This document shows, one piece after another, positions 1-64,000 of a stretch of DNA of 64,000 nt. The notes beneath the pieces were generated by a model. The model saw only the letters and a list, made by a program, of their open reading frames with translations, had not been told where the DNA came from and searched no databases. The stretch is from positions 1-64,000 of the forward strand of contig JAWAFD010000003.1 of assembly GCA_038890745.1 (NCBI GenBank), in the 5' to 3' direction. Within the stretch, counting starts at the first letter, position 1. Every line of letters starts with the position of its first letter. Source of the stretch: Candidatus Anstonellales archaeon (GTDB lineage: Archaea; Micrarchaeota; Micrarchaeia; Anstonellales; J096). The translations under genes and the position numbers were made by a program.

Positions 1-179
1 TCAATTTTTGCCTCAGGAAGATAAACTACAGGCCTAGAGTCTTTTTCTTCTGCTTTTAGTTTATCTTCTAAAGGAGTAATAGCTGCTGCTACTCCTGCTA
101 AAGTTGGAAAAATTAGCTTCTTCCCTAGATCCTTAGCTTCAGCCCATACTTTCCTCCATACCTTTCCTCTTTCACCCAT
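1..179 (-). CDS. Hypothetical protein, 5' part only (runs off the window start)
   Basis: ATG at 179-177, open frame MGERGKVWRKVWAEAKDLGKKLIFPTLAGVAAAI... to the window edge; TTTAAA box ~35 nt upstream; not in the ORF track. Confidence 0.55.
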   Translation of the reverse strand, partial: MGERGKVWRKVWAEAKDLGKKLIFPTLAGVAAAITPLEDKLKAEEKDSRPVVYLPEAKI

Positions 180-229
180 ACTAACTCACTAACTATAATA
201 GAAAGAAAGAGTTTAAAAAAGTATGCTGG

Positions 230-398
230 TGATGGTTTGGGCTTCGGTGCGACCCAACCCACCTAAACTTCTGGGTCGCTTGTTTCATCGCATGTTACGA
301 GCGTAGGTTTTCAGGAGAAAATTTCCCCCTTAAAAGCTCGGGGGAGAAAGGGGGAAGGGCTTTAAAAAAAGAGTTCTGGGGGGTGAGCGCCCTTCCCC
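230..398. repeat. Intergenic hairpin-module cluster containing an inverted copy of the 82-bp element at 57891-58054
   Basis: 239-279 is a 41/41 match to the reverse complement of the 82-bp element core; 10-bp perfect inverted repeat GGGGAAGGGC (351-360) / GCCCTTCCCC (389-398). Confidence 0.85.
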
Positions 399-409
399 AT
401 GCCTTGCCT

Positions 410-823
410 TTAAATAAAGTAGTATACCTTTTTTCCGGCCTGTTTTTTCTTCAGCAGACCAGCTTCGTAAAGCCTGTTCAGTCGTTGCGAAGCAGCGTTT
501 TTTCCCTTGTAGTTGAATTTTTTCTGCACATCCTCGGCGGTTACTTTTCCGCTTTCCTTCACAAAACCCATCAGCACCTCATCTATTTCAGATAGGATGA
601 TCTCTTTCTCTTCCTCCATTCCAAGCTTTCTCTCTATCGCCTCTAATCTTGCGATCAATGTTTTCAGCAGTCGGTTCGTATTCTCCCTTTCTTCTACTAG
701 CTTCGCCAATAGTGCACCGAGTAGCAGGGGCTCTTCCTTCAGCTTCTTCGCAACCCTTTTCGCTTCATTCTCAATTTCCTCCTCAAAGCGAGGAGGGAAA
801 GTTTTATAATCATTATCTTTCAT
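410..823 (-). CDS. Coiled-coil plus C-terminal winged-helix DNA-binding protein
   Basis: C-terminal VTAEDVQKKF...ASQRLNRLYEAGLLKKKQAGKKVYY is a wHTH pattern; start taken at MKDND (alternative ATG at 859). Confidence 0.7.
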   Translation of the reverse strand: MKDNDYKTFPPRFEEEIENEAKRVAKKLKEEPLLLGALLAKLVEERENTNRLLKTLIARLEAIERKLGMEEEKEIILSEIDEVLMGFVKESGKVTAEDVQKKFNYKGKNAASQRLNRLYEAGLLKKKQAGKKVYYFI

Positions 824-837
824 TACTCTCACGCATC

Positions 838-902
838 TGTCACGGAACGGCCGTGACATGATCAGATTATAGTCATGATTATATCATGATACATTTTATA
901 AA
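838..902. promoter_or_regulatory. Divergent promoter region with palindromic operator-like boxes
   Basis: TCATGAT-TAT-ATCATGA palindrome at 873-889, TGTCACGG/CCGTGACA inverted repeat at 838-858, TTTATAAA box at 895-902. Confidence 0.5.
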
Positions 903-919
903 CCTTTCGGTTGGGTCAC

Positions 920-1447
920 ATGAACGTAAAAGAAATTTTTGATGAGATGGCAGCCGCGTTCAGGCGGAAAAACTCCAGGCACATGCGAAAACTAAACGAT
1001 AGAATAATGATAGAAACAGCGATGGAGTTTTCTAAGGAGGCTTACGAGCTTGCGGTCATAAGCTATGTTCTTGGAAAGATCCTCTCAAAACCCAGGTTCT
1101 ATTCAGCAAAATACAAGCAGAACATGAACGCAATCCAGAATACTTTGGAGCTTGCGAGAAAAGCGAAAGACCCGTTAAAGTTGGTTCCAACATTGGAAAG
1201 AGAGGTTGGTAGACTGGAAAGCGAAGACCCGCGTTTTGTGATAGACCTTTTCACAAAAGGAAGGCTTAAAATGGCTGCGATATTCTACGCGCAGGGCTTT
1301 TCTTTGGGAAGGGCTTCTGAGATCACCGGCATTCCGAAGAGCGAGATCCTATCCTACGCAGGAAAGACGATGATGTTTGAGAAGATAAAAACAGAGATTA
1401 GCGTGGAAAAGAGGCTTCATTTCGCGCGGGAGGCTCTGGGTGGATAG
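920..1447 (+). CDS. Protein with C-terminal UPF0175-like HTH (antitoxin-like)
   Basis: FSLGRASEITGIPKSEIL resembles the UPF0175 HTH; directly upstream of a PIN gene. Confidence 0.55.
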   Translation: MNVKEIFDEMAAAFRRKNSRHMRKLNDRIMIETAMEFSKEAYELAVISYVLGKILSKPRFYSAKYKQNMNAIQNTLELARKAKDPLKLVPTLEREVGRLESEDPRFVIDLFTKGRLKMAAIFYAQGFSLGRASEITGIPKSEILSYAGKTMMFEKIKTEISVEKRLHFAREALGG

Positions 1448-1448
1448 A

Positions 1449-2132
1449 ATGGCAAGCGAAAAATACATTCTCTGCGATTCCTCTTCCCTCATCTCCCTTA
1501 CAGACACTTGTTTAGAAGGACTCCTAAAGTTCTTCACTAGGAATAATGTTTTTTTCATAATCCCGCCAAGTGTTGAGTACGAGATCATCACCCGACCTCT
1601 GAAAATGAGGATGAAGGCATACCAGTTTTCAGCGATGAAGTTGAAAAAACTAATGGATGAAGAGGTGCTGATGAAGGTTGAGGCAGAAACAGAAGCACCA
1701 GCAAAAGAAATCCTTGAACTTACAAACAGCATTTTCTTTGCAAGAGGAAAACCACTACACATGGTTGATATGGGCGAGGCTGAGATGATCGCTCTTGCAA
1801 ACAGCCTGAAAATAAATACTCTCCTCATGGATGAGAGAACAACAAGAATGCTCATAGAAGCGCCGTTTGAGATAAAGGACCATCTTGAGGAGGAGCTTAG
1901 GGTTAACATAATGGTGAACGGAAGCCATCTTAAAAAGTTCGCGGATGTTGTAAGCGGGATGAGGGTGATAAGAAGCTCTGAGCTTGTTGCTGTTGCGTAT
2001 GAGAAGGGATATTTTGACAATTTTGGAGAGGATAAAAAGAAGATGCTTGAGGCAGCGTTGTATAGAATAAAATTCTCCGGATGCAGTGTAAGGTTTGATG
2101 AGGTTGAGGAGTTTTTGAGGATAGAAAAATGA
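1449..2132 (+). CDS. PIN-domain nuclease (DUF3368-like)
   Basis: ILCDSSSLI, DMGEAEMIALA and LLMDER acidic PIN motifs. Confidence 0.7.
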   Translation: MASEKYILCDSSSLISLTDTCLEGLLKFFTRNNVFFIIPPSVEYEIITRPLKMRMKAYQFSAMKLKKLMDEEVLMKVEAETEAPAKEILELTNSIFFARGKPLHMVDMGEAEMIALANSLKINTLLMDERTTRMLIEAPFEIKDHLEEELRVNIMVNGSHLKKFADVVSGMRVIRSSELVAVAYEKGYFDNFGEDKKKMLEAALYRIKFSGCSVRFDEVEEFLRIEK

Positions 2133-2800
2133 GCGGGCAAACTTTTTTTGAACATCATCAAAACAGGGTAAAAATAATTGCTGATTACCGCGAGGATACA
2201 GATATACTGATGTACTTTAAGGAATGCGGTGCAGAGGTTGATGTCCGGCCCCTCCCCGCAGGTGATTTTTTAACATCCGCACAAACAGTGGTGGAAAGAA
2301 AAACGCGCAGCGATTTTGAAAACTCCATAATAGATGGAAGGATTTTCAAGCAATTGGAAAACATGAGACTGAATTACAAAAACGTTGTGGTTGTCGTTGA
2401 GGGCGCTAAAGGAGAGGAGAGGATAAGAAAAGAGGCGCTTCTTGGTGCGTATGCATCCATAATTGCAGATTACAACGCAACCCTGTTCTTCACCCAAAAC
2501 AAGTTCCGCACAGCAGAGTTGATTTTTGCAATCGCAAAACACGAACAGCTTGCAGAGAAAAGACCAATAAGGCTTTTTGCAAGAAGAAAACCACTTACCC
2601 TGAGCGAGCAGCAGCTTGCGCTTATCGAATCCATCCCAATGATCGGAAGAAAGAAGGCAGAAGCTCTGCTTGAACATTTTGGTTCGATAAAAAAACTTTC
2701 GAACGCATCTGTTAAACAGCTGAGCGAGGTTGAGGGAATAGGGGAAAAAAGAGCTAAAATAATTTTTGAGATTTTTTCAAAAAAATTTAAACAGATTTAA
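2129..2800 (+). CDS. xpf: Short XPF/ERCC4 nuclease with HhH2 domain
   Basis: IIADYRE, GDF, VERKTRSDF (ERKxxxD) and two HhH motifs (IPMIGRKKA, VEGIGEKRA). Confidence 0.9.
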   Translation: MSGQTFFEHHQNRVKIIADYREDTDILMYFKECGAEVDVRPLPAGDFLTSAQTVVERKTRSDFENSIIDGRIFKQLENMRLNYKNVVVVVEGAKGEERIRKEALLGAYASIIADYNATLFFTQNKFRTAELIFAIAKHEQLAEKRPIRLFARRKPLTLSEQQLALIESIPMIGRKKAEALLEHFGSIKKLSNASVKQLSEVEGIGEKRAKIIFEIFSKKFKQI

Positions 2801-3635
2801 GTTTAGCTAAGATATCATCTGCTTTCGCAATCCACATACTCCACTCAAGTTCAAAATATTTTGATGGTTTGTAGGAGTATACCCAATGCGCGATGGAGAC
2901 GCTCAACCTTGGCCAGGTCTCAAGAGGAAGATAAGCCGGAACAACACCAACATAGTTTTCGTTCAACTCTTTTGCCAATACGCCAGCAATCCAAAATATC
3001 ACATCCGGCCAGTGCCTATAATGTTTTCTTATACCTGATGGAATGTGCGGGTAGACATTGCTTTGTACAACATCCAATAGAACCACCCCATCCCTAACCT
3101 TCCAGTATGCAAACGCCATCCCAATATCATAAGACCTTATGTTTTCCGGCATCTTTCTAAGGTCCTCTCCACTCTCTGGAAGGATGTGGATGGACGGCAC
3201 GCCTAAGTACTCCGTTTCGTTTATAAAATATATGAATGCTCTTCTCCCGGGAATCTCAACCCTCCCATCCACCCGTGGAATATTCTTCCATTCGCAATAC
3301 CCATCCAGACTCGTTTCCTCAAACAAAATTTTTACTCTCTCCTTTGGGGTTCTTCCGTCTTCCAGTAATTCTTCCATCTCTCCCTCGCATAAGGAATGGA
3401 GCCTGTTTAGAATTTCCCTTTTCATCGGTAGACCAAACCTTCTTGCCCTCTCTCCGTAGAGTTCCATGAGCCATTTCGGTAGCCACACCCTTTCCAGCTC
3501 ATTCATGCTCCTTTCTTTTAACTCATCGCAGTGGTTCGGACCTGCTGTAGAAAAAGCCTGCTTTGGGTGAATGTCAGGATTTCCAGGTTTTATTCTCTCC
3601 AATCTTTCCAGCGCTCTTGCAAGCACGCAACCCAT
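2787..3635 (-). CDS. Hypothetical protein
   Basis: 282-aa ORF with upstream TTTAAA box; no family recognised. Confidence 0.7.
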   Translation of the reverse strand: MGCVLARALERLERIKPGNPDIHPKQAFSTAGPNHCDELKERSMNELERVWLPKWLMELYGERARRFGLPMKREILNRLHSLCEGEMEELLEDGRTPKERVKILFEETSLDGYCEWKNIPRVDGRVEIPGRRAFIYFINETEYLGVPSIHILPESGEDLRKMPENIRSYDIGMAFAYWKVRDGVVLLDVVQSNVYPHIPSGIRKHYRHWPDVIFWIAGVLAKELNENYVGVVPAYLPLETWPRLSVSIAHWVYSYKPSKYFELEWSMWIAKADDILAKLKSV

Positions 3636-3700
3636 GTGTTTATTTGTTCAACATTATGTTTTTAAACTAATCTTTTAAACCCTTCTTCTCCACTACACAC

Positions 3701-4591
3701 ATGCATTCAATCCCCCTCGGAGAAATACGCATTGGGCTTGATTGTAAAGATGGGGATATCTCATTCCTAAGCCATGCACATCTGGACCATGTTTCTCCAG
3801 TAAAAGGGGCGAAAAAAATAATCGCTAGCGAGGAAACAAGAATAATTTCTGGATTGAATGCAGAGTTTGTTTCTTCCTTGGATGGAATAAAACTTGTGAA
3901 CGCAGGCCATATGCCGGGTGCAAAGCAGCTCATTGTTGAAAACGGGAAAAAAATAGTTTATACTGGGGACATCCGTTTAAAGGATGGGATGCTTGAGAAA
4001 GGAGCGGAAATAGTGGAATGCGATGAACTCTACATAGAATCAACCTACGGAAGCCCAGAGTTTAAATTCCCAGACCCGTTTGATGTCTATGCAGAAATAC
4101 AAAAATGGCTCAGGGAAAATGAAAATTCAATAATTCTTTTTGGTGCGTACAAGTTGGGAAAATCACAGGAGATAATTAAAGTAATGAATGAGAGTGGGAT
4201 TTCTCCTGTTGTTGAGAAGGAGATTGCTGAAATAAACGAGAGGTACAAAAAAGCAGGCATAAACCTGGATTACGAGGTGATCGGAACGGATGAAGCCGAA
4301 GAAATCATGAGCTCCTGTTTCGTTGCGGTTGTTACCCCAAAAAAAGCAAAAAGATATTTTGCAAAAGAAATAGAAAAGGCGTTTGAAAAGAAAACGCTTT
4401 GCGCTATCGCAACAGGTTGGGCAGTGAAATACAGGTTCAGTGTGGATAGGGCATTTCCGCTGAGCGACCATGCGGATTTCTACGATATTGTTGAGTACAT
4501 CAGCCAATCAGGAGCGAAAAAAGTGAATTTTATGTACGGAGAGGGGGAAAAAATAATTGAAGAAATGAAAGGGTTTAAAAATATGTTGTAG
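3701..4591 (+). CDS. Metallo-beta-lactamase/beta-CASP-type nuclease
   Basis: SHAHLDH, AGHMPGA, YTGD, ESTYG and LSDHAD motifs. Confidence 0.85.
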   Translation: MHSIPLGEIRIGLDCKDGDISFLSHAHLDHVSPVKGAKKIIASEETRIISGLNAEFVSSLDGIKLVNAGHMPGAKQLIVENGKKIVYTGDIRLKDGMLEKGAEIVECDELYIESTYGSPEFKFPDPFDVYAEIQKWLRENENSIILFGAYKLGKSQEIIKVMNESGISPVVEKEIAEINERYKKAGINLDYEVIGTDEAEEIMSSCFVAVVTPKKAKRYFAKEIEKAFEKKTLCAIATGWAVKYRFSVDRAFPLSDHADFYDIVEYISQSGAKKVNFMYGEGEKIIEEMKGFKNML

Positions 4592-4598
4592 TAAAGAC

Positions 4599-5444
4599 AT
4601 GTTCATGAATGAATTTCAAGCAAGGAGACTCCGCTCGTTTGCGATGGGTTTGGTTAAAGCAAACAAAATTATAGAAGAGAAAAAACCAGACCTCCTTCTG
4701 GTTCCGATGCGCGGCTCCGTTCCCCTTATAGATGGGATAAACGTAGTTAACCCGAATTTTGACAATTCCATAGTTTATTATATTCCAGCATCCAGCTCGA
4801 TTTTAAATGTAGCAAAAATAATACCAAAAACCATTGCAAATATTCTGCATTCTCTTCTTGACTTCTACATCATAACCGGTTTGGAAAAAAAATTTTTGAT
4901 CATGTCAATAGATGAGGTTGTAAGCGGAAATTCTGCAATAAGGGTGATGAAGGGTGCGCGTCAAGGAATAAATATTTTTGCCCGCAATGCTGCAGAATCA
5001 TCCTTAGCTGATAAAAAAGATATTGAGCACGCTATACGATCTATCAAATCCAAAATAGAATATCTAACGATCGGTTTTGAGCATGGAGAGCATGTCGCAC
5101 TTGGAAAAAAACGCTCCAAGGAATATGAGGATGCAAAGAGGTCGGGGGTTGTGATTCCGGTTGAAGTCGAATTTATTATCACTATGGACAATCCAGTTTA
5201 TTGTCCGATTGTTTATGAAAGTATGCCAAACTCAAGCGGCTTAAACATCAAGCATCTTCCAGTTGTAAAGCCAGAATTTCTTATAACTCAAGAGTATATA
5301 AACCTTCTCGCAGCGATAGCCGCTGTTGTCGGAACAAATCCAGAGGATGTTTGTGTTAGAAACTTGGAGAGAATACTTCAGCACCAAGAGTTCATACCGA
5401 AAGAATTTAGGCAGGTAGCTGGAAATGCATTATCTCAGGTGTAA
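4599..5444 (+). CDS. Phosphoribosyltransferase-like hypothetical protein
   Basis: VPMRGS loop and IMSIDEVVSGNS resemble the type I PRTase PRPP-binding motif. Confidence 0.5.
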   Translation: MFMNEFQARRLRSFAMGLVKANKIIEEKKPDLLLVPMRGSVPLIDGINVVNPNFDNSIVYYIPASSSILNVAKIIPKTIANILHSLLDFYIITGLEKKFLIMSIDEVVSGNSAIRVMKGARQGINIFARNAAESSLADKKDIEHAIRSIKSKIEYLTIGFEHGEHVALGKKRSKEYEDAKRSGVVIPVEVEFIITMDNPVYCPIVYESMPNSSGLNIKHLPVVKPEFLITQEYINLLAAIAAVVGTNPEDVCVRNLERILQHQEFIPKEFRQVAGNALSQV

Positions 5445-5469
5445 AAATCAGAACTCATTCAAAGAAGTG

Positions 5470-6309
5470 TTAAACCTCTCTGATCGGTGGTTGTGTTAAT
5501 GCTCCAAAAATATTTGCCGGGACTTTTAGTTTTCTATGTTCTTCAATAGCTTTTTTTATTATTTCATGAATACTATCAGCTATTTCTCTATCCAACGAGC
5601 CCATCCTGTACATATCTATAAACATCCTTGCTGTTTTTTCATCCTTTATCATACCAACAAAATAAGCATTCAAAACAAAGATCAGCAAATCGAATCCATA
5701 TTTTCCTTCTGATGTTTTTTGCTTTTTCTCCTGCATCTTTTCCCAATCTATCAATGTTAAAAGCGGTCTTTCATTGCTGTTTGCGGATAGAATAATGTTT
5801 CCAAGCTTCGGGTCTCCGTGGAAGATGGTTGGAGGGTTATGCAATCTTGAAAACATCAGCGCAGATTCAACTATCAAATTTTCAACCTGTTCTTTTTCTG
5901 CATCTTCAAAATTGAAAAGGGATAACGGAATTCCTTCCACCATCGCGGTTACTATAAAGGATAAACCCCCGTCCATGTATCCGTACCCTATCGGCTCTGG
6001 CGCGCACAATGGTTTTGTTTTAAATACAATCAGCGTTTTTTTATACTCCTCAGCCACCGGCCTATTGAATTTGAATTTGAGCGCACCATAACTGAAATTT
6101 TTAATATCTGAATCTATAAGTTTAATTCTTTTTATATCCCTTCCCATCCCTGGCCTTACATAAACGTCAAGCTCATCTATAAGCTCGCTCTCTCTTTTGA
6201 AAGCATTCCTGATTTTTCTTGCATATCCCTTCTTATGACTGAATATAACTATCCTCCGGCCGTTATCGCAGAGATCAATTTTTACTAATCCATTCATGTT
6301 TTCTTTCAT
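5470..6309 (-). CDS. Protein kinase-like fold protein (Kdo/RIO/Bud32-like)
   Basis: APEPIGY, FHGDPKLGNII catalytic loop and LIDWE. Confidence 0.7.
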   Translation of the reverse strand: MKENMNGLVKIDLCDNGRRIVIFSHKKGYARKIRNAFKRESELIDELDVYVRPGMGRDIKRIKLIDSDIKNFSYGALKFKFNRPVAEEYKKTLIVFKTKPLCAPEPIGYGYMDGGLSFIVTAMVEGIPLSLFNFEDAEKEQVENLIVESALMFSRLHNPPTIFHGDPKLGNIILSANSNERPLLTLIDWEKMQEKKQKTSEGKYGFDLLIFVLNAYFVGMIKDEKTARMFIDMYRMGSLDREIADSIHEIIKKAIEEHRKLKVPANIFGALTQPPIREV

Positions 6310-6404
6310 TGTTATAGATTATTAATGAATATTGTTTTTAAACTTTTCATCCGCGGAACCCACCTCTCAAGAAGTTTTTAAACCCTTCCTCATAAATCAA
6401 TACC

Positions 6405-7925
6405 ATGCAGCTTGGAACCGTAATCGCTGATGAGAATACCCCAAATACTTATGAGTTTGCATTTGTTTTTGATAAGGGCGCGAAGGTAAAAAAGGGCCAG
6501 TATGTGCAGGCAGAGAGCGAGGATGGGCTGGTTTTCGGCTACATTGCGGATATCTATAGAGGAAATAGGTATTTTGAAAGGGCGGAGAGCGTTTCCGAGT
6601 ACGAGCGGGAGGCAAAAATCGCAGACCATTTTCCGGTAAAGGACTGGGAGTACATAATAGGTCAGGTTAAGATTCTTGGAAGTGCCGAGATAAACGGAAA
6701 CGAACTCAAACAAAAAAGAACCTCCATCCCACCGTTTCCTGGTGCGAAAGTGTATTCTGCAAATGAGGAATTCCTTAAGCAGTTTGTTGGCTTTGTGGAT
6801 AACGGACTTCTCCTTGGAAAACTCCAAAACCATGATGTTGAGGCTAGGGTTGACATGACACGGCTTCTTCAAAAGCATTTGGCAATCCTTGCCATGAGCG
6901 GTGCTGGAAAGAGCCATCTCGCAAGCGTTCTTATAGAAGAAATTCTCGATAGAAAAAAAGAGGATGGAAGGATAGCAGTTGTGGTTGTGGATATCCATGG
7001 GGAGTATTATGGGTTTAAGGAAGACCCAGCTTACAGGAGCAAAACAAAAGTAGTGAATGGAAGGGACATAAAGATTTCTTTCAGAAGATTAACCCCAAGA
7101 ATTGTAAAAGAGTTTTTTCCAGACCTTTCCTCTCCTCAGTACACGACCCTTTCAAATATTTTGAAAGAGATGAGGAGTGAGATGAAAAACGAGCATAAGG
7201 AATATTCACTAAAAGACCTTATAGCCCGGATTGAATCATCCAAATTGGCAACAGAAAATGTGAAGGTTCCTTTGCTCAGGGCATTGCGCGAGCTCGCAGG
7301 CTACCGGATAGTTTCAGGAGCAGAGAACCCAAAGTTTGCAAAGGACATAAAGCCGGGTGAGCTTCTCATTCTTGACCTGAGCGATCTGGATGATTACAAG
7401 AAGAAGCAGATTATTGTTTCTTATGTCGCAAAAAGGCTTTTCAAACTGAGGAAAGAGGAACGCATCCCTCCTTTATTGTTTCTAGTTGAGGAGGCGCACA
7501 ACTTTGCTCCCGAAAGAATAGACAAATATTCCGGAATCGCAAAGCATGATATCGAAAGGATTGCAAGGGAGGGAAGAAAGTTTGGTGTTGCACTCTGTCT
7601 TGTTTCCCAAAGGCCCGTCAACCTTTCCACAACAGCGCTCAGCCAATGCAACACGCACATAATTCTGCGCGTCACAAACCCAAACGACCTTCAGCACATA
7701 GAGGAAAGCAGCGAGGGGATAGACCAAAGAATGGTGCGTAACATCACAACCCTTCAAACAGGAGAGGGCATAATTGTTGGTTCTGCTGTAAACGCGCCAG
7801 TATTCATAGATATACGGGATAGGAAATCAAAGAAAAAGGAAAGGGGGAAGCCTTTGCACGAGCAGGCGCTTGATTTTGAGAACAACCAAAGACAGAAAGA
7901 GGAGGATGTTGAGGCTTTCTTGTAG
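6405..7925 (+). CDS. herA: HerA-family ATPase/helicase
   Basis: N-terminal HAS barrel, Walker A AMSGAGKS, EEAHNFAP, REGRKFG, SQRP. Confidence 0.9.
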   Translation: MQLGTVIADENTPNTYEFAFVFDKGAKVKKGQYVQAESEDGLVFGYIADIYRGNRYFERAESVSEYEREAKIADHFPVKDWEYIIGQVKILGSAEINGNELKQKRTSIPPFPGAKVYSANEEFLKQFVGFVDNGLLLGKLQNHDVEARVDMTRLLQKHLAILAMSGAGKSHLASVLIEEILDRKKEDGRIAVVVVDIHGEYYGFKEDPAYRSKTKVVNGRDIKISFRRLTPRIVKEFFPDLSSPQYTTLSNILKEMRSEMKNEHKEYSLKDLIARIESSKLATENVKVPLLRALRELAGYRIVSGAENPKFAKDIKPGELLILDLSDLDDYKKKQIIVSYVAKRLFKLRKEERIPPLLFLVEEAHNFAPERIDKYSGIAKHDIERIAREGRKFGVALCLVSQRPVNLSTTALSQCNTHIILRVTNPNDLQHIEESSEGIDQRMVRNITTLQTGEGIIVGSAVNAPVFIDIRDRKSKKKERGKPLHEQALDFENNQRQKEEDVEAFL

Positions 7926-9242
7926 GTGATGGATATGAAAAGAAGGAGGGTTATTATTGTTGGTGCAGCTGGAAGAGACTTTCACAACTTCAATACTTTC
8001 TTCAGGAATAACAAAAATTATGAGGTTGTCTGCTTTACAGCAACCCAGATTCCAGGGATAGAAGGAAGAAAATATCCTCCAAAGCTCGCCGGAAAACTCT
8101 ACCCAAAAGGAATCCCGATCTATCCAGAAACCGAGCTTGAAAAATTAATAAAAAAATACAATGTTGATGAGGTTGTTTTTGCATACTCTGATGTCAGCCA
8201 TGAGCATGTGATGCATCTCGCCTCCCGCGCGCTCTCTTCTGGTGCATCATTCATCCTCCAAGGACCAAGGGATAGTATGTTGAAAAGTAAAAAACCAGTG
8301 ATAGCTGTTTGCGCAGTGAGAACCGGCGCTGGAAAAAGCCCTCTCACAAGAAAAATAGCTTCAATCCTTCGCGAGAAAGGAAAAAAATTTGTAATCGTCC
8401 GCCACCCCATGCCTTACGGACAGCTGGAGAAGCAGGAGGTGGAGCGGTTTGAGAGTTTTGAGGATTTGAAAAAATACAACTGCACGATAGAAGAGATAGA
8501 AGAGTATGAGCATCACCTGAAAAATGGTGCTGTTGTGTACGCAGGGGTGGATTATGAGAAAATTTTGAGGATGGCTGAAAAAGAAGCAGAAATAATTTTG
8601 TGGGATGGTGGAAACAACGACATTCCATTCTACAAACCAGACCTTCTTTTTGTTGTTGCGGATTCTCTCAGGTCAGGACACGAAACCGCATTCCATCCGG
8701 GTGAAGCAAATTTCAGGATGGCAGATGTGATTGTTGTGAACAAATACTCCGAAAACAAGGAAGGCGGCGATAGAATTATAGAAAATGCAAAACGGATAAA
8801 TCCAAGTGCCAGAATAATACTTTCTGATATGGTGATCAGCATTGATGGTGATGTTGGAGGAAAAAAAGCGATCGTGATTGAGGACGGACCAACGATAACA
8901 CATGGTGGAATGGCTTACGGGGCCGGGTATATTGCTTCTAAGAATGCTGGTGCAAAAATAATCGACCCGAGAAAATTTGCGGTTGGAAGCATAAAGGAAA
9001 CTTTTGATAAGTATCCCCATATTAGAGAGGTTCTTCCAGCGATGGGGTATGGAGAGAAGCAGATGAAAGAGCTTGAGGAAACAATAAACAAGAGCGATGC
9101 GGAGATCGTAGTTATCGGAACACCCATAGATCTGAGCAGATATTTAAAAGTAAATAAAAAATGTGTGCGGGTTTTATATTCAATAAAAGAAATAGAGGGA
9201 AGCGTAGAAAAAGAGATTGAAAGATTTATAAAAACCCATTAA
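7926..9242 (+). CDS. Cyclic 2,3-diphosphoglycerate synthetase-like P-loop protein (COG2403)
   Basis: GAAGRDFHNFN, RTGAGKS, RHPMPYG, WDGGNND, EDGPT motifs. Confidence 0.8.
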   Translation: MMDMKRRRVIIVGAAGRDFHNFNTFFRNNKNYEVVCFTATQIPGIEGRKYPPKLAGKLYPKGIPIYPETELEKLIKKYNVDEVVFAYSDVSHEHVMHLASRALSSGASFILQGPRDSMLKSKKPVIAVCAVRTGAGKSPLTRKIASILREKGKKFVIVRHPMPYGQLEKQEVERFESFEDLKKYNCTIEEIEEYEHHLKNGAVVYAGVDYEKILRMAEKEAEIILWDGGNNDIPFYKPDLLFVVADSLRSGHETAFHPGEANFRMADVIVVNKYSENKEGGDRIIENAKRINPSARIILSDMVISIDGDVGGKKAIVIEDGPTITHGGMAYGAGYIASKNAGAKIIDPRKFAVGSIKETFDKYPHIREVLPAMGYGEKQMKELEETINKSDAEIVVIGTPIDLSRYLKVNKKCVRVLYSIKEIEGSVEKEIERFIKTH

Positions 9243-9271
9243 TTTTTAATTCCTTGCGCAAAATTCTTTTT

Positions 9272-10426
9272 ATGGACGATATAGCAGTAATCGGTTTTCT
9301 TTTAGCAATATCCGTTGGTTTTATTGCTTCGCTGCTTTCCAAAAGCGCCAAGCTTCCTTATGTTCCGATGCTGCTTATAGTTGCGGCTCTTATGGGCCCT
9401 TATGGAATGGAAATTGTTGATGAAAAAAGCATAGATATTTTCGCTTCCATAGGCGCGGTTCTTCTTCTCTATGTTATAGGTTTGGAGATGCGCACCGAGG
9501 AGCTCGGAAAACTTGGTTTGATCTCATTTGTTTTTGCAATACTAAAAATATTCTTGGTTGCGTTTTTTGTGGCTCTTGTAGCCTTATACTTTGAAATCCC
9601 TCTTATAAACGCCGTTCTCTTAGGGTTTACGCTTGCTATTACCAGCACCGCAATATTCGCACGCGCTATCAAGGATTTTAAGTTGTCTGATAAAAAGGAA
9701 TCAAAAATAATATACACGGAGCTTGTTTGGGAGGACGTATTTGCAGTTATTTTTATAGCTGCAATCTCATCTTCAACCGAAATATCCGGCGGCGCATTAT
9801 TTATGCCCATTTTAAACACAATTTTTTTCGGCATACTCATACTGCTTATGAACTTTTTTATATTGGGGATAGTTGAACTCATTCCGAAAGATGATGAGCT
9901 TTATTTTCTCTTCTACCTTTCCTTCTCCGGGCTAATCCTCCTTCTCGGCCTGCTGTTTTCTGTTCCGCCCAGCGTCGCCGCATTCTTCGCAGGCGTAACC
10001 TCTTCAACCCACAAGCAGGTTAAGGGTGTCAGGGAGAAAATAGAGTTTTTCACATCTCTTTTTGTGATGATGTTTTTCCTTTCCTTAGGCATGAAGGCAA
10101 ATTTTCTGGCCCTGCTGGACCCCGGTCTGCTTCTTACGACTTTTGTTTTCCTCATTCTGAGCATCGTTGCAAAAATGACCGTTTCTTCTGCTTCGCTTAT
10201 TTTCTTTAAAACAAAGGTTGAAACCGCAGCGCTCATGGGAATTCTTATGGTCTCAACCGGAGAGTTCTCCATGCTCATTGCTGTTTCAATTTCTAATATG
10301 TTTTCTTTTGATATAGTCACTATAACAACTGCGATCGTATTTCTCTCATCCATCCTTACATGGTTTTTGGCAAAGCATACTGCCGCCTATACAAAGATAC
10401 TTTCGCATTTTTTTAAGGTAAAATAG
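9272..10426 (+). CDS. Cation:proton antiporter, CPA2/KefB-type membrane domain
   Basis: ~12 hydrophobic segments; IGLE, TSTAI, WED and GEFS motifs. Confidence 0.85.
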   Translation: MDDIAVIGFLLAISVGFIASLLSKSAKLPYVPMLLIVAALMGPYGMEIVDEKSIDIFASIGAVLLLYVIGLEMRTEELGKLGLISFVFAILKIFLVAFFVALVALYFEIPLINAVLLGFTLAITSTAIFARAIKDFKLSDKKESKIIYTELVWEDVFAVIFIAAISSSTEISGGALFMPILNTIFFGILILLMNFFILGIVELIPKDDELYFLFYLSFSGLILLLGLLFSVPPSVAAFFAGVTSSTHKQVKGVREKIEFFTSLFVMMFFLSLGMKANFLALLDPGLLLTTFVFLILSIVAKMTVSSASLIFFKTKVETAALMGILMVSTGEFSMLIAVSISNMFSFDIVTITTAIVFLSSILTWFLAKHTAAYTKILSHFFKVK

Positions 10427-10471
10427 AAATACAAAAATAAATTAAAATAAAAAAGAAAGGCGAACGTAGAA

Positions 10472-10765
10472 TTACTTTGCCAGGGTAATCTCTATGGACG
10501 AAACCTTGGAGGGTTTTCCTTCCTCGCTCGTCAGCTCCTCTGTACCTATCTTTATGTTCTTTATCTTCGCATCTGGCATAAATCTATTTCTCACAACCTC
10601 CACCACGTCCACAGCCCTGGAGATCAGTTTTCCCCTAGCTTTCACTGTTACCTCATTCGCACCGTTGGTAAACTGGGTAACAACTGCCAGGACATAGCCC
10701 ATTAGCCCCTTTTTTCCTACATAGATGGTGTTCTCTTCTCTTTCCTTTTTTTCTGTCTCTGCCAT
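10472..10765 (-). CDS. albA: Chromatin protein Alba
   Basis: [25 protein letters not shown]. Confidence 0.97.
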
Positions 10766-10846
10766 ATTTTCACCCCACTTGTTATTTTTTGTGCATTTAG
10801 TTTATCCATTTCCATTTAAAAATGTTTCTTCCACTCCAACTCTGCC

Positions 10847-12562
10847 ATGAAAAAGAAAAGAATAGCGGTAATAGACAGGGAAGTGTGCACAAGGGAAAAA
10901 TGCGGGTATGTATGCATGAATGTTTGTCCAGTTAACAGAATGGGAGAGGAGTGCATAGTTAAAGAGGAAGAAACAAGCTTCCCTCTTATAAACGAGCTTC
11001 TCTGCATAGGGTGCGGGATATGCGTGAAAAAATGTCCTGTGCGGGCGATAACTGTCATCAACCTTGCAAAAGAAAAAGACGACCCGATTTTTCAATACGG
11101 CCCAAATAGCTTCAGGCTCTACGGCCTTCCCCTCCCTAAAAAAGGAGTGGTAGGTATAGTTGGAAGGAACGGAGTTGGAAAATCCACTTCCATAAAGCTT
11201 CTTTCAAAACAGCTAATACCGAATTTTGGCGAGTACTCAAAAAAATACTCCTGGGCAGAGGTTTCCACAAAGCTTTCTCCTGAACTGAAAGAATATTTTT
11301 CATCTACACAAAAAGTTTCTGTAAAACCGCAGAATGTTTTGTCCATAGCGGAGGCTTTCGATGGGAATGTTGAAGAGCTCATAAGAAAAATGGATGAGCG
11401 CGGTGCTTTTGAAAATGCGGTAAAGATTTTCGGGCTTGAAAAAATACTGAAAAGAAAACTAAAGCAGTTGAGCGGAGGGGAACTGCAGAAGGTTGCGCTC
11501 GCTGCTGCTTATGTAAAAGATGCGACCGTTTATTTTTTTGATGAGCCCTCCACCTATTTGGATATAGGGGAGAGGATGAGCATAGGAATTTTTATGAAAA
11601 ATTTTTCTGAAGAAAAAAGCGTTATGCTTGTTGAGCACGACCTAACCATCCTTGATTACATGAGTGATTATGTTTATGTTTTCTACGGAGAGGAGAATGC
11701 GTACGGTGTTGTTTCGAATGTAAAGCCGGTCCGCAGGGGCATAAACGAGTACCTTTCTGGTTTTCTTTCAGATGAGAACATAAGGTTTCGCGACCATGAG
11801 ATAAAAATTTCAAAATACAGCGAGAGCGAGGTTTCTGCACCCACCCTTTTTTCATACGATGAGATCAGGGTTGAGCTTGACGGATTTTCGCTGCATGCTG
11901 AGAAAGGAGAAATAAAAAAAGGAGAGATAATAGGGATTGTTGGAAGGAACGCTCTTGGAAAAACAACATTTGCGAAATCCCTTTCCGCATCAAAAAACAT
12001 TACCATCTCCTACAAACCCCAGTACATAAAAGCAGAGAACGCGGTTGTTAGGGATGTTTTCTCCTCGCGCAAGCTCATCCCAGATATTTTTGAGGAAGCA
12101 AAAAACAAGCTCGGGGTTGGCAGGCTTCTTGAGAAAAATCTTACGGAGCTCAGCGGCGGAGAGCTTCAGAGGGTTGCCATAGTGCTCGCGCTCAGTACAG
12201 AAGCAGACCTTTATCTTTTTGATGAGCCAACAGGATTTTTGGATGTGGAGCAGAGGCTTGCGTTTTCCGAGCTTTTGAGAAAGGTGATAGATGGGCAGAA
12301 GAAAGCGGCTTTTGTTGTGGATCATGATGTTGTTTTTATAGATAGTGTTGCAAGCCGGCTTATTGTTTTTACCGGCGAACCTTCTGTATCCGGTCGCGCT
12401 ACTTCTCCGATGAGTAAAAAAGATGGGATGAACCTCTTCCTTAAAACAATGGGTATCACGATGAGGCGGGACAAGGATACAGGCCGACCCAGGATAAATA
12501 AGCCGGAAAGTGTTCTTGACAGAGAACAGAAACAGAATAACGCTTATTTCTACTCTGAATAA
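10847..12562 (+). CDS. rli1: Ribosome recycling ATPase ABCE1/Rli1
   Basis: N-terminal Fe-S cysteines (CIGCGICVKKCP), two ABC domains with LSGGELQ, C-terminal RPRINK. Confidence 0.95.
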   Translation: MKKKRIAVIDREVCTREKCGYVCMNVCPVNRMGEECIVKEEETSFPLINELLCIGCGICVKKCPVRAITVINLAKEKDDPIFQYGPNSFRLYGLPLPKKGVVGIVGRNGVGKSTSIKLLSKQLIPNFGEYSKKYSWAEVSTKLSPELKEYFSSTQKVSVKPQNVLSIAEAFDGNVEELIRKMDERGAFENAVKIFGLEKILKRKLKQLSGGELQKVALAAAYVKDATVYFFDEPSTYLDIGERMSIGIFMKNFSEEKSVMLVEHDLTILDYMSDYVYVFYGEENAYGVVSNVKPVRRGINEYLSGFLSDENIRFRDHEIKISKYSESEVSAPTLFSYDEIRVELDGFSLHAEKGEIKKGEIIGIVGRNALGKTTFAKSLSASKNITISYKPQYIKAENAVVRDVFSSRKLIPDIFEEAKNKLGVGRLLEKNLTELSGGELQRVAIVLALSTEADLYLFDEPTGFLDVEQRLAFSELLRKVIDGQKKAAFVVDHDVVFIDSVASRLIVFTGEPSVSGRATSPMSKKDGMNLFLKTMGITMRRDKDTGRPRINKPESVLDREQKQNNAYFYSE

Positions 12563-12616
12563 AAAAATTGCAAAAACACCGCACCATTTTTAAATTTTGT
12601 TTTAAATTATAATCGC

Positions 12617-12928
12617 ATGGATCAAACAAGACAAAAAATTAAAATAGCGACGCTTGCTCTCGCGCTCATACTTTTAGTTGGCACACTATTCTATCATTTT
12701 TACGAAGGGTTTACATGGGTGGATGCATTCTATCTTACTGCAATGACAATAACAACAGTTGGGTATGGAGATATCCACCCCACGCATGACCTGAGCAAGA
12801 TTTTCACAGTGTTTCTTGCATTCTCAGGCATAGGTCTTGTTTTCTATTACTTAACCCTCAGCGCAAACTACTATTTAGAAATTGTAGAAAAGAGGTTTGG
12901 GATCAGAAAAGGAGAAATCAGAAAGTAG
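12617..12928 (+). CDS. Minimal 2-TM potassium channel
   Basis: TITTVGYGD selectivity filter between two TM helices. Confidence 0.9.
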   Translation: MDQTRQKIKIATLALALILLVGTLFYHFYEGFTWVDAFYLTAMTITTVGYGDIHPTHDLSKIFTVFLAFSGIGLVFYYLTLSANYYLEIVEKRFGIRKGEIRK

Positions 12929-12929
12929 T

Positions 12930-13496
12930 TTAAACCGAATTTTCTGTTTGATTAAACTGAATTGTGAAAACCTCTGTCTCTCCGGTTTCGTTCACAATTA
13001 CTTTATAATAGTAAGGGGCATTTCCGAGCCATGTTACCTCCCACCCTCCTTGAATTCTGCTCACCGCAGGCTCTGCCCCAAAAGAATCAATAAATCCTTC
13101 CACTATCGGATTTTCCCTCCAGCTTTTTATTATCGCTTCCTCTTCAAAAGCTATGGGCAGGTCATGCACCTCACAGTTTTTCGTAATATGCTCAGGTGGT
13201 TGTGGCTCAAACCCCTGCTTTGGGTAAAGATAGTAAAGATGGATCCTTCTTGGGCATTTTGTATAGTAATCAAAAGTAACCCTTGCAACTATTTCGTAAT
13301 AATTTTCCTTCTCTCTTGTTTCTACAATGCTTATCTTATCAGCATTTGAGTATTTAGCTTTTAAATCCTGCAAAACAAAGTTTTCTGCATCCACCTTTTC
13401 CACTTTTGGCTGCGTGGGCTGCAGGAAAACTATATAAAGAACAAGCAGAGAGAGGATTATAACCGACCCGAACTTTATGATCTCTTCGATTTCCAT
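12930..13496 (-). CDS. Membrane-anchored hypothetical protein
   Basis: MEIEEIIKFGSVIILSLLVLYIVFL N-terminal anchor; start revised from 13559. Confidence 0.7.
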   Translation of the reverse strand: MEIEEIIKFGSVIILSLLVLYIVFLQPTQPKVEKVDAENFVLQDLKAKYSNADKISIVETREKENYYEIVARVTFDYYTKCPRRIHLYYLYPKQGFEPQPPEHITKNCEVHDLPIAFEEEAIIKSWRENPIVEGFIDSFGAEPAVSRIQGGWEVTWLGNAPYYYKVIVNETGETEVFTIQFNQTENSV

Positions 13497-13515
13497 ATGG
13501 TTTTCTTTCTCGGAA

Positions 13516-13529
13516 GAAAGGTTTAAAAA
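13516..13529 (+). promoter_or_regulatory. Probable BRE-TATA promoter of the 16S rRNA gene
   Basis: GAAAGG-TTTAAAAA about 140 nt upstream of the mature 16S. Confidence 0.5.
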
Positions 13530-13597
13530 CACTTCTCGGAAAAAATATACCTTGCTCAAATATACTACATGGATATTCGTATTTCACGAATATGACA

Positions 13598-13640
13598 CAG
13601 GCTTCAAGGGTTTTCAAGAGAAGGTTTCCTGTCAATTCCT
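13598..13640 (+). other. 5' arm of the 16S processing stem (pairs with 16440-16482)
   Basis: CAGGCTTCAAGG/CCTTGAAGCCTG and GAGAAGG/CCTTCTC complementary blocks flank the 16S. Confidence 0.8.
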
Positions 13641-13993
13641 TAATGGTTAATGCAGCGGACAACTGAATTCCAGTTGATCCTGCTGGAGGGTACTGCTATC
13701 GGAATCCGACTAAGGCATGCAAGTCTACGCCTGCACTTGTAGGCGTGGCAGACGGCTGAGTAACACGTGGTCAACCTCCCCTGAAGACCGGAACAACCTC
13801 GGGAAACTGAGGCTAATTCCGGATATGCCATCACTGCTGGAACGCTTGATGGTTGAAAAGGAGGGCGAATTGGAGCCTTTCCGCTTCAGGACGGGACCGC
13901 GGGGGATTAGGTTGTTGGCGGGGTAACGGCCCACCAAGCCGATAATCCCTAGGGGCCATGGGAGTGGGAGCCCCCAGAGGGACACTGAGACAA

Positions 13994-14038
13994 ACGCTGT
14001 TTGTTCAGGTTTTTCGGAAGGGACAAACAGCGGTCCAA
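13994..14038 (+). other. 16S intron 1, 45-nt hairpin intron (about E. coli position 330)
   Basis: Removal restores GACACTGAGACAAGGGTCC; cuts fall after the 2nd nt of the AAA and AAG bulges; CGCTGTTTGT/ACAAACAGCG stem. Confidence 0.88.
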
Positions 14039-14152
14039 GGGTCCCAGCCCTACGGGGTGCAGCAGCCGCGAAACCTCCGCAATGCGCGCAAGCGTGACGG
14101 GGGGATTCCGAGTGGTGTTGGCTCTTGCTAACACCTTTTGCCAAGTGTACAA

Positions 14153-14172
14153 ACACCTGTTCGGTGGTGTAA
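14153..14172 (+). other. 16S intron 2, 20-nt micro-intron in helix 17
   Basis: GTAC/GTGT helix with AAA bulges and CACC/GGTG stem; removal gives CCAAGTGTACAAAGCTTGG, the usual archaeal length. Confidence 0.7.
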
Positions 14173-14598
14173 AGCTTGGCGAATAAGGGTGTGGGCAAGA
14201 CCGGTGGCAGCCGCCGCGGTAACACCGGCGCCTCAAGTGGTACCCACGAATATTGGGTCTAAAGCGCCCGTAGCCGGCCGTGCAAGTCCACTGTGAAATG
14301 TTGGGGCTTAACTCCAACGCGTGCAGTGGATACTGCATGGCTTGGGAGCGGGGGAGGGTAGAGGTACGCCCGGGGTAGCGGTAAAATGCGTTGAGCCTGG
14401 GCGGACCCCCAGTGGCGAAGGCGTCTACCCAAAACGCGTCCGACGGTGAGGGGCGAAAGCTGGGGGAGCGAAGGGGATTAGATACCCCCGTAGTCCCAGC
14501 TGTAAATGATGCCAACTAGATGCGACTGCATCTTTGAGATGCAGTAGCGTCGTAGCGAAGGCGTTAAGTTGGCCACCTGGGGAGTACGATCGCAAGAT

Positions 14599-14641
<43 letters not shown>

Positions 14642-14642
14642 T

Positions 14643-15012
14643 TAACCATAAGGAATATAAACACAACCGACTACAACCATTCATGCCATCTATAAGCGGT
14701 GATGAAGAATCCTTCAAGAAACATTTCCGTATTTTGGCGGAAGAGAGCAACGGATTTAGAAAGTTAAACGCTAAACTACGTTGTAAATAAAAGGATTGTT
14801 ATTGAATGCACACAGGCTACAAATAAAATAAAATAAAAGCAGAGTCTTTGGGTTTCCGTATATCCAAACTAAAAAAAGTTAATCCTAGGATTATCGCAAT
14901 AGCTGTTATTCCTAGAGGGGTAAATAAGGGATTTTTGCGTCGGCTTGAGGATTTTGATCACATCGTTTTTGATGATGAGTTGAGTCGGTTGGAATTCCTT
15001 CTGGTTCCACAG
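14643..15012 (+). other. 16S intron 3, 370 nt (about E. coli position 947)
   Basis: BHB with GTGG/CCAC helix, ATT and AGG bulges, AACCA-AAGGAAT/ATTCCTT-TGGTT terminal stem; removal restores GGGGTGGATGCTACGGTTCAAT. Confidence 0.92.
14683..15012 (+). pseudogene. Frameshifted intron-encoded nuclease remnant related to 15358-16098
   Basis: Fragments NYVVNKRIVIECTQ and KAESLGFRISKLKKVNPRIIAIAVIP...FDHIVFDDELSRLEFL align by eye to the C-terminal half of the intron-5 ORF; two frameshifts. Confidence 0.7.
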
Positions 15013-15150
15013 GCTACGGTTCAATCGGATACAACGCCGAACATCTCACCAGAGGCGACGGCAGAATGAAGGTCAGGCTAAAGACCTTGCCCGACAAGCC
15101 GAGAGGTGTTGCATGGCCATCGTCAGCTCGTGGTGTGAACTGTCCGGTTA

Positions 15151-15195
15151 ACGCTGTTTGTTCAGGTTTTTCGGAGAGGACAAACAGCGGTCGAA
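15151..15195 (+). other. 16S intron 4, 45-nt hairpin intron (about E. coli position 1092), 42/45 identical to intron 1
   Basis: CGGT/GTCG helix with TAA and AAA bulges; removal restores TGTCCGGTTAAGTCCGGCAACGAGCG. Confidence 0.9.
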
Positions 15196-15307
15196 AGTCC
15201 GGCAACGAGCGAGACCCATGCCCTTAGTTGCTAACTCTATCTCCGGATAGGGTGCACTCTAAGGGGACTGCCCGCGTTAAGTGGGAGGAAGGAGTGGGCG
15301 ACGGTAG

Positions 15308-16103
15308 ATAGATGGCCTGGTCCGTAATCTTTTAAACACTAGCTCCGTAAATTTAATATGCCAAAAATGAAAATAACAAAAAGAGAGCTGCTTAATTTAC
15401 TAGAAAAAGTTCATAACATAACCGAAGAAGATCTATCTAATAATCCCAAGTACCTGCTTTTGCTACGATTGAATCTTGGTATGTCTCAAAATGAATTCGA
15501 GAAGTTTCTAGGAATAAGTAAAAATTCATACAAATATGAGACAGGAAAAATAAAACGCATGAGTAAAAGGACAGCAAAAAAATTTTTGGCAAGACTCCCA
15601 AACAGCATAGATAGGAAGAAAGTTATAAAGAGCTATAAACACTTCAAAGCAGAATCTAAAGGTTGGATGATGGTGCATTCTGATTCAGAGCAGGCGCTGA
15701 GAGGAAGACAAAAAGGGGCAATCAATTCGATGAAAAAACGTTGTACTATTCAAGAAAAAGAAATAACAAATTATCTCTTAAAAAAAGCAGTCCCTTTCAA
15801 AAGAAACTACGCACTAAACAATAGATGCGTTGTAGATTTCATAATTGAACATGCAAATGTTATAATCGAATGTAAGCGACTATCTACGCAAAATAGGCGG
15901 GAGCAAACGAAGAAAATACGCGAACTCGCATATCAAGGATACAAAGCTAAGTTTCTTAATCCAAAATTTGCCTTGATTGCACTAATTGAAACACAACTAC
16001 CTTTAACAGCTGCTGATTATGAAGAATTGATGGGTCCATTCAATAAAGTATTTAATCGGATGGACGAACTATTTTCTTTTTTGGACCAGACCATTTAACC
16101 GCA
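15308..16103 (+). mobile_element. 16S intron 5, 796-nt ORF-containing BHB intron (about E. coli position 1197)
   Basis: CGGT/ACCG helix, AGA and CAG bulges, TAGATGG-CTGGTCC/GGACCAG-CCATTTA stem; removal restores GACGGTAGGTCCGTATG. Confidence 0.93.
15358..16098 (+). CDS. Intron-encoded putative homing endonuclease (XRE-type HTH plus PD-(D/E)XK/Vsr-like domain)
   Basis: LRLNLGMSQNEFEKFLGISKNSYKYETG (HTH); TIQEKEI...VVDF...IIECK nuclease motif; no LAGLIDADG. Confidence 0.75.
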   Translation: MPKMKITKRELLNLLEKVHNITEEDLSNNPKYLLLLRLNLGMSQNEFEKFLGISKNSYKYETGKIKRMSKRTAKKFLARLPNSIDRKKVIKSYKHFKAESKGWMMVHSDSEQALRGRQKGAINSMKKRCTIQEKEITNYLLKKAVPFKRNYALNNRCVVDFIIEHANVIIECKRLSTQNRREQTKKIRELAYQGYKAKFLNPKFALIALIETQLPLTAADYEELMGPFNKVFNRMDELFSFLDQTI

Positions 16104-16211
16104 GTCCGTATGGCCCGAATCCTCTGGGCTACACGCGGCATACAATGGGCGGCACAACGGGTTGCCACTCCGAAAGGAGGAGCTAATCCCTGAAAACCGT
16201 CCCTTAGTTCA

Positions 16212-16250
<39 letters not shown>

Positions 16251-16284
16251 CTAGTAATCGCGGGTCACTATCCCGCGGTGAATG

Positions 16285-16316
<32 letters not shown>

Positions 16317-16505
16317 GTCACCCAAGTGTGGTTTCGGTGAGGCCCTCCTTTTTGGGAGGCTCGAACCGGGGCTACGCGAGGGGGGCTAAGTCGTAACAAG
16401 GTATCCGTAGGGGAACCTGCGGATAGATCACCTCCAAAAAGGAAATGCAAGGGGCCCTTCTCTGAATAAACCTTGAAGCCTGCCAAAATTTCTTTTTTTA
16501 TATTC

Positions 16506-17408
16506 TTATGGATACTCAGGACATTTTGGGCAAGTAGTGCAATTCTGCGTGCATTCATAATATTCTAGATGCATGCAGCAGCATGTTTGTTTATTCCCAC
16601 CAAAACTATACTCCCTTTGCAGAACATATAAACACGGAACTTCGCATTCTTTTTCTTTCACACTTTTATTTGCTTTTTGTATGCACTCCTCATCCTTTAG
16701 GTTTGTTCCAACATGTTTTTCATAAGGTGATCTTGCGCATTCCCATTCGCAGTTCACTGGTGTTGTGTCGCATTCATTCCCCTTCCCATCCCTATCTCCA
16801 TCAGCTTGCTTTGGGTTGCTTATGTCTGGGCAGTTATCTACATCTCCGCATACCCCATCCCCATCCTTATCATTTTCTTTATCCAATGGACAGATATCGC
16901 ATTCGTCCCCCAACCCATCCTTATCCATATCGCTCTGGTTTGAATTAGAAACATTCACGCAATTATCTTCCTCATCCCCCACCCCATCCTCATCCATGTC
17001 TCCGCAAACCTGCCCCTCATTCTCGCATCCAGAATAATTCTTTCCTTCTCCAAGAACAATCGTGCATCTTAGGTTTTTGCATTCAAAATGCGTTTTCCCG
17101 CACCAATCAAACTCCTGCTTGCATGTCCCATTCTCACCCTCCCCCTCCACAATCGTGCATCTGTTCTGTATGCATTCAAAATGGTATTTTTTTGGAGGTG
17201 GGGGTTGGCATGGTTTTCCTGGCATTGTGCAGTTCTCAAAATTCTCCCCCGGTCCGCTCACAACTGTGCATTTTTGCTCTATGCATTCATAGTGATAGAC
17301 AGGATAGGTAATATTTCCTGTTTCCTCCCCATTGTTCTTTCCATTTCCGTTCTCCACGCATCCGCTGAAAAAAATAAAAACAAAAATCACAAGTAAAATT
17401 CTTCTCAT
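16506..17408 (-). CDS. Cys-rich surface lipoprotein with thrombospondin type-3 repeats
   Basis: FSGC lipobox-like signal; three HxEC...C modules; DMDEDGVGDEEDNC, DMDKDGLGDECD and DKDGDGVCGDVDNCP repeats. Confidence 0.8.
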   Translation of the reverse strand: MRRILLVIFVFIFFSGCVENGNGKNNGEETGNITYPVYHYECIEQKCTVVSGPGENFENCTMPGKPCQPPPPKKYHFECIQNRCTIVEGEGENGTCKQEFDWCGKTHFECKNLRCTIVLGEGKNYSGCENEGQVCGDMDEDGVGDEEDNCVNVSNSNQSDMDKDGLGDECDICPLDKENDKDGDGVCGDVDNCPDISNPKQADGDRDGKGNECDTTPVNCEWECARSPYEKHVGTNLKDEECIQKANKSVKEKECEVPCLYVLQREYSFGGNKQTCCCMHLEYYECTQNCTTCPKCPEYP

Positions 17409-18322
17409 ACTCCATCAAACCTTTCGACACATATTCTTCTTTCGTACTCTTTAACCCTTTCTAATATTTTTTTCTCATCCGGTATTCCATGATAGGCTGG
17501 CATTTCCACGCAGAAAGAGCTCGCTACGGTCGCAAACATACCGGCTTCTTTAATGCTGTTGGATTCTGCAAACATTATGGCAAAAACAATGGAAAAAACA
17601 TCCCCAGCGCCCGTCTCATCAACATTCTTTGTTGCAAAAGCAGGAAAGAAAATAGTTTCCCCTTTCTCTCTCCAATACACCATGCTTCCCTTCCTTCCGT
17701 AGGTAAGCTCTACGATGCTTGGTCCTGAGTTTGCTATTTTTTTCAAACCTTTTATATGCTCAAAAATCCCATCAACCTTAACTACACTTCCTTCCAGTCC
17801 ACTCAATACATATTCTAGTTCTATATCTGAGATTTTCAGAAGGTCTACGTTCCTTAATATCTCTTTTGCATTTTTCATAGGCTTGTGCTCTATCCTCTTA
17901 CCAATGACAGCATGCCTTACAAACCCTTGAACATCCAAAGAAACTATTTTGGATTTTTTTCTTCCTTCCTTTATTGCATCCATGCTTACCTGATTTTCAA
18001 AAAGAGGGTTGAAGTGGATCAACTCTGATTCAATCCCAACTTTTTCTATTCTGCTGCTTAGGGATACTGGTATCTGAATCCTTTTTTCATCCTTATACAT
18101 TGTCTTTAGTTTTGTGGTTCTGTCCTCCTTGCCTATAACCTTCACCCCATTCTTTTCCATTATGGTACTCCATTTCATCAAGTCTTCTTTCCCTGCCTTT
18201 GTTATGGCTACTACTTTTTTGTTTAATCTTGCTCCTGCTATGCAATTGTAAGTAATTCCTCCAAACCTCTCCTCCTTTCCAAAAATATCCTTACAGACCC
18301 CTCCGACTACCGCCACCCTCAT
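17405..18322 (-). CDS. PfkB-family carbohydrate kinase
   Basis: SLDVQG, LTYGRKGS, VDETGAGDVF. Confidence 0.88.
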   Translation of the reverse strand: MRVAVVGGVCKDIFGKEERFGGITYNCIAGARLNKKVVAITKAGKEDLMKWSTIMEKNGVKVIGKEDRTTKLKTMYKDEKRIQIPVSLSSRIEKVGIESELIHFNPLFENQVSMDAIKEGRKKSKIVSLDVQGFVRHAVIGKRIEHKPMKNAKEILRNVDLLKISDIELEYVLSGLEGSVVKVDGIFEHIKGLKKIANSGPSIVELTYGRKGSMVYWREKGETIFFPAFATKNVDETGAGDVFSIVFAIMFAESNSIKEAGMFATVASSFCVEMPAYHGIPDEKKILERVKEYERRICVERFDGV

Positions 18323-18324
18323 TT

Positions 18325-19752
18325 CTATCCCTTAACAACAGCTATTGGCCTGAGTTTTGCAACAATATTACTTATCCCTGCCAGTTGTACGGCATTCACA
18401 ACATCATCAATATCCTTATACGCATCCGGTGCTTCTTCTGCAGCAACGCTCAATGTTGCTGGCTTAACTATTATTCCTCTCTCCCCAAGCTCCCTTACTA
18501 TCTGCTCCCCTCTGTGCCTTCTTATTGCCTCGTGCCTGCTCATCACCCTTCCTGCTCCATGGCATGTTGAACCAAAGCATACTTTCAGTCCTTTTGGGTT
18601 TCCAACAAGAACATAGCTTGCGGTTCCCATGCTCCCAGGAATGATTACTGGCTGCCCAATACCCATATACTTTTTTGGCAGTTCTTTTCTTCCTGCTGGG
18701 AACGCTCTCGTTGCCCCTTTTCTATGCACGACCAGATTCATCTTTTTTCCATCAACTTCGTGCTCCTCGAATTTTGCGATGTTGTGCGCAACATCATACA
18801 CCAATTTCATGCTATCCATTACATTCGAACCATAAACCTTTCCAAAACTCTCCCTCACCCAGTGCATAATCATCTGTCTGTTTGTGAATGCAAAATTCAC
18901 AGCACATTTCATAGCCTTTATGTAATCCTCCCCTTCCCTGCTCTTTACTGGTGCATACGCAAGCTCTGGGTCTGCCAATCTGATGTTGTTTTTTCTTGCC
19001 CATCCCATCACAACATTTATGTAATCGCTCGCAACCTGATGCCCAAAACCCCTAGAACCAGTATGGATCATTACAACGATCTGCCCTTCGTATAAACCAA
19101 ACGCTTTTGCAACCTCTGGAAGATGGATCTTTTCAACATACTGAATTTCTAAGAAATGGTTTCCTGCACCCAATGTTCCAAGCTGCGGCTTCCCCCTCTT
19201 TATTGCAACCTTACTAATTTTGGATGGGTCTGCTCCCTCCATCCTTCCATACTCCTCTATACTTTCTCTATCCTCTTCCCATCCATAATTGTTTTCAATC
19301 GCCCATTCTACCCCCCTTGTCAAAACCTCTCTTAACTCTTCTTCGCTAAGCCTTACCTTCCCCTCGCTTCCTACTCCGCTGGGAACATTCGTAAAAAGTG
19401 CCTGAACAATCTCCTTTATTTTTGGTTTCACATCCTTTTGTTCCATGTTTGTTAGAAGCAATCTTACACCGCAGTTAATATCATACCCTACCCCTCCTGG
19501 AGAAACTATTCCATCCTCTGCTGGGAACGCAGCCACGCCACCTATTGGAAACCCATACCCTTCATGCCCATCCGGCATGAGTAAGGCATGCTTCACTATT
19601 CCGGGCAATCCTGCTACATTCTTTAATTGCCATATCGTCCTATCCTTTTTCATCTGCTCCAGCATTTTTTCTGTTGCAAAGATTATCCCTGGGACCCTCA
19701 TCCCCTCTTCTTTAAACTCCCATGTAGCCTTTCCAATCTCCTTAAATTCCAT
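18325..19752 (-). CDS. rtcB: RtcB RNA-splicing ligase
   Basis: MPDGHEGYGFPIGG, GYDINCG, GAGNHFLE, VHRKGATR, HGAGR, EEAPDAYK. Confidence 0.97.
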   Translation of the reverse strand: MEFKEIGKATWEFKEEGMRVPGIIFATEKMLEQMKKDRTIWQLKNVAGLPGIVKHALLMPDGHEGYGFPIGGVAAFPAEDGIVSPGGVGYDINCGVRLLLTNMEQKDVKPKIKEIVQALFTNVPSGVGSEGKVRLSEEELREVLTRGVEWAIENNYGWEEDRESIEEYGRMEGADPSKISKVAIKRGKPQLGTLGAGNHFLEIQYVEKIHLPEVAKAFGLYEGQIVVMIHTGSRGFGHQVASDYINVVMGWARKNNIRLADPELAYAPVKSREGEDYIKAMKCAVNFAFTNRQMIMHWVRESFGKVYGSNVMDSMKLVYDVAHNIAKFEEHEVDGKKMNLVVHRKGATRAFPAGRKELPKKYMGIGQPVIIPGSMGTASYVLVGNPKGLKVCFGSTCHGAGRVMSRHEAIRRHRGEQIVRELGERGIIVKPATLSVAAEEAPDAYKDIDDVVNAVQLAGISNIVAKLRPIAVVKG

Positions 19753-19763
19753 ACTCTCCCTCC

Positions 19764-20555
19764 TTAAAATTGTATAAAGTCTTTGCTCGCTGAGAGCAGA
19801 AGAACAGCAAACATGAGGAAGAAGATTCCTGAGGTTAGGCAGTTTGCTGTTTTTAAAGCTGAGAATATGTTTTCCATTTCTGTACCCATGTTCTGAATGC
19901 TCGCTTCCATATCCTCCAAATCCTTCTTAACTTTGTTGAAATTCTGCTGAACGCTTTTCATATCGCTCACAGCTTTGTCCAAGCTTGATTTTGTGGTTTG
20001 GAGTTCGTTCGCAGCACTCATGATCTCATCCGCGCTTTTCTCTAGCCCTTCCCCTTCCTTTTTGAATGAGATCACCCCTCCAAAATCAAGCATTTTTATT
20101 TTGCTTCCAAAACTTTTTATCTCCTCTCCAGAGTTTTTTATTCCTTCGCTTGTTTGGTCTATGCTCGAGCTAAAGCTTGCGCTTCCATTCTCAATATTCG
20201 CAATCGCGCTGTTCATCTTTTCCAGCCCGCTTTTCAGGTCACTCACGCTAGTCTTTACAGTTTCAATCCTGCTCATCGCCATAGTTTTTCCTTGGTCTAT
20301 CGCTCCATCTACAATGAAATACAAAGCTATTGAGGCCAAAAGCCCAAACACCGCAAAGGATAGAAGGACTATGTTTATTGTAAGCTTCACCACCGGAGCC
20401 CCTTTTTCATCCTCTTTCCTCTCGATTTTTTCTACCTTTTCCTGCTCTTTTTTCGGCTCCTCTTTCCTTTCCGCTTTTTTCTCTAACCTCACGCCCGCTT
20501 TTTTCTCGAATATGTCGCTTGCTATTATGTGCTCCTCTTCCCTATGCTCACCCAT
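19764..20555 (-). CDS. Two-TM protein with a long coiled-coil loop
   Basis: TM segments near both ends flank heptad-rich sequence. Confidence 0.7.
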   Translation of the reverse strand: MGEHREEEHIIASDIFEKKAGVRLEKKAERKEEPKKEQEKVEKIERKEDEKGAPVVKLTINIVLLSFAVFGLLASIALYFIVDGAIDQGKTMAMSRIETVKTSVSDLKSGLEKMNSAIANIENGSASFSSSIDQTSEGIKNSGEEIKSFGSKIKMLDFGGVISFKKEGEGLEKSADEIMSAANELQTTKSSLDKAVSDMKSVQQNFNKVKKDLEDMEASIQNMGTEMENIFSALKTANCLTSGIFFLMFAVLLLSASKDFIQF

Positions 20556-20600
20556 AAACTGTGTATTGAGAAAAAAGGTTTAAATAGGTTCCCTGGCTGC

Positions 20601-22073
20601 CTATATGATTACTCTTACCCATCTATATGGGGTTTTTTCTATATCCTCTTTGCTTTTTTCTCCAAACTTCTCAAATCTTTTTAAAAGTTGAAAAACTAAA
20701 ACCTCATCAAAAGGTTTTAGACGAATTTCGCTTCTATTTACTTCTACCTTTTTTCCGATTATTTCAGATATATGCTGAGCTGTTGCTTCGTGACCAATCA
20801 CTGAAATAAATTTATTTTTCGCTAAAATATTTATTGCTTCTTCATCGCTTATCACTTTGAAGTATGCATTCCCGCTGGGATATTTGTTTATATCGAACAT
20901 ATTCAATGAAAAAGAAGATGCTAGATAAATGTTTTTTTCACGCTGTTTATTTTTTATTAGCTCTGCTATTCTTCTACATTCTTCCTCACATTTCTTTATA
21001 TATTTTTCGATCTTTTTGGGACTTATGTTTTGCGAGTTTTGGGTTTTCCTCCCTGTTCCGGCATGCGCTAAGTAATTTCTCCAATTTTGTATATTCCCAA
21101 ATATTCCCCTCTCCTTTGTTTCAAGTTTTCCTAATAACTTAGTAACCATCTCTCTATCATCTTTTTTGTTTCCGTCCATTCCTAATTCTTTACATATTTT
21201 CGTTATGTACGCTTCTTCTAGGAATATAACTGCATCACGCAGATGCTTACGTTTATTATGATATTCCGAAGTGAGCAACATCGCTTCTTCGTTGCTTTTT
21301 GCCTCCCCTTCCTTTTCCATAAATGGCTTAAATTCTTTTTTTAGTTTTTTGATTAACGCTGAGACTATATATTTTTGAATACCATCTAATCCTTCTAGGC
21401 TTTCATCTAATTCACCGATAGTTCCAGTTTCATAAATATTTTTCAAAAACTCACGTATCTCATTTATTTTCCCCATAAATTTTGTATTGCTCTTTCTAAA
21501 TAGTTCTTTTGCATCCTTGCTTATCTCTTCTATTTTTTGAGGGTCCAGCGTATTTACAGCCTCTTCCATATCCGCTACAATCTTGAATATTAAAGAGTAT
21601 TTTTCTAAATTGATAAGTTTACCTTTTTTTGTTTTTTCGTTAAAGAACTGATAAAAATATTCTATACTGGCTTCCTTCTCTTTTTCAATTATTTGCAATG
21701 CAAGTAGTACCAATGTTGTAGTATACTTAAATCCCGTAGTGGTATCAAAATGTATGGTGGATCTCTCTTCTTCTTTTATTTCCTTGCTAAGATTTACAAG
21801 AACATTTTGAAAAAATGCGTTCTGGTCTTCTATATTTTGTATTTTTATTTTTTTTATTTTTGAACTATCAATTCTTCCCTTTAAATTTTCTAATTCATTT
21901 TCAGCTTCTTCTGTTGGGATTATTGCAATTATTTTATCATAGCTAAACTCGTTCTTTAGTATTTCTAATGGTATCATTATATTTCTGTATTTTTTTCCCA
22001 TGTATTCGACTTCTTCTGCTTCTTTATAGTTTTTTCCAACATTCATTACATACATTCTCATACAAACCACCAT
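20601..22073 (-). CDS. csx1: Csx1-like CARF-HEPN RNase fused to a Crn2/AcrIII-1 (DUF1874) ring nuclease
   Basis: CARF motif HFDTTTGFK, HEPN RNYLAH, C-terminal SFSLNM...ISVIGHEATA...VNR...VFQL..R. Confidence 0.85.
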   Translation of the reverse strand: MVVCMRMYVMNVGKNYKEAEEVEYMGKKYRNIMIPLEILKNEFSYDKIIAIIPTEEAENELENLKGRIDSSKIKKIKIQNIEDQNAFFQNVLVNLSKEIKEEERSTIHFDTTTGFKYTTTLVLLALQIIEKEKEASIEYFYQFFNEKTKKGKLINLEKYSLIFKIVADMEEAVNTLDPQKIEEISKDAKELFRKSNTKFMGKINEIREFLKNIYETGTIGELDESLEGLDGIQKYIVSALIKKLKKEFKPFMEKEGEAKSNEEAMLLTSEYHNKRKHLRDAVIFLEEAYITKICKELGMDGNKKDDREMVTKLLGKLETKERGIFGNIQNWRNYLAHAGTGRKTQNSQNISPKKIEKYIKKCEEECRRIAELIKNKQREKNIYLASSFSLNMFDINKYPSGNAYFKVISDEEAINILAKNKFISVIGHEATAQHISEIIGKKVEVNRSEIRLKPFDEVLVFQLLKRFEKFGEKSKEDIEKTPYRWVRVII

Positions 22074-22074
22074 T

Positions 22075-22959
22075 TCAATATGATGTTATATTTACCCTTC
22101 CCATCCCAGCAGTTGTTAGCTTACCTATCCCTCTGTAATTAGAATATCCTGCCAACAACCCTAATAATTTTTTTGTTTCTTTGGGTAGCGAAGTTATAGA
22201 ATAAGTTATACTCCCCATTATCCCACTTATTCTCTCTTTTTTATTTCTTTTTTCTGACCATCGATCAATGGATGTATATTTTTTTATTTTGTTTACGCAA
22301 ATAGCAGCTTTTTCCAATTTTTTCTTAAAATCTACAAAGTTTATTTCTGGTTTATATGAATAGTAAAAGAAAGAAGTATTGTGAAAAGAACGTGCCATGG
22401 TCATTCCTATACTTTGAAGGGATGGCTCTGTGACCATTGAGTTCTCGAACCTTAATAGTGTGGGGGTTAAAAAATTAAAACGAATTCTTTCTTTTAATTG
22501 AATGCTTCTTACGAATTCTTCTTTAATATTGACTATTTTTGCACCTACAGACCCATAACCTTTTTTTCTACCTTTTCCTATACTATTTACTTTTTCAATA
22601 GCTTTTTTTAGGTGATTTAAAAAATTATTTCCTTTGCCGAATAACATAATTTTGAAATTTATCTCTTCATCAACAAAATATGTTTTCTTAGGTTCTAATG
22701 GAGGACTAATGGAGTAGGGTTTAGGTATCTGCATTCTATGTAATGGTTTTTTTACATCCCTTTGCTCTAGTTCGAATAAATATCCATAAGCACATCCTTC
22801 AATTCTATTACAACTTTTGCAGTTTTTATTTTTTCCCATAAGACAAGAATTTTCTCTCAACTTTTGGCCTATTGCACCTCTTATACTGAATCCTTTAAAC
22901 TCATTTAGATGTACTGGGGTTTTTGGAATAAATTTGGCTTCTATTACAGTTATCTTCAT
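22075..22959 (-). CDS. cas6: Cas6 crRNA-processing endoribonuclease
   Basis: C-terminal G-loop GIGKLTTAGMG; FLTPT. Confidence 0.9.
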   Translation of the reverse strand: MKITVIEAKFIPKTPVHLNEFKGFSIRGAIGQKLRENSCLMGKNKNCKSCNRIEGCAYGYLFELEQRDVKKPLHRMQIPKPYSISPPLEPKKTYFVDEEINFKIMLFGKGNNFLNHLKKAIEKVNSIGKGRKKGYGSVGAKIVNIKEEFVRSIQLKERIRFNFLTPTLLRFENSMVTEPSLQSIGMTMARSFHNTSFFYYSYKPEINFVDFKKKLEKAAICVNKIKKYTSIDRWSEKRNKKERISGIMGSITYSITSLPKETKKLLGLLAGYSNYRGIGKLTTAGMGRVNITSY

Positions 22960-23846
22960 TTTGGTTCAACCCTTACCCACCCAAATGGATAATAAATTTC
23001 ATTTATTTTTGTAATTTTTATTGTTGTTGAGTTTTCAGAAAATTTTCCTTTACCAATTCTTATTAGAATATTATTTTTGTTTTCCTGTTCTATTTTTTTG
23101 TAGAATTCCTCTAGTCCATTTAAAGCTTTAATTGTTTCACTACGCAGATCTATGATTTTGTTTTTAAAATTCCTTATCCAGTTTAATTCCCCTTTAATCA
23201 AATTGCTATTAATATCTTTAATTTTTTCTAATATTTTTTCGTTTTCTAAATATCGGACCTCTTTCTCATGATAAAATTCGTTTTTTATTATCTCTGCATT
23301 AATTTTCTTTCCTGGAGGGATTACCTCAATATAATTATATTTGATTAGCCTGTTTATTTTTTTCATGCTTAAACTATATATTCTGGATATAGTTAGACTG
23401 TCTTTTTCGAGCATTACATCTCTAAATATTATGTATGACAAGGTAGGTTTATTGCTGACTTTGTCTATGTGATGTACTGAGCCTGGGCCAGTGTAGGACA
23501 CGAAAGTGCCCTTTATAGATGATCCTGGAATATAAGGTTTGCCATCTATATTTATAAATTCATTTATTACAATATCATCTTTGTTAGCTATGTCTTCAAC
23601 TATTTTTATCCCACCACTACTTAAAGCATATTTTTCACTAATTTCTCTTAATTTTTTTATTTTTTCTTTGTGATCCTTTTTCTCTTTAAATTCTTTTATT
23701 ATTTTTTTTAGGTCATCTATTGTATAGCGATTTAGATCTACGTCAACTAAATAACCATTTTTTATTACGCAATCAAAAGGGTAATGTTTTTCACTACCAT
23801 TACCAATATGAATTGGAGACAATGTGTAGAACAAATATTCTTTCAT
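22956..23846 (-). CDS. csm5: Csm5 (Cas7-group RAMP)
   Basis: TLSPIHIGNG, PYIPGSSIKG, IRIGKG, PFGWV; operon position. Confidence 0.85.
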   Translation of the reverse strand: MKEYLFYTLSPIHIGNGSEKHYPFDCVIKNGYLVDVDLNRYTIDDLKKIIKEFKEKKDHKEKIKKLREISEKYALSSGGIKIVEDIANKDDIVINEFINIDGKPYIPGSSIKGTFVSYTGPGSVHHIDKVSNKPTLSYIIFRDVMLEKDSLTISRIYSLSMKKINRLIKYNYIEVIPPGKKINAEIIKNEFYHEKEVRYLENEKILEKIKDINSNLIKGELNWIRNFKNKIIDLRSETIKALNGLEEFYKKIEQENKNNILIRIGKGKFSENSTTIKITKINEIYYPFGWVRVEPK

Positions 23847-24760
23847 GATCTCACCTCTGGATCTATTTTAAATAAACTATCAAGATCGGCTTTAAGGTAT
23901 AGTTTTATTGTTCTTCCGTTGAAAATCTTTTCTTCACTATCTAACTTTATTATTTTGCCATTTGATGGTATATCACTAAAAATTCCGCCCGAAGGGTAGT
24001 ATAAGAATGAGATACCGGATCTTATTTTTTGATCGCCTTTTTCTGACAAGAAACTATTATATTTCTCTATACGAGAAAATATGAATTCACTGTTTTCCTC
24101 CGGGATGTAATCCGAAAGGTTTATGAAAAATTTTTCTTTTTTGGTGAGATATTCTTTATTGAATTCAGATAATATGTTCGACGGGTCTTTAAATACTAAT
24201 CTGCTTGCTCCAACTGATTTATCAGCCCCCATTCCATAAGATGACATTTTTAATAGAGCGTTCTCTATTATCTCTTTGTTTTTTTCTTCTACGGAGATTA
24301 AAAGAAAGGCATTTTTGACTATTGTTATATCATAATAAAACATATTCCTTTCCCTTATATAATTCCCTATTCTTCTTATCTTTTTTTGTTCTTCCTTTTT
24401 TTTGTTTGTGCGTTCTGTTAAACTATTCATTATCCTGTCTTTGATGAGGTCATCTGTTACCTCTTTGTCTGTGTCTTTTATCAGAACCTCTGTTTCTTTA
24501 AGCTCCTTTCTTAGTTTCTTTCTTATTTCTTTGTTTTGTATGAATCCCACTGCGTTTTGTAATCTTACACAGAATCCAAATTCAACATTTTTCATAATTC
24601 TACTAACTGCAAATTCTTTATCTTCTAAAAGTTTTTTTCCATCTTCCCCGAAAAAATCTATAGCAGTTTTCAGTATGGCTCCTGAAATTTGCATGCTTGT
24701 TAATAATCCTGACGAAGTGTTGTATCTTATTTCATCAAATTCTGCTTTATATATTGTCAA
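23843..24760 (-). CDS. csm4: Csm4 (Cas5-group RAMP)
   Basis: SMQISGAI, YGMGADKSVG, INLSDYIP; operon position. Confidence 0.8.
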   Translation of the reverse strand: MTIYKAEFDEIRYNTSSGLLTSMQISGAILKTAIDFFGEDGKKLLEDKEFAVSRIMKNVEFGFCVRLQNAVGFIQNKEIRKKLRKELKETEVLIKDTDKEVTDDLIKDRIMNSLTERTNKKKEEQKKIRRIGNYIRERNMFYYDITIVKNAFLLISVEEKNKEIIENALLKMSSYGMGADKSVGASRLVFKDPSNILSEFNKEYLTKKEKFFINLSDYIPEENSEFIFSRIEKYNSFLSEKGDQKIRSGISFLYYPSGGIFSDIPSNGKIIKLDSEEKIFNGRTIKLYLKADLDSLFKIDPEVRS

Positions 24761-24771
24761 ATGCCCCCCTC

Positions 24772-25395
24772 CTATATTTTATTTAACTCATCAAGGTTGT
24801 TTATTTCCAATTTAACTTTTCCGTACCCTCTTGTTCCGCTTCCGCCCAAATAATTGCTATTGAGAAGCTCTACCATTTTTTCTATTTTATTTTTTAATTC
24901 ACTTGGAGGTATAATGTATTTTCCATCATTTTTTTCTAGTATAACTACCATCTCGAAATCAAATTTTGTTCCGGGTTTTACTCTTTCAGAGCTTCTTAGG
25001 TCTTTTGCTTTTCCTGTATTCCGGTCTATTCTGTTTTCTATCTTTACTTCTATGAAATCATTTGGATCTCGATTTTTCTGTTCACGACTTACAAAGGAAT
25101 CTCTAAATATTAAAATTCCTTGTTTCTCAGGACTTCCAAAAAGTAATTCAATCTCATCCTTTTCTTTACCCTCTGTAATAATTTTACCTTTTTCATTATA
25201 TTTTATGCCAATTAATTTTTCGTATAAGCATCTAATTTTTCCCTTTAGAGAGCTTCCCGGTATATATGGATATCCTTCTGGATCTTTTATTACAGGGTTA
25301 TCTATTCCTGCGATCTCATACGTCCCTTCGCCTCCTATGTGCAATCCACTCAATACTGTTATTTCTCCTTTCAAAACCTTCGTTTCAAATCCCAT
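24772..25395 (-). CDS. csm3: Csm3 backbone RNase
   Basis: GLHIGG, GIDNPVIK (catalytic Asp), YIPGSSLKGKIR, YLGGSGTRGYG. Confidence 0.95.
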   Translation of the reverse strand: MGFETKVLKGEITVLSGLHIGGEGTYEIAGIDNPVIKDPEGYPYIPGSSLKGKIRCLYEKLIGIKYNEKGKIITEGKEKDEIELLFGSPEKQGILIFRDSFVSREQKNRDPNDFIEVKIENRIDRNTGKAKDLRSSERVKPGTKFDFEMVVILEKNDGKYIIPPSELKNKIEKMVELLNSNYLGGSGTRGYGKVKLEINNLDELNKI

Positions 25396-25406
25396 ATTCT
25401 CACCTC

Positions 25407-25829
25407 TTACTTTCCTTTTATGTTAGCAAGCATTAGTGTTGATGCATACTCAAGCGGGAGTATATAATTCTCCTCTATTGATTCTTCTTTGCCTAATTTT
25501 TCACCTATTGATTCAAATATATCTGCATAAAATTCTGCAATAACTTTTACTTTTTTATCAGTATTTTTTTTGGATGCTATGTATCTAAATTTTGCTGCTG
25601 TTAGCAGTAAGTCCTTCTCAGCCATTTTTCTTTTTATTCCACTTATTGACTTAAATAGCTCTATAGTTTTACTTCTAGGAATTTCGTATAATTGTGCTTT
25701 TATTTTTTCGATCGCGTTTTTTATTTTGTACATTTTATCCTTAGCGTTGTCGCTGCTCAGTATAGTATCCTTTATACTTCTCAAATCCAGAGGTTTCTCC
25801 TCATCTTTACGTCCATTCATTTCAATCAC
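25407..25829 (-). CDS. csm2: Csm2 small subunit (Cas11)
   Basis: 140-aa helical protein between cas10 and csm3. Confidence 0.7.
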   Translation of the reverse strand: MIEMNGRKDEEKPLDLRSIKDTILSSDNAKDKMYKIKNAIEKIKAQLYEIPRSKTIELFKSISGIKRKMAEKDLLLTAAKFRYIASKKNTDKKVKVIAEFYADIFESIGEKLGKEESIEENYILPLEYASTLMLANIKGK

Positions 25830-28179
25830 CTCTTTTTAGATCATAAAAATCATTTCCTTCCCCTAATTTAAATTTTGAAAATAATAATGCGGTGGAAAGA
25901 CTCTGTAAAAAGGTCTCTTTCTCTATAGTTTCCTTTATACTGTTATAATCTTCGGCATCCTTTTGACTTATTGATTTTTTGTGTCTTTCTATTATGTAAT
26001 CCATTTTTGCTTTTGAAAATAGTTTTTTTATTTGTCTATCTATTTCTTTATACTTTTTGCTAATGGATATTCCTGGATCCAAATATACACTCATTAGATT
26101 ATACAAGAGGCTTCTAGAGATATTTTTGTTCTCCTTCATTATATCTATAACCTTAAACAAATCTTCGTATTCATCATTTCCAATAACATTCCTATCACCA
26201 GGTACGAAAGAAATGTAGGTTGCATTTTTTGTCCTACTGTTGTTTTTCTTATATCTTTTTGCTTCTTTAAGTCCTATCTCTCCAATTTCACTTAGTTCTC
26301 TTACTGGGAATCTGTGATGCTCTACTATTATACTTGCAGAATATGTTATTCCATATTTATCATCTTCTGAATGGAAAATTTTGTAGAAATTTTCCTTAAA
26401 ATTTTTCATAAAGACTAGTGCGTAATCATATCTTGTTATAAGGGTTATATCATCGCCTCCCGCATATAAGAGATAAAACTTTTTATTATTTTTTTCTTTT
26501 TCATGTTTTTTTTCGCCTATTGTTTCATTTATTCCAGAATTTAAGCATTCTATCATTGATTTTTCCATTAAAGTTATAAATTCAAGTGTAAGAGAAAAAT
26601 CTTTGCAACATTTTTCTACTTTGTCTCCAAGCCCATCTATATCAATTTTAATGAAAGCTAGATATGGCGTATTCTTCTTTCTTTCTTCAACTTCTATGAT
26701 CTCATCTATTTTGTCATTTATCCATAATGGTATCAAATGATAATCGACCCCAAGATTATTTTTTATGTAATCTATAATATTAAACTGTTCTGAAACTTTA
26801 CCTACTTTTAAAAATAGGTCGACAAATCCATTATTTATCTTTAGATTTTTGATTTTATCTATATCCATAACGAATATCTTAAATCTTCCAAATTCGAATA
26901 CTGGTTCTTCATCGATAATATTTCTTGTTTTTTCGGTATATAGTATTCCGGATATCATACGCTCGTAACTACATTTTGTTCCTAATTTTTCCATGCTTTT
27001 GCATGCTTCACAACAATCTTTATTACCCGTATAAATCTCACCGCACCTATCACATTTTTTTCCATTTTTTATTGTTTGATCATCTATTTTATATGTATAA
27101 CTGTTAAATCCTGCCTTTTCGAAAATTATTGTGTTGTAGTTTTTTGGTTCGATATCCTTCTTTTGATCTTTTAGGTTTATCGTTAATTTTACTATCCCAA
27201 AAGATGCTGAAAGCGGGAAATACCCCAATTCTATTAATTTTTTGTTAAACTGTTCCAATTGATTTTTTATTTTTTTTGATGGGTCTTCATCAGACAAAAA
27301 GGCAAACTTTCCAGAAGAGAGAAACAATAATGCAGCAATGTTTAATTCAAGTTCTTTTAATATCTCTAACGATAGTAATCTAGTTATAGCGTATATAAAT
27401 ATTGATCTGCCCCTCATTATTTTTGATGATACTTCCCCTCTATAGTCTTTTTTTAAGAATTTTGTTATAAACCGTTGGATGCCATTAAGTTTTACAAGAC
27501 AATAATATATTTCTGTTTTTTCGTCCCCTATTTTTATATTTTTTTTCTTAAGTATGTAAGCTAGTGATGATGATGCTTTTGAATGAGAATAAATTGAGTA
27601 GACCGGACATTCATGCTGTTTGTAAGATGGTACTGCATAAGTGTAGTCTCGGAGTATAGTGCTTATGTTTTGGTATTGATATTCAAAATTTTCCTTGTTT
27701 ATGTTTTTTAATGCTTCTACTAATTCCATTTCAAATTTTTTACTTTGTGAGCTTTCATGTGCTATTTCGATTTTTTCATGTTCCCTTACACTATATGGTG
27801 CTATTTCATCTAGTGTAAATTTTGTACATAATCTATCGCATTCAAGCGTATCCACAAAGTAAGCAGGCAGTAAAGTTTTTCCTTCTTCATCATCTTCTTC
27901 TTTTTCTGGTCTCATGCTTGCTGAGATCTGGTCTCCTAATTTTACATACATTATTTGTTCCTCATCGATTTCATTGTGATGTTTTTCTACTAGGCAGGCT
28001 ACAGAAGAAAGTTCCGGTGCATTTTTTTCTATGAATTCTGCACCAATTTCTGCATGCTTTCTTCTACCTTCTATATTTTTCAATATTGTTTTATATCTCT
28101 TTTGAAAAGATTTTCCTAAATCGTGAAGAAGTGCAGCAAGAATAATTTCTTGTTCTGAATTTATACTACTTTTCATCAT
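25822..28179 (-). CDS. cas10: Cas10/Csm1 with HD nuclease and intact GGDD palm domain
   Basis: AALLHDLGK, HH, GDQISA, GIQRFI, RGRS, CxxC zinc motifs, DIDGLG, YAGGDD. Confidence 0.95.
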   Translation of the reverse strand: MMKSSINSEQEIILAALLHDLGKSFQKRYKTILKNIEGRRKHAEIGAEFIEKNAPELSSVACLVEKHHNEIDEEQIMYVKLGDQISASMRPEKEEDDEEGKTLLPAYFVDTLECDRLCTKFTLDEIAPYSVREHEKIEIAHESSQSKKFEMELVEALKNINKENFEYQYQNISTILRDYTYAVPSYKQHECPVYSIYSHSKASSSLAYILKKKNIKIGDEKTEIYYCLVKLNGIQRFITKFLKKDYRGEVSSKIMRGRSIFIYAITRLLSLEILKELELNIAALLFLSSGKFAFLSDEDPSKKIKNQLEQFNKKLIELGYFPLSASFGIVKLTINLKDQKKDIEPKNYNTIIFEKAGFNSYTYKIDDQTIKNGKKCDRCGEIYTGNKDCCEACKSMEKLGTKCSYERMISGILYTEKTRNIIDEEPVFEFGRFKIFVMDIDKIKNLKINNGFVDLFLKVGKVSEQFNIIDYIKNNLGVDYHLIPLWINDKIDEIIEVEERKKNTPYLAFIKIDIDGLGDKVEKCCKDFSLTLEFITLMEKSMIECLNSGINETIGEKKHEKEKNNKKFYLLYAGGDDITLITRYDYALVFMKNFKENFYKIFHSEDDKYGITYSASIIVEHHRFPVRELSEIGEIGLKEAKRYKKNNSRTKNATYISFVPGDRNVIGNDEYEDLFKVIDIMKENKNISRSLLYNLMSVYLDPGISISKKYKEIDRQIKKLFSKAKMDYIIERHKKSISQKDAEDYNSIKETIEKETFLQSLSTALLFSKFKLGEGNDFYDLKRGD

Positions 28180-28208
28180 TACCCCATGTTGAAATTGACT
28201 ACAATAAG

Positions 28209-28233
28209 TTTTTAAATTTTTTTTCTGATGATT
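28209..28233 (-). promoter_or_regulatory. Promoter of the interference operon with shared CATYAG-N8-TTTAAAAA motif
   Basis: Reverse complement AATCATCAGAAAAAAAATTTAAAAA is 24/25 identical to 28977-29001. Confidence 0.65.
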
Positions 28234-28236
28234 CTA

Positions 28237-28935
28237 CTAACTTCTTTTTGTTTTTTCTTCTACCAATTTAAGCAACTTTTTTTGGTATTCGTCCATGAAA
28301 TAAAAAACCTCTTTACCTTTTTTGATACTGTTTATCCACCCTTGATTGATCATTTTCTTTGTTGCTATGAATATAGTTTGTTTTTTTCTACCCATTCTTT
28401 TTGTTAATTCTGAAAGTGAAATGGGTTCTCTACTATTCGCTATTTCATTTAAGATATTCGTGTAAGTGATGGTTTTTCTTTTATGTTTGGTTTGACTGAG
28501 GAAAAAGAAATATGCTGAAATTGGAAGTATTTGTGTTTGTTTTTTATATGGTGTATGTTTGATTAATATTTTTTTATTTTCAACTATGTGGCGTTTCTCG
28601 AACACATTTTGCGAAACTGATAGTATAAGTGCAAAGAATATCTCTTTCGATGCCCCCGTCATATCCACGATAATTTCGTCTGCTGTTTCCGTTAACAATT
28701 TATCAAATTTATACTTCATATTTAAAAAATCATAGAAGTCTGCTTCTTCTTCTGATGTTTCTGTGATTTTGAGTAGGTTTATGTATTCTTTTTTTATTTT
28801 TTCCCACACGCTCTTAGAGTCTAATGAGTAATATATACTTATAGTATCTGGTTTTATATATTTCATAATATAATTCATAGACTCTTTTATCGCTTCTTCG
28901 TTTTTTCCTACAAAAATAATAGCTTTTTTTCGCAT
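28237..28935 (-). CDS. csa3: Csa3-like CARF-wHTH transcription regulator
   Basis: IVDMTGASK CARF motif; C-terminal ISLSELTKRMGRKKQTIF...GWI...GKE wHTH. Confidence 0.75.
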   Translation of the reverse strand: MRKKAIIFVGKNEEAIKESMNYIMKYIKPDTISIYYSLDSKSVWEKIKKEYINLLKITETSEEEADFYDFLNMKYKFDKLLTETADEIIVDMTGASKEIFFALILSVSQNVFEKRHIVENKKILIKHTPYKKQTQILPISAYFFFLSQTKHKRKTITYTNILNEIANSREPISLSELTKRMGRKKQTIFIATKKMINQGWINSIKKGKEVFYFMDEYQKKLLKLVEEKTKRS

Positions 28936-28976
28936 GCTTTATTTTATTTTTGGAAATATTTTTAAATGTTTCGTTT

Positions 28977-29001
28977 AATCATCAGACAAAAAATTTAAAA
29001 A
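28977..29001 (+). promoter_or_regulatory. Promoter of cas4-cas1-cas2 with the same shared motif
   Basis: AATCATCAGACAAAAAATTTAAAAA; SD AGGTGA before the ATG at 29034. Confidence 0.65.
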
Positions 29002-29033
29002 TAACCTATTTTTAATTATAATCAGGTGAAAAA

Positions 29034-29543
29034 ATGAATGTAAAATGTAGTGAGATAAGATTGTTTGTAATAAATAGGAAGGCCTGGTTTCTGAGCCTTC
29101 TTGGAATGGGTAAGAAGTATCTTCCCATGGGAAGAGCAAAGCACGAGGCAATATTCTCGGATACAGCAGAAGATAACCACAAAGTAGTGTTTGATACAAA
29201 AGATAGATTCGAAGTAGAGATGGTTAAGAAGCTTATCTTTTCATTCGGAAAACCTAAACAAGCAGAGAAAAAAATTAACCCAGTTTATAAACTGATAGGA
29301 AAAGCAGATGGTTTCATAAATGGCTTGCCTTTTGAAGTCAAATTCTGCGAAAAAGAAAACCAAGGGGATTTTTTGCAAGCTGCTTCTTATGCACTCCTTT
29401 ACAGTACCAGCAAGTCATATCTTTTCTATCCTTCTAGGTATTTTGTAGTAGATCCTAATGAATATATCGACAGGATAGCAGATGTTGTAGACAAGATACT
29501 AGCAGTGAAGGAGGCGCTTTTCTATGATACTTATATGCGATGA
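29034..29543 (+). CDS. cas4: Cas4-like RecB nuclease without the Fe-S cysteine set
   Basis: H (AKHE), D (GKADG), ExK (FEVKF), QxxxY (QAASY); directly upstream of cas1. Confidence 0.7.
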   Translation: MNVKCSEIRLFVINRKAWFLSLLGMGKKYLPMGRAKHEAIFSDTAEDNHKVVFDTKDRFEVEMVKKLIFSFGKPKQAEKKINPVYKLIGKADGFINGLPFEVKFCEKENQGDFLQAASYALLYSTSKSYLFYPSRYFVVDPNEYIDRIADVVDKILAVKEALFYDTYMR

Positions 29544-30411
29544 GTTCGGGACATGGATAGGCAAAAAGGGTGAAAGAATCATACTCAAAAAGGGAGGTGA
29601 TGTCATAAAAGAGGTATCTATGAGAAAAATCGAGGGGATTATGGTGGGGAAAGGTGTTTCATTATCTTCTGATTTCTTAGTTATGCTTTCTAAAAACAAC
29701 ATCCCCGTCTTCTTCTCATCTGACCTTTCCTCACCATTTATTTTTTCTTCTTCTTCCCTTTCCTTGTCAAATCTTCGTTATGCTCAATCTCATATTTCCG
29801 ATGATAAGAAAAAGACATTCGTAAAAAACATACTGTTCTCTAAAATTTTTAATCAATACTCATTGGCTCTTCATCTGTTTGGTGAAGAATTATCTTATGA
29901 TGATTTTTATCCTTCTGTAGAGTATGAGAGTAATTTTGCTAAGAGATATTGGTCTTGTGTTAGGAAACATATCCCAATGTTTGTATCCAGGGATAGAAAA
30001 AGTGAAGATAACGTAAACCTTTCGCTTAATTATGGCTATGGTATTCTTCGTATCAGTATTTTAAAATCTGTCCTTGCTTCAGGATTGGACCCTTATTTTG
30101 GCATGATCCATCACTTAAAGGACTATTCTACTTCATTTGTCTTTGATGTAATGGAACCGTTTAGACCTATTGTGGACTATGCAGTTTTTCTATGCAAAGA
30201 TGATTTAGATAAAGACTTTAACTCAGAATTGAAATATATTATTGCTAAAAAAGTTTTATCAGTTTTTAAATCTAACTTTTTTTATAAAACTAAGAGAACT
30301 TCTCTTGATAGAATATTCCTTCTTTTTTGTTATGAGATTGGACATTTTTTTAGAGATGAAGAAAAAAATGATTTTGCAACATTCCGGGTATTCAGATGGC
30401 CAAGATTATAG
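29524..30411 (+). CDS. cas1: Cas1 integrase
   Basis: ESNFAKRYW, NLSLNYGYGIL, GLDPYFGMIH, FDVMEPFRPIVD. Confidence 0.93.
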   Translation: MILICDEFGTWIGKKGERIILKKGGDVIKEVSMRKIEGIMVGKGVSLSSDFLVMLSKNNIPVFFSSDLSSPFIFSSSSLSLSNLRYAQSHISDDKKKTFVKNILFSKIFNQYSLALHLFGEELSYDDFYPSVEYESNFAKRYWSCVRKHIPMFVSRDRKSEDNVNLSLNYGYGILRISILKSVLASGLDPYFGMIHHLKDYSTSFVFDVMEPFRPIVDYAVFLCKDDLDKDFNSELKYIIAKKVLSVFKSNFFYKTKRTSLDRIFLLFCYEIGHFFRDEEKNDFATFRVFRWPRL

Positions 30412-30671
30412 TTTTCTATGACATCAAGGATGATAGAAGAAGGTATGGCTTTGCTGATTTTTTGAAAAACATAGGTTTAGAGAGGATTCAGTTCAGTGGT
30501 TTTATGGGAGAGATAAGAGAGAAGGATTTTAATGAACTTATTTCTGGTATTCCTAAAAAAATAAATGACGCAGAAGATACTGTTCATCTTGTTCTGCTTT
30601 CTTCTTTTTCAGAGGTAAAGTGTTTTGGAAGAGGGTGGATCCCTTCAGATCCGGACATTCTTATTTTTTGA
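30396..30671 (+). CDS. cas2: Cas2
   Basis: IVFYDIKDDRRR, ERIQFSGF. Confidence 0.93.
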   Translation: MAKIIVFYDIKDDRRRYGFADFLKNIGLERIQFSGFMGEIREKDFNELISGIPKKINDAEDTVHLVLLSSFSEVKCFGRGWIPSDPDILIF

Positions 30672-30884
30672 TTTTTAAATTTTTCCATAAAATTGACAGG
30701 ATATATAGTTTTATTTTGAGATATTATATGTAGATATTTAATGGCCCATTAGCCGAAAAATTTAAAAATAACTTATTAGTTAAACTGAGCATATAGAGGC
30801 GCAAATAAATACGCGTATTAAAGCGTGCCGCCTTATTTTCTGTTTTTGCCTGTGTATTATACAAGTTTTTGTTATAGTTTATGT
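30672..30884 (+). promoter_or_regulatory. CRISPR leader
   Basis: AT-rich non-coding stretch before the first repeat; CATTAG-CCGAAAAA-TTTAAAAA at 30747-30768. Confidence 0.8.
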
Positions 30885-33800
30885 ATTGAACATGTTTACT
30901 CTATGTAAAGAGGACTGAGACTTTCAATTTTTTAACATCTACGTAATACGCTGAGACCTCTTGATTGAACATGTTTACTCTATGTAAAGAGGACTGAGAC
31001 CGATTCACGACTCTGGATGAAAACTTAGAGTGCGGTATTGAACATGTTTACTCTATGTAAAGAGGACTGAGACCCTTTCTTTTTTATTACTGCCAGATGA
31101 AACAGCCTGTGATTGAACATGTTTACTCTATGTAAAGAGGACTGAGACCACCCTGAGACCCAGCAACTATCCACGCCTCACCCGTATTGAACATGTTTAC
31201 TCTATGTAAAGAGGACTGAGACCGACCAGAAGAAGGAGATTGGAACCCCCCGCAACCTGTGCATTGAACATGTTTACTCTATGTAAAGAGGACTGAGACG
31301 AATAAAAGAAGAGCTCGCTGCCGCAAAGAGATGCCTAATCCATTGAACATGTTTACTCTATGTAAAGAGGACTGAGACAGTCCTTTTGTGTAGGCTTCCT
31401 TTGCTGCTGTGACTGATTGAACATGTTTACTCTATGTAAAGAGGACTGAGACATTCCTCATTTTGTTTTTTGAGTTCTTCGTTTTGTTTTTATTGAACAT
31501 GTTTACTCTATGTAAAGAGGACTGAGACTTTTCATCAGGTTTATAGTCAGGCTTGATGTCGGGTTTATTGAACATGTTTACTCTATGTAAAGAGGACTGA
31601 GACGTCGAGAAATTTTATAATGTGGGGTACTGCCCTTGCATATTGAACATGTTTACTCTATGTAAAGAGGACTGAGACGTCGAGAAATTTTATAATGTGG
31701 GGTACTGCCCTTGCATATTGAACATGTTTACTCTATGTAAAGAGGACTGAGACTTCTCCCAATCGCAACAGCAGCCCGAAATCGTACTTTTATTGAACAT
31801 GTTTACTCTATGTAAAGAGGACTGAGACTGCTGGTGCTCCATACTGCAATATATTTTCAGTGGGGGCATAAATTGAACATGTTTACTCTATGTAAAGAGG
31901 ACTGAGACTTGAAGAATAGCAATTAAGGTATTCTGTTTCTATCACTATTGAACATGTTTACTCTATGTAAAGAGGACTGAGACTTTAGTGGATTAGCGGA
32001 AGTGAGGGGGGAGGGGTATAATGATTGAACATGTTTACTCTATGTAAAGAGGACTGAGACTATTTTTTCTATTTTTTCTTCATTCATTCTTACCACCTCG
32101 ATTGAACATGTTTACTCTATGTAAAGAGGACTGAGACTTTTCGCAATTCCGCTATCTCTAAGTCTCCAACTAAATCTATTGAACATGTTTACTCTATGTA
32201 AAGAGGACTGAGACGGGGTCCCTCGTTGACAACTCCCCCACATCCATTTTACCACCTATTGAACATGTTTACTCTATGTAAAGAGGACTGAGACTTATTT
32301 CCAAAAACTTCATATACTCTTCCATCATGTTCAAAAGATTGAACATGTTTACTCTATGTAAAGAGGACTGAGACAGGGCTCAAACAACATTATACTACCT
32401 ACAAAAATTGCAAGAAATTGAACATGTTTACTCTATGTAAAGAGGACTGAGACAAGCCTCTATAAGACTAGGGACAGCCGCAGAACAATCCCCATTGAAC
32501 ATGTTTACTCTATGTAAAGAGGACTGAGACTGGAACATAAAAATTAACCTAAGGAAAGTTATAACTTCTGCGATTGAACATGTTTACTCTATGTAAAGAG
32601 GACTGAGACTGAAAACTTCATCGCACTCTGAACAACCACACCCGCAAATTGAACATGTTTACTCTATGTAAAGAGGACTGAGACTTATTCAAGATAATAA
32701 GTCCTACACAAACTAACAATAACGATTGAACATGTTTACTCTATGTAAAGAGGACTGAGACCTTCAAAAAATACAACAGAAAACAGGGTGAATTTAAAAT
32801 ATTGAACATGTTTACTCTATGTAAAGAGGACTGAGACCACATCTTAACTAACTCCTGCGGGCATACTTCTATCATTGAACATGTTTACTCTATGTAAAGA
32901 GGACTGAGACCTTCTTTTTTTCTTTTTCTCATAAAATTTTATTTTGTTTTATTGAACATGTTTACTCTATGTAAAGAGGACTGAGACGAACTTATATTGT
33001 GGAAACACTTTTGATAGAATTTTTACATTGAACATGTTTACTCTATGTAAAGAGGACTGAGACATGCAAAAAAACAGTTTGTTATTTCTACAAAAAAATC
33101 TATTGAACATGTTTACTCTATGTAAAGAGGACTGAGACACTACCCACGACTCACCAGTGTTTGAGAGGCCACCCCCATTGAACATGTTTACTCTATGTAA
33201 AGAGGACTGAGACTATTTTTTCTATTTTTTCTTCATTCATTCTTACCACCTCGATTGAACATGTTTACTCTATGTAAAGAGGACTGAGACTTGTTTTCTC
33301 CAGGGGAAACCTCTTCAGAGGTTTCCCCGTGAATTGAACATGTTTACTCTATGTAAAGAGGACTGAGACCGGATGTATATCGGAGATAGGGGTTCCCCCT
33401 TCGAACCCGATTGAACATGTTTACTCTATGTAAAGAGGACTGAGACTTTTCATTTTTTCACCTCTTTTATTTTTTTCCTCTATTATTGAACATGTTTACT
33501 CTATGTAAAGAGGACTGAGACTACACCTCTATAGTGAAGTCCTCTCTGTGGTGGAAGAGGATTGAACATGTTTACTCTATGTAAAGAGGACTGAGACCTA
33601 TTGTTTTATTTCCACTTATCACTGCTACTGTCTTCTCCATTGAACATGTTTACTCTATGTAAAGAGGACTGAGACAAATCCAAATATTTTATATTAATGC
33701 ACACCTTTTCCTGTGGATTGAACATGTTTACTCTATGTAAAGAGGACTGAGACCCATAGGAAGGAGGGCGTGGCATCCGCAAGCGAGTTCTCCATTGAAC

Positions 33801-35518
33801 ATGTTTACTCTATGTAAAGAGGACTGAGACATTTTTTGTTTCGTTATGTTTTTTTATGTTATCGCCTCATTGAACATGTTTACTCTATGTAAAGAGGACT
33901 GAGACACCCGTAAATTCATCAAAACATAGCACCTTAACAATGTAATTGAACATGTTTACTCTATGTAAAGAGGACTGAGACATTATAGTAAAAACCTTCG
34001 CTTCCAAACAACCCTTTCCATTGAACATGTTTACTCTATGTAAAGAGGACTGAGACTAGCGACCTACCCGTGAAGCCAGCATAATCTTTCCAAATATTGA
34101 ACATGTTTACTCTATGTAAAGAGGACTGAGACAATAATAAACAGTTGTGTGTGTTGCATGCAAATAATCAATTGAACATGTTTACTCTATGTAAAGAGGA
34201 CTGAGACTATACTCTACTGTGCGGGCGCGGTATTTTTTTGTTTTGATTGAACATGTTTACTCTATGTAAAGAGGACTGAGACTTTACTCAACAAACCTTT
34301 TTCTATTGCGAGATGATTATATCATTGAACATGTTTACTCTATGTAAAGAGGACTGAGACTGTTCAATTTGCGTAAGGGTCTTCTGCGTTTCCTGTGATG
34401 TTAAAAATTGAACATGTTTACTCTATGTAAAGAGGACTGAGACGCCTTTACCACTTTTTTCACCTCCGAGAATTAAGTTTATTGAACATGTTTACTCTAT
34501 GTAAAGAGGACTGAGACGCTATGAATTCAAACGTATACGGAACATATTTATCTCAATTGAACATGTTTACTCTATGTAAAGAGGACTGAGACCAATTATA
34601 TTAAGCACTTTGCGGATAAAAGAATTAGAAATTGAACATGTTTACTCTATGTAAAGAGGACTGAGACATGTACTATCCCTCGATGGCGGGGAATAACCCA
34701 ACTAATCATTGAACATGTTTACTCTATGTAAAGAGGACTGAGACTCATCTAATCACCTTGCTATTTATCTTAAACCAAACATTATTGAACATGTTTACTC
34801 TATGTAAAGAGGACTGAGACTCCCCGCAAAAAACCAGTCAACGAGGGACTTCGGGGGGTCCCTATTGAACATGTTTACTCTATGTAAAGAGGACTGAGAC
34901 TATGTTTATATAGGGTTTTTTGTCGAATGTTATTTTCACTTATTGAACATGTTTACTCTATGTAAAGAGGACTGAGACAACCATAATTCTATGTCCAACT
35001 CCATTTTATCAGCCTCCTTATTGAACATGTTTACTCTATGTAAAGAGGACTGAGACGAGGTATTTTTTCTCTATATTGTAAGGGTATGACTGCTAAACCA
35101 AGATTGAACATGTTTACTCTATGTAAAGAGGACTGAGACTTTACCCTTGCTACTCCCTGGCTTGGAAATTCCATTGAATTGAACATGTTTACTCTATGTA
35201 AAGAGGACTGAGACTCCCAGCAAAAAACCAATCAACGAGGGCCTTCGGGGGATCCATTGAACATGTTTACTCTATGTAAAGAGGACTGAGACTTGAGGAT
35301 ATATTTCAGAACAAAAGAGCTAAAAGAAATTGGATTGAACATGTTTACTCTATGTAAAGAGGACTGAGACTGTAAGTTTATGTTGTTTTGTGTAGAAGTT
35401 TTCACACATTGAACATGTTTACTCTATGTAAAGAGGACTGAGACGCCTTTTTCTGCACATAGGAAAGCGCCTTTGGTTCCAATTGAACATGTTTACTCTA
35501 TGTAAAGAGGACTGCTAC
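30885..35518 (+). CRISPR. CRISPR array: 61 repeats of 37 nt (ATTGAACATGTTTACTCTATGTAAAGAGGACTGAGAC) and 60 spacers of about 36-46 nt
   Basis: Counted by hand; last repeat degenerate (...ACTGCTAC), so the array reads on +; CTCT/AGAG stem precedes an 8-nt ACTGAGAC handle. Confidence 0.98.
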
Positions 35519-35638
35519 ACGGATTTCTAAATCGAATAATTCTTTTCTCTTATTAGAAAAATATCTACCGTACTGGTGAACGCATACATAAAATTTTTTT
35601 TCCTCACGGTTTAAAAACTCGATTTTTCTTTTCTTTTC

Positions 35639-36370
35639 ATGAAAACCTACAAACTTATTGCCACAGCCATGCTTGCAGCATTGGCGTTTGTTTTTCAGCT
35701 TACAAACAACCTTATTGGAATTCCGACTGGGTTTGGGATGACGGTTGACCTTGCAGCGTTTCCTGTTATTCTCGCATTTCTCATATTTGGTGCAGAGTAT
35801 GGAATATCCTCTCTTATGATGCTTGGCTTACTAATCCTCCTTTCATCTCCAACAGGTTTTATAGGGGCGATAATGAAGGTTTCAGCAACCCTACCGATGA
35901 TACTCGTTCCGTTTGCGATTGCAAAATCAAAAGGAATGAGCTTAGCAAAGACACTCATCCTGCTGTTCATCTTCATTCTTCTATTCTTCTATGCGAGCGC
36001 ATTCTTTTCTCAGTTCCACCCAATCATTCCAGCAATTTTTCTTTTAGGAATAGCCCTTCTCTCAACAAGAATAAAAGGAGATGTGGAGCTAAACAGCCCA
36101 ACCATCCTCCTCATCTCTCTTGCGATTGCCATCATCATAAGGGGGATTGCGATGATTGTTGCAAACATATATTTTGCAGGACCCATGTTTTTCCACATGA
36201 GTTCAGACCAATTCGTTTCATTTTTACAAACAATCGAGCTTCCATTTTTAGGAAAAGACTGGGCATACATGGTGATATTCTTCTGGAATGCTGTCCAGGG
36301 AACGATTGAATTCAGTTTGGCATGGGTTTTTGCATACGCATTTGGGTTGAGGAGAAGGTATGGAGAATAG
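35639..36370 (+). CDS. ECF transporter S component
   Basis: TAMLAALAFV (AxxxA), TVDLAAFP, multiple TMs; upstream of EcfA/EcfT. Confidence 0.75.
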   Translation: MKTYKLIATAMLAALAFVFQLTNNLIGIPTGFGMTVDLAAFPVILAFLIFGAEYGISSLMMLGLLILLSSPTGFIGAIMKVSATLPMILVPFAIAKSKGMSLAKTLILLFIFILLFFYASAFFSQFHPIIPAIFLLGIALLSTRIKGDVELNSPTILLISLAIAIIIRGIAMIVANIYFAGPMFFHMSSDQFVSFLQTIELPFLGKDWAYMVIFFWNAVQGTIEFSLAWVFAYAFGLRRRYGE

Positions 36371-37085
36371 GATCCTTATACAAAACCTTTCTGTTTCCTA
36401 TGCAAATGGAGTGCCTGCACTTTCAGGAATAAATCTAAAAGTAAAAAAAGGAGAAATTGTTGCGATATTGGGTGCTAACGGAAGCGGAAAATCCACCCTC
36501 CTTTATACCATAAATGGAATAATCCCCCATCTAATAAAAGCAAAAATCTTAGGAGAGGTTTTAGTGGATGGAAAAAAGCCAGAAACCCCCTCAAAGATGG
36601 CTGAAAAAATAGGAATTCTATTCCAAAACCCAGATGATCAGATATTCACCCAAAGGGTTTTTGATGAGCTGGTTTTTGGAATGAGGAACCTAAAAAGGTT
36701 TGATGAAAAGAAAGCAGAAAAATTATTGAAAGAATCAGGTTTATACAAATTCAGAAACTCAGACCCATTCGATTTATCCTTTGGGCAAAGGCAAAAACTA
36801 TGCTTCTATTCTTTGCTTGCGATGGACCCAGAAATATTCCTTCTGGATGAGCCTTCCTCAAGCCTGGATTATCCATCCTCCTTAGAGATATATTCTGTAA
36901 TAAGAAAGCTTACAAAAAAAGGAAAAACATTCATGATAGTGGAGCATGATGCAGACCTTCTATTGGATACTGCGGATAGGTTTGTAATTTTGAAAGATGG
37001 AAGGATTATAGCAGAGGGAAAAAAAGAGATATTCAAACTTAAAAAAATAAAAAACGCAGGGATAAAGATTCCAAGAGGGATATGA
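36360..37085 (+). CDS. ECF transporter ATPase (EcfA/CbiO)
   Basis: GANGSGKS, FQNPDDQI, LSFGQRQ, LDEP. Confidence 0.9.
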   Translation: MENRILIQNLSVSYANGVPALSGINLKVKKGEIVAILGANGSGKSTLLYTINGIIPHLIKAKILGEVLVDGKKPETPSKMAEKIGILFQNPDDQIFTQRVFDELVFGMRNLKRFDEKKAEKLLKESGLYKFRNSDPFDLSFGQRQKLCFYSLLAMDPEIFLLDEPSSSLDYPSSLEIYSVIRKLTKKGKTFMIVEHDADLLLDTADRFVILKDGRIIAEGKKEIFKLKKIKNAGIKIPRGI

Positions 37086-37555
37086 TGCTTTTTTTTATTC
37101 TCTTTGTGATTGTTTTTCTTTCTCTTCTTCCTTTGGAATACTCAATGTATTATTTTCCAGTTATTTTTTTGTTTGCAGTCCTAAAAAAAGTTGAGTTAAA
37201 AAATGTATTTTTGCTTGCCATACCAGTTTTTTTAGTTTGTATTTTTCTCCCGCAACCGATAGAAAGATTGCTTTATTTTGTTTCAGTTCTTCTTCTTCCG
37301 GCAATATACATAAAAACAAGATCAATCCAGGAAATAAAGAATGAACTATCAGCAATAGGAATAAATGGAGAAATGTTTCTCCTTTCCATGGAATACTCAA
37401 AACTAATGGCAAAAAAAATCGAAAAGAATTCCATTGCAAAAAAAACAAGGAAGGGAAGGTTTTCTTCCCCCCTCCCAATTTTTCACTTCCTTTTCAGAAG
37501 GGCAAAGGCCCTTTCCCTTTCCATAGAATCCAGAGGCTATGGGAGCTTCTTGTAG
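37082..37555 (+). CDS. Short EcfT/CbiQ-like transmembrane component
   Basis: KTRK and IESRGY coupling-helix motifs; only 157 aa. Confidence 0.7.
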   Translation: MMLFFILFVIVFLSLLPLEYSMYYFPVIFLFAVLKKVELKNVFLLAIPVFLVCIFLPQPIERLLYFVSVLLLPAIYIKTRSIQEIKNELSAIGINGEMFLLSMEYSKLMAKKIEKNSIAKKTRKGRFSSPLPIFHFLFRRAKALSLSIESRGYGSFL

Positions 37556-38835
37556 CGTATTTTGAAGGTTATTTCCTTCTTCCCTTCTCCAAGAGAGAAC
37601 TTCCATGTAATCTTATCCTGGGTTTTCTCAGCAGGCTGCTCGCTCAAGGAATAAAGTTCCCAGTCACCATAGTGTGGATAGAAATTCACCTCAATTTTTT
37701 CCACGGTTGTTCCATGGTTTTGTATTGTTATCCTATAGCTGTATTCATAGCTCGTAATTCCTTCCTTATAATCAAGGGTTTCTGTTTTCCCAGTTACATC
37801 AAAGCTTTTTCCACTTTCAAGCTCAACCAAACTTCCCTTCCCCTTATTCCCAATGCTGGAAGCACCAACAAGCATCCCATCAGCAACAACCTTCACCTCT
37901 CCGGAAGGCATCTCACGAGGTGCGCTGAAAGAATAGATGGTTGAGAGTGCGCTCTCCTCCTGGTCATATCCATAGGATTTGTATCTCAGTGTTTTGTTTA
38001 CATCCATCTCCTCTTTATACATCTCATAGGATTTTTTCTCTTTGTCCTTTATGCTCACAGGCATGCTCAACTCATACACATGGAACTCCTCAACCTTTCC
38101 TCCATACTCAACCGGTGCAGCAGACTCCATCATCGCTCCCTTTGCCATAGCATAATCAGCATATGGATAGTATCTCTGTCCATAGTTTATCTCACCAGCA
38201 ACAAGCTTTACCTTTACATTCTCTATATCCTTTCCGCAATTGTTGTTTATGTTTGCCCTTGCTTTTATCACACCTTTATTTCCATTCACAAATAGATAGT
38301 AATCCGTCCCCCAATCCAATCCAGTAAAAGCATAGTAAACCTTGAACTGGTTATCCTCTCCATCAAGCTTGAATTCCCCAATTGTTTTCTTTTTTGCATA
38401 CTCAGGAATCACATATCCAAGAGGATGAAGCGCATACACCCCATCGCTCGTCTCAACATACACCGTCCCTCCTTTCACATCCAGAAGCTTTCCGCTAACC
38501 TTCATCTGATCATCATAAACAGTTATTTGCTGGCCTATGAAATTTTCAAGCTCTGTCTGTTGCATAACTATGCTCTGATCGATAACATTAGAGCCGACTG
38601 GGATTAGTATCAAGCTTTCATCTATTATTGTTTCTGGAAGCTCAATCTCAAGCGTGTTTGTTGGCTGCGTCGTAAATGCAGAGCTGTAAAATGCAAAGTT
38701 TTTGTAAAGAATCATCTCTTCTCCTTCACTATCCATCGCGACTGCGTTTGCAGTATTTGTAAGCAGGAATGCACCTATAAGAACAACAAACACAAGCAAA
38801 GCTATTCCATACCAAATTCTATTGTCTTTCTTCAT
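37537..38835 (-). CDS. DUF4139-like exported protein
   Basis: N-terminal TM; GLDWGTDY, KLVAGE, FHVYEL, PSGEV, GKSFDV. Confidence 0.7.
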   Translation of the reverse strand: MKKDNRIWYGIALLVFVVLIGAFLLTNTANAVAMDSEGEEMILYKNFAFYSSAFTTQPTNTLEIELPETIIDESLILIPVGSNVIDQSIVMQQTELENFIGQQITVYDDQMKVSGKLLDVKGGTVYVETSDGVYALHPLGYVIPEYAKKKTIGEFKLDGEDNQFKVYYAFTGLDWGTDYYLFVNGNKGVIKARANINNNCGKDIENVKVKLVAGEINYGQRYYPYADYAMAKGAMMESAAPVEYGGKVEEFHVYELSMPVSIKDKEKKSYEMYKEEMDVNKTLRYKSYGYDQEESALSTIYSFSAPREMPSGEVKVVADGMLVGASSIGNKGKGSLVELESGKSFDVTGKTETLDYKEGITSYEYSYRITIQNHGTTVEKIEVNFYPHYGDWELYSLSEQPAEKTQDKITWKFSLGEGKKEITFKIRYKKLP

Positions 38836-40676
38836 CCTATCTCCCTCCTAAGCATTATTCCAATTCCTAAAACTGAAAACAGGACCATACCAAGGCAGGA
38901 TTTTGGTTTTTCCTCTTCAACAGGAGGAGCGATGTATTCAGTTGGTCCTCCAGATTCAACAGCGCATCTTCGAAGATTCACAAGCTCTTCATACTCCTCA
39001 TACCCCTCTTTGTTTGCGCTGAGTACATACTCCCCGCTTTCCAATATCCTAAAGCTTATGGTCATTCCATCATACATTCTTTTTCCTATGCTTGAAAACT
39101 GCCCGGGCTGGATTCTTCTTTTCAACTCTACCATCACTCCATTCAATTTCTGCCCATTCGCATACACATCTACCTCCAATTCATTCTGCGGGCATTTCAT
39201 AGAATACTCAACCGTCATCTCAGGGAATTTTGCCAAAAACTTGAAGTTTTTGTACTCTGTTTCATTATTCCCTGCTGCATCCATTACCCTTATGGTTATT
39301 TTGTGCTGGCCTGTTGTTAGATTCGTCAGCTTAAAGTCTTTACAGCCAAGGATTTCCTTCTCCTCTTCAGAATCTATCCTGTAAAAGCATTGGATTGGAG
39401 TAGTATCGCTCGCAACAAAATATACCTGAACCTCACCAGTATACTCCTTTCCTTCCTCAGGAGATTTTATCTCGAGCAGGGGCGCTGTTGCATCCACCTT
39501 AAACCTTATGGTTTTCTCATCCTTTTTTCCAGCATAGTCAACAACCCTTAGGGTAAGCGTGTGCTCCCCATCCGCAACATTCTTCAACTCATACTGCTTT
39601 ATGCACCCAGAAATCTGATTCTGCACACCATCCAATATTGCCCAACACTGTGCAACAGCAACATCATCAAACGCCCTATACTTTACAATCACATTCCTCG
39701 TGTTAAGCACCTGTCCATCAACAGGCGCATCAAGATAAACGGTTGGTTCTCTCTGATCAAAAAAGCTTGTGAGCGGAAGGTTGTCGTACACCCCCCTAGC
39801 CACCTCATGAGGCGTTTCCCCAAACCCATCTCCATCAGAATCATATCCCGTATACTTATCCCAGTAGTTTCCTCCCTGACATTTTCCACCTATTATGTTT
39901 GTTTGGTTGCAGTTTTTCTTTATGTTGAAATCATTGTCAGTATATCCAACATCAGCATCCTTATTGTTCCCCTCAAATTTGTTATCATATATAACATTCT
40001 CCTCGCCGTTAATAACGAGCGCATAATCCGTATTCTCAACAAATCTATTCCTGTGTATGCTGCACTCATCCTTTACAACCAGCCCTTTTTTATTTTTCTC
40101 AAAAATGTTATTTCTTATAGTGGCCTCTCCTAAGATTTCTGCCCCGCTAGTCGAGCACTCCTTAAATTCGCACTCCTCAACCAAAATATCGCTTGAACTT
40201 TCATCTATGCTGAGCCCAACCTTTCCTTTTGAAAACCTTGTTTTTTTCACAAAGATACTATTCGAGCCGATTATTTTCACCTGGCTATCACCTGCCGAAA
40301 AATAGGAATTGGTTATGTTTACATCCTCTGAGTTTGATATAAAAAACTGAACAGAGGAAGAATCTATACCATAAATCGTTATCCCCTTTCCTGTTATGTT
40401 TGCCCTTCCCTTCTCCATTTTGCATTCCTGCATCTTAAAGTTGTCCGCGTCAACTAGAATAAGAACGGCCGAGGAAGAGTTTGCAGTTATTTTTTTCCCG
40501 TTGCAATCCAGCACAACATCATCAGCGCTTACTATTATACATGGGCTCTCATTGGCGTTAAGGTTTGCAGAGAGCGTGTATGTTCCAGAAGAGCTTATCT
40601 CTACGCACTCGGTTATGTCACTAGCAGCGATCAATCCAAAGACCATCAAAAACACAAAAAAAGCCTTAAGGTTCAT
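38832..40676 (-). CDS. Cell-surface protein: beta-helix (NosD-like), Ig-like repeats and C-terminal sorting TM
   Basis: Signal peptide, LDCNG, GGNYWDKY..DSDGDGFG, two Big-like repeats, KSCLG-TM-RR tail. Confidence 0.8.
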   Translation of the reverse strand: MNLKAFFVFLMVFGLIAASDITECVEISSSGTYTLSANLNANESPCIIVSADDVVLDCNGKKITANSSSAVLILVDADNFKMQECKMEKGRANITGKGITIYGIDSSSVQFFISNSEDVNITNSYFSAGDSQVKIIGSNSIFVKKTRFSKGKVGLSIDESSSDILVEECEFKECSTSGAEILGEATIRNNIFEKNKKGLVVKDECSIHRNRFVENTDYALVINGEENVIYDNKFEGNNKDADVGYTDNDFNIKKNCNQTNIIGGKCQGGNYWDKYTGYDSDGDGFGETPHEVARGVYDNLPLTSFFDQREPTVYLDAPVDGQVLNTRNVIVKYRAFDDVAVAQCWAILDGVQNQISGCIKQYELKNVADGEHTLTLRVVDYAGKKDEKTIRFKVDATAPLLEIKSPEEGKEYTGEVQVYFVASDTTPIQCFYRIDSEEEKEILGCKDFKLTNLTTGQHKITIRVMDAAGNNETEYKNFKFLAKFPEMTVEYSMKCPQNELEVDVYANGQKLNGVMVELKRRIQPGQFSSIGKRMYDGMTISFRILESGEYVLSANKEGYEEYEELVNLRRCAVESGGPTEYIAPPVEEEKPKSCLGMVLFSVLGIGIMLRREIG

Positions 40677-40770
40677 GAGGCTGTTTGATGCGTTCTTTTT
40701 TTAAGTTTTCCTAATTTTTTAGGGGAAAACCACAATCTATTTTTAAACATTTTTATGCAAAAAAATCACC

Positions 40771-41430
40771 ATGATTAAAACCTACAGCTCTGATACTCGC
40801 AAACCTCTTTATGCAAAACTCGAAAATCATCTGAAAAGCAGAGGCTACGGAAACCCATGGCAAAAATATAAAATACTTACTGATATCGATGAGAATGAAA
40901 AAACCAGCATCCTTTTTCTTGGATTGCATGCGGGTATAGAGCCGGTTTCAGGATTAATTCTTTTGCTTCACAAAAGAATTTCCAATTCAAGGATTTTTAT
41001 AATAGAATACAGCGAGGATGTGAAGTTGGAGGATAGGTTGAAGAGCCACGAAACAACAGAAGCACCTTTTATTAGAGAAAAAATGGCAGATGTAGTAGTA
41101 TCCATCCATACCATGCCAGATGACTGGCTTGAAAGAAAGATTGCAGTAGGTGGCTTGCCAAAACAATCCGAACTTAAAAAAATTCTCGCTGAGAAGCTTA
41201 GCCAGGCAATTTCTTTAGAGGTGATAATTGCGAACGGTGAAAATGGGTTTAAAGAGTTTATCGTTCAAGGCCAGAAGAAAACAAACCCAGTTAACTATGC
41301 TGCAATAAGGGAAGGGGTTCAGATAGAGTTTCCTTACTTCCTTCTAAAAGACGGGGCGCATGATGAGAGTATAGCAACCGGAATAATAGATTCATTGTTG
41401 AATTATTTTCATCTGTGCTCCCATTTATAG
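40771..41430 (+). CDS. Poly-gamma-glutamate hydrolase-like (DUF867/PghP) zinc peptidase
   Basis: LHAGIEP, VSIH, NPVN and GVQIE match the family motifs. Confidence 0.55.
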   Translation: MIKTYSSDTRKPLYAKLENHLKSRGYGNPWQKYKILTDIDENEKTSILFLGLHAGIEPVSGLILLLHKRISNSRIFIIEYSEDVKLEDRLKSHETTEAPFIREKMADVVVSIHTMPDDWLERKIAVGGLPKQSELKKILAEKLSQAISLEVIIANGENGFKEFIVQGQKKTNPVNYAAIREGVQIEFPYFLLKDGAHDESIATGIIDSLLNYFHLCSHL

Positions 41431-41900
41431 GTTCCACTGTACCCTTCCCCTGTTTTCTCAACCAATCTTACGAAAATCATCTGCCCTATCTTTGCATTCC
41501 TCTTCAGCATTATCCCCTTTTTGTTATGCACAGTAAGGAGCATCTCCCCTCTTCCTTCATACCCAGGGTCCCATACAGCAGTATGTAATGTTGCGCCGCA
41601 CCTAAGTAAAGAAGAGCGAGGAAAAACAAGCGCCATCATATCCTGCGGAATTTTTATGTATTCGTTGAAGCTTACCTTATACGCTCCCTGTTTTAGTTTT
41701 ATCCACCCATTCTTTCCAAAATTCAATTCCTTGCATTCGCTTATTTTTCTCTCAGAGTTGTCAAAATCAACCTTCCCCATTCCTTTAAAACTAAAAATTT
41801 TTTTCAAAGTCAGGTCTACTCCTGCTGGCTGAAACTGTTCATTGCTCAAAAAATCAGAAACAAGAGAGGAAGAGATCAGATGCTCTTTTGGGAGAATCAT
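41409..41900 (-). CDS. dut: Archaeal dUTPase (dCTP deaminase/dUTPase family)
   Basis: QPAGVDLT, PRSSLLR, WDPGYEG, YSGTY. Confidence 0.88.
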   Translation of the reverse strand: MILPKEHLISSSLVSDFLSNEQFQPAGVDLTLKKIFSFKGMGKVDFDNSERKISECKELNFGKNGWIKLKQGAYKVSFNEYIKIPQDMMALVFPRSSLLRCGATLHTAVWDPGYEGRGEMLLTVHNKKGIMLKRNAKIGQMIFVRLVEKTGEGYSGTYKWEHR

Positions 41901-42326
41901 CTATTCGACCCTTGGGTTTACGTTTGGAAAATGCAGTTTTATCTCAAACTCAGCAGTGGAGGAAGCGTCGCTTGCGTGCACAGCATTATGCCCTACATCC
42001 GTTCCAAACCTTGCCCTTATCGTTCCTGGCTCTGCTTTTTTAGGGTCTGTTGCACCAACCAATTTTCTAAGGTCAGCGATCGCGTTTTCCTTCTCAAGAA
42101 CAAACATCACAACCTTTCCAGAGGTTATGTAGTTTATAAGGTCGTCATAGAATGGCTTCCCCTTATGAATTTCATAATGTTTTTCCGCTATGGCTCTTTT
42201 TATTTTTGTGTTCTTCTCCGCCACTATATTAAAACCCGCATCCGTGATCATTTTCTTTATTTCTCTAACCTTCTCATCATCGCAAGCAACCTCTGGTTTT
42301 ATCATAAAAAAAGTCCTTTCCTTCAC
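41901..42326 (-). CDS. ndk: Nucleoside diphosphate kinase
   Basis: MIKPE, PGTIR, NAVHASD. Confidence 0.96.
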   Translation of the reverse strand: MKERTFFMIKPEVACDDEKVREIKKMITDAGFNIVAEKNTKIKRAIAEKHYEIHKGKPFYDDLINYITSGKVVMFVLEKENAIADLRKLVGATDPKKAEPGTIRARFGTDVGHNAVHASDASSTAEFEIKLHFPNVNPRVE

Positions 42327-42336
42327 AACCTTCCCC

Positions 42337-42564
42337 TCATTTTTTCTTTTCTTCGCTTTTCTCCTCTTTTTCGCCTGTTTTTTTTGTCTCTTCCCTAAAC
42401 CTTCTGAATTTCTCTGTCCACTTGCTCTTCCTTCCCTCTCTCTTAAGCTTTAGCGAATTCTTTTTGCACTTATCCGAGCAGAAATAGTATGTTGTTCCAT
42501 CAGCCTTTACGAACATCAGCCCTCTCCCTTTTGGGATCTCCCTTCCGCAGAAGTAGCATTCCAT
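42337..42564 (-). CDS. rpl24e: Ribosomal protein L24e
   Basis: CYFCG...FCSDKC...KWT. Confidence 0.95.
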   Translation of the reverse strand: MECYFCGREIPKGRGLMFVKADGTTYYFCSDKCKKNSLKLKREGRKSKWTEKFRRFREETKKTGEKEEKSEEKKK

Positions 42565-42568
42565 CTCC

Positions 42569-42790
42569 TCACCTTTTCGGCTTTATTTCCTTGGCTTCCC
42601 TTTCTGTTTCCATAAGCATTATTATCATTCCAGGTCTTACGGGCCCTTTAAGATTCCTAAGTATCACCCTTCCTGCATCCTTTCCTTCAAGGATTTTTAC
42701 TAAGCACTGGTATATCTCACCGTAAACGCCCGTCTTTCTAGGTCTTACTTCTACTATCTCCGCAGCAAATCCTTTCTCTTCCTCAGCCAT
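42569..42790 (-). CDS. rps28e: Ribosomal protein S28e
   Basis: TGVYGE, RNLKGPVR, ETEREA. Confidence 0.95.
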   Translation of the reverse strand: MAEEEKGFAAEIVEVRPRKTGVYGEIYQCLVKILEGKDAGRVILRNLKGPVRPGMIIMLMETEREAKEIKPKR

Positions 42791-43170
42791 CACTTTTCAC
42801 CCTTTTTCTTCGCCTCATGCTTCGGCAGTCTTTTTACAATGTCTTGCAAAATCTCGGCACCGCTTCCAGGATCCTCTACAGCAACGCTACTCGTCCCGAC
42901 CTTCAGCCCTGCAGCTTCCCCAAGCTGTTTTTTTGTCTTTACATATAGGTATGGAATCCCCATCTCCTCGCACAGGCCAGGAAGGTGCATGGCTATTTCT
43001 GGAGGGCTTACATCCTCAGCAATCACAACAAGCTTTGCCGCTTTCCTCTCGATGCTTTTTGTAGCTTCATTTATTCCTTTCCTTACTTTTCCAGTATCCT
43101 TGGCAACGCTTATCAGCTCTATTGCCATCTTCCTTACTTCCTCTGGTGTTTCAAACTTTACATAACTCAT
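42790..43170 (-). CDS. rpl7ae: Ribosomal protein L7Ae
   Basis: KGINEATK, IAEDVSPPEI, LGEAAGL. Confidence 0.96.
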   Translation of the reverse strand: MSYVKFETPEEVRKMAIELISVAKDTGKVRKGINEATKSIERKAAKLVVIAEDVSPPEIAMHLPGLCEEMGIPYLYVKTKKQLGEAAGLKVGTSSVAVEDPGSGAEILQDIVKRLPKHEAKKKGEK

Positions 43171-43201
43171 ATTTTCACCTCGCTTCAGCTCATAGGCTCA
43201 T

Positions 43202-44263
43202 TTAGGTTTTTCTTTTTAGTGGCTCAGGATTTTTAAAGGTTTGCGTATCGGATGCCGGCATATTTTTGTCGAAAATAGCGCGTTTTATATCTTCAGTACC
43301 AAAATGCAGTGCAAAATTCTCTATCCTTTGCTTCATTTTTTCGCTCTTCCTCATTTCGTAATAAGATATCAGCACTTTTGGATCATTTTTAATAATATGA
43401 TTTATACCTTCGGCAAGTAGACACCTCTTTTCTTCCCCTCCTTTTTCCAAGCCTTTAAACAAGACATTCAGCACCCTATTCTTTGACCCATTTTCAAACA
43501 GGGTGCGCACGATGGTAAAAAATCTTTCCGCTTCCATTCTTTTCTTGCACACATCTATGCTGCTTGTACAAATTACATAAAATACAAATTCGTAAAAATG
43601 AGCATAGCGTTCTATGATTCTCAAGTCATTATTTTTCACCGCCCTTTCAGCCAGCATCCGCAAATATCCGCGCAGTACATTTTTCGGTATGATCTCCGCA
43701 GCATTCCTTTTACCATTTTTGTGGAAATATTCTTTTTTGTCTACCCTCTCTTCTAAGAGGCGAACTTCCTCCTCTTTTGCCGCTCTGTCCAGAATATACT
43801 TAAAGAGGATTTTTGCTCCTGGTAGTTTGAGTTTTTCTTCGTATTCTTCATACCGACTGGTCTGCGCGTTATACCGTTCAGAATAAGCAGACGCATCACG
43901 CTCGACATACTTGCCCACAAAAATAATATCGGCCATATCCAGTATACTAAATAAAAAGTCTAATTCCTCTTTATTCCATTTTAACTTTTTCTTCTCACAG
44001 TTGTTTATGCTAAAAATAACTTTTCTCGTTATTTCAGGAGCGATATACCCAACCTTTTTTTCAGCCAGTTTTTTTAATCCTTCCTTTGCTCTATTTACTT
44101 TTTCCCTGTCCTCACAAAAAATGATGTATTCTATCAGCTCCCTTGCTGCAGCGATTATGGAGAAGCCATTTCTACATTCTTCTAAGAGTTCTTCTATTTT
44201 AATATCTCCGTGGATATACGTTCTAGCTAATTTTCGATATTCTGCCATTTCTGCACTTACCAT
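43202..44263 (-). CDS. Alpha-helical hypothetical protein
   Basis: 353-aa ORF with own TTTAAA box; no family recognised. Confidence 0.7.
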   Translation of the reverse strand: MVSAEMAEYRKLARTYIHGDIKIEELLEECRNGFSIIAAARELIEYIIFCEDREKVNRAKEGLKKLAEKKVGYIAPEITRKVIFSINNCEKKKLKWNKEELDFLFSILDMADIIFVGKYVERDASAYSERYNAQTSRYEEYEEKLKLPGAKILFKYILDRAAKEEEVRLLEERVDKKEYFHKNGKRNAAEIIPKNVLRGYLRMLAERAVKNNDLRIIERYAHFYEFVFYVICTSSIDVCKKRMEAERFFTIVRTLFENGSKNRVLNVLFKGLEKGGEEKRCLLAEGINHIIKNDPKVLISYYEMRKSEKMKQRIENFALHFGTEDIKRAIFDKNMPASDTQTFKNPEPLKRKT

Positions 44264-44336
44264 ACTGCTACACTATACAAAACATTTTTTAAACATATTG
44301 CAAAACAATAAAAATTCTATGAATGAAAATAAGGGC

Positions 44337-45257
44337 ATGCGCATTCTACTGCAGTTCCCAGAAGGGTTGAAGCAGTACGCCATGCAGAAAGCAGAGGAGC
44401 TTGAGAGCCAAGGCCATGAGGTTTTTCTCTCCTCCTCAAACTCCTATGGTGCATGCGATATCGCGATAGAGGAGGCAAAGGCTATAGGGGCAGATAAGAT
44501 CATACATTATGGTCATGCTCCATTTCCGCTAAACGTAAAATTAGACATACCTGTTGAGTTTGATGAATGGAGAATGGATTTTGATGTTTCTGGTTTGGAG
44601 ATCGCTGTTAATGAATTCAGAAAAAGAAAAATAAGAACTATTGCGTTAGGCACGACCGTTCAGTATGTTCATAAACTAGAAGAGGTCAAGAAGTTTTTTG
44701 AAAAGAATGGGATAGAGGCCAGCTACAAAAAAGGAAGCAAAACTTACTACCCTGGTCAGGTTTTAGGATGCGATGCCGGTGCGGTTGATATCGAAAGCGA
44801 TGGGATTTTATTTGTAGGGGACGGGATGTTTCATGCTCTAGCCATAGCCTCTCTTAATGTTGATAAACCCGTGTTTCTATTCCATCCAAAAGGAAAAACG
44901 CTTAAACAAATAAATGATGAAATAGAAAAGCTCAGAAAAAGAAGAAAAGGATCAATAATAAAAGCAGTTGATTGCAAGAGTTTTGGCATCCTCCTATCCA
45001 CAAAACCAGGTCAGTTCAACCCTGAGGTTGCAAAATGGATGAAAAAAGAGCTTGAAAAAAGAGGAAGAAAAGCTCAGATAATAGTTTCAAACGAATTCGA
45101 GCCATATGCGCTGAATGATTTTCTTGTTTTCGATTGCTATGTTTCCTCTGCCTGCCCAAGGATAGCAGAGGATTATAAAGAGTTTGAAAAGCCGGTTTTG
45201 AACATAAACATGTTTAACGAGCTTTTGAGAATTTTGGATGAACTAGCCAAACAATAG
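44337..45257 (+). CDS. dph2: Diphthamide biosynthesis protein Dph2
   Basis: LQFPEGLK, YGACD, GQVLGCD, GDGMFH, ACPRI; start revised from 43911. Confidence 0.93.
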   Translation: MRILLQFPEGLKQYAMQKAEELESQGHEVFLSSSNSYGACDIAIEEAKAIGADKIIHYGHAPFPLNVKLDIPVEFDEWRMDFDVSGLEIAVNEFRKRKIRTIALGTTVQYVHKLEEVKKFFEKNGIEASYKKGSKTYYPGQVLGCDAGAVDIESDGILFVGDGMFHALAIASLNVDKPVFLFHPKGKTLKQINDEIEKLRKRRKGSIIKAVDCKSFGILLSTKPGQFNPEVAKWMKKELEKRGRKAQIIVSNEFEPYALNDFLVFDCYVSSACPRIAEDYKEFEKPVLNINMFNELLRILDELAKQ

Positions 45258-45623
45258 ATCCTCAATTCTGTATGCAACGTTTGCAGCTTTTTCAAATGTT
45301 ATCCCGTAGTTTATTTTTTTCTTTTCAAAAGCAGGAAGGGGAATAAAAAACCAACCAAGGTGTGATTTTTTCCACGCAACATAAACCTGCATTAGTGAAT
45401 TCTCCTGCCATCTCATCAAATCCTCAAACTGTTTCTTTTCAATTGTTAGAACAGATTTTTCCTGAGCCTTGCACTCTATCGCGTACTCCTTCCCTTTTTT
45501 TATTGCAATAATATCCGGCCCTTCGAAACCAGAGCCTGCTGCCCTTACAACAATAAACCCATGCTGTTTGAATTTATTAACCAACTCTCTCTCTGCCCTG
45601 CTTCCCTTTCCGTACCACCACAT
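45243..45623 (-). CDS. hjc: Holliday junction resolvase Hjc
   Basis: KGSRAEREL, VRAAGSG, PDIIA, IECK. Confidence 0.93.
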   Translation of the reverse strand: MWWYGKGSRAERELVNKFKQHGFIVVRAAGSGFEGPDIIAIKKGKEYAIECKAQEKSVLTIEKKQFEDLMRWQENSLMQVYVAWKKSHLGWFFIPLPAFEKKKINYGITFEKAANVAYRIEDLLFG

Positions 45624-45699
45624 ACTATTCCATTTCCCTGAAAACCATTAAAAACATAGTAGAATGAGAAAGTGAAAAAATAAAAAGAATGAATTTGTT

Positions 45700-46389
45700 C
45701 TATTGCGCTGCGATTGCCTGCTCGCACTGCGCTCTGGCCTCTGGGTCTTCTATGCTCGCGCATATGTTGCCCAACATCTCTTTTACATTACAAACCTTGC
45801 CCGGGGTTGCGAATCTCTCCTCCCCAAACATGGCAGGCTCGCATTTGTATGTGTATTCGTATCCAAGGTCTTTGTATGTTGCTCCAACTGTTTCCTCCTC
45901 ATTGATTTCGTACTCCTTTGCCTCTTCCTTTGGATAGTAAAGCCAGTCGCAGTTTTGATACATCCCAACTTTCATTTCTGGTGTCATCTGTAGATATGCC
46001 TCCTCATTCTTCATTATAACCGTAGTTGAGACTTTTCCATCAGGATTGGTTTGCTGGCTTTCCATTCTGATATTTTTGTTTAGGATATAGTAAACCGCAC
46101 TTCCGCTTATTCCTTCCCGCGCAGATCTGTATGTGAATGTGCATTTTATGGGAGCACCCAATTTCATCAACGCGCCCATAGCCATTTCATCGTAGTTTTG
46201 AGCCTGTTCTTGTTCTTTTTCTTGCTCCTGAGTTTGCTGCTGGGTTTTTTGTTGCTCTCCACCACCTTGCTGTTTTCCTCCCTCTGCTTGTGTTCCTGTT
46301 TTTTCTCCACCACCCTTTCCCGGTAGTTGGATGCATCCTGCGAGAAGAAGCATACCAACTATTGCAACTACTATAAGTAATTTATTCAT
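45700..46389 (-). CDS. Hypothetical lipoprotein
   Basis: LLAGC lipobox, Q/G-rich linker. Confidence 0.75.
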   Translation of the reverse strand: MNKLLIVVAIVGMLLLAGCIQLPGKGGGEKTGTQAEGGKQQGGGEQQKTQQQTQEQEKEQEQAQNYDEMAMGALMKLGAPIKCTFTYRSAREGISGSAVYYILNKNIRMESQQTNPDGKVSTTVIMKNEEAYLQMTPEMKVGMYQNCDWLYYPKEEAKEYEINEEETVGATYKDLGYEYTYKCEPAMFGEERFATPGKVCNVKEMLGNICASIEDPEARAQCEQAIAAQ

Positions 46390-46427
46390 CGTCCCACCGC
46401 TTATTCATCTTCAAAAAACTTTATAAA

Positions 46428-47318
46428 CTAACCTATCTTTGAATAAAAACTCCTATACCCTGCTTTTTTTATCGCAGAGGATATTTTCTTTGCTTTTTCC
46501 TCATTTTCAGCAAGCGCAATAGCGCATCCTCCTCCACCAGCGCCCGTAAGCTTTGCACCGAGCGCCCCATTTTTATTAGCAACGGAGATTATTTCTTCCA
46601 GCTCCTTTGTTGAAACACCTATCTCTCTCAAAAGAATTTGATTTTCATCCATAAGCTTCCCAACTTTCTTTAAGTCTCCTTTTCCAAGTGCATCCAAAGC
46701 ATTTTTGGATATTTGAGCATATTTTTTCAAAACATTCGAAAACCATTTTTCGTTCTCCTCCTTTCTCTTTCTCACCATCCCAACAAGCTCTTTTGTAATC
46801 CCCTGCTTCCCGCTTATCCCAATCACTATATAAAACGGTTTTTTTATTCTCAGCCGCTTTATTACATTCCCGCCCTCTCTTTTTGTGAATACAATAACCC
46901 CCCCGTAGGTCGCTGCGGTGTTGTCTATTCCAGAAGGGGTCCCATGAAATATTCTTTCACTTTCATATGCTGCATCACATATCTTTTTTTCGCTTTTCCC
47001 TAGGTCAAACTCATTATCTATCGCTCTTGCGATCGCAACCGCAAGCGCTGCAGAGCTTCCCAACCCTCCGCCCGCTGGAAGCTCAGAATGCACATTTTTT
47101 ATCCTCACTCCCGCATCCACACCGAGCGCCCTTTTTATGGCTTTCAATGATTCCATTCTTTCTCTTTTGTATTCGTTTGTGGCCACCTCATCCTCATCGG
47201 ACTTTTCAACTTCTACTTCAATTCCCTTTTCCAGCCCAGCAACTATCCCGGTTTTTCCGTATACTACAAAATGCTCACCGAAAAGTATTGTCTTTCCAAA
47301 CCCCTTTCCCTTCGCCAT
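46428..47318 (-). CDS. mvk: Mevalonate kinase
   Basis: KTILFGEHFVVYG, GLGSSAA, HGTPSGID, KLTGAGGGG. Confidence 0.93.
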   Translation of the reverse strand: MAKGKGFGKTILFGEHFVVYGKTGIVAGLEKGIEVEVEKSDEDEVATNEYKRERMESLKAIKRALGVDAGVRIKNVHSELPAGGGLGSSAALAVAIARAIDNEFDLGKSEKKICDAAYESERIFHGTPSGIDNTAATYGGVIVFTKREGGNVIKRLRIKKPFYIVIGISGKQGITKELVGMVRKRKEENEKWFSNVLKKYAQISKNALDALGKGDLKKVGKLMDENQILLREIGVSTKELEEIISVANKNGALGAKLTGAGGGGCAIALAENEEKAKKISSAIKKAGYRSFYSKIG

Positions 47319-47369
47319 GCTTAAATTTTTACCTATTCATTTTTAAACATTGCTGAGTGCAAAAAGAGT

Positions 47370-48017
47370 GTGAACTTTCCAAACCTGCTCGCAACCATGG
47401 AAAAGGAGGCGAGAAAAAGAAATGCACCGGTGTACAGGTTCTCAAGACTCGCAAGAAACAATTTTCAGATTCTGCTCTCAGCCATCCTCTCAACAAGAAC
47501 AAAGGATGAGACAACGATTAAGGTTTGCGAAAAGCTTTTCAAAAAAATAAAAACCCCTCAGGATGTTTTGCGAATGGGAGAAAAAATAATTCGCAGGGAG
47601 ATATATGGAATTGGCTTTTACAAAAACAAATCAAAACTAATCGTAAGATGCGCAAAAATTTTAGTAGAAAAGTACGATGGAAAAATCCCAAAAACAAAAG
47701 AAGAGCTGATGAAACTCCCGGGCGTTGGGAGAAAAGTTGCAAATGTTGTTCTAGTTCATGCATTCAACAAAAAAGCCATCCCTGTTGATGTTCATGTGCA
47801 TAGAATAAGCAATCGGTTGGGGATAGTTAAAACAAAAACTCCAGAACAAACCGAAAGAGAGCTGGAAAAGATCGTTCCAAAAAGGTTATGGAGAAAACTT
47901 AACACCACTTTTGTCGCCTATGGTCAAACCATATGCCTTCCTAAAAACCCAAAATGCAAACAGTGTAGGTTAAGAGAGGGTTGCATGTATTACCGCTCAA
48001 AAAAACAAACTTTTTAA
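47370..48017 (+). CDS. nth: Endonuclease III
   Basis: LPGVGRKVAN HhH, VDVHVHRI, C-x6-C-x2-C-x5-C. Confidence 0.93.
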   Translation: MNFPNLLATMEKEARKRNAPVYRFSRLARNNFQILLSAILSTRTKDETTIKVCEKLFKKIKTPQDVLRMGEKIIRREIYGIGFYKNKSKLIVRCAKILVEKYDGKIPKTKEELMKLPGVGRKVANVVLVHAFNKKAIPVDVHVHRISNRLGIVKTKTPEQTERELEKIVPKRLWRKLNTTFVAYGQTICLPKNPKCKQCRLREGCMYYRSKKQTF

Positions 48018-48050
48018 TACTTTTTGTACCAAAAAATTAGTGGTGAAATT

Positions 48051-49505
48051 ATGCGAGATGGGGGGATTAAGAAGTTTCCTATGGTAGAGGAGATGATGGG
48101 AACAGATGGCGGGGAGATCGGCTGGTTTGGAGGAGAGGGGAAGAAGGTTGTAAGGATTGTGTATTGGAATGGAGAGTTTATACCTGTAGAAAAAGCATTC
48201 GTTCATCCTCTAAACCAAGGAATTCAGTACTCTCATGCATTCTTTGAAGGTCAGAGGTTTTATAGAATGAGTGATGGAACATGGGTTTCATTTAGATACC
48301 CAGAGCATTTTGCCAGATTTATAGCAAGCTACTGGGCGATAAAAGGATACGATGTTTTGGAAAACATAGTAAAAACCGTAAACACGAAACACAAGAGCAT
48401 TGTTGTTGAGACGCCTTCGGTTGAGATGCTTTATAGGGAAGCAAGGAAGGCTTACGAAGAAGGAAAAAACCCGTACATAGCTACCATAAAATGCGCAGAC
48501 CTTTCTGTCGCGCATGGAATTTCAGAAGGGTTAGAAAAGGTATCGGTACACCCAAATATTAGTATTTTCGCAGAATGTGTGAATGGAAAAGAGAAGGTTA
48601 GGTTATCTATACGCATCCCTCTGGTTATGTATGCAGATGGTAGGGTGTACACTATCGCAGGTTTGATGGAGCTTACAAAACAACTTTTTGCACTAAATAA
48701 CCTCCATATGCTAGATGCGGACAGTTTCTACTATAGACCTTTCGCAACAATCTCAAACTCTCAATTAAAGCTTCAAACCTTCGGAAAGGAGGTTGTCCTT
48801 GGGTTGTTCCCGCTTGCATGGGGCCCATACTTGGGAAAGGGAGAGGTAAATGTAGTTGTTGTTCCATGGAAAAGAATAAACCCAGAACAGTTTAAGACAT
48901 ACGCAAAGATGGCAGGCCATTACACAAACTCTGTTCTCTCAGCGAACCTCGCGAGAGCGTTTGGTTTTACAGAAGGAATAATGCTCGATAAAGACGGGAA
49001 CATCGCAGAAGGCTCTGCCATGAACCTTTTTATAGTTAAGAATGGAATTGTGTATACCCCGCCTCTTGAGGTAGGAATCCTCCCAGGGATCACAAGGGAT
49101 TCTGTAATAAACCTCTTGGGGTTTATAGGCATAGAAGTTGTGGAGAAAAATCTTACCATAGATGACCTTTTATCAGCAGACGCAGCATTCTTTACAGGAA
49201 CAGCGGCAGAGGTGATGCCGTTAGACAGCATCTCAGTTCCCAAAAGATTTGAGAAGATGAGGGAGTATGATGGAATATTCTCTCCGAGCGGTAAAGAAAT
49301 AAAGTTAAGAGCATTAAGATTTACTCGGGTTAAGTTTAGTGATGAAAATAAAAGAATAGCAAGAGAAGTGAGAAAAGCGTTCTTTGATATTTTCCAGTAC
49401 GGGAGCGAAACAAATAAAGAATTCGGAGAAAAGTGGTTGCAGAAAATGCCGGACGGTAAAGATAAACAAAAATCTGTGAGACGGGCGCTTGTTAGCAGAG
49501 TTTAG
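48051..49505 (+). CDS. ilvE: Branched-chain aminotransferase (class IV) with large insertion
   Basis: FFEG, YAKMAGHY (PLP Lys), EGSAMNLF, LPGITR, FTGTAAEV. Confidence 0.8.
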   Translation: MRDGGIKKFPMVEEMMGTDGGEIGWFGGEGKKVVRIVYWNGEFIPVEKAFVHPLNQGIQYSHAFFEGQRFYRMSDGTWVSFRYPEHFARFIASYWAIKGYDVLENIVKTVNTKHKSIVVETPSVEMLYREARKAYEEGKNPYIATIKCADLSVAHGISEGLEKVSVHPNISIFAECVNGKEKVRLSIRIPLVMYADGRVYTIAGLMELTKQLFALNNLHMLDADSFYYRPFATISNSQLKLQTFGKEVVLGLFPLAWGPYLGKGEVNVVVVPWKRINPEQFKTYAKMAGHYTNSVLSANLARAFGFTEGIMLDKDGNIAEGSAMNLFIVKNGIVYTPPLEVGILPGITRDSVINLLGFIGIEVVEKNLTIDDLLSADAAFFTGTAAEVMPLDSISVPKRFEKMREYDGIFSPSGKEIKLRALRFTRVKFSDENKRIAREVRKAFFDIFQYGSETNKEFGEKWLQKMPDGKDKQKSVRRALVSRV

Positions 49506-49549
49506 AAACCTTTATTTAACTTTTCTTTTTTATTATACGCGGTGAGCAC

Positions 49550-50131
49550 ATGATAGAGTGGCTTTTGGCAGGAGGGTTTGCCGTTGTTTTACTTGTTCTG
49601 ATGTTTGTTGGTTTGCTGATACTAGCCTATGTTATATATGTTTACAACAAACTCGTAAAACTTGACCAGAACATAAAGAATGCTTTTGCGCAGATAAGCG
49701 TTCAGTTGAAGATGAGGGCAGACCTTGTTCCGAACCTTGTTGAAACAGTTAAAGGATATGCAAAGCATGAGAAAACTGTTTTTGAGAATGTAACAAAGGC
49801 AAGGGCTGCGATAATGAAGGCGAAAACGCCAGCAGAGATGGCAAAGGCGGATAACATGCTCACCGGTGCGCTCAAATCCCTTTTTGCTGTTGCAGAGAAT
49901 TACCCAAGGCTTCAGGCAAACCAAAACTTTTTACAATTGCAGGAGAAATTGGGAGAGCTTGAGCAAAAGATTGCGTACGCAAGGCAGTCATACAACGATA
50001 CGATCACAATGTACAATCGCCTCGTCCTCTATTTCCCGAGCAACATAATCGCGAACATGCTCGGGCATAAGGAAAAGGAATATTTTGAGGTTGGTGAAAA
50101 AGAAAGAGCAGCCCCAAAGGTTAAGTTTTGA
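49550..50131 (+). CDS. lemA: LemA family protein
   Basis: [28 protein letters not shown]. Confidence 0.93.
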
Positions 50132-50133
50132 TT

Positions 50134-50922
50134 TTATCCCTTTGGTATTCTTCCTTTTGGTTTTTTAACTTTTAAATCAGGATAGGCTTTTTCAAGCATC
50201 GCGAGCGTAGGATAGGGTAGAATGCCATAGGCCTCAAAAACAGCATTCACGTTTGCGGCCGTTTGCTTTTCATCCCCGCCCCCAGCCTCCTTCAGCATCC
50301 CAATTAAATTTTTCATGCTTTTTCCCCTGCTCGTTTTTATGTTTGAAGATACCCTTGCAAACTGGAATGCTTTCGGAACTATTGTTGTGCAGATATTCGC
50401 TAAGATCCCACCTATCTCATACTCCTCAGACCCAGGAATGGTTAGTTTTTTTATCGCAACCCATTCCTTATACTTCCCTATAAAAACAATCTGGTCATCG
50501 GGTTCTTTTGGTTTTGCGTCTATTCTGTATTCATCCAGCATTTTTGCAGTTAATCTATAAGGAACATTGAACGCATTTAGAATTTTATTAAAAAAATAGC
50601 TTTCTGCAGCAGGCCTAAGCTCCTTTTTTTCTCCGCACGCTTTTTCAAAAACATCCCCTGCTTTAAACTTTTCAAAAAAACCAACTAACTCGCCTATCCC
50701 ATTTCCTTTTGCATCCTTTATTTTTTCATCAATAAATTTTGTATCCAACCCACAATGGATGTACGCTTTCCCTTCTATTTCATCAGCAATTTTTGCAAGC
50801 GCATACGCGACATTTTCTTCTCTCTTTCCTTCAAGCTCAAAAACATACCCAAATCTCCAACCACCGTATGCGCCCCAACTCTCTATCGAGTCCGCAATCA
50901 TAAAACCACTTTTTTGCTTCAC
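50134..50922 (-). CDS. Conserved archaeal hypothetical protein (DUF2666-like)
   Basis: QIVFIGKYKEWVAIKKL and basic C-terminus YPDLKVKKPKGR. Confidence 0.55.
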   Translation of the reverse strand: MKQKSGFMIADSIESWGAYGGWRFGYVFELEGKREENVAYALAKIADEIEGKAYIHCGLDTKFIDEKIKDAKGNGIGELVGFFEKFKAGDVFEKACGEKKELRPAAESYFFNKILNAFNVPYRLTAKMLDEYRIDAKPKEPDDQIVFIGKYKEWVAIKKLTIPGSEEYEIGGILANICTTIVPKAFQFARVSSNIKTSRGKSMKNLIGMLKEAGGGDEKQTAANVNAVFEAYGILPYPTLAMLEKAYPDLKVKKPKGRIPKG

Positions 50923-50970
50923 ATGAAAATACTTAAATATTTTTCCATTGTAGTACTTTAAACGGGTTGT

Positions 50971-52503
50971 ATGGATAAATTCGCACTTTTAAGCGTGTAT
51001 GAAAAAACAGGAATAGCAGAGTTTGCCTCGTCGCTCGTAAAACTAGGATACAAAATAATTTCTAGTGGTGGAACTGCTAAAGAATTGAAAAACAAAAAAA
51101 TTCCAGTGGTGGATGTGAGCGACTTTACCGGCTTTCCAGAACTTTTTGATGGGAGGGTAAAGACCCTCCACCCAAAAATCCATGGAGGGATTCTTTTTAG
51201 AAGGGAAATGAAAAAAGATAGAACAGAAGCGGAGATGCAGGGAATAAAAAATATAGAGGTTGTTGCCGTTAATCTTTACCCGTTTGAGAGTGGATTGAAA
51301 AAGGATGCGAGTCATGAGGAGATGGTGGAGCTCATAGATATCGGTGGGCCTGCGTTGCTGAGGGCAGCGGCAAAAAACTACAAGGATGTTTTTGTCCTTT
51401 CCTCACCCTCTCAGTATGATGAGTTTATAAGAAGGTTGAAAGAAGGAACCGCGGATGAAAAATACCGGCTTATGCTTGCATGGGAGGCATGGAATGCTAT
51501 AAGCCATTATGATGTTTTGATAGAAAAATATTTTTCAAAAATTCTGGAAATGAAAACCTATCCAAGATACATGAACCTAACATTTGAAAAAAAACAAGAC
51601 CTTCGGTATGGAGAAAATCCCCATCAGACCGCAGCTTTATACATAGATAACGGCTATACAGATTCCTCCATCGTGTCTGCTGAGCAGTTGCAGGGAAAGC
51701 AGCTTTCTTACAACAACATCTTGGATGCTGATTCTGCCTTGAAGATTGTTAAGGAATTTGACGAGCCGACAGCGGTTATAATAAAACACAACAACCCGTG
51801 CGGGGTTGCAAGCTCTGAGGATATCGTTGAGGCATTCAAGGTTGCGAGGTCTGTTGACCCTGAAGCTGCTTTTGGAGGAGTGATAGGGATTAACAGAAAG
51901 GTTGATAGCAGGCTTGCTGAAGAGATTCTATCCAAGTTTGCAGAGGTTGTAGTTGCACCCGAGTATGGAGAGGATGCATTAAAACTATTCTCAAAAAAAC
52001 AAAATCTGAGATTGCTGAAAGTTGGCACGCATAATGGCGCGCCGCATAAGACATACCGTTCGATTGATGGGGGGCTTCTTGTTCAGGATTCAGATGGGTT
52101 GCTTTTTGAAAGATTTGAAGTAGTTACAAAAAGAAAACCAACAGAAGAGGAGAGAAAGGCTATGGTGTATGCATGGAAGATTGCGAAGCATGTAAAATCA
52201 AATGCAATAGTGTATGCAAAGGAAAACAGGGCTGTTGGGATAGGAGCAGGGCAGATGAAAAGGATAGATGCGGCAAAACTTGGAGCGATGATCGCGAAGG
52301 ATTTTGGTGAGAGTTTGGAGGGGTGCGCGATGGCAAGCGATGGGTTCTTCCCTTTTCGGGATGGGATTGACTACGCCGCTTCGTTAGGGATAAGAGCGGT
52401 AATCCAGCCCGGTGGTTCTATAAAAGATAAGGAAGTAATCGCGGCCGCGGATGAGCATGGGATAACCATGGTTTTTACAGGAACAAGGCATTTCAGACAT
52501 TAA
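50971..52503 (+). CDS. purH: Bifunctional AICAR transformylase/IMP cyclohydrolase
   Basis: [42 protein letters not shown]. Confidence 0.96.
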
Positions 52504-53882
52504 TCTATTTTTATTCCATTTCTTCTTAAAATTTCTCTTGCAGCAATCAAACCTGTAACAGCCGCGCCATTTATTCCACCGCTCACCCCACCACCGTCTC
52601 CGGCGGTGAATAGGTTTTTTACTTTTGTTGTCTCAAGCTGTTTAGTGATATCCAATCTAACTGATTTGAATTTTACTTCCGGAGCATACAGAAGGGTCCC
52701 GTCCTCATTTACACCCGGAATTACACCGGCCAGCTTGTCCAGCCCTTCAACAATATCCTCAACAATTCGGGCAGGCATAGCCATGCTTATGTCGCCGGGT
52801 GTGACGTCCTTATTCGTAGGTTCAACATAGCTTTTTTCTATTCTCTCCCATGTACTCCTTCTTCCTTTTTTCAAATCCCCAAGCCTCTGCACAATCGCCT
52901 TTCCCCCTCCTATTGTTGTGGCTAGCTTGCATATGCTTTCTCCATATAAGGTTGTGTTTTCTACAGGGTGTGTCAGGTACACCCTTACCAAAAATGCAAA
53001 GTTTGTGTTGTTGCTCTTTTTGTTTTTCATGCTATGGCCATTTACAGAAACAAACTTTCCGTAGTTTTCCGTGATTACATACCCATAGGGATTCGTGCAA
53101 AATGTTCTCACAAAATCATCATATTTTTTTGTTCTTATATGGAATTTCGGGTCCCAGTTTATTTTTGTAACATCCTCCATAACTTCGTTAAGAACCTCAA
53201 CCCTCACCCCAATATCAAGCGGGCCATACCTAAACGGAATCCCCAATTTTTTTGCGAGCTCAAGAAGCCAAGATGAGCCTGCCCTTCCAGGTGCAAGGAT
53301 TACGTACTCCCCCCCTATCCTTACTTTCTTTCCATCCTTCTTTTTTGCAACAATTCCGCAGGCCTTTCCGTTCTTTAGCATTATATCTGTTGCCTCTGTT
53401 TCCATCAAAAACTTTCCTCCAAATTTTTCTATTTTTCTCTTAATCCTTTCAACAACCTTCGGGAGTTCATCGCTTCCAACATGCTTCTGTTTTATGGGTA
53501 TGTATTTTACCCCTGCTTTAAGAGCTCTTTTGTAAAGCTCTTCTGATTTTGGATGGACCTTTGCCTTTCCATCCACCCCCGCTTCTGTAAAAATTTCATC
53601 TACGTAGTTGATGTATTCCTCAGCGACGCTCTGCGGTAGGAATTCGAGCATGTTTCCTCCAATTTCCGGATGCAGATTTATTTTTCCATCAGAGAAGGTT
53701 CCGCTTCCACCCATCCCTCTTATGTAATGATAACCGGCAGTTTTTGGGTCTTTTATCATTTTTTTCCTTTCCTCAATATCCAGGCCCATCTCTACAACAG
53801 TTACATCCATTTTGTATTTTGTAAGCTCATATGCGGCGAACATCCCAGCAGGTCCAGCCCCAACAACAATAACTTTCACCAT
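52500..53882 (-). CDS. FAD-dependent oxidoreductase (COG2509-like)
   Basis: GAGPAG, GTFSDGK, RTFCTNP, AGDG. Confidence 0.85.
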   Translation of the reverse strand: MVKVIVVGAGPAGMFAAYELTKYKMDVTVVEMGLDIEERKKMIKDPKTAGYHYIRGMGGSGTFSDGKINLHPEIGGNMLEFLPQSVAEEYINYVDEIFTEAGVDGKAKVHPKSEELYKRALKAGVKYIPIKQKHVGSDELPKVVERIKRKIEKFGGKFLMETEATDIMLKNGKACGIVAKKKDGKKVRIGGEYVILAPGRAGSSWLLELAKKLGIPFRYGPLDIGVRVEVLNEVMEDVTKINWDPKFHIRTKKYDDFVRTFCTNPYGYVITENYGKFVSVNGHSMKNKKSNNTNFAFLVRVYLTHPVENTTLYGESICKLATTIGGGKAIVQRLGDLKKGRRSTWERIEKSYVEPTNKDVTPGDISMAMPARIVEDIVEGLDKLAGVIPGVNEDGTLLYAPEVKFKSVRLDITKQLETTKVKNLFTAGDGGGVSGGINGAAVTGLIAAREILRRNGIKID

Positions 53883-53883
53883 C

Positions 53884-54258
53884 CTATCCTTCCTCTTCTT
53901 TTTTTGCGAGGATGTTTATCCACACCCCGAGTATTGTTGCGGATATAAAAAATAAAAATTTCATCCAATCACCCAAAATATAATAAAGGGCATACCCACC
54001 AAATGCAATGAAGATGGGAAGAACCTGCGCAATCCCATAATGCTTCTTCAACCATGCGACCTGAAGCCCAAGAGGAAGAAGGAGAAAAACAAAAAAGAAG
54101 CTCCAGAACATCAGCTCCGCGCTTCCCTCATCAATAGAATAGTTTCCTCTTATTCCGAATACTGCGAGCGCTATGACAAAAAGTAGTGAAAAGACTGGAA
54201 AATACAGAAAAATATTTTCTTCATCATTCTTTTTCGCGCCGGCTATTCTCTTAGCCAT
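53884..54258 (-). CDS. Small multi-pass membrane protein
   Basis: Four hydrophobic segments; start revised to MAKRIAG. Confidence 0.65.
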   Translation of the reverse strand: MAKRIAGAKKNDEENIFLYFPVFSLLFVIALAVFGIRGNYSIDEGSAELMFWSFFFVFLLLPLGLQVAWLKKHYGIAQVLPIFIAFGGYALYYILGDWMKFLFFISATILGVWINILAKKEEEG

Positions 54259-54848
54259 CCAACCATCCCCATGAAAACTAAAAGCGCAAAAATCCCTGCA
54301 GGAGCGCATGCTTTTTCTTCAGGTTTCTGCTCCTCTTGCTTTACAATCTTAACCGGAGGCTCTCTTTCCGCTGGTTTTGTTTCGGTCACGTTTTCTTTTT
54401 TCTCTTCACTATCGCTCTCGCTCTCTTCAACTGTTGGTGGAACGAAAGTTTCAACTTCGTGCATTATGTAAAATCCCTCCTCCCCCTGCTTGCATTCATC
54501 CACATTAAAGCTTATGAGCATTTTTCTGTATGTCGGCTTGTCTATCCTTATCTGAAAAAGTTTTGTCATGAATTGATAGTTTCCGGTGAACCAGAGATGC
54601 GCCTTTCCTTCGCTATCAGTTACGGCATTATTCAGCACACCGTACTCATACATCAAAAAAACCGTAGCGTTGTCTATGGGCTTTTCATCATACAAAAAAA
54701 CATCAACGGTTCTGTTTGCGCATGTTAAATAAATCGTTCCGGTAAAAGAGTAGATTTCGCTTTTATTCTCAAGTTCAAATTCTTCTATTGCTACTGTTTT
54801 TGGGAATGTGAGAGAAAGCAAAAAGATGATAAAAAGCAATCTTCTCAT
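54243..54848 (-). CDS. Surface protein with Cys-led C-terminal sorting TM
   Basis: Signal peptide, transthyretin-like beta domain, acidic linker, KACAP-TM tail. Confidence 0.7.
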   Translation of the reverse strand: MRRLLFIIFLLSLTFPKTVAIEEFELENKSEIYSFTGTIYLTCANRTVDVFLYDEKPIDNATVFLMYEYGVLNNAVTDSEGKAHLWFTGNYQFMTKLFQIRIDKPTYRKMLISFNVDECKQGEEGFYIMHEVETFVPPTVEESESDSEEKKENVTETKPAEREPPVKIVKQEEQKPEEKACAPAGIFALLVFMGMVGWLRE

Positions 54849-54886
54849 GCTTGGATTTCATCAGTTAGGTTTAAAAAAATGCCGAA

Positions 54887-54960
54887 AGCCCCAGAAGGGA
54901 TTTGAACCCTTGACCTGCCGATTACAAGTCGGCCGCTCTACCAGTCTGAGCTACTGGGGC
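54887..54960 (-). tRNA. tRNA-Thr(TGT)
   Basis: GCCCCAG/CTGGGGC acceptor stem, GCCGA-CT-TGT-AA-TCGGC anticodon arm, GTTCAAAT T-loop; CCA not encoded. Confidence 0.96.
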
Positions 54961-54971
54961 GATTGGATGAT

Positions 54972-55721
54972 CTATCCGTAGTATTCTACTCTCTTTTCTT
55001 CCATCTCTATATATTTTTTTATTTCTTTCTTCAGCTCATTTTTTTCCTTTTCACTCATCTTCAATCTGTCTAGCTTTTCTGCCCAAGTAGAGAGGGCATC
55101 AATCATTATTGGCACAACCTTCTCCTTTCCATAAAAAAACGGTGCGAGGGAGAGCAAAACCCTCAGTGCATATGTGTTGTTGCTTTCGCCTAAAACGCTG
55201 ATGGCTTTCTCAGAAAGTACCTGCGTTTCAAAGCTGTTTACGAGCATATATCTGGAGAGATGATAGCTCACAAGTTTTATAGAAAAAACATCATCAAACT
55301 TCCCCAATATATCAAAAGTTTCAAATATACCCTCCAAGCTTCCGGCGTAATCAAAGACCCTTCTGAAAATTCCTTGCCTCACCTTGTTTGCGTCTTCCTC
55401 TTTGTACCTCATTTTCATTCCCTCAAAATTGTGGAAATCGCGGTACTCCTTTGCAGAGCAAAGCTTTTCATGTAGTATAAAAAGTATTGTATTTTTTATC
55501 ACCTGATCCTCTTTTTTGTACATCTTTATGAGGGCTTTTTTTGCCTCCTCCTTTTTCTCATAATCAGTGAATACAGGGTAGTTGTATATTGTCATAATAA
55601 GATTATCAATCTGCTTTACCTTCTCCATGGTTTTTGGGTCCGGAGCAGGTGATGGTGCGCGCTGCGGCTGAACCTGCTGGCTGTTTTCCTTTTCTATTTT
55701 TTCTCTCTTTTCTTTGCTCAT
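54972..55721 (-). CDS. Alpha-helical hypothetical protein
   Basis: 249-aa ORF ending just upstream of tRNA-Thr. Confidence 0.7.
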   Translation of the reverse strand: MSKEKREKIEKENSQQVQPQRAPSPAPDPKTMEKVKQIDNLIMTIYNYPVFTDYEKKEEAKKALIKMYKKEDQVIKNTILFILHEKLCSAKEYRDFHNFEGMKMRYKEEDANKVRQGIFRRVFDYAGSLEGIFETFDILGKFDDVFSIKLVSYHLSRYMLVNSFETQVLSEKAISVLGESNNTYALRVLLSLAPFFYGKEKVVPIMIDALSTWAEKLDRLKMSEKEKNELKKEIKKYIEMEEKRVEYYG

Positions 55722-55784
55722 CCAATCCCCCTTATTTCTGCTAGGCTCTAACTTTTAAAAACACAAATTATTAAAAATCTGCTC

Positions 55785-56363
55785 ATGCACCCCATCGTTT
55801 TTGTTACTGGAAATAAGGGCAAATTCCAGGAAGCGAAAAGGTTTTTCTCGGCCGAGGGAATGAAGATAGTAAACAAAAAACTCGACATAGAAGAGAAGAG
55901 GGGAACGCTAGAGGAGATTGCTAGGGATGCTGCGGAACAGGCATACAGAAAACTGAAAACACCTCTTTTCGTCGAGGATTCGGGTCTTTTTATACATGCT
56001 CTCAATGGATTTCCTGGGGAGTTTTCTGCGTGGGCTTTTAAAAAAATCGGGAATGAGGGAATACTCAAACTCATGAAATCAGAGAAAAACCGGCAGGCGT
56101 ATTTTAAATCTGCTGTTGCATACGCAGATGAGCGCGGGGTAAAGGTTTTTACTGGCGTTTGTGAAGGAAAGATAGCCGCCGATGTGCGGGGCAAAGGAGG
56201 GTTTGGGTATGACCCGATTTTTATCCCAAAGGGAAAAGGATTCACGTTTGCAGAGAGAGAAGATTTAAAAAGTGTACTCTCCCATAGATACAATTCTATT
56301 ACAAAACTTTTAAAGTTTTTAAAAAACAAACAAAAAAATAGAAAAAATCAGAGGCATGGTTGA
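55785..56363 (+). CDS. rdgB: Non-canonical purine NTP pyrophosphatase (Ham1/RdgB)
   Basis: TGNKGK, VEDSGL, GFGYDPIF, SHR. Confidence 0.95.
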   Translation: MHPIVFVTGNKGKFQEAKRFFSAEGMKIVNKKLDIEEKRGTLEEIARDAAEQAYRKLKTPLFVEDSGLFIHALNGFPGEFSAWAFKKIGNEGILKLMKSEKNRQAYFKSAVAYADERGVKVFTGVCEGKIAADVRGKGGFGYDPIFIPKGKGFTFAEREDLKSVLSHRYNSITKLLKFLKNKQKNRKNQRHG

Positions 56364-56817
56364 TAAAATGGCAAGGATGCATTCAAAGAAAAAGGGAAAG
56401 AGCGGAACAAAAAGGCCTAAGAGGAAGGAAAATGCCCCGTGGGTTGATAGCGCAGAGGTTAAGAAAATAGTGCAGAAGCTTGCGAAGCAGGGTGTTCCTC
56501 CTTCAAAAATAGGCCTTCAGCTCAGGGATCAGTATGGCGTTCCTTCTTTCAGGGCGGCTACGGGTGAGAGGCTCGTAACCTATCTTGAGCGTGAGGGGTT
56601 GTATAAGAAATTTCCAGAAGACCTTCTTCAGTTATTCAGGAAGGCCGTAAGGATGAGGGAGCATCTTAAGAAGAACAAAAAAGATGTTCACAACAGTGTA
56701 AAACTTTCTCATATCGAATCAAAGATAATGCGTCTTGTCAGGTACTACAAAAAAGTTGGTAAAATCCCGGCTGACTGGAGGTATGATCCAGAACAGGCAG
56801 CCCTTCTCATAAGGTGA
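56356..56817 (+). CDS. rps15: Ribosomal protein uS15 (S13e type)
   Basis: MARMH, LRDQYG, PEDL, ESKIMRLVRYYK. Confidence 0.95.
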   Translation: MVDKMARMHSKKKGKSGTKRPKRKENAPWVDSAEVKKIVQKLAKQGVPPSKIGLQLRDQYGVPSFRAATGERLVTYLEREGLYKKFPEDLLQLFRKAVRMREHLKKNKKDVHNSVKLSHIESKIMRLVRYYKKVGKIPADWRYDPEQAALLIR

Positions 56818-56821
56818 AACC

Positions 56822-57436
56822 ATGGCTGAAAAAACGCAAGCAAAATCAGGAAAAAAAGTTGTTGATAAATGGAAAACAAAGCAATGGTACAATGTTGTCG
56901 CGCCCGAGGTTTTTGAGGGAAGGGTTGTTGCAGAAGTGATCTCTTCAGAGCCGGAGCATCTTGTCAACAGAATCGTTCCTGTAAACCTTATGGATATTAC
57001 TGGCAAGATGTCCCAACAGAACATTTATACAACACTAAAATTTAGAATAACAGAAGTTAAGGGAAACAACGCATACACAAAAATAATCGGTCATGAACTC
57101 GCCCCAAGCTATCTTAGAACGCTTGCGAGAAAGAACAGGAGCATCATCCACCATGTTATACCCGTTGAGACAAAGGACGGGAAAAAAGTTAAGGTAAAAA
57201 TTGTTGCCGTGACATTTAGCAAAGTCAGCGCAAACACAAAAAAGAACCTTAGGAACGCTCTTGTAAAAGCAGTTTTAGAGAACGGCAAGTCAATGAGTTA
57301 TGACGAACTCATGAAGGAAATAGTTTATGGAAATTTTGCGAATAAGCTTTTCTCCATTGCTAACGCGATAAATGCGATGAGAAGGGTTGAGGTAAGGAAG
57401 ACAGAGCTAGAAGAAACATTCCAAACAGTAGGCTGA
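56822..57436 (+). CDS. rps3ae: Ribosomal protein S3Ae (eS1)
   Basis: DKWKTKQWY, GHEL, RRVEVRK. Confidence 0.93.
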   Translation: MAEKTQAKSGKKVVDKWKTKQWYNVVAPEVFEGRVVAEVISSEPEHLVNRIVPVNLMDITGKMSQQNIYTTLKFRITEVKGNNAYTKIIGHELAPSYLRTLARKNRSIIHHVIPVETKDGKKVKVKIVAVTFSKVSANTKKNLRNALVKAVLENGKSMSYDELMKEIVYGNFANKLFSIANAINAMRRVEVRKTELEETFQTVG

Positions 57437-57440
57437 TGGC

Positions 57441-57767
57441 ATGATGCCGAACATGGACCCAAAGCAGATGGCAAAACTGATGAAGCAGATGGGAATAAAC
57501 ACAAGCCAGATAGATGCTAAAGAGGTTATAATAGAAACAGATGAGAAAAGAATAGTAATAGAAAATCCTCAGGTTATAGAAATCTCCATGCAGGGTCAGA
57601 AGAGTTATCAGATTTCTGGAAAAGTAAAAGAAGAAGAAAAACTTTTTTCAGAAGAAGATATAAATCTCGTTATCGAGCAGGCAAACTGCACCCGCGAGGA
57701 AGCAGTAAAAGCGCTCAAGGAAACAAAAGGAGATATTGCTGAGGCTATAATGAAATTTCAAAAATAA
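57441..57767 (+). CDS. nac: Nascent polypeptide-associated complex protein
   Basis: MKQMGI, AKEVII, YQISG, UBA domain GDIAEAI. Confidence 0.93.
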   Translation: MMPNMDPKQMAKLMKQMGINTSQIDAKEVIIETDEKRIVIENPQVIEISMQGQKSYQISGKVKEEEKLFSEEDINLVIEQANCTREEAVKALKETKGDIAEAIMKFQK

Positions 57768-57784
57768 AAATTATAGAATAGTTT

Positions 57785-58302
57785 AAGTACCCCCTGGTCT
57801 AATTTTTGCTTAGATAAGATAGGGGGGGTAGAAGCGTGAGGGGGGAATAAGAATGTGCTTAAGTCCCCCCTTGGCTGGTGGAAGAGGCAGGTGATGCGGC
57901 GAAACAAGTGCGACCCAGAAGTTTAGGTGGGTTGGGTCGCACCGAAGCCCTTCGGGTTGTTTCACCGCATCAGTGATGCGGCGAAACAAGTGCGACCCAG
58001 AAGTTTAGGTGGGTTGGGTCGCACCGAAGCCCTTCGGGTTGTTTCACCACATCAGGGGGTCTGAGAAAAAGTTAAAGTACCCCCTGGTCTAACTTTTGCT
58101 TAGATAAGATAGGGGGGGTAGAAGCGTGAGGGGGGAATAAGAATATGCTTAAGTCCCCCCTTGGCTGGTGGAAGAGGCAGGGGGTCTGAGAAAAAGTTAA
58201 AGTACCCCCTAGTCTAACTTTTGCTTAGATAAGATAGGGGGTGGAAGAGGCAGGGGGTCTGAGAAAAAGTTAAAGTACCCCCTGGTCTCATAAAAGCTCG
58301 TA
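57785..58302. repeat. Mosaic tandem repeat: ~125-bp unit interrupted by two tandem 82-bp palindromic elements
   Basis: AAGTACCCCCT at 57785, 58075, 58200 and 58273; 82-bp element at 57891-57972 and 57973-58054 (1 mismatch). Confidence 0.95.
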
Positions 58303-58394
58303 TGGGCCTGCTGGGATTTGAACCCAGGACCTTTCGATTTCTGTTTTATACCCAATATCAGTCGAACGCTCTGACCAGGCTGAGCTACAGGCCC
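58303..58394 (-). tRNA. tRNA-Ile(GAT) with a 17-nt intron at 37/38 (58339-58355)
   Basis: GGGCCTG/CAGGCCC acceptor stem; TTCGA-CT-GAT-A|TTGGGTATAAAACAGAA|A-TCGAA. Confidence 0.95.
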
Positions 58395-58437
58395 TTTAAT
58401 AGCTTTCTTTATTCCCTGCAAAATATTTTAAAATCCT

Positions 58438-58512
58438 CTACCTTACCATGATGTAAGCGAGAATAAGTACAATGCCAACAAGCCCAATGTAAAAAACAAC
58501 CTCTTCTGGCAT
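58438..58512 (-). CDS. 24-aa single-TM small protein
   Basis: MPEEVVFYIGLVGIVLILAYIMVR*; AAAAGG-TTAATAA about 25-30 nt upstream. Confidence 0.5.
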   Translation of the reverse strand: MPEEVVFYIGLVGIVLILAYIMVR

Positions 58513-58550
58513 GATTTGATTTTTAAACACTTGTTTTTATTAACCTTTTG

Positions 58551-59636
58551 ATGAAGCTCGCGATTATAGGGGACACGCATTTTGGGTATTACAGGTTTGA
58601 AGAGGACGGATACAGGCAGGGAGAAGAGGCTCTTCTTAAAGCAAGCGAAATGGCAGACATCATAATCCATACAGGGGATATGTTTGATGCGCGGGTTCCA
58701 AGGTTGGAGGTGATAAACCGCGCAATAGCTATACTGAAAAAAGTAAAAAAACCAGTATTCGTAATCCACGGAAACCATGAGAGAAGAACGAAGGGGCAGA
58801 CAAATGTTCTTGAACTCTTTGATTCTATGGGTCTGCTGAAGTATGTTCACAACGATGTTTTTTCATTAGGGAATGTATCCATCTTGGGAATAGGAAGCGT
58901 CCCTGAGGATATGGCGGTGCATGCGATACAGAAATCAATTTCTATGAATATTGGGAAGATGGGCGGTTTCAGAATACTTGTAATCCATCAATCCATTTCG
59001 GACCTTGGATATGGCGGATATGATCTGGATTTGGATTTTTTAGAAAAATTGCCCTTTGACCTTATAGTGAATGGCCATCTACATAAGGCAGGGGTTTTTT
59101 TGGGTGGAAAACTTATCATTCCGGGAAGCACGGTTGTTACTCAGTTAAGGGAGGATGAGTCGGATAAAAGAGGATTCTATATCTATGATACCGAAACAAA
59201 AAATTCAGATTTCGTAGAGATATCAGCAAGGCCGTTTTTTATTGAAAATATTGAATTCAACGGTGAAGGGATAGAGGAAGCAAGAAAAAGAATAATAGAA
59301 GTATTCGAAAAAATAAAAAAACAAAACCATGATGCAATAGTCAAGGTAAAACTTACAGGGAGGTTGAAGGAAGGGCTTCGTTCATCAGATTTTTCTTTTG
59401 ATTCAATGGGCGACTTGTTTATTCAAAACAACATGGAGGAAAAGAGTTTCGGAGAGAGAATAAGGGAGATACAGGATCTCAGGCAGGAGAAAATGAGCGT
59501 GAGGGAGAGGATCATGAGCGAAATAGCAAAACAACTTGAGGGAAAAATCTCATTTTCCCCATCTGAGATGTTTGAGCTTCTTTCCGAGGATCCGGAAAGA
59601 GCTTACGAGAAGATAATAAAAGAAGCAAGAGGGTGA
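58551..59636 (+). CDS. mre11: Mre11 DNA repair nuclease
   Basis: GDTHFG, GDMFD, HGNHE, HQ, GHLH, PGS motifs plus capping domain. Confidence 0.85.
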   Translation: MKLAIIGDTHFGYYRFEEDGYRQGEEALLKASEMADIIIHTGDMFDARVPRLEVINRAIAILKKVKKPVFVIHGNHERRTKGQTNVLELFDSMGLLKYVHNDVFSLGNVSILGIGSVPEDMAVHAIQKSISMNIGKMGGFRILVIHQSISDLGYGGYDLDLDFLEKLPFDLIVNGHLHKAGVFLGGKLIIPGSTVVTQLREDESDKRGFYIYDTETKNSDFVEISARPFFIENIEFNGEGIEEARKRIIEVFEKIKKQNHDAIVKVKLTGRLKEGLRSSDFSFDSMGDLFIQNNMEEKSFGERIREIQDLRQEKMSVRERIMSEIAKQLEGKISFSPSEMFELLSEDPERAYEKIIKEARG

Positions 59637-59640
59637 GAGA

Positions 59641-60357
59641 ATGATTGGTGTAATCGGTGGGTCTGGGTTTTATGAATTGGCAAAAAATATCGTGAGGAAA
59701 AAAGTACCAACGCCGTACGGAAGTGTTTTTGCGCACATAGCTAAAATAGGTGGAAAAGAGGTTGCATTCATCCCAAGGCATGGAGAGAAGCATGAGATCC
59801 CACCGCACAAAGTAAACTACAGGGCAAATGTTTGGGCTCTTGAATCTTTAGGGGTAAGCTGTGCGTTTACAACATATGCAAGCGGGGTGATATCGAAATA
59901 CAAACCAGGCGATCTAATTATTTTAGACGATATAATAAGTTTTTTTACGCATGAAACTTTTTTTGATAGTTTTGAGGACAACATACATCACACAGATGTG
60001 AGCGAACCTTTTAATAAAAAACTTCAAGGATATGTACTGGAAGGGGCTGCAATCCATGGTATCAAGCTGAAAAAAGGCGGTATAATAGCAACAACCATGG
60101 GTCCGAGGTATGAAACCCCCGCTGAGATAAGAGCGCTGAGAAGACTTGGCGCAAACCTAGTTTGTATGACAGCAGGCCATGAGGTCCCGCTGTTTGCCGA
60201 AGCAGAAATCCCATTGGTAAGCATAGCTGTTGGGACAAACCTTGCCGCCGGTCTTTCCGGCAAAAAACTTAGTCATCAAGAGGTTGTTGATATGATGATA
60301 AAGAAAACCAATGAAATAAAACTAATATTAAAAGAGTTTGTGAATTTTGTTGATTAG
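59641..60357 (+). CDS. mtnP: MTAP-family purine nucleoside phosphorylase
   Basis: IGGSG, TPYG, RHG, NYRAN, GPRYETPAE. Confidence 0.9.
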   Translation: MIGVIGGSGFYELAKNIVRKKVPTPYGSVFAHIAKIGGKEVAFIPRHGEKHEIPPHKVNYRANVWALESLGVSCAFTTYASGVISKYKPGDLIILDDIISFFTHETFFDSFEDNIHHTDVSEPFNKKLQGYVLEGAAIHGIKLKKGGIIATTMGPRYETPAEIRALRRLGANLVCMTAGHEVPLFAEAEIPLVSIAVGTNLAAGLSGKKLSHQEVVDMMIKKTNEIKLILKEFVNFVD

Positions 60358-60367
60358 AATGAAAAGT

Positions 60368-61141
60368 TTAAAAACGCGTGTTTTTTAGTTTTGCGTAAGC
60401 CTCCTCAACACTCGCTATTCTCCCTAGCTTCATTTTTTTGCTCAGCTGAACAATCTGGGGAGGTTCTATTCCGTATTTTTCAATATCCTTGTATAAAACA
60501 TCTCTTGTTTTTCCATCAAAAATTTTCCTTCCGCTGTCCATGAGTATTATCCGATCGCAGTTTCTGGAGATAAATTCTATATCATGGGATATCACAATTA
60601 TGGTGTGGTTTCCTCTAATTTCGCTTATTAGGTTTTCCACTCTCATAATCCCGCCGGGATCCTGGCCTGTTGTTGGCTCATCGAATATTATTACTTTAGG
60701 CTGCATCGCAATTATTGAAGCAATTCCAACAAGCTTTCTAAGATTATAGCTAAAATCATATGGGTTTTTATCCCGTATCTCCCACAGCCCCATAATTTTC
60801 AAGGCCCACTCCACGTCCCCCCGCCCGACCTGCTTAACCCCAAACCTTACCTCCTCTTCTATTGTTTTGCTGAATATCTGTTCATCAGGATTCTGGAAAA
60901 TGTAACCCACAAGCGATGCCATTTCGTACGGTTCTTTTTTTGAAACATCCACTCCAGCTATTATTACTTTTCCCCTTGTCGGCTTAAGGAGCGCGTTGAA
61001 GTGCTTCACAAGGGTGGTTTTTCCAGAGCCGTTCTGGCCTATTATTCCAACTATCTCATTTTCTTTTATTCTCAGCGAAACATCTTTCACCGCAGCAACG
61101 CCGTTTTCATAAACATGACTTAGGCTATTGACCTCTATCAT
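60368..61141 (-). CDS. ECF transporter ATPase
   Basis: GQNGSGKT, FQNPDEQIF, DEPTTGQD. Confidence 0.9.
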   Translation of the reverse strand: MIEVNSLSHVYENGVAAVKDVSLRIKENEIVGIIGQNGSGKTTLVKHFNALLKPTRGKVIIAGVDVSKKEPYEMASLVGYIFQNPDEQIFSKTIEEEVRFGVKQVGRGDVEWALKIMGLWEIRDKNPYDFSYNLRKLVGIASIIAMQPKVIIFDEPTTGQDPGGIMRVENLISEIRGNHTIIVISHDIEFISRNCDRIILMDSGRKIFDGKTRDVLYKDIEKYGIEPPQIVQLSKKMKLGRIASVEEAYAKLKNTRF

Positions 61142-61143
61142 CT

Positions 61144-61983
61144 TTATTCCCTCCTTTTGATTCGCCCAACAAACTCTTCAACATCGACCGCATTCCTTCC
61201 GCTCCATTTTCCCGCTTTCTTCATCTTTTCGCTCAGCTCAGTAATCGGCAATGGAATCATTCCATTTTTTTTCAGAAACTCTGCATCAGCAAGAATATCT
61301 TTCGGTTTTCCCTCTCTTAAAATTTTTCCGTCGCGCATGACAACGACCCTATCTGCTCTTTTTGCTATCTCCTTGAATTTGTGCGAAACAAATATTGTTG
61401 TAATATTCCGTTCTTTCCTTAGTTTATCTATTGTTTCCAGCACCATTCTTGTTCCGTATGGGTCGAGATGGCCTGTTGGTTCATCCAGTATGAGTACTTT
61501 TGGCTTGAGCACTAGCACAGAGGCAAGCGCAACCTTCTGCTGCTGCCCTCCGCTCAGCTCGTAAGGAGAGTGTGTTCTCATTTTCCAAAGCCCAAGGGTC
61601 TTAAGCGCCTCCTCCACCCTTTTCTTCATTTCTTCCCTTTCAACTCCTCTGTTTTCCAGCCCAAAAGCAACCTCCTCCTCTACGCTCGTTCCGTATCCTG
61701 TGAGCTGGGCGAGCGGGTTTTGGAAGACATACGCAACATGCTCGGCAAGCTTGGCTGGTTTTGCCCTTCTCGCATTTATTCCGCAAACCATTACTTTCCC
61801 TTTCTGCCTGCATGGAAGCATGCGTGGGTATATCCCTATTATTGAATAGCAAAGCTCTGTTTTCCCACTTCCCGTAGGCCCAGTTATGGCTACAAATTCC
61901 CCTTCCCTTACAGAAAGGCTTATGTTATCAAGAATTTTTTTGCCACCGGCCCACAAAGAATAATTCTCTATTTTTATTATCAT
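61144..61983 (-). CDS. ECF transporter ATPase
   Basis: GPTGSGKT, FQNP, LSGGQQQ, DEPT. Confidence 0.9.
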   Translation of the reverse strand: MIIKIENYSLWAGGKKILDNISLSVREGEFVAITGPTGSGKTELCYSIIGIYPRMLPCRQKGKVMVCGINARRAKPAKLAEHVAYVFQNPLAQLTGYGTSVEEEVAFGLENRGVEREEMKKRVEEALKTLGLWKMRTHSPYELSGGQQQKVALASVLVLKPKVLILDEPTGHLDPYGTRMVLETIDKLRKERNITTIFVSHKFKEIAKRADRVVVMRDGKILREGKPKDILADAEFLKKNGMIPLPITELSEKMKKAGKWSGRNAVDVEEFVGRIKRRE

Positions 61984-62744
61984 ACTGCCATCACCATAAG
62001 GGAGATGTTCAGAATAACAGAAACCGCAAGGGCCAGCTTATCGCTCATTCTGAAATCAACAACATGATAGTGCGTTTTCTTTCCTTCTATGCTAAGCCCT
62101 CTTACCTCGAATGCAATCGCCCTTTCAAATGTTTCCACAACACTTCCGATTATTACCGGCCCGAGAAGCGGGATGTATGCTTTAAATCTATCCCCCAGGC
62201 TCCCCTTTATCCTCAACCCCCTCGCCATCTGCGCCTCAAGCACCTTATTCGCTTTTGTATACATTAACGGAATTATCTGCAAGCCCGCATTCAGGAAAAA
62301 ACCAAGTTTATAAGGCATTCCGAATTCTGCGAACGCAGCTGAAAGCTTCGCCGGGTTGGTTGTGAAAATAAAAAGAAAGAATGAGGAAACAAGAGCGCAT
62401 ATTTTGGAGAGCATCAAAAAACTGAATTCGATTCCCTGAACATATAATTTAATGCCGAAAAGTTCTATAGTTTCTTCTCCGCCCAGTGGAGCGAAGTATG
62501 CGTGCATGATCAGCAAACTTATTCCTATAGGAACTATGAACACAAGAAGGCTTTTGAAAAAAATGCCCCCAACCCTTCCTGCAAAAGCAAATACGATCAT
62601 GAAAGCAAAAAATAAAAGCGGAACAAAAGGAGTCTTTGAAACAAAGAAAAGAACAAAAGCAAAAAAAAGCCAGACTATCTTAACGCCGGGATGCATGCGG
62701 TGGATTGAGGTTTCCTTCTCCACAAAGCTTGCAAAAACAACCAT
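61980..62744 (-). CDS. ECF transporter T component
   Basis: AQMARG and FEVRG motifs. Confidence 0.9.
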   Translation of the reverse strand: MVVFASFVEKETSIHRMHPGVKIVWLFFAFVLFFVSKTPFVPLLFFAFMIVFAFAGRVGGIFFKSLLVFIVPIGISLLIMHAYFAPLGGEETIELFGIKLYVQGIEFSFLMLSKICALVSSFFLFIFTTNPAKLSAAFAEFGMPYKLGFFLNAGLQIIPLMYTKANKVLEAQMARGLRIKGSLGDRFKAYIPLLGPVIIGSVVETFERAIAFEVRGLSIEGKKTHYHVVDFRMSDKLALAVSVILNISLMVMAV

Positions 62745-62771
62745 AAAAATCAAAAACAAAAAGAAGAGAAT

Positions 62772-63368
62772 TTATTGTATGTATTTTTTGGGCATTGAGT
62801 TCGCTATCCAAAGTATGATATACAGGCTAAGTATCTTGTCTATGAAATCAGTCACGAACTCTCCTAGGGCAACCGCAATCCAAAGCATTAAAGCATTCCC
62901 GTGTACCTCAGCACCCTGGAACCCCAAATACACATACGCAACAGCATCTGCTCCTGAACCAGTAACTCCTCCAAACAGCATTACTGTTATTGGCACTGAG
63001 AGAACAGTAGCGACTATTGCTATCAAAAACCCAGCAAAAGCTATCTTTTTCCAGTCGCTTTTGAGCGTAATAAAACCTGTTCTGTACAGATATCCGGTCA
63101 CGAGACCTATTGCAATGTTTACTATTGCGTATGGACCTGCTACCGGGTCAAACGTAACCCATTTGATTAAATTCGTCAGCCCTCCAGCAACAGCAGCAGC
63201 CCAGGGGCCCACGAGCACAGCAACAAGCATCGTCCCTATCGTATCCAGCCATACTGGCAATTTCAGTGTTGCCGCAAACCATCCACCAACCCAGTTTACA
63301 CCTATTGCAAGGATGATCAGCGCTATTCCAAAAACGCTGAACTCCTCCAATACTCCTTTTCCCTTCAT
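62772..63368 (-). CDS. ECF S component, probably nucleoside-specific
   Basis: LPVWLDTIGT, GGVTGSG and DKI; flanked by nucleoside phosphorylases. Confidence 0.75.
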   Translation of the reverse strand: MKGKGVLEEFSVFGIALIILAIGVNWVGGWFAATLKLPVWLDTIGTMLVAVLVGPWAAAVAGGLTNLIKWVTFDPVAGPYAIVNIAIGLVTGYLYRTGFITLKSDWKKIAFAGFLIAIVATVLSVPITVMLFGGVTGSGADAVAYVYLGFQGAEVHGNALMLWIAVALGEFVTDFIDKILSLYIILWIANSMPKKYIQ

Positions 63369-64000
63369 TCTATCCCCTCCTCATAATTTTTTATGATTTT
63401 TACCGCATCAAGGGCGGTTTTTATCTCTCTTTTTTCACCTTCCATTCTTCTTTTTTCATGGTGAGCATAAGCATCTACGCCCCTTCTCACATCCACCATA
63501 AATTCATCAACAATATTCAACACGGAGCCAGCCTTAATTCCTTTTAGTTTTGATAGCACGAATAGAACAGATGTTTCCATATCGCTTGCTATCACCCCAT
63601 ACCTGCTCCAGTATTTCTGCCACTCTTTGTTGTACGGAACATAAAAGGAATCATGGCTTCTGATTATTCCAGAGTGGAATCTTACTTTGTTTTTTTTCGC
63701 AGCCGCAACCAAAGCAGAATAAACCTCATAATCCGGAATGGCAGGGTAGTTTTCGTCAACATACAAAGAAGAGGTTCCCTCCTCCCTCACAGCTCCTTCT
63801 GGAATCACCAGTTCCCCAACCCTCATTTTATTCTGCAGTGCTCCGCACGAGCCGACCCTTATCAGCACCTTTGCCCCTATACTTGCAAGCTCTTCAACAA
63901 CAATCGCCATCGCTGGCGCGCCTATTCCTGTTGAAACCGCGCTTACCTTTATCCCATCATAATAGCCAGTGATTGTTTTGAACTCTCTATTGTATTTTAC
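63365..64000 (-). CDS. udp: Uridine/purine nucleoside phosphorylase (5' end outside window)
   Basis: REF, STGIGAP, IRVGSCG, REEGTS, HDSFY, DMETS. Confidence 0.88.
   Translation of the reverse strand, partial: VKYNREFKTITGYYDGIKVSAVSTGIGAPAMAIVVEELASIGAKVLIRVGSCGALQNKMRVGELVIPEGAVREEGTSSLYVDENYPAIPDYEVYSALVAAAKKNKVRFHSGIIRSHDSFYVPYNKEWQKYWSRYGVIASDMETSVLFVLSKLKGIKAGSVLNIVDEFMVDVRRGVDAYAHHEKRRMEGEKREIKTALDAVKIIKNYEEGIE

Follow-up and report, generated by a model that had tools for sequence, protein, structure and literature searches.

An archaeal 16S rRNA BHB intron probably encodes an HTH-guided PD-(D/E)XK homing endonuclease that may repress its own promoter

The window, that is, the whole stretch of 64,000 nucleotides that was analysed, contains a 16S rRNA gene that is interrupted by introns. 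The 23S gene is on another contig, C1, and thus the host 16S gene is unlinked from it. The 16S gene, the introns that are considered here and the two halves of the splice junction of the longest of them are as follows.

13667..16436, + strand: host archaeal 16S rRNA gene (Rfam RF01959, 1186 bits)
13994..14038, + strand: intron 1, a 45-nt hairpin with no ORF, not part of the nuclease element and absent in congeners
14643..15012, + strand: intron 3, a 370-nt BHB intron with a decayed paralogue (profile match, E 6e-6; 50% identity over 60 aa to L006)
15151..15195, + strand: intron 4, a 45-nt hairpin at about position 1092/1093, absent in congeners
15302..15308, + strand: 5' half of the BHB, with the central helix strand CGGU and the bulge AG|A
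15308..16103, + strand: BHB intron of 796 nt and 34% GC, assigned from its BHB geometry and the exact empty junction in congeners
16098..16104, + strand: 3' half of the BHB, with the central helix strand ACCG and the bulge CA|G

The junction of the 796-nt intron is a canonical BHB with a 4-bp helix (CGGU/ACCG), 3-nt bulges (AGA and CAG), an intron stem of 7 bp and an exon stem of 2 bp, and the intron is inserted after what we take to be about position 1197 of E. coli 16S rRNA. Excision at the bulges restores the conserved rRNA sequence GGCGACGGTAG|GTCCGTATGG. This empty site, which the original prediction had given as the intronless target, is carried exactly by two genomes of the same genus whose 16S identity is 97-98%. 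The canonical geometry, the RF01959 gene around it and the exact empty junction confirm that 15308-16103 is a real feature, a canonical BHB intron, as had been predicted, in the 16S gene of a Micrarchaeota-type archaeon. All of the 33 distinct introns at site 1197 (dereplicated, with that of the window included) keep 4/4 of the central helix, and compensatory changes are found in it by which the intron strand tracks the exon (CGCT/AGCG, CGAT/GTCG, and CGGC/GCCG). The host encodes the splicing machinery, namely, RtcB and two matches to PF01974 (EndA, splicing endonuclease domains). Some 1.9 kb separate the gene for the RtcB RNA ligase, at 18325-19752, from the 16S gene with its many introns. 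When the whole intron was folded its stability was not above that of shuffles (z -0.41), and in the intron RNA only the terminal stem and the BHB matter. A group I intron was considered and rejected: the Rfam matches in the window at gathering score were the 16S gene and two tRNAs only, and the ORF occupies 741 of the 796 nt of the intron.

The ORF within this intron is the following.

15358..16098, + strand: ORF of 246 aa, pI 9.9, with an XRE/Cro-type HTH at about aa 24-85, a helical linker and a PD-(D/E)XK domain at about aa 128-246

The original prediction was of a basic protein with an XRE-like HTH and a nuclease core, and both parts have held up. The QEKEI, VVDF, and IECK motifs are all there, and the predicted catalytic residues are E133, D160, E171, and K173. 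The Pfam matches of the protein itself were weak and below the cut-off (HTH_3 at 36-84, E 6e-4; DUF559 at 123-197, E 2e-3), and HTH_3 was matched in 12 of 16 family members with a best E of 2e-8. There was no Pfam match to LAGLIDADG in the 246-aa ORF at E up to 10, and the LAGLIDADG Pfam domain was absent from the 16 family members at E 0.01. A LAGLIDADG homing endonuclease was thus rejected as the identity of the ORF because it has neither the motif nor the domain. The AlphaFold model, made with 17 sequences (pLDDT 88.9, pTM 0.55), shows the N-domain as helical and the C-domain as alpha/beta, with a linker joining them. In the structure comparison the C-domain model matched Cdn1 (Z 11.0), Can2 (Z 10.9), and PspGI (Z 10.9; rmsd 2.1, 109 aligned), and its top eight matches were all nucleases or nuclease-like; its scores with Vsr (Z 8.2) and I-Bth0305I (Z 8.0) were level with those of response-regulator folds. 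The structural matches of the N-domain were nearly all XRE/Cro-type HTHs with middling scores (best Z 5.3), and its profile matches to MBF1 and the 434 repressor were at E 2e-4 to 1e-3. Foldseek gave no match at E 0.001 for either model and was weak for the N-domain, and there was no LAGLIDADG chain among the matches listed. A single-sequence search of the PDB with the 246-aa protein gave nothing meaningful.

Residue conservation was taken from 54 family proteins. Excluded from this set were four site-1197 introns whose ORF is broken or does not start with ATG, along with one fragment and one row that lacks an ATG. E133 and D160 are invariant (54/54) and E171 is found in 50/54, while K173 is found in 29/29 at site 1197 and in 39/54 overall, with T in its place in 8/54 paralogues. 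The HTH anchor residues R37 and E61 are found in 53/54 and 54/54, respectively. The alignment shows E171-C-K173 and no conserved His or Asp downstream of it. The modelled fold and these residues support the assignment of the protein to the PD-(D/E)XK superfamily with a predicted active site of the canonical D...ExK type. In 37 of 40 close pairs (>62% identity) dN/dS was 0.09-0.23, the other three being saturated. The residues of the HTH recognition helix are fixed inside a site class and different between classes.

A protein search found 16 relatives with 38-64% identity, among which there were no nuclease-family names beyond the automatic labels 'very-short-patch-repair/XRE'. All 42 loci of close relatives, 16 from genomes and 26 from metagenomes, adjoin the identical 16S site, in keeping with the rRNA-intron context that was expected of homologues; the search patterns were derived from this subfamily, 35 of the loci have both flanks and seven are cut by contig ends, and several are redundant (L043, from a genome of the same class, is the same locus as L001). 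Among 401 genomes of the phylum, nine carry an intron at site 1197 and 141 are empty by the exact pattern, an occupancy of about 6%; in the remaining genomes the site is unassembled or divergent from the pattern. The region is assembled in 16 of 18 other genomes of the same family and it is empty in 16/16. ORF-less introns of 27-39 nt are found at site 1197 in three other loci, and decayed copies were also seen at this site.

Paralogues are found in introns at about eight further 16S positions, namely, 122, 262, ~487, 643, 891, 915, 930/931, and 1348 on a reference scale on which site 1197 is 1181. In the phylum that contains the Aenigmatarchaeota the broad profile matches 31 of 371 genomes, and the 27 new loci there (L117-L143) comprise 18 in 16S and nine with no rRNA nearby, some with repeated HTH domains. 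Free-standing relatives of the Aenigmatarchaeota type that lie outside rRNA are L115, L125, L133, L135-L139, L141, and L142; in several of these the HTH unit is present two to four times or the nuclease unit twice. It is possible that they are the source or an offshoot of the intron family. One of them, L136, adjoins a tRNA-Ile gene. No family ORF was found in a 23S gene among the loci mapped to that of the host (best loci, 1.5 kb flanks), and none of the 66 pattern matches in IMG/VR was a viral relative. The nearest cluster in the ESM Atlas is archaeal with 113 members (score 0.91), which is a lead only. The protein tree groups by site (support of 100/99 for 1197, 99/96 for 1348, 98/88 for 947, and 98/96 for 891). 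Identities of the proteins and of the host 16S correlate (Spearman 0.41, 276 pairs of 24 loci), and one row, L047, is discordant between the protein tree and the host. The AU test for transfer across phyla does not reject a clade of the proteins from Micrarchaeia hosts (p 0.24) and so does not show such transfer; a single discordant row is insufficient to reject the host-congruent grouping. Thus a fixed intron site with empty alleles in close relatives, clades that follow the site, purifying selection and decayed copies are all found here, and these are among the marks of a homing endonuclease. The record labels of L008, L011, L015, and L004 are doubtful or at odds with the 16S; two archaeal 16S contigs among these are in bacterial bins, and L008 clusters with 16S of the Aenigmatarchaeota type.

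Intron 3 of the window, which is presumably at about 16S position 947, had been regarded as kin to the element at 15308-16103, and the profile match and the 50% identity to L006 given above bear this out. L006 is an intact paralogue at the same site. The ORF remnant in intron 3 is about half the length of intact copies and has stops and frame changes, and judged by its sequence intron 3 belongs to the site-947 class as a decayed paralogue.

Upstream of the ATG in the 796-nt intron there are the following features.

15319..15326, + strand: target-like word 1, GGTCCGTA, a predicted operator, at the position expected of a BRE, 3 nt upstream of the TATA box
15330..15337, + strand: TATA-like box TTTTAAAC of a predicted internal leaderless promoter, at the host spacing peak
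15342..15349, + strand: target-like word 2, GCTCCGTA, a 7/8 match and predicted operator, 16 nt before the ATG and 23 nt after word 1

The hexamer TTTAAA is at 15331-15336, 27-22 nt upstream of the ATG, and intron 3 has TATAAA at 14656-14661 at the same spacing from its ATG at 14683; both boxes had been pointed out in the original prediction and both are in the sequence. The CAC that it had noted after them does follow the box in both of these introns, but in view of the family's leaders it was dismissed as a feature of the family. TATA-type hexamers of the host genome, counted upstream of 504 first-in-operon ORFs, are most frequent at -30 to -27, with counts of 34, 57, 54, and 24 at these four positions and mostly 2-18 elsewhere. 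The box in the intron begins at -27 and a Shine-Dalgarno-like word is absent, and this fits the leaderless promoter that had been predicted. A similar box, by the pattern of our script, is found in 30 of 33 site-1197 leaders. At site 891 (L126, L127, L128, and L132) the first ATG of three of the four introns comes 14-16 nt after the intron start, which leaves no room for an internal promoter, and it is possible that in this class the excised intron RNA is translated.

The empty junction reads TAG|GTCCGTA, and GGTCNGTA is the part of the empty target that spans it. In the leader of the window the order is GGTCCGTA, TTTTAAAC, GCTCCGTA, and then the ATG. Two copies of GGTCNGTA at >=7/8 were found in 32 of 33 site-1197 leaders as against 15 of 6600 shuffles, a count that relies on manually assigned start codons in seven rows and on a motif picked after inspection. 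Since the leaders are related such counts overstate their independence, and the mimic is independently supported by two site classes only. In 27 leaders both copies precede the start at a spacing of 21-25 bp, mostly on either side of the TATA box, and in six related leaders of the Aenigmatarchaeota type the spacing is 19 bp and the pair straddles the ATG, one copy lying inside codons. The base of the word that is free to vary corresponds to the one that varies in the exon. Word 1 is partly within the terminal RNA stem of the intron. Word 2 is outside this stem, and its T, G, and T are kept in 27/27 and its C and A in 26/27 while the neighbouring bases vary.

An unsupervised test was also carried out in which every 7- and 8-mer of 16S (about 1507 k-mers) was scored against the leaders. 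At site 1197 the top k-mer was the junction word (31 leaders, z 7.0-8.2) and at site 1348 it was GCGGTGA at +4 (8 leaders with z 4.4; at 8 nt it shares first place), a word that is present there as an inverted repeat below the TATA box. As good a score is reached by about 3% of 45-nt windows at each of the two sites. The mimic was not significant at site 947 (rank 26 and 43) or at site 891 (rank 2 and 6), and in four control classes whose ORFs were judged LAGLIDADG-like by eye, of 3-6 leaders each, the ranks were 10-102. Two Aenigmatarchaeota members of site 1348, L121 and L123, have kept an operator-like CGGTGA though their own exon differs. By eye, L127 and L129 at site 947 have GGTTYAA-like words of the 3' exon as an inverted pair around the start codon, in a class for which the test was not significant. 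Thus at sites 1197 and 1348 a sequence that resembles the homing site appears to overlap the promoter of the gene itself, and the target words around the TATA box suggest an autorepression like that of I-TevI. The insertion alters, at the 3' junction, two of the eight informative bases of TNGGTCNGTA (in the window there is G at -3 and A at -1). On their own these eight bases are found at 13 places in the host genome, compared with 21 +/- 14 for permuted words, and so no depletion of the target word is shown there; since so short a word is present 13 times, cleavage must need extra specificity.

Based on these results we propose the following course of events. The intron would be removed from the pre-rRNA at its BHB by the host splicing endonuclease and the RtcB ligase, and the internal TATA box would give rise to a leaderless mRNA. 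At the empty junction the XRE-type HTH of the protein would recognise a sequence of approximately TNG|GTCNGTA that spans it, and a nearby cut would be made by the nuclease domain, probably as a dimer; the empty site has a GAC-N5-GTC pseudo-dyad whose centre is 3 bp before the insertion point. In homing, recombinational repair from the filled allele copies the intron, and repair off the intron-bearing allele would in this way copy the intron into the empty one. The filled allele would be protected because T(-3) and G(-1) of the word are lost on insertion. The protein would also bind both words around the TATA box and block the initiation of transcription, as I-TevI does, and since the leader words are without the left half of the site, binding there would be without cutting. 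Taken as a whole, we think it probable that the gene in this BHB intron encodes an HTH-guided PD-(D/E)XK homing endonuclease that spreads the intron and represses its own promoter. Of its parts, that the 246-aa protein is a homing nuclease is predicted with high confidence, and autorepression through the leader words is a fairly likely reading of them. It is likely that this is a new family of homing endonucleases. The spread over about nine 16S sites, the distant free-standing relatives and the two target-like words around the TATA box go beyond the original prediction, and we offer a wider scheme for them tentatively, as something that may or may not be so: a modular DPANN family, recruited from free-standing XRE-nuclease genes, would have invaded about nine 16S sites by changes in the HTH recognition helix, and after each retargeting the intron's own promoter would have been turned into an operator bearing a copy of the new target.

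I-PorI and I-ApeI are LAGLIDADG enzymes. I-DmoI has been named as a LAGLIDADG-type enzyme of archaeal BHB introns (PMC3384342), and Jay and Inskeep (2015) have described 13 archaeal 16S intron loci with LAGLIDADG genes, position ~1197 not being among them (PMC4496867). In other surveys, 39 archaeal group I introns had only LAGLIDADG Pfam matches (Nawrocki et al., PMC6125680) and a survey of CPR had mostly LAGLIDADG and GIY-YIG domains (PMC11270868). Like the LAGLIDADG-bearing BHB introns of 16S, the introns of this family have BHB splicing, lengths of 700-850 nt, conserved rRNA sites and predicted homing, and they are accompanied by short hairpin introns and decayed remnants (PMC4496867). They differ in that the enzyme in the window is of another nuclease fold with an added HTH and in that the hosts are DPANN, whereas those of the LAGLIDADG introns described in PMC4496867 are Thermoproteales. 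The words 'promoter' and 'TATA' had no matches in the available portion of PMC4496867, which to that extent does not mention an internal promoter with target-like words. A search of titles and abstracts did not find the family, and such ORFs could be tabulated in supplements.

PD-(D/E)xK homing enzymes are described in cyanobacteria and EDxHD enzymes in phage (PMC3384342). I-Ssp6803I, the cyanobacterial enzyme, has the canonical PD-(D/E)xK catalytic motif as our protein is predicted to have (PMC3384342), but it is a single-domain tetramer in which the nuclease fold itself binds DNA, whereas the protein in the window has an added HTH and an archaeal host. I-Ssp6803I was not among the PDB sequence matches of the window protein at E up to 1. 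The EDxHD family is defined by a His base (PMC3239194; I-Bth0305I, PDB 3r3p). Like the window protein, I-Bth0305I is intron-encoded, has an N-terminal DNA-binding part followed by a C-terminal nuclease of the PD-(D/E)XK fold, and has a pseudo-palindromic target, that of the window protein being a predicted one. However, the window family retains D...ExK and is found in archaeal BHB rRNA introns, whereas the EDxHD enzymes are found in phage group I introns and inteins. The motif speaks against membership in EDxHD, E171-C-K173 being followed by no conserved His or Asp. As for the leader words, an operator of I-TevI has been described in the T4 td intron, where a partial copy of the homing site that is without the cleavage determinant overlaps the promoter of the nuclease gene, and in this the predicted arrangement in the window is similar (PMC2988022). 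The differences are that I-TevI, which is of the GIY-YIG type, has one operator of 20 nt at a phage late promoter whereas in the window two words of 8-10 bp flank an archaeal TATA box, and that repression has been demonstrated for I-TevI whereas for the window intron it is predicted from sequence.

Four other explanations were weighed against an autorepressing homing endonuclease. It is unlikely, though worth keeping in mind, that the protein is a homing nuclease and the leader words are not operators; they would then be relics of a target duplication at the birth of the intron, RNA structure, or the site of a host factor. The partial pairing of word 1 in the terminal stem, the lack of a significant mimic at sites 947 and 891 and the mismatch between exon and word in L121 and L123 agree with this. 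Word 2, however, is outside the stem and has its T, G, and T kept in 27/27 and its C and A in 26/27 among varying neighbours, the spacing of 21-25 bp is held, the pair straddles the ATG in the six Aenigmatarchaeota-type leaders with one copy inside codons, and a different target, that of site 1348, is tracked by a different word. If the ORF coded instead for a domesticated DNA- or RNA-binding helper, either a maturase or a regulator, with vertical inheritance and frequent loss, then it would fit that host and protein distances correlate and that monophyly by host is not rejected (AU p 0.24), but we regard this as quite improbable given that the catalytic residues E133 and D160 are invariant, that occupancy is about 6% with empty congeners and that ORF-less introns persist at site 1197, from which splicing appears to be independent of the protein.

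The canonical D...ExK, which lacks the conserved His or Asp of the EDxHD motif, the scores of PspGI, Cdn1, and Can2, which are about 3 Z units higher, and the lack of a viral relative in the 66 IMG/VR pattern matches make it very improbable that the protein is a diverged member of the EDxHD (I-Bth0305I, Vsr-like) family, although each of the two fold searches brought up I-Bth0305I (Foldseek prob 0.99, E 0.03; VIA Z 8.0), there is the weak DUF559 match, and the order of the domains, DNA-binding and then nuclease, is the same. Hardly any weight is given to a restriction- or addiction-type nuclease that merely hitch-hikes in introns. Its closest folds are indeed those of restriction and CRISPR-ancillary nucleases and it has distant free-standing relatives, but a 796-nt intron is too small for a methylase or a partner gene, the HTH sequence tracks the insertion site and the leader copies the insertion-site word.

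Archaeal rRNA introns have been described as carriers of LAGLIDADG genes (PMC4496867). With a second, unrelated nuclease family at some nine 16S sites of two DPANN phyla, homing endonucleases would gain a lineage, and BHB introns would prove capable of being mobilised by nucleases that were captured independently. If the wider scheme is true, it would mean autorepression by a homing endonuclease in archaea and a natural, readable code between HTH residues and DNA words. The target site, the operator copy and the recognition helix together would give exact predictions of binding and cleavage and a natural data set on target change, and the small two-domain protein may serve as a retargetable nuclease. 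As introns lengthen or interrupt 16S genes, they may also bias amplicon surveys of DPANN; amplicon bias from 16S introns has been reported for Thermoproteales (PMC4496867).

Some further observations were made on the rRNA genes and the window. Introns 1 and 4 are identical at 42/45 nt and are at unrelated 16S sites. Two more are in the 23S gene, at C1 185793-185837 and in the region of ~185186-185232: a third 45-nt copy (39/45, the changes in its stem being compensatory) and a fourth that shares the loop. These likenesses in sequence suggest that short introns are copied between rRNA sites. At ~14150-14170 there is a 20-nt insert that is in both congeners, is absent from other family members and is not a canonical BHB; it may be a helix extension or a relaxed-BHB mini-intron. 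Complementary stretches, read from the sequence, lie on either side of the 16S gene at ~13600-13650 and 16445-16480 and resemble the BHB processing stem that an unlinked 16S precursor would have. The introns at site ~1093 in L001, L040, L054, L055, and L058 are of 500-570 nt with ORFs of 150-175 aa, which are possibly of a very divergent, LAGLIDADG-like type. The host 23S gene (L144, C1 184353-189465) is 5.1 kb long and has three ORFs of 175-215 aa that are LAGLIDADG-like by eye. Lastly, the window has at 20601-24760 a cluster of low-GC ORFs that by eye is type III CRISPR-like, with Csx1-, Cas6-, and Csm-like members.
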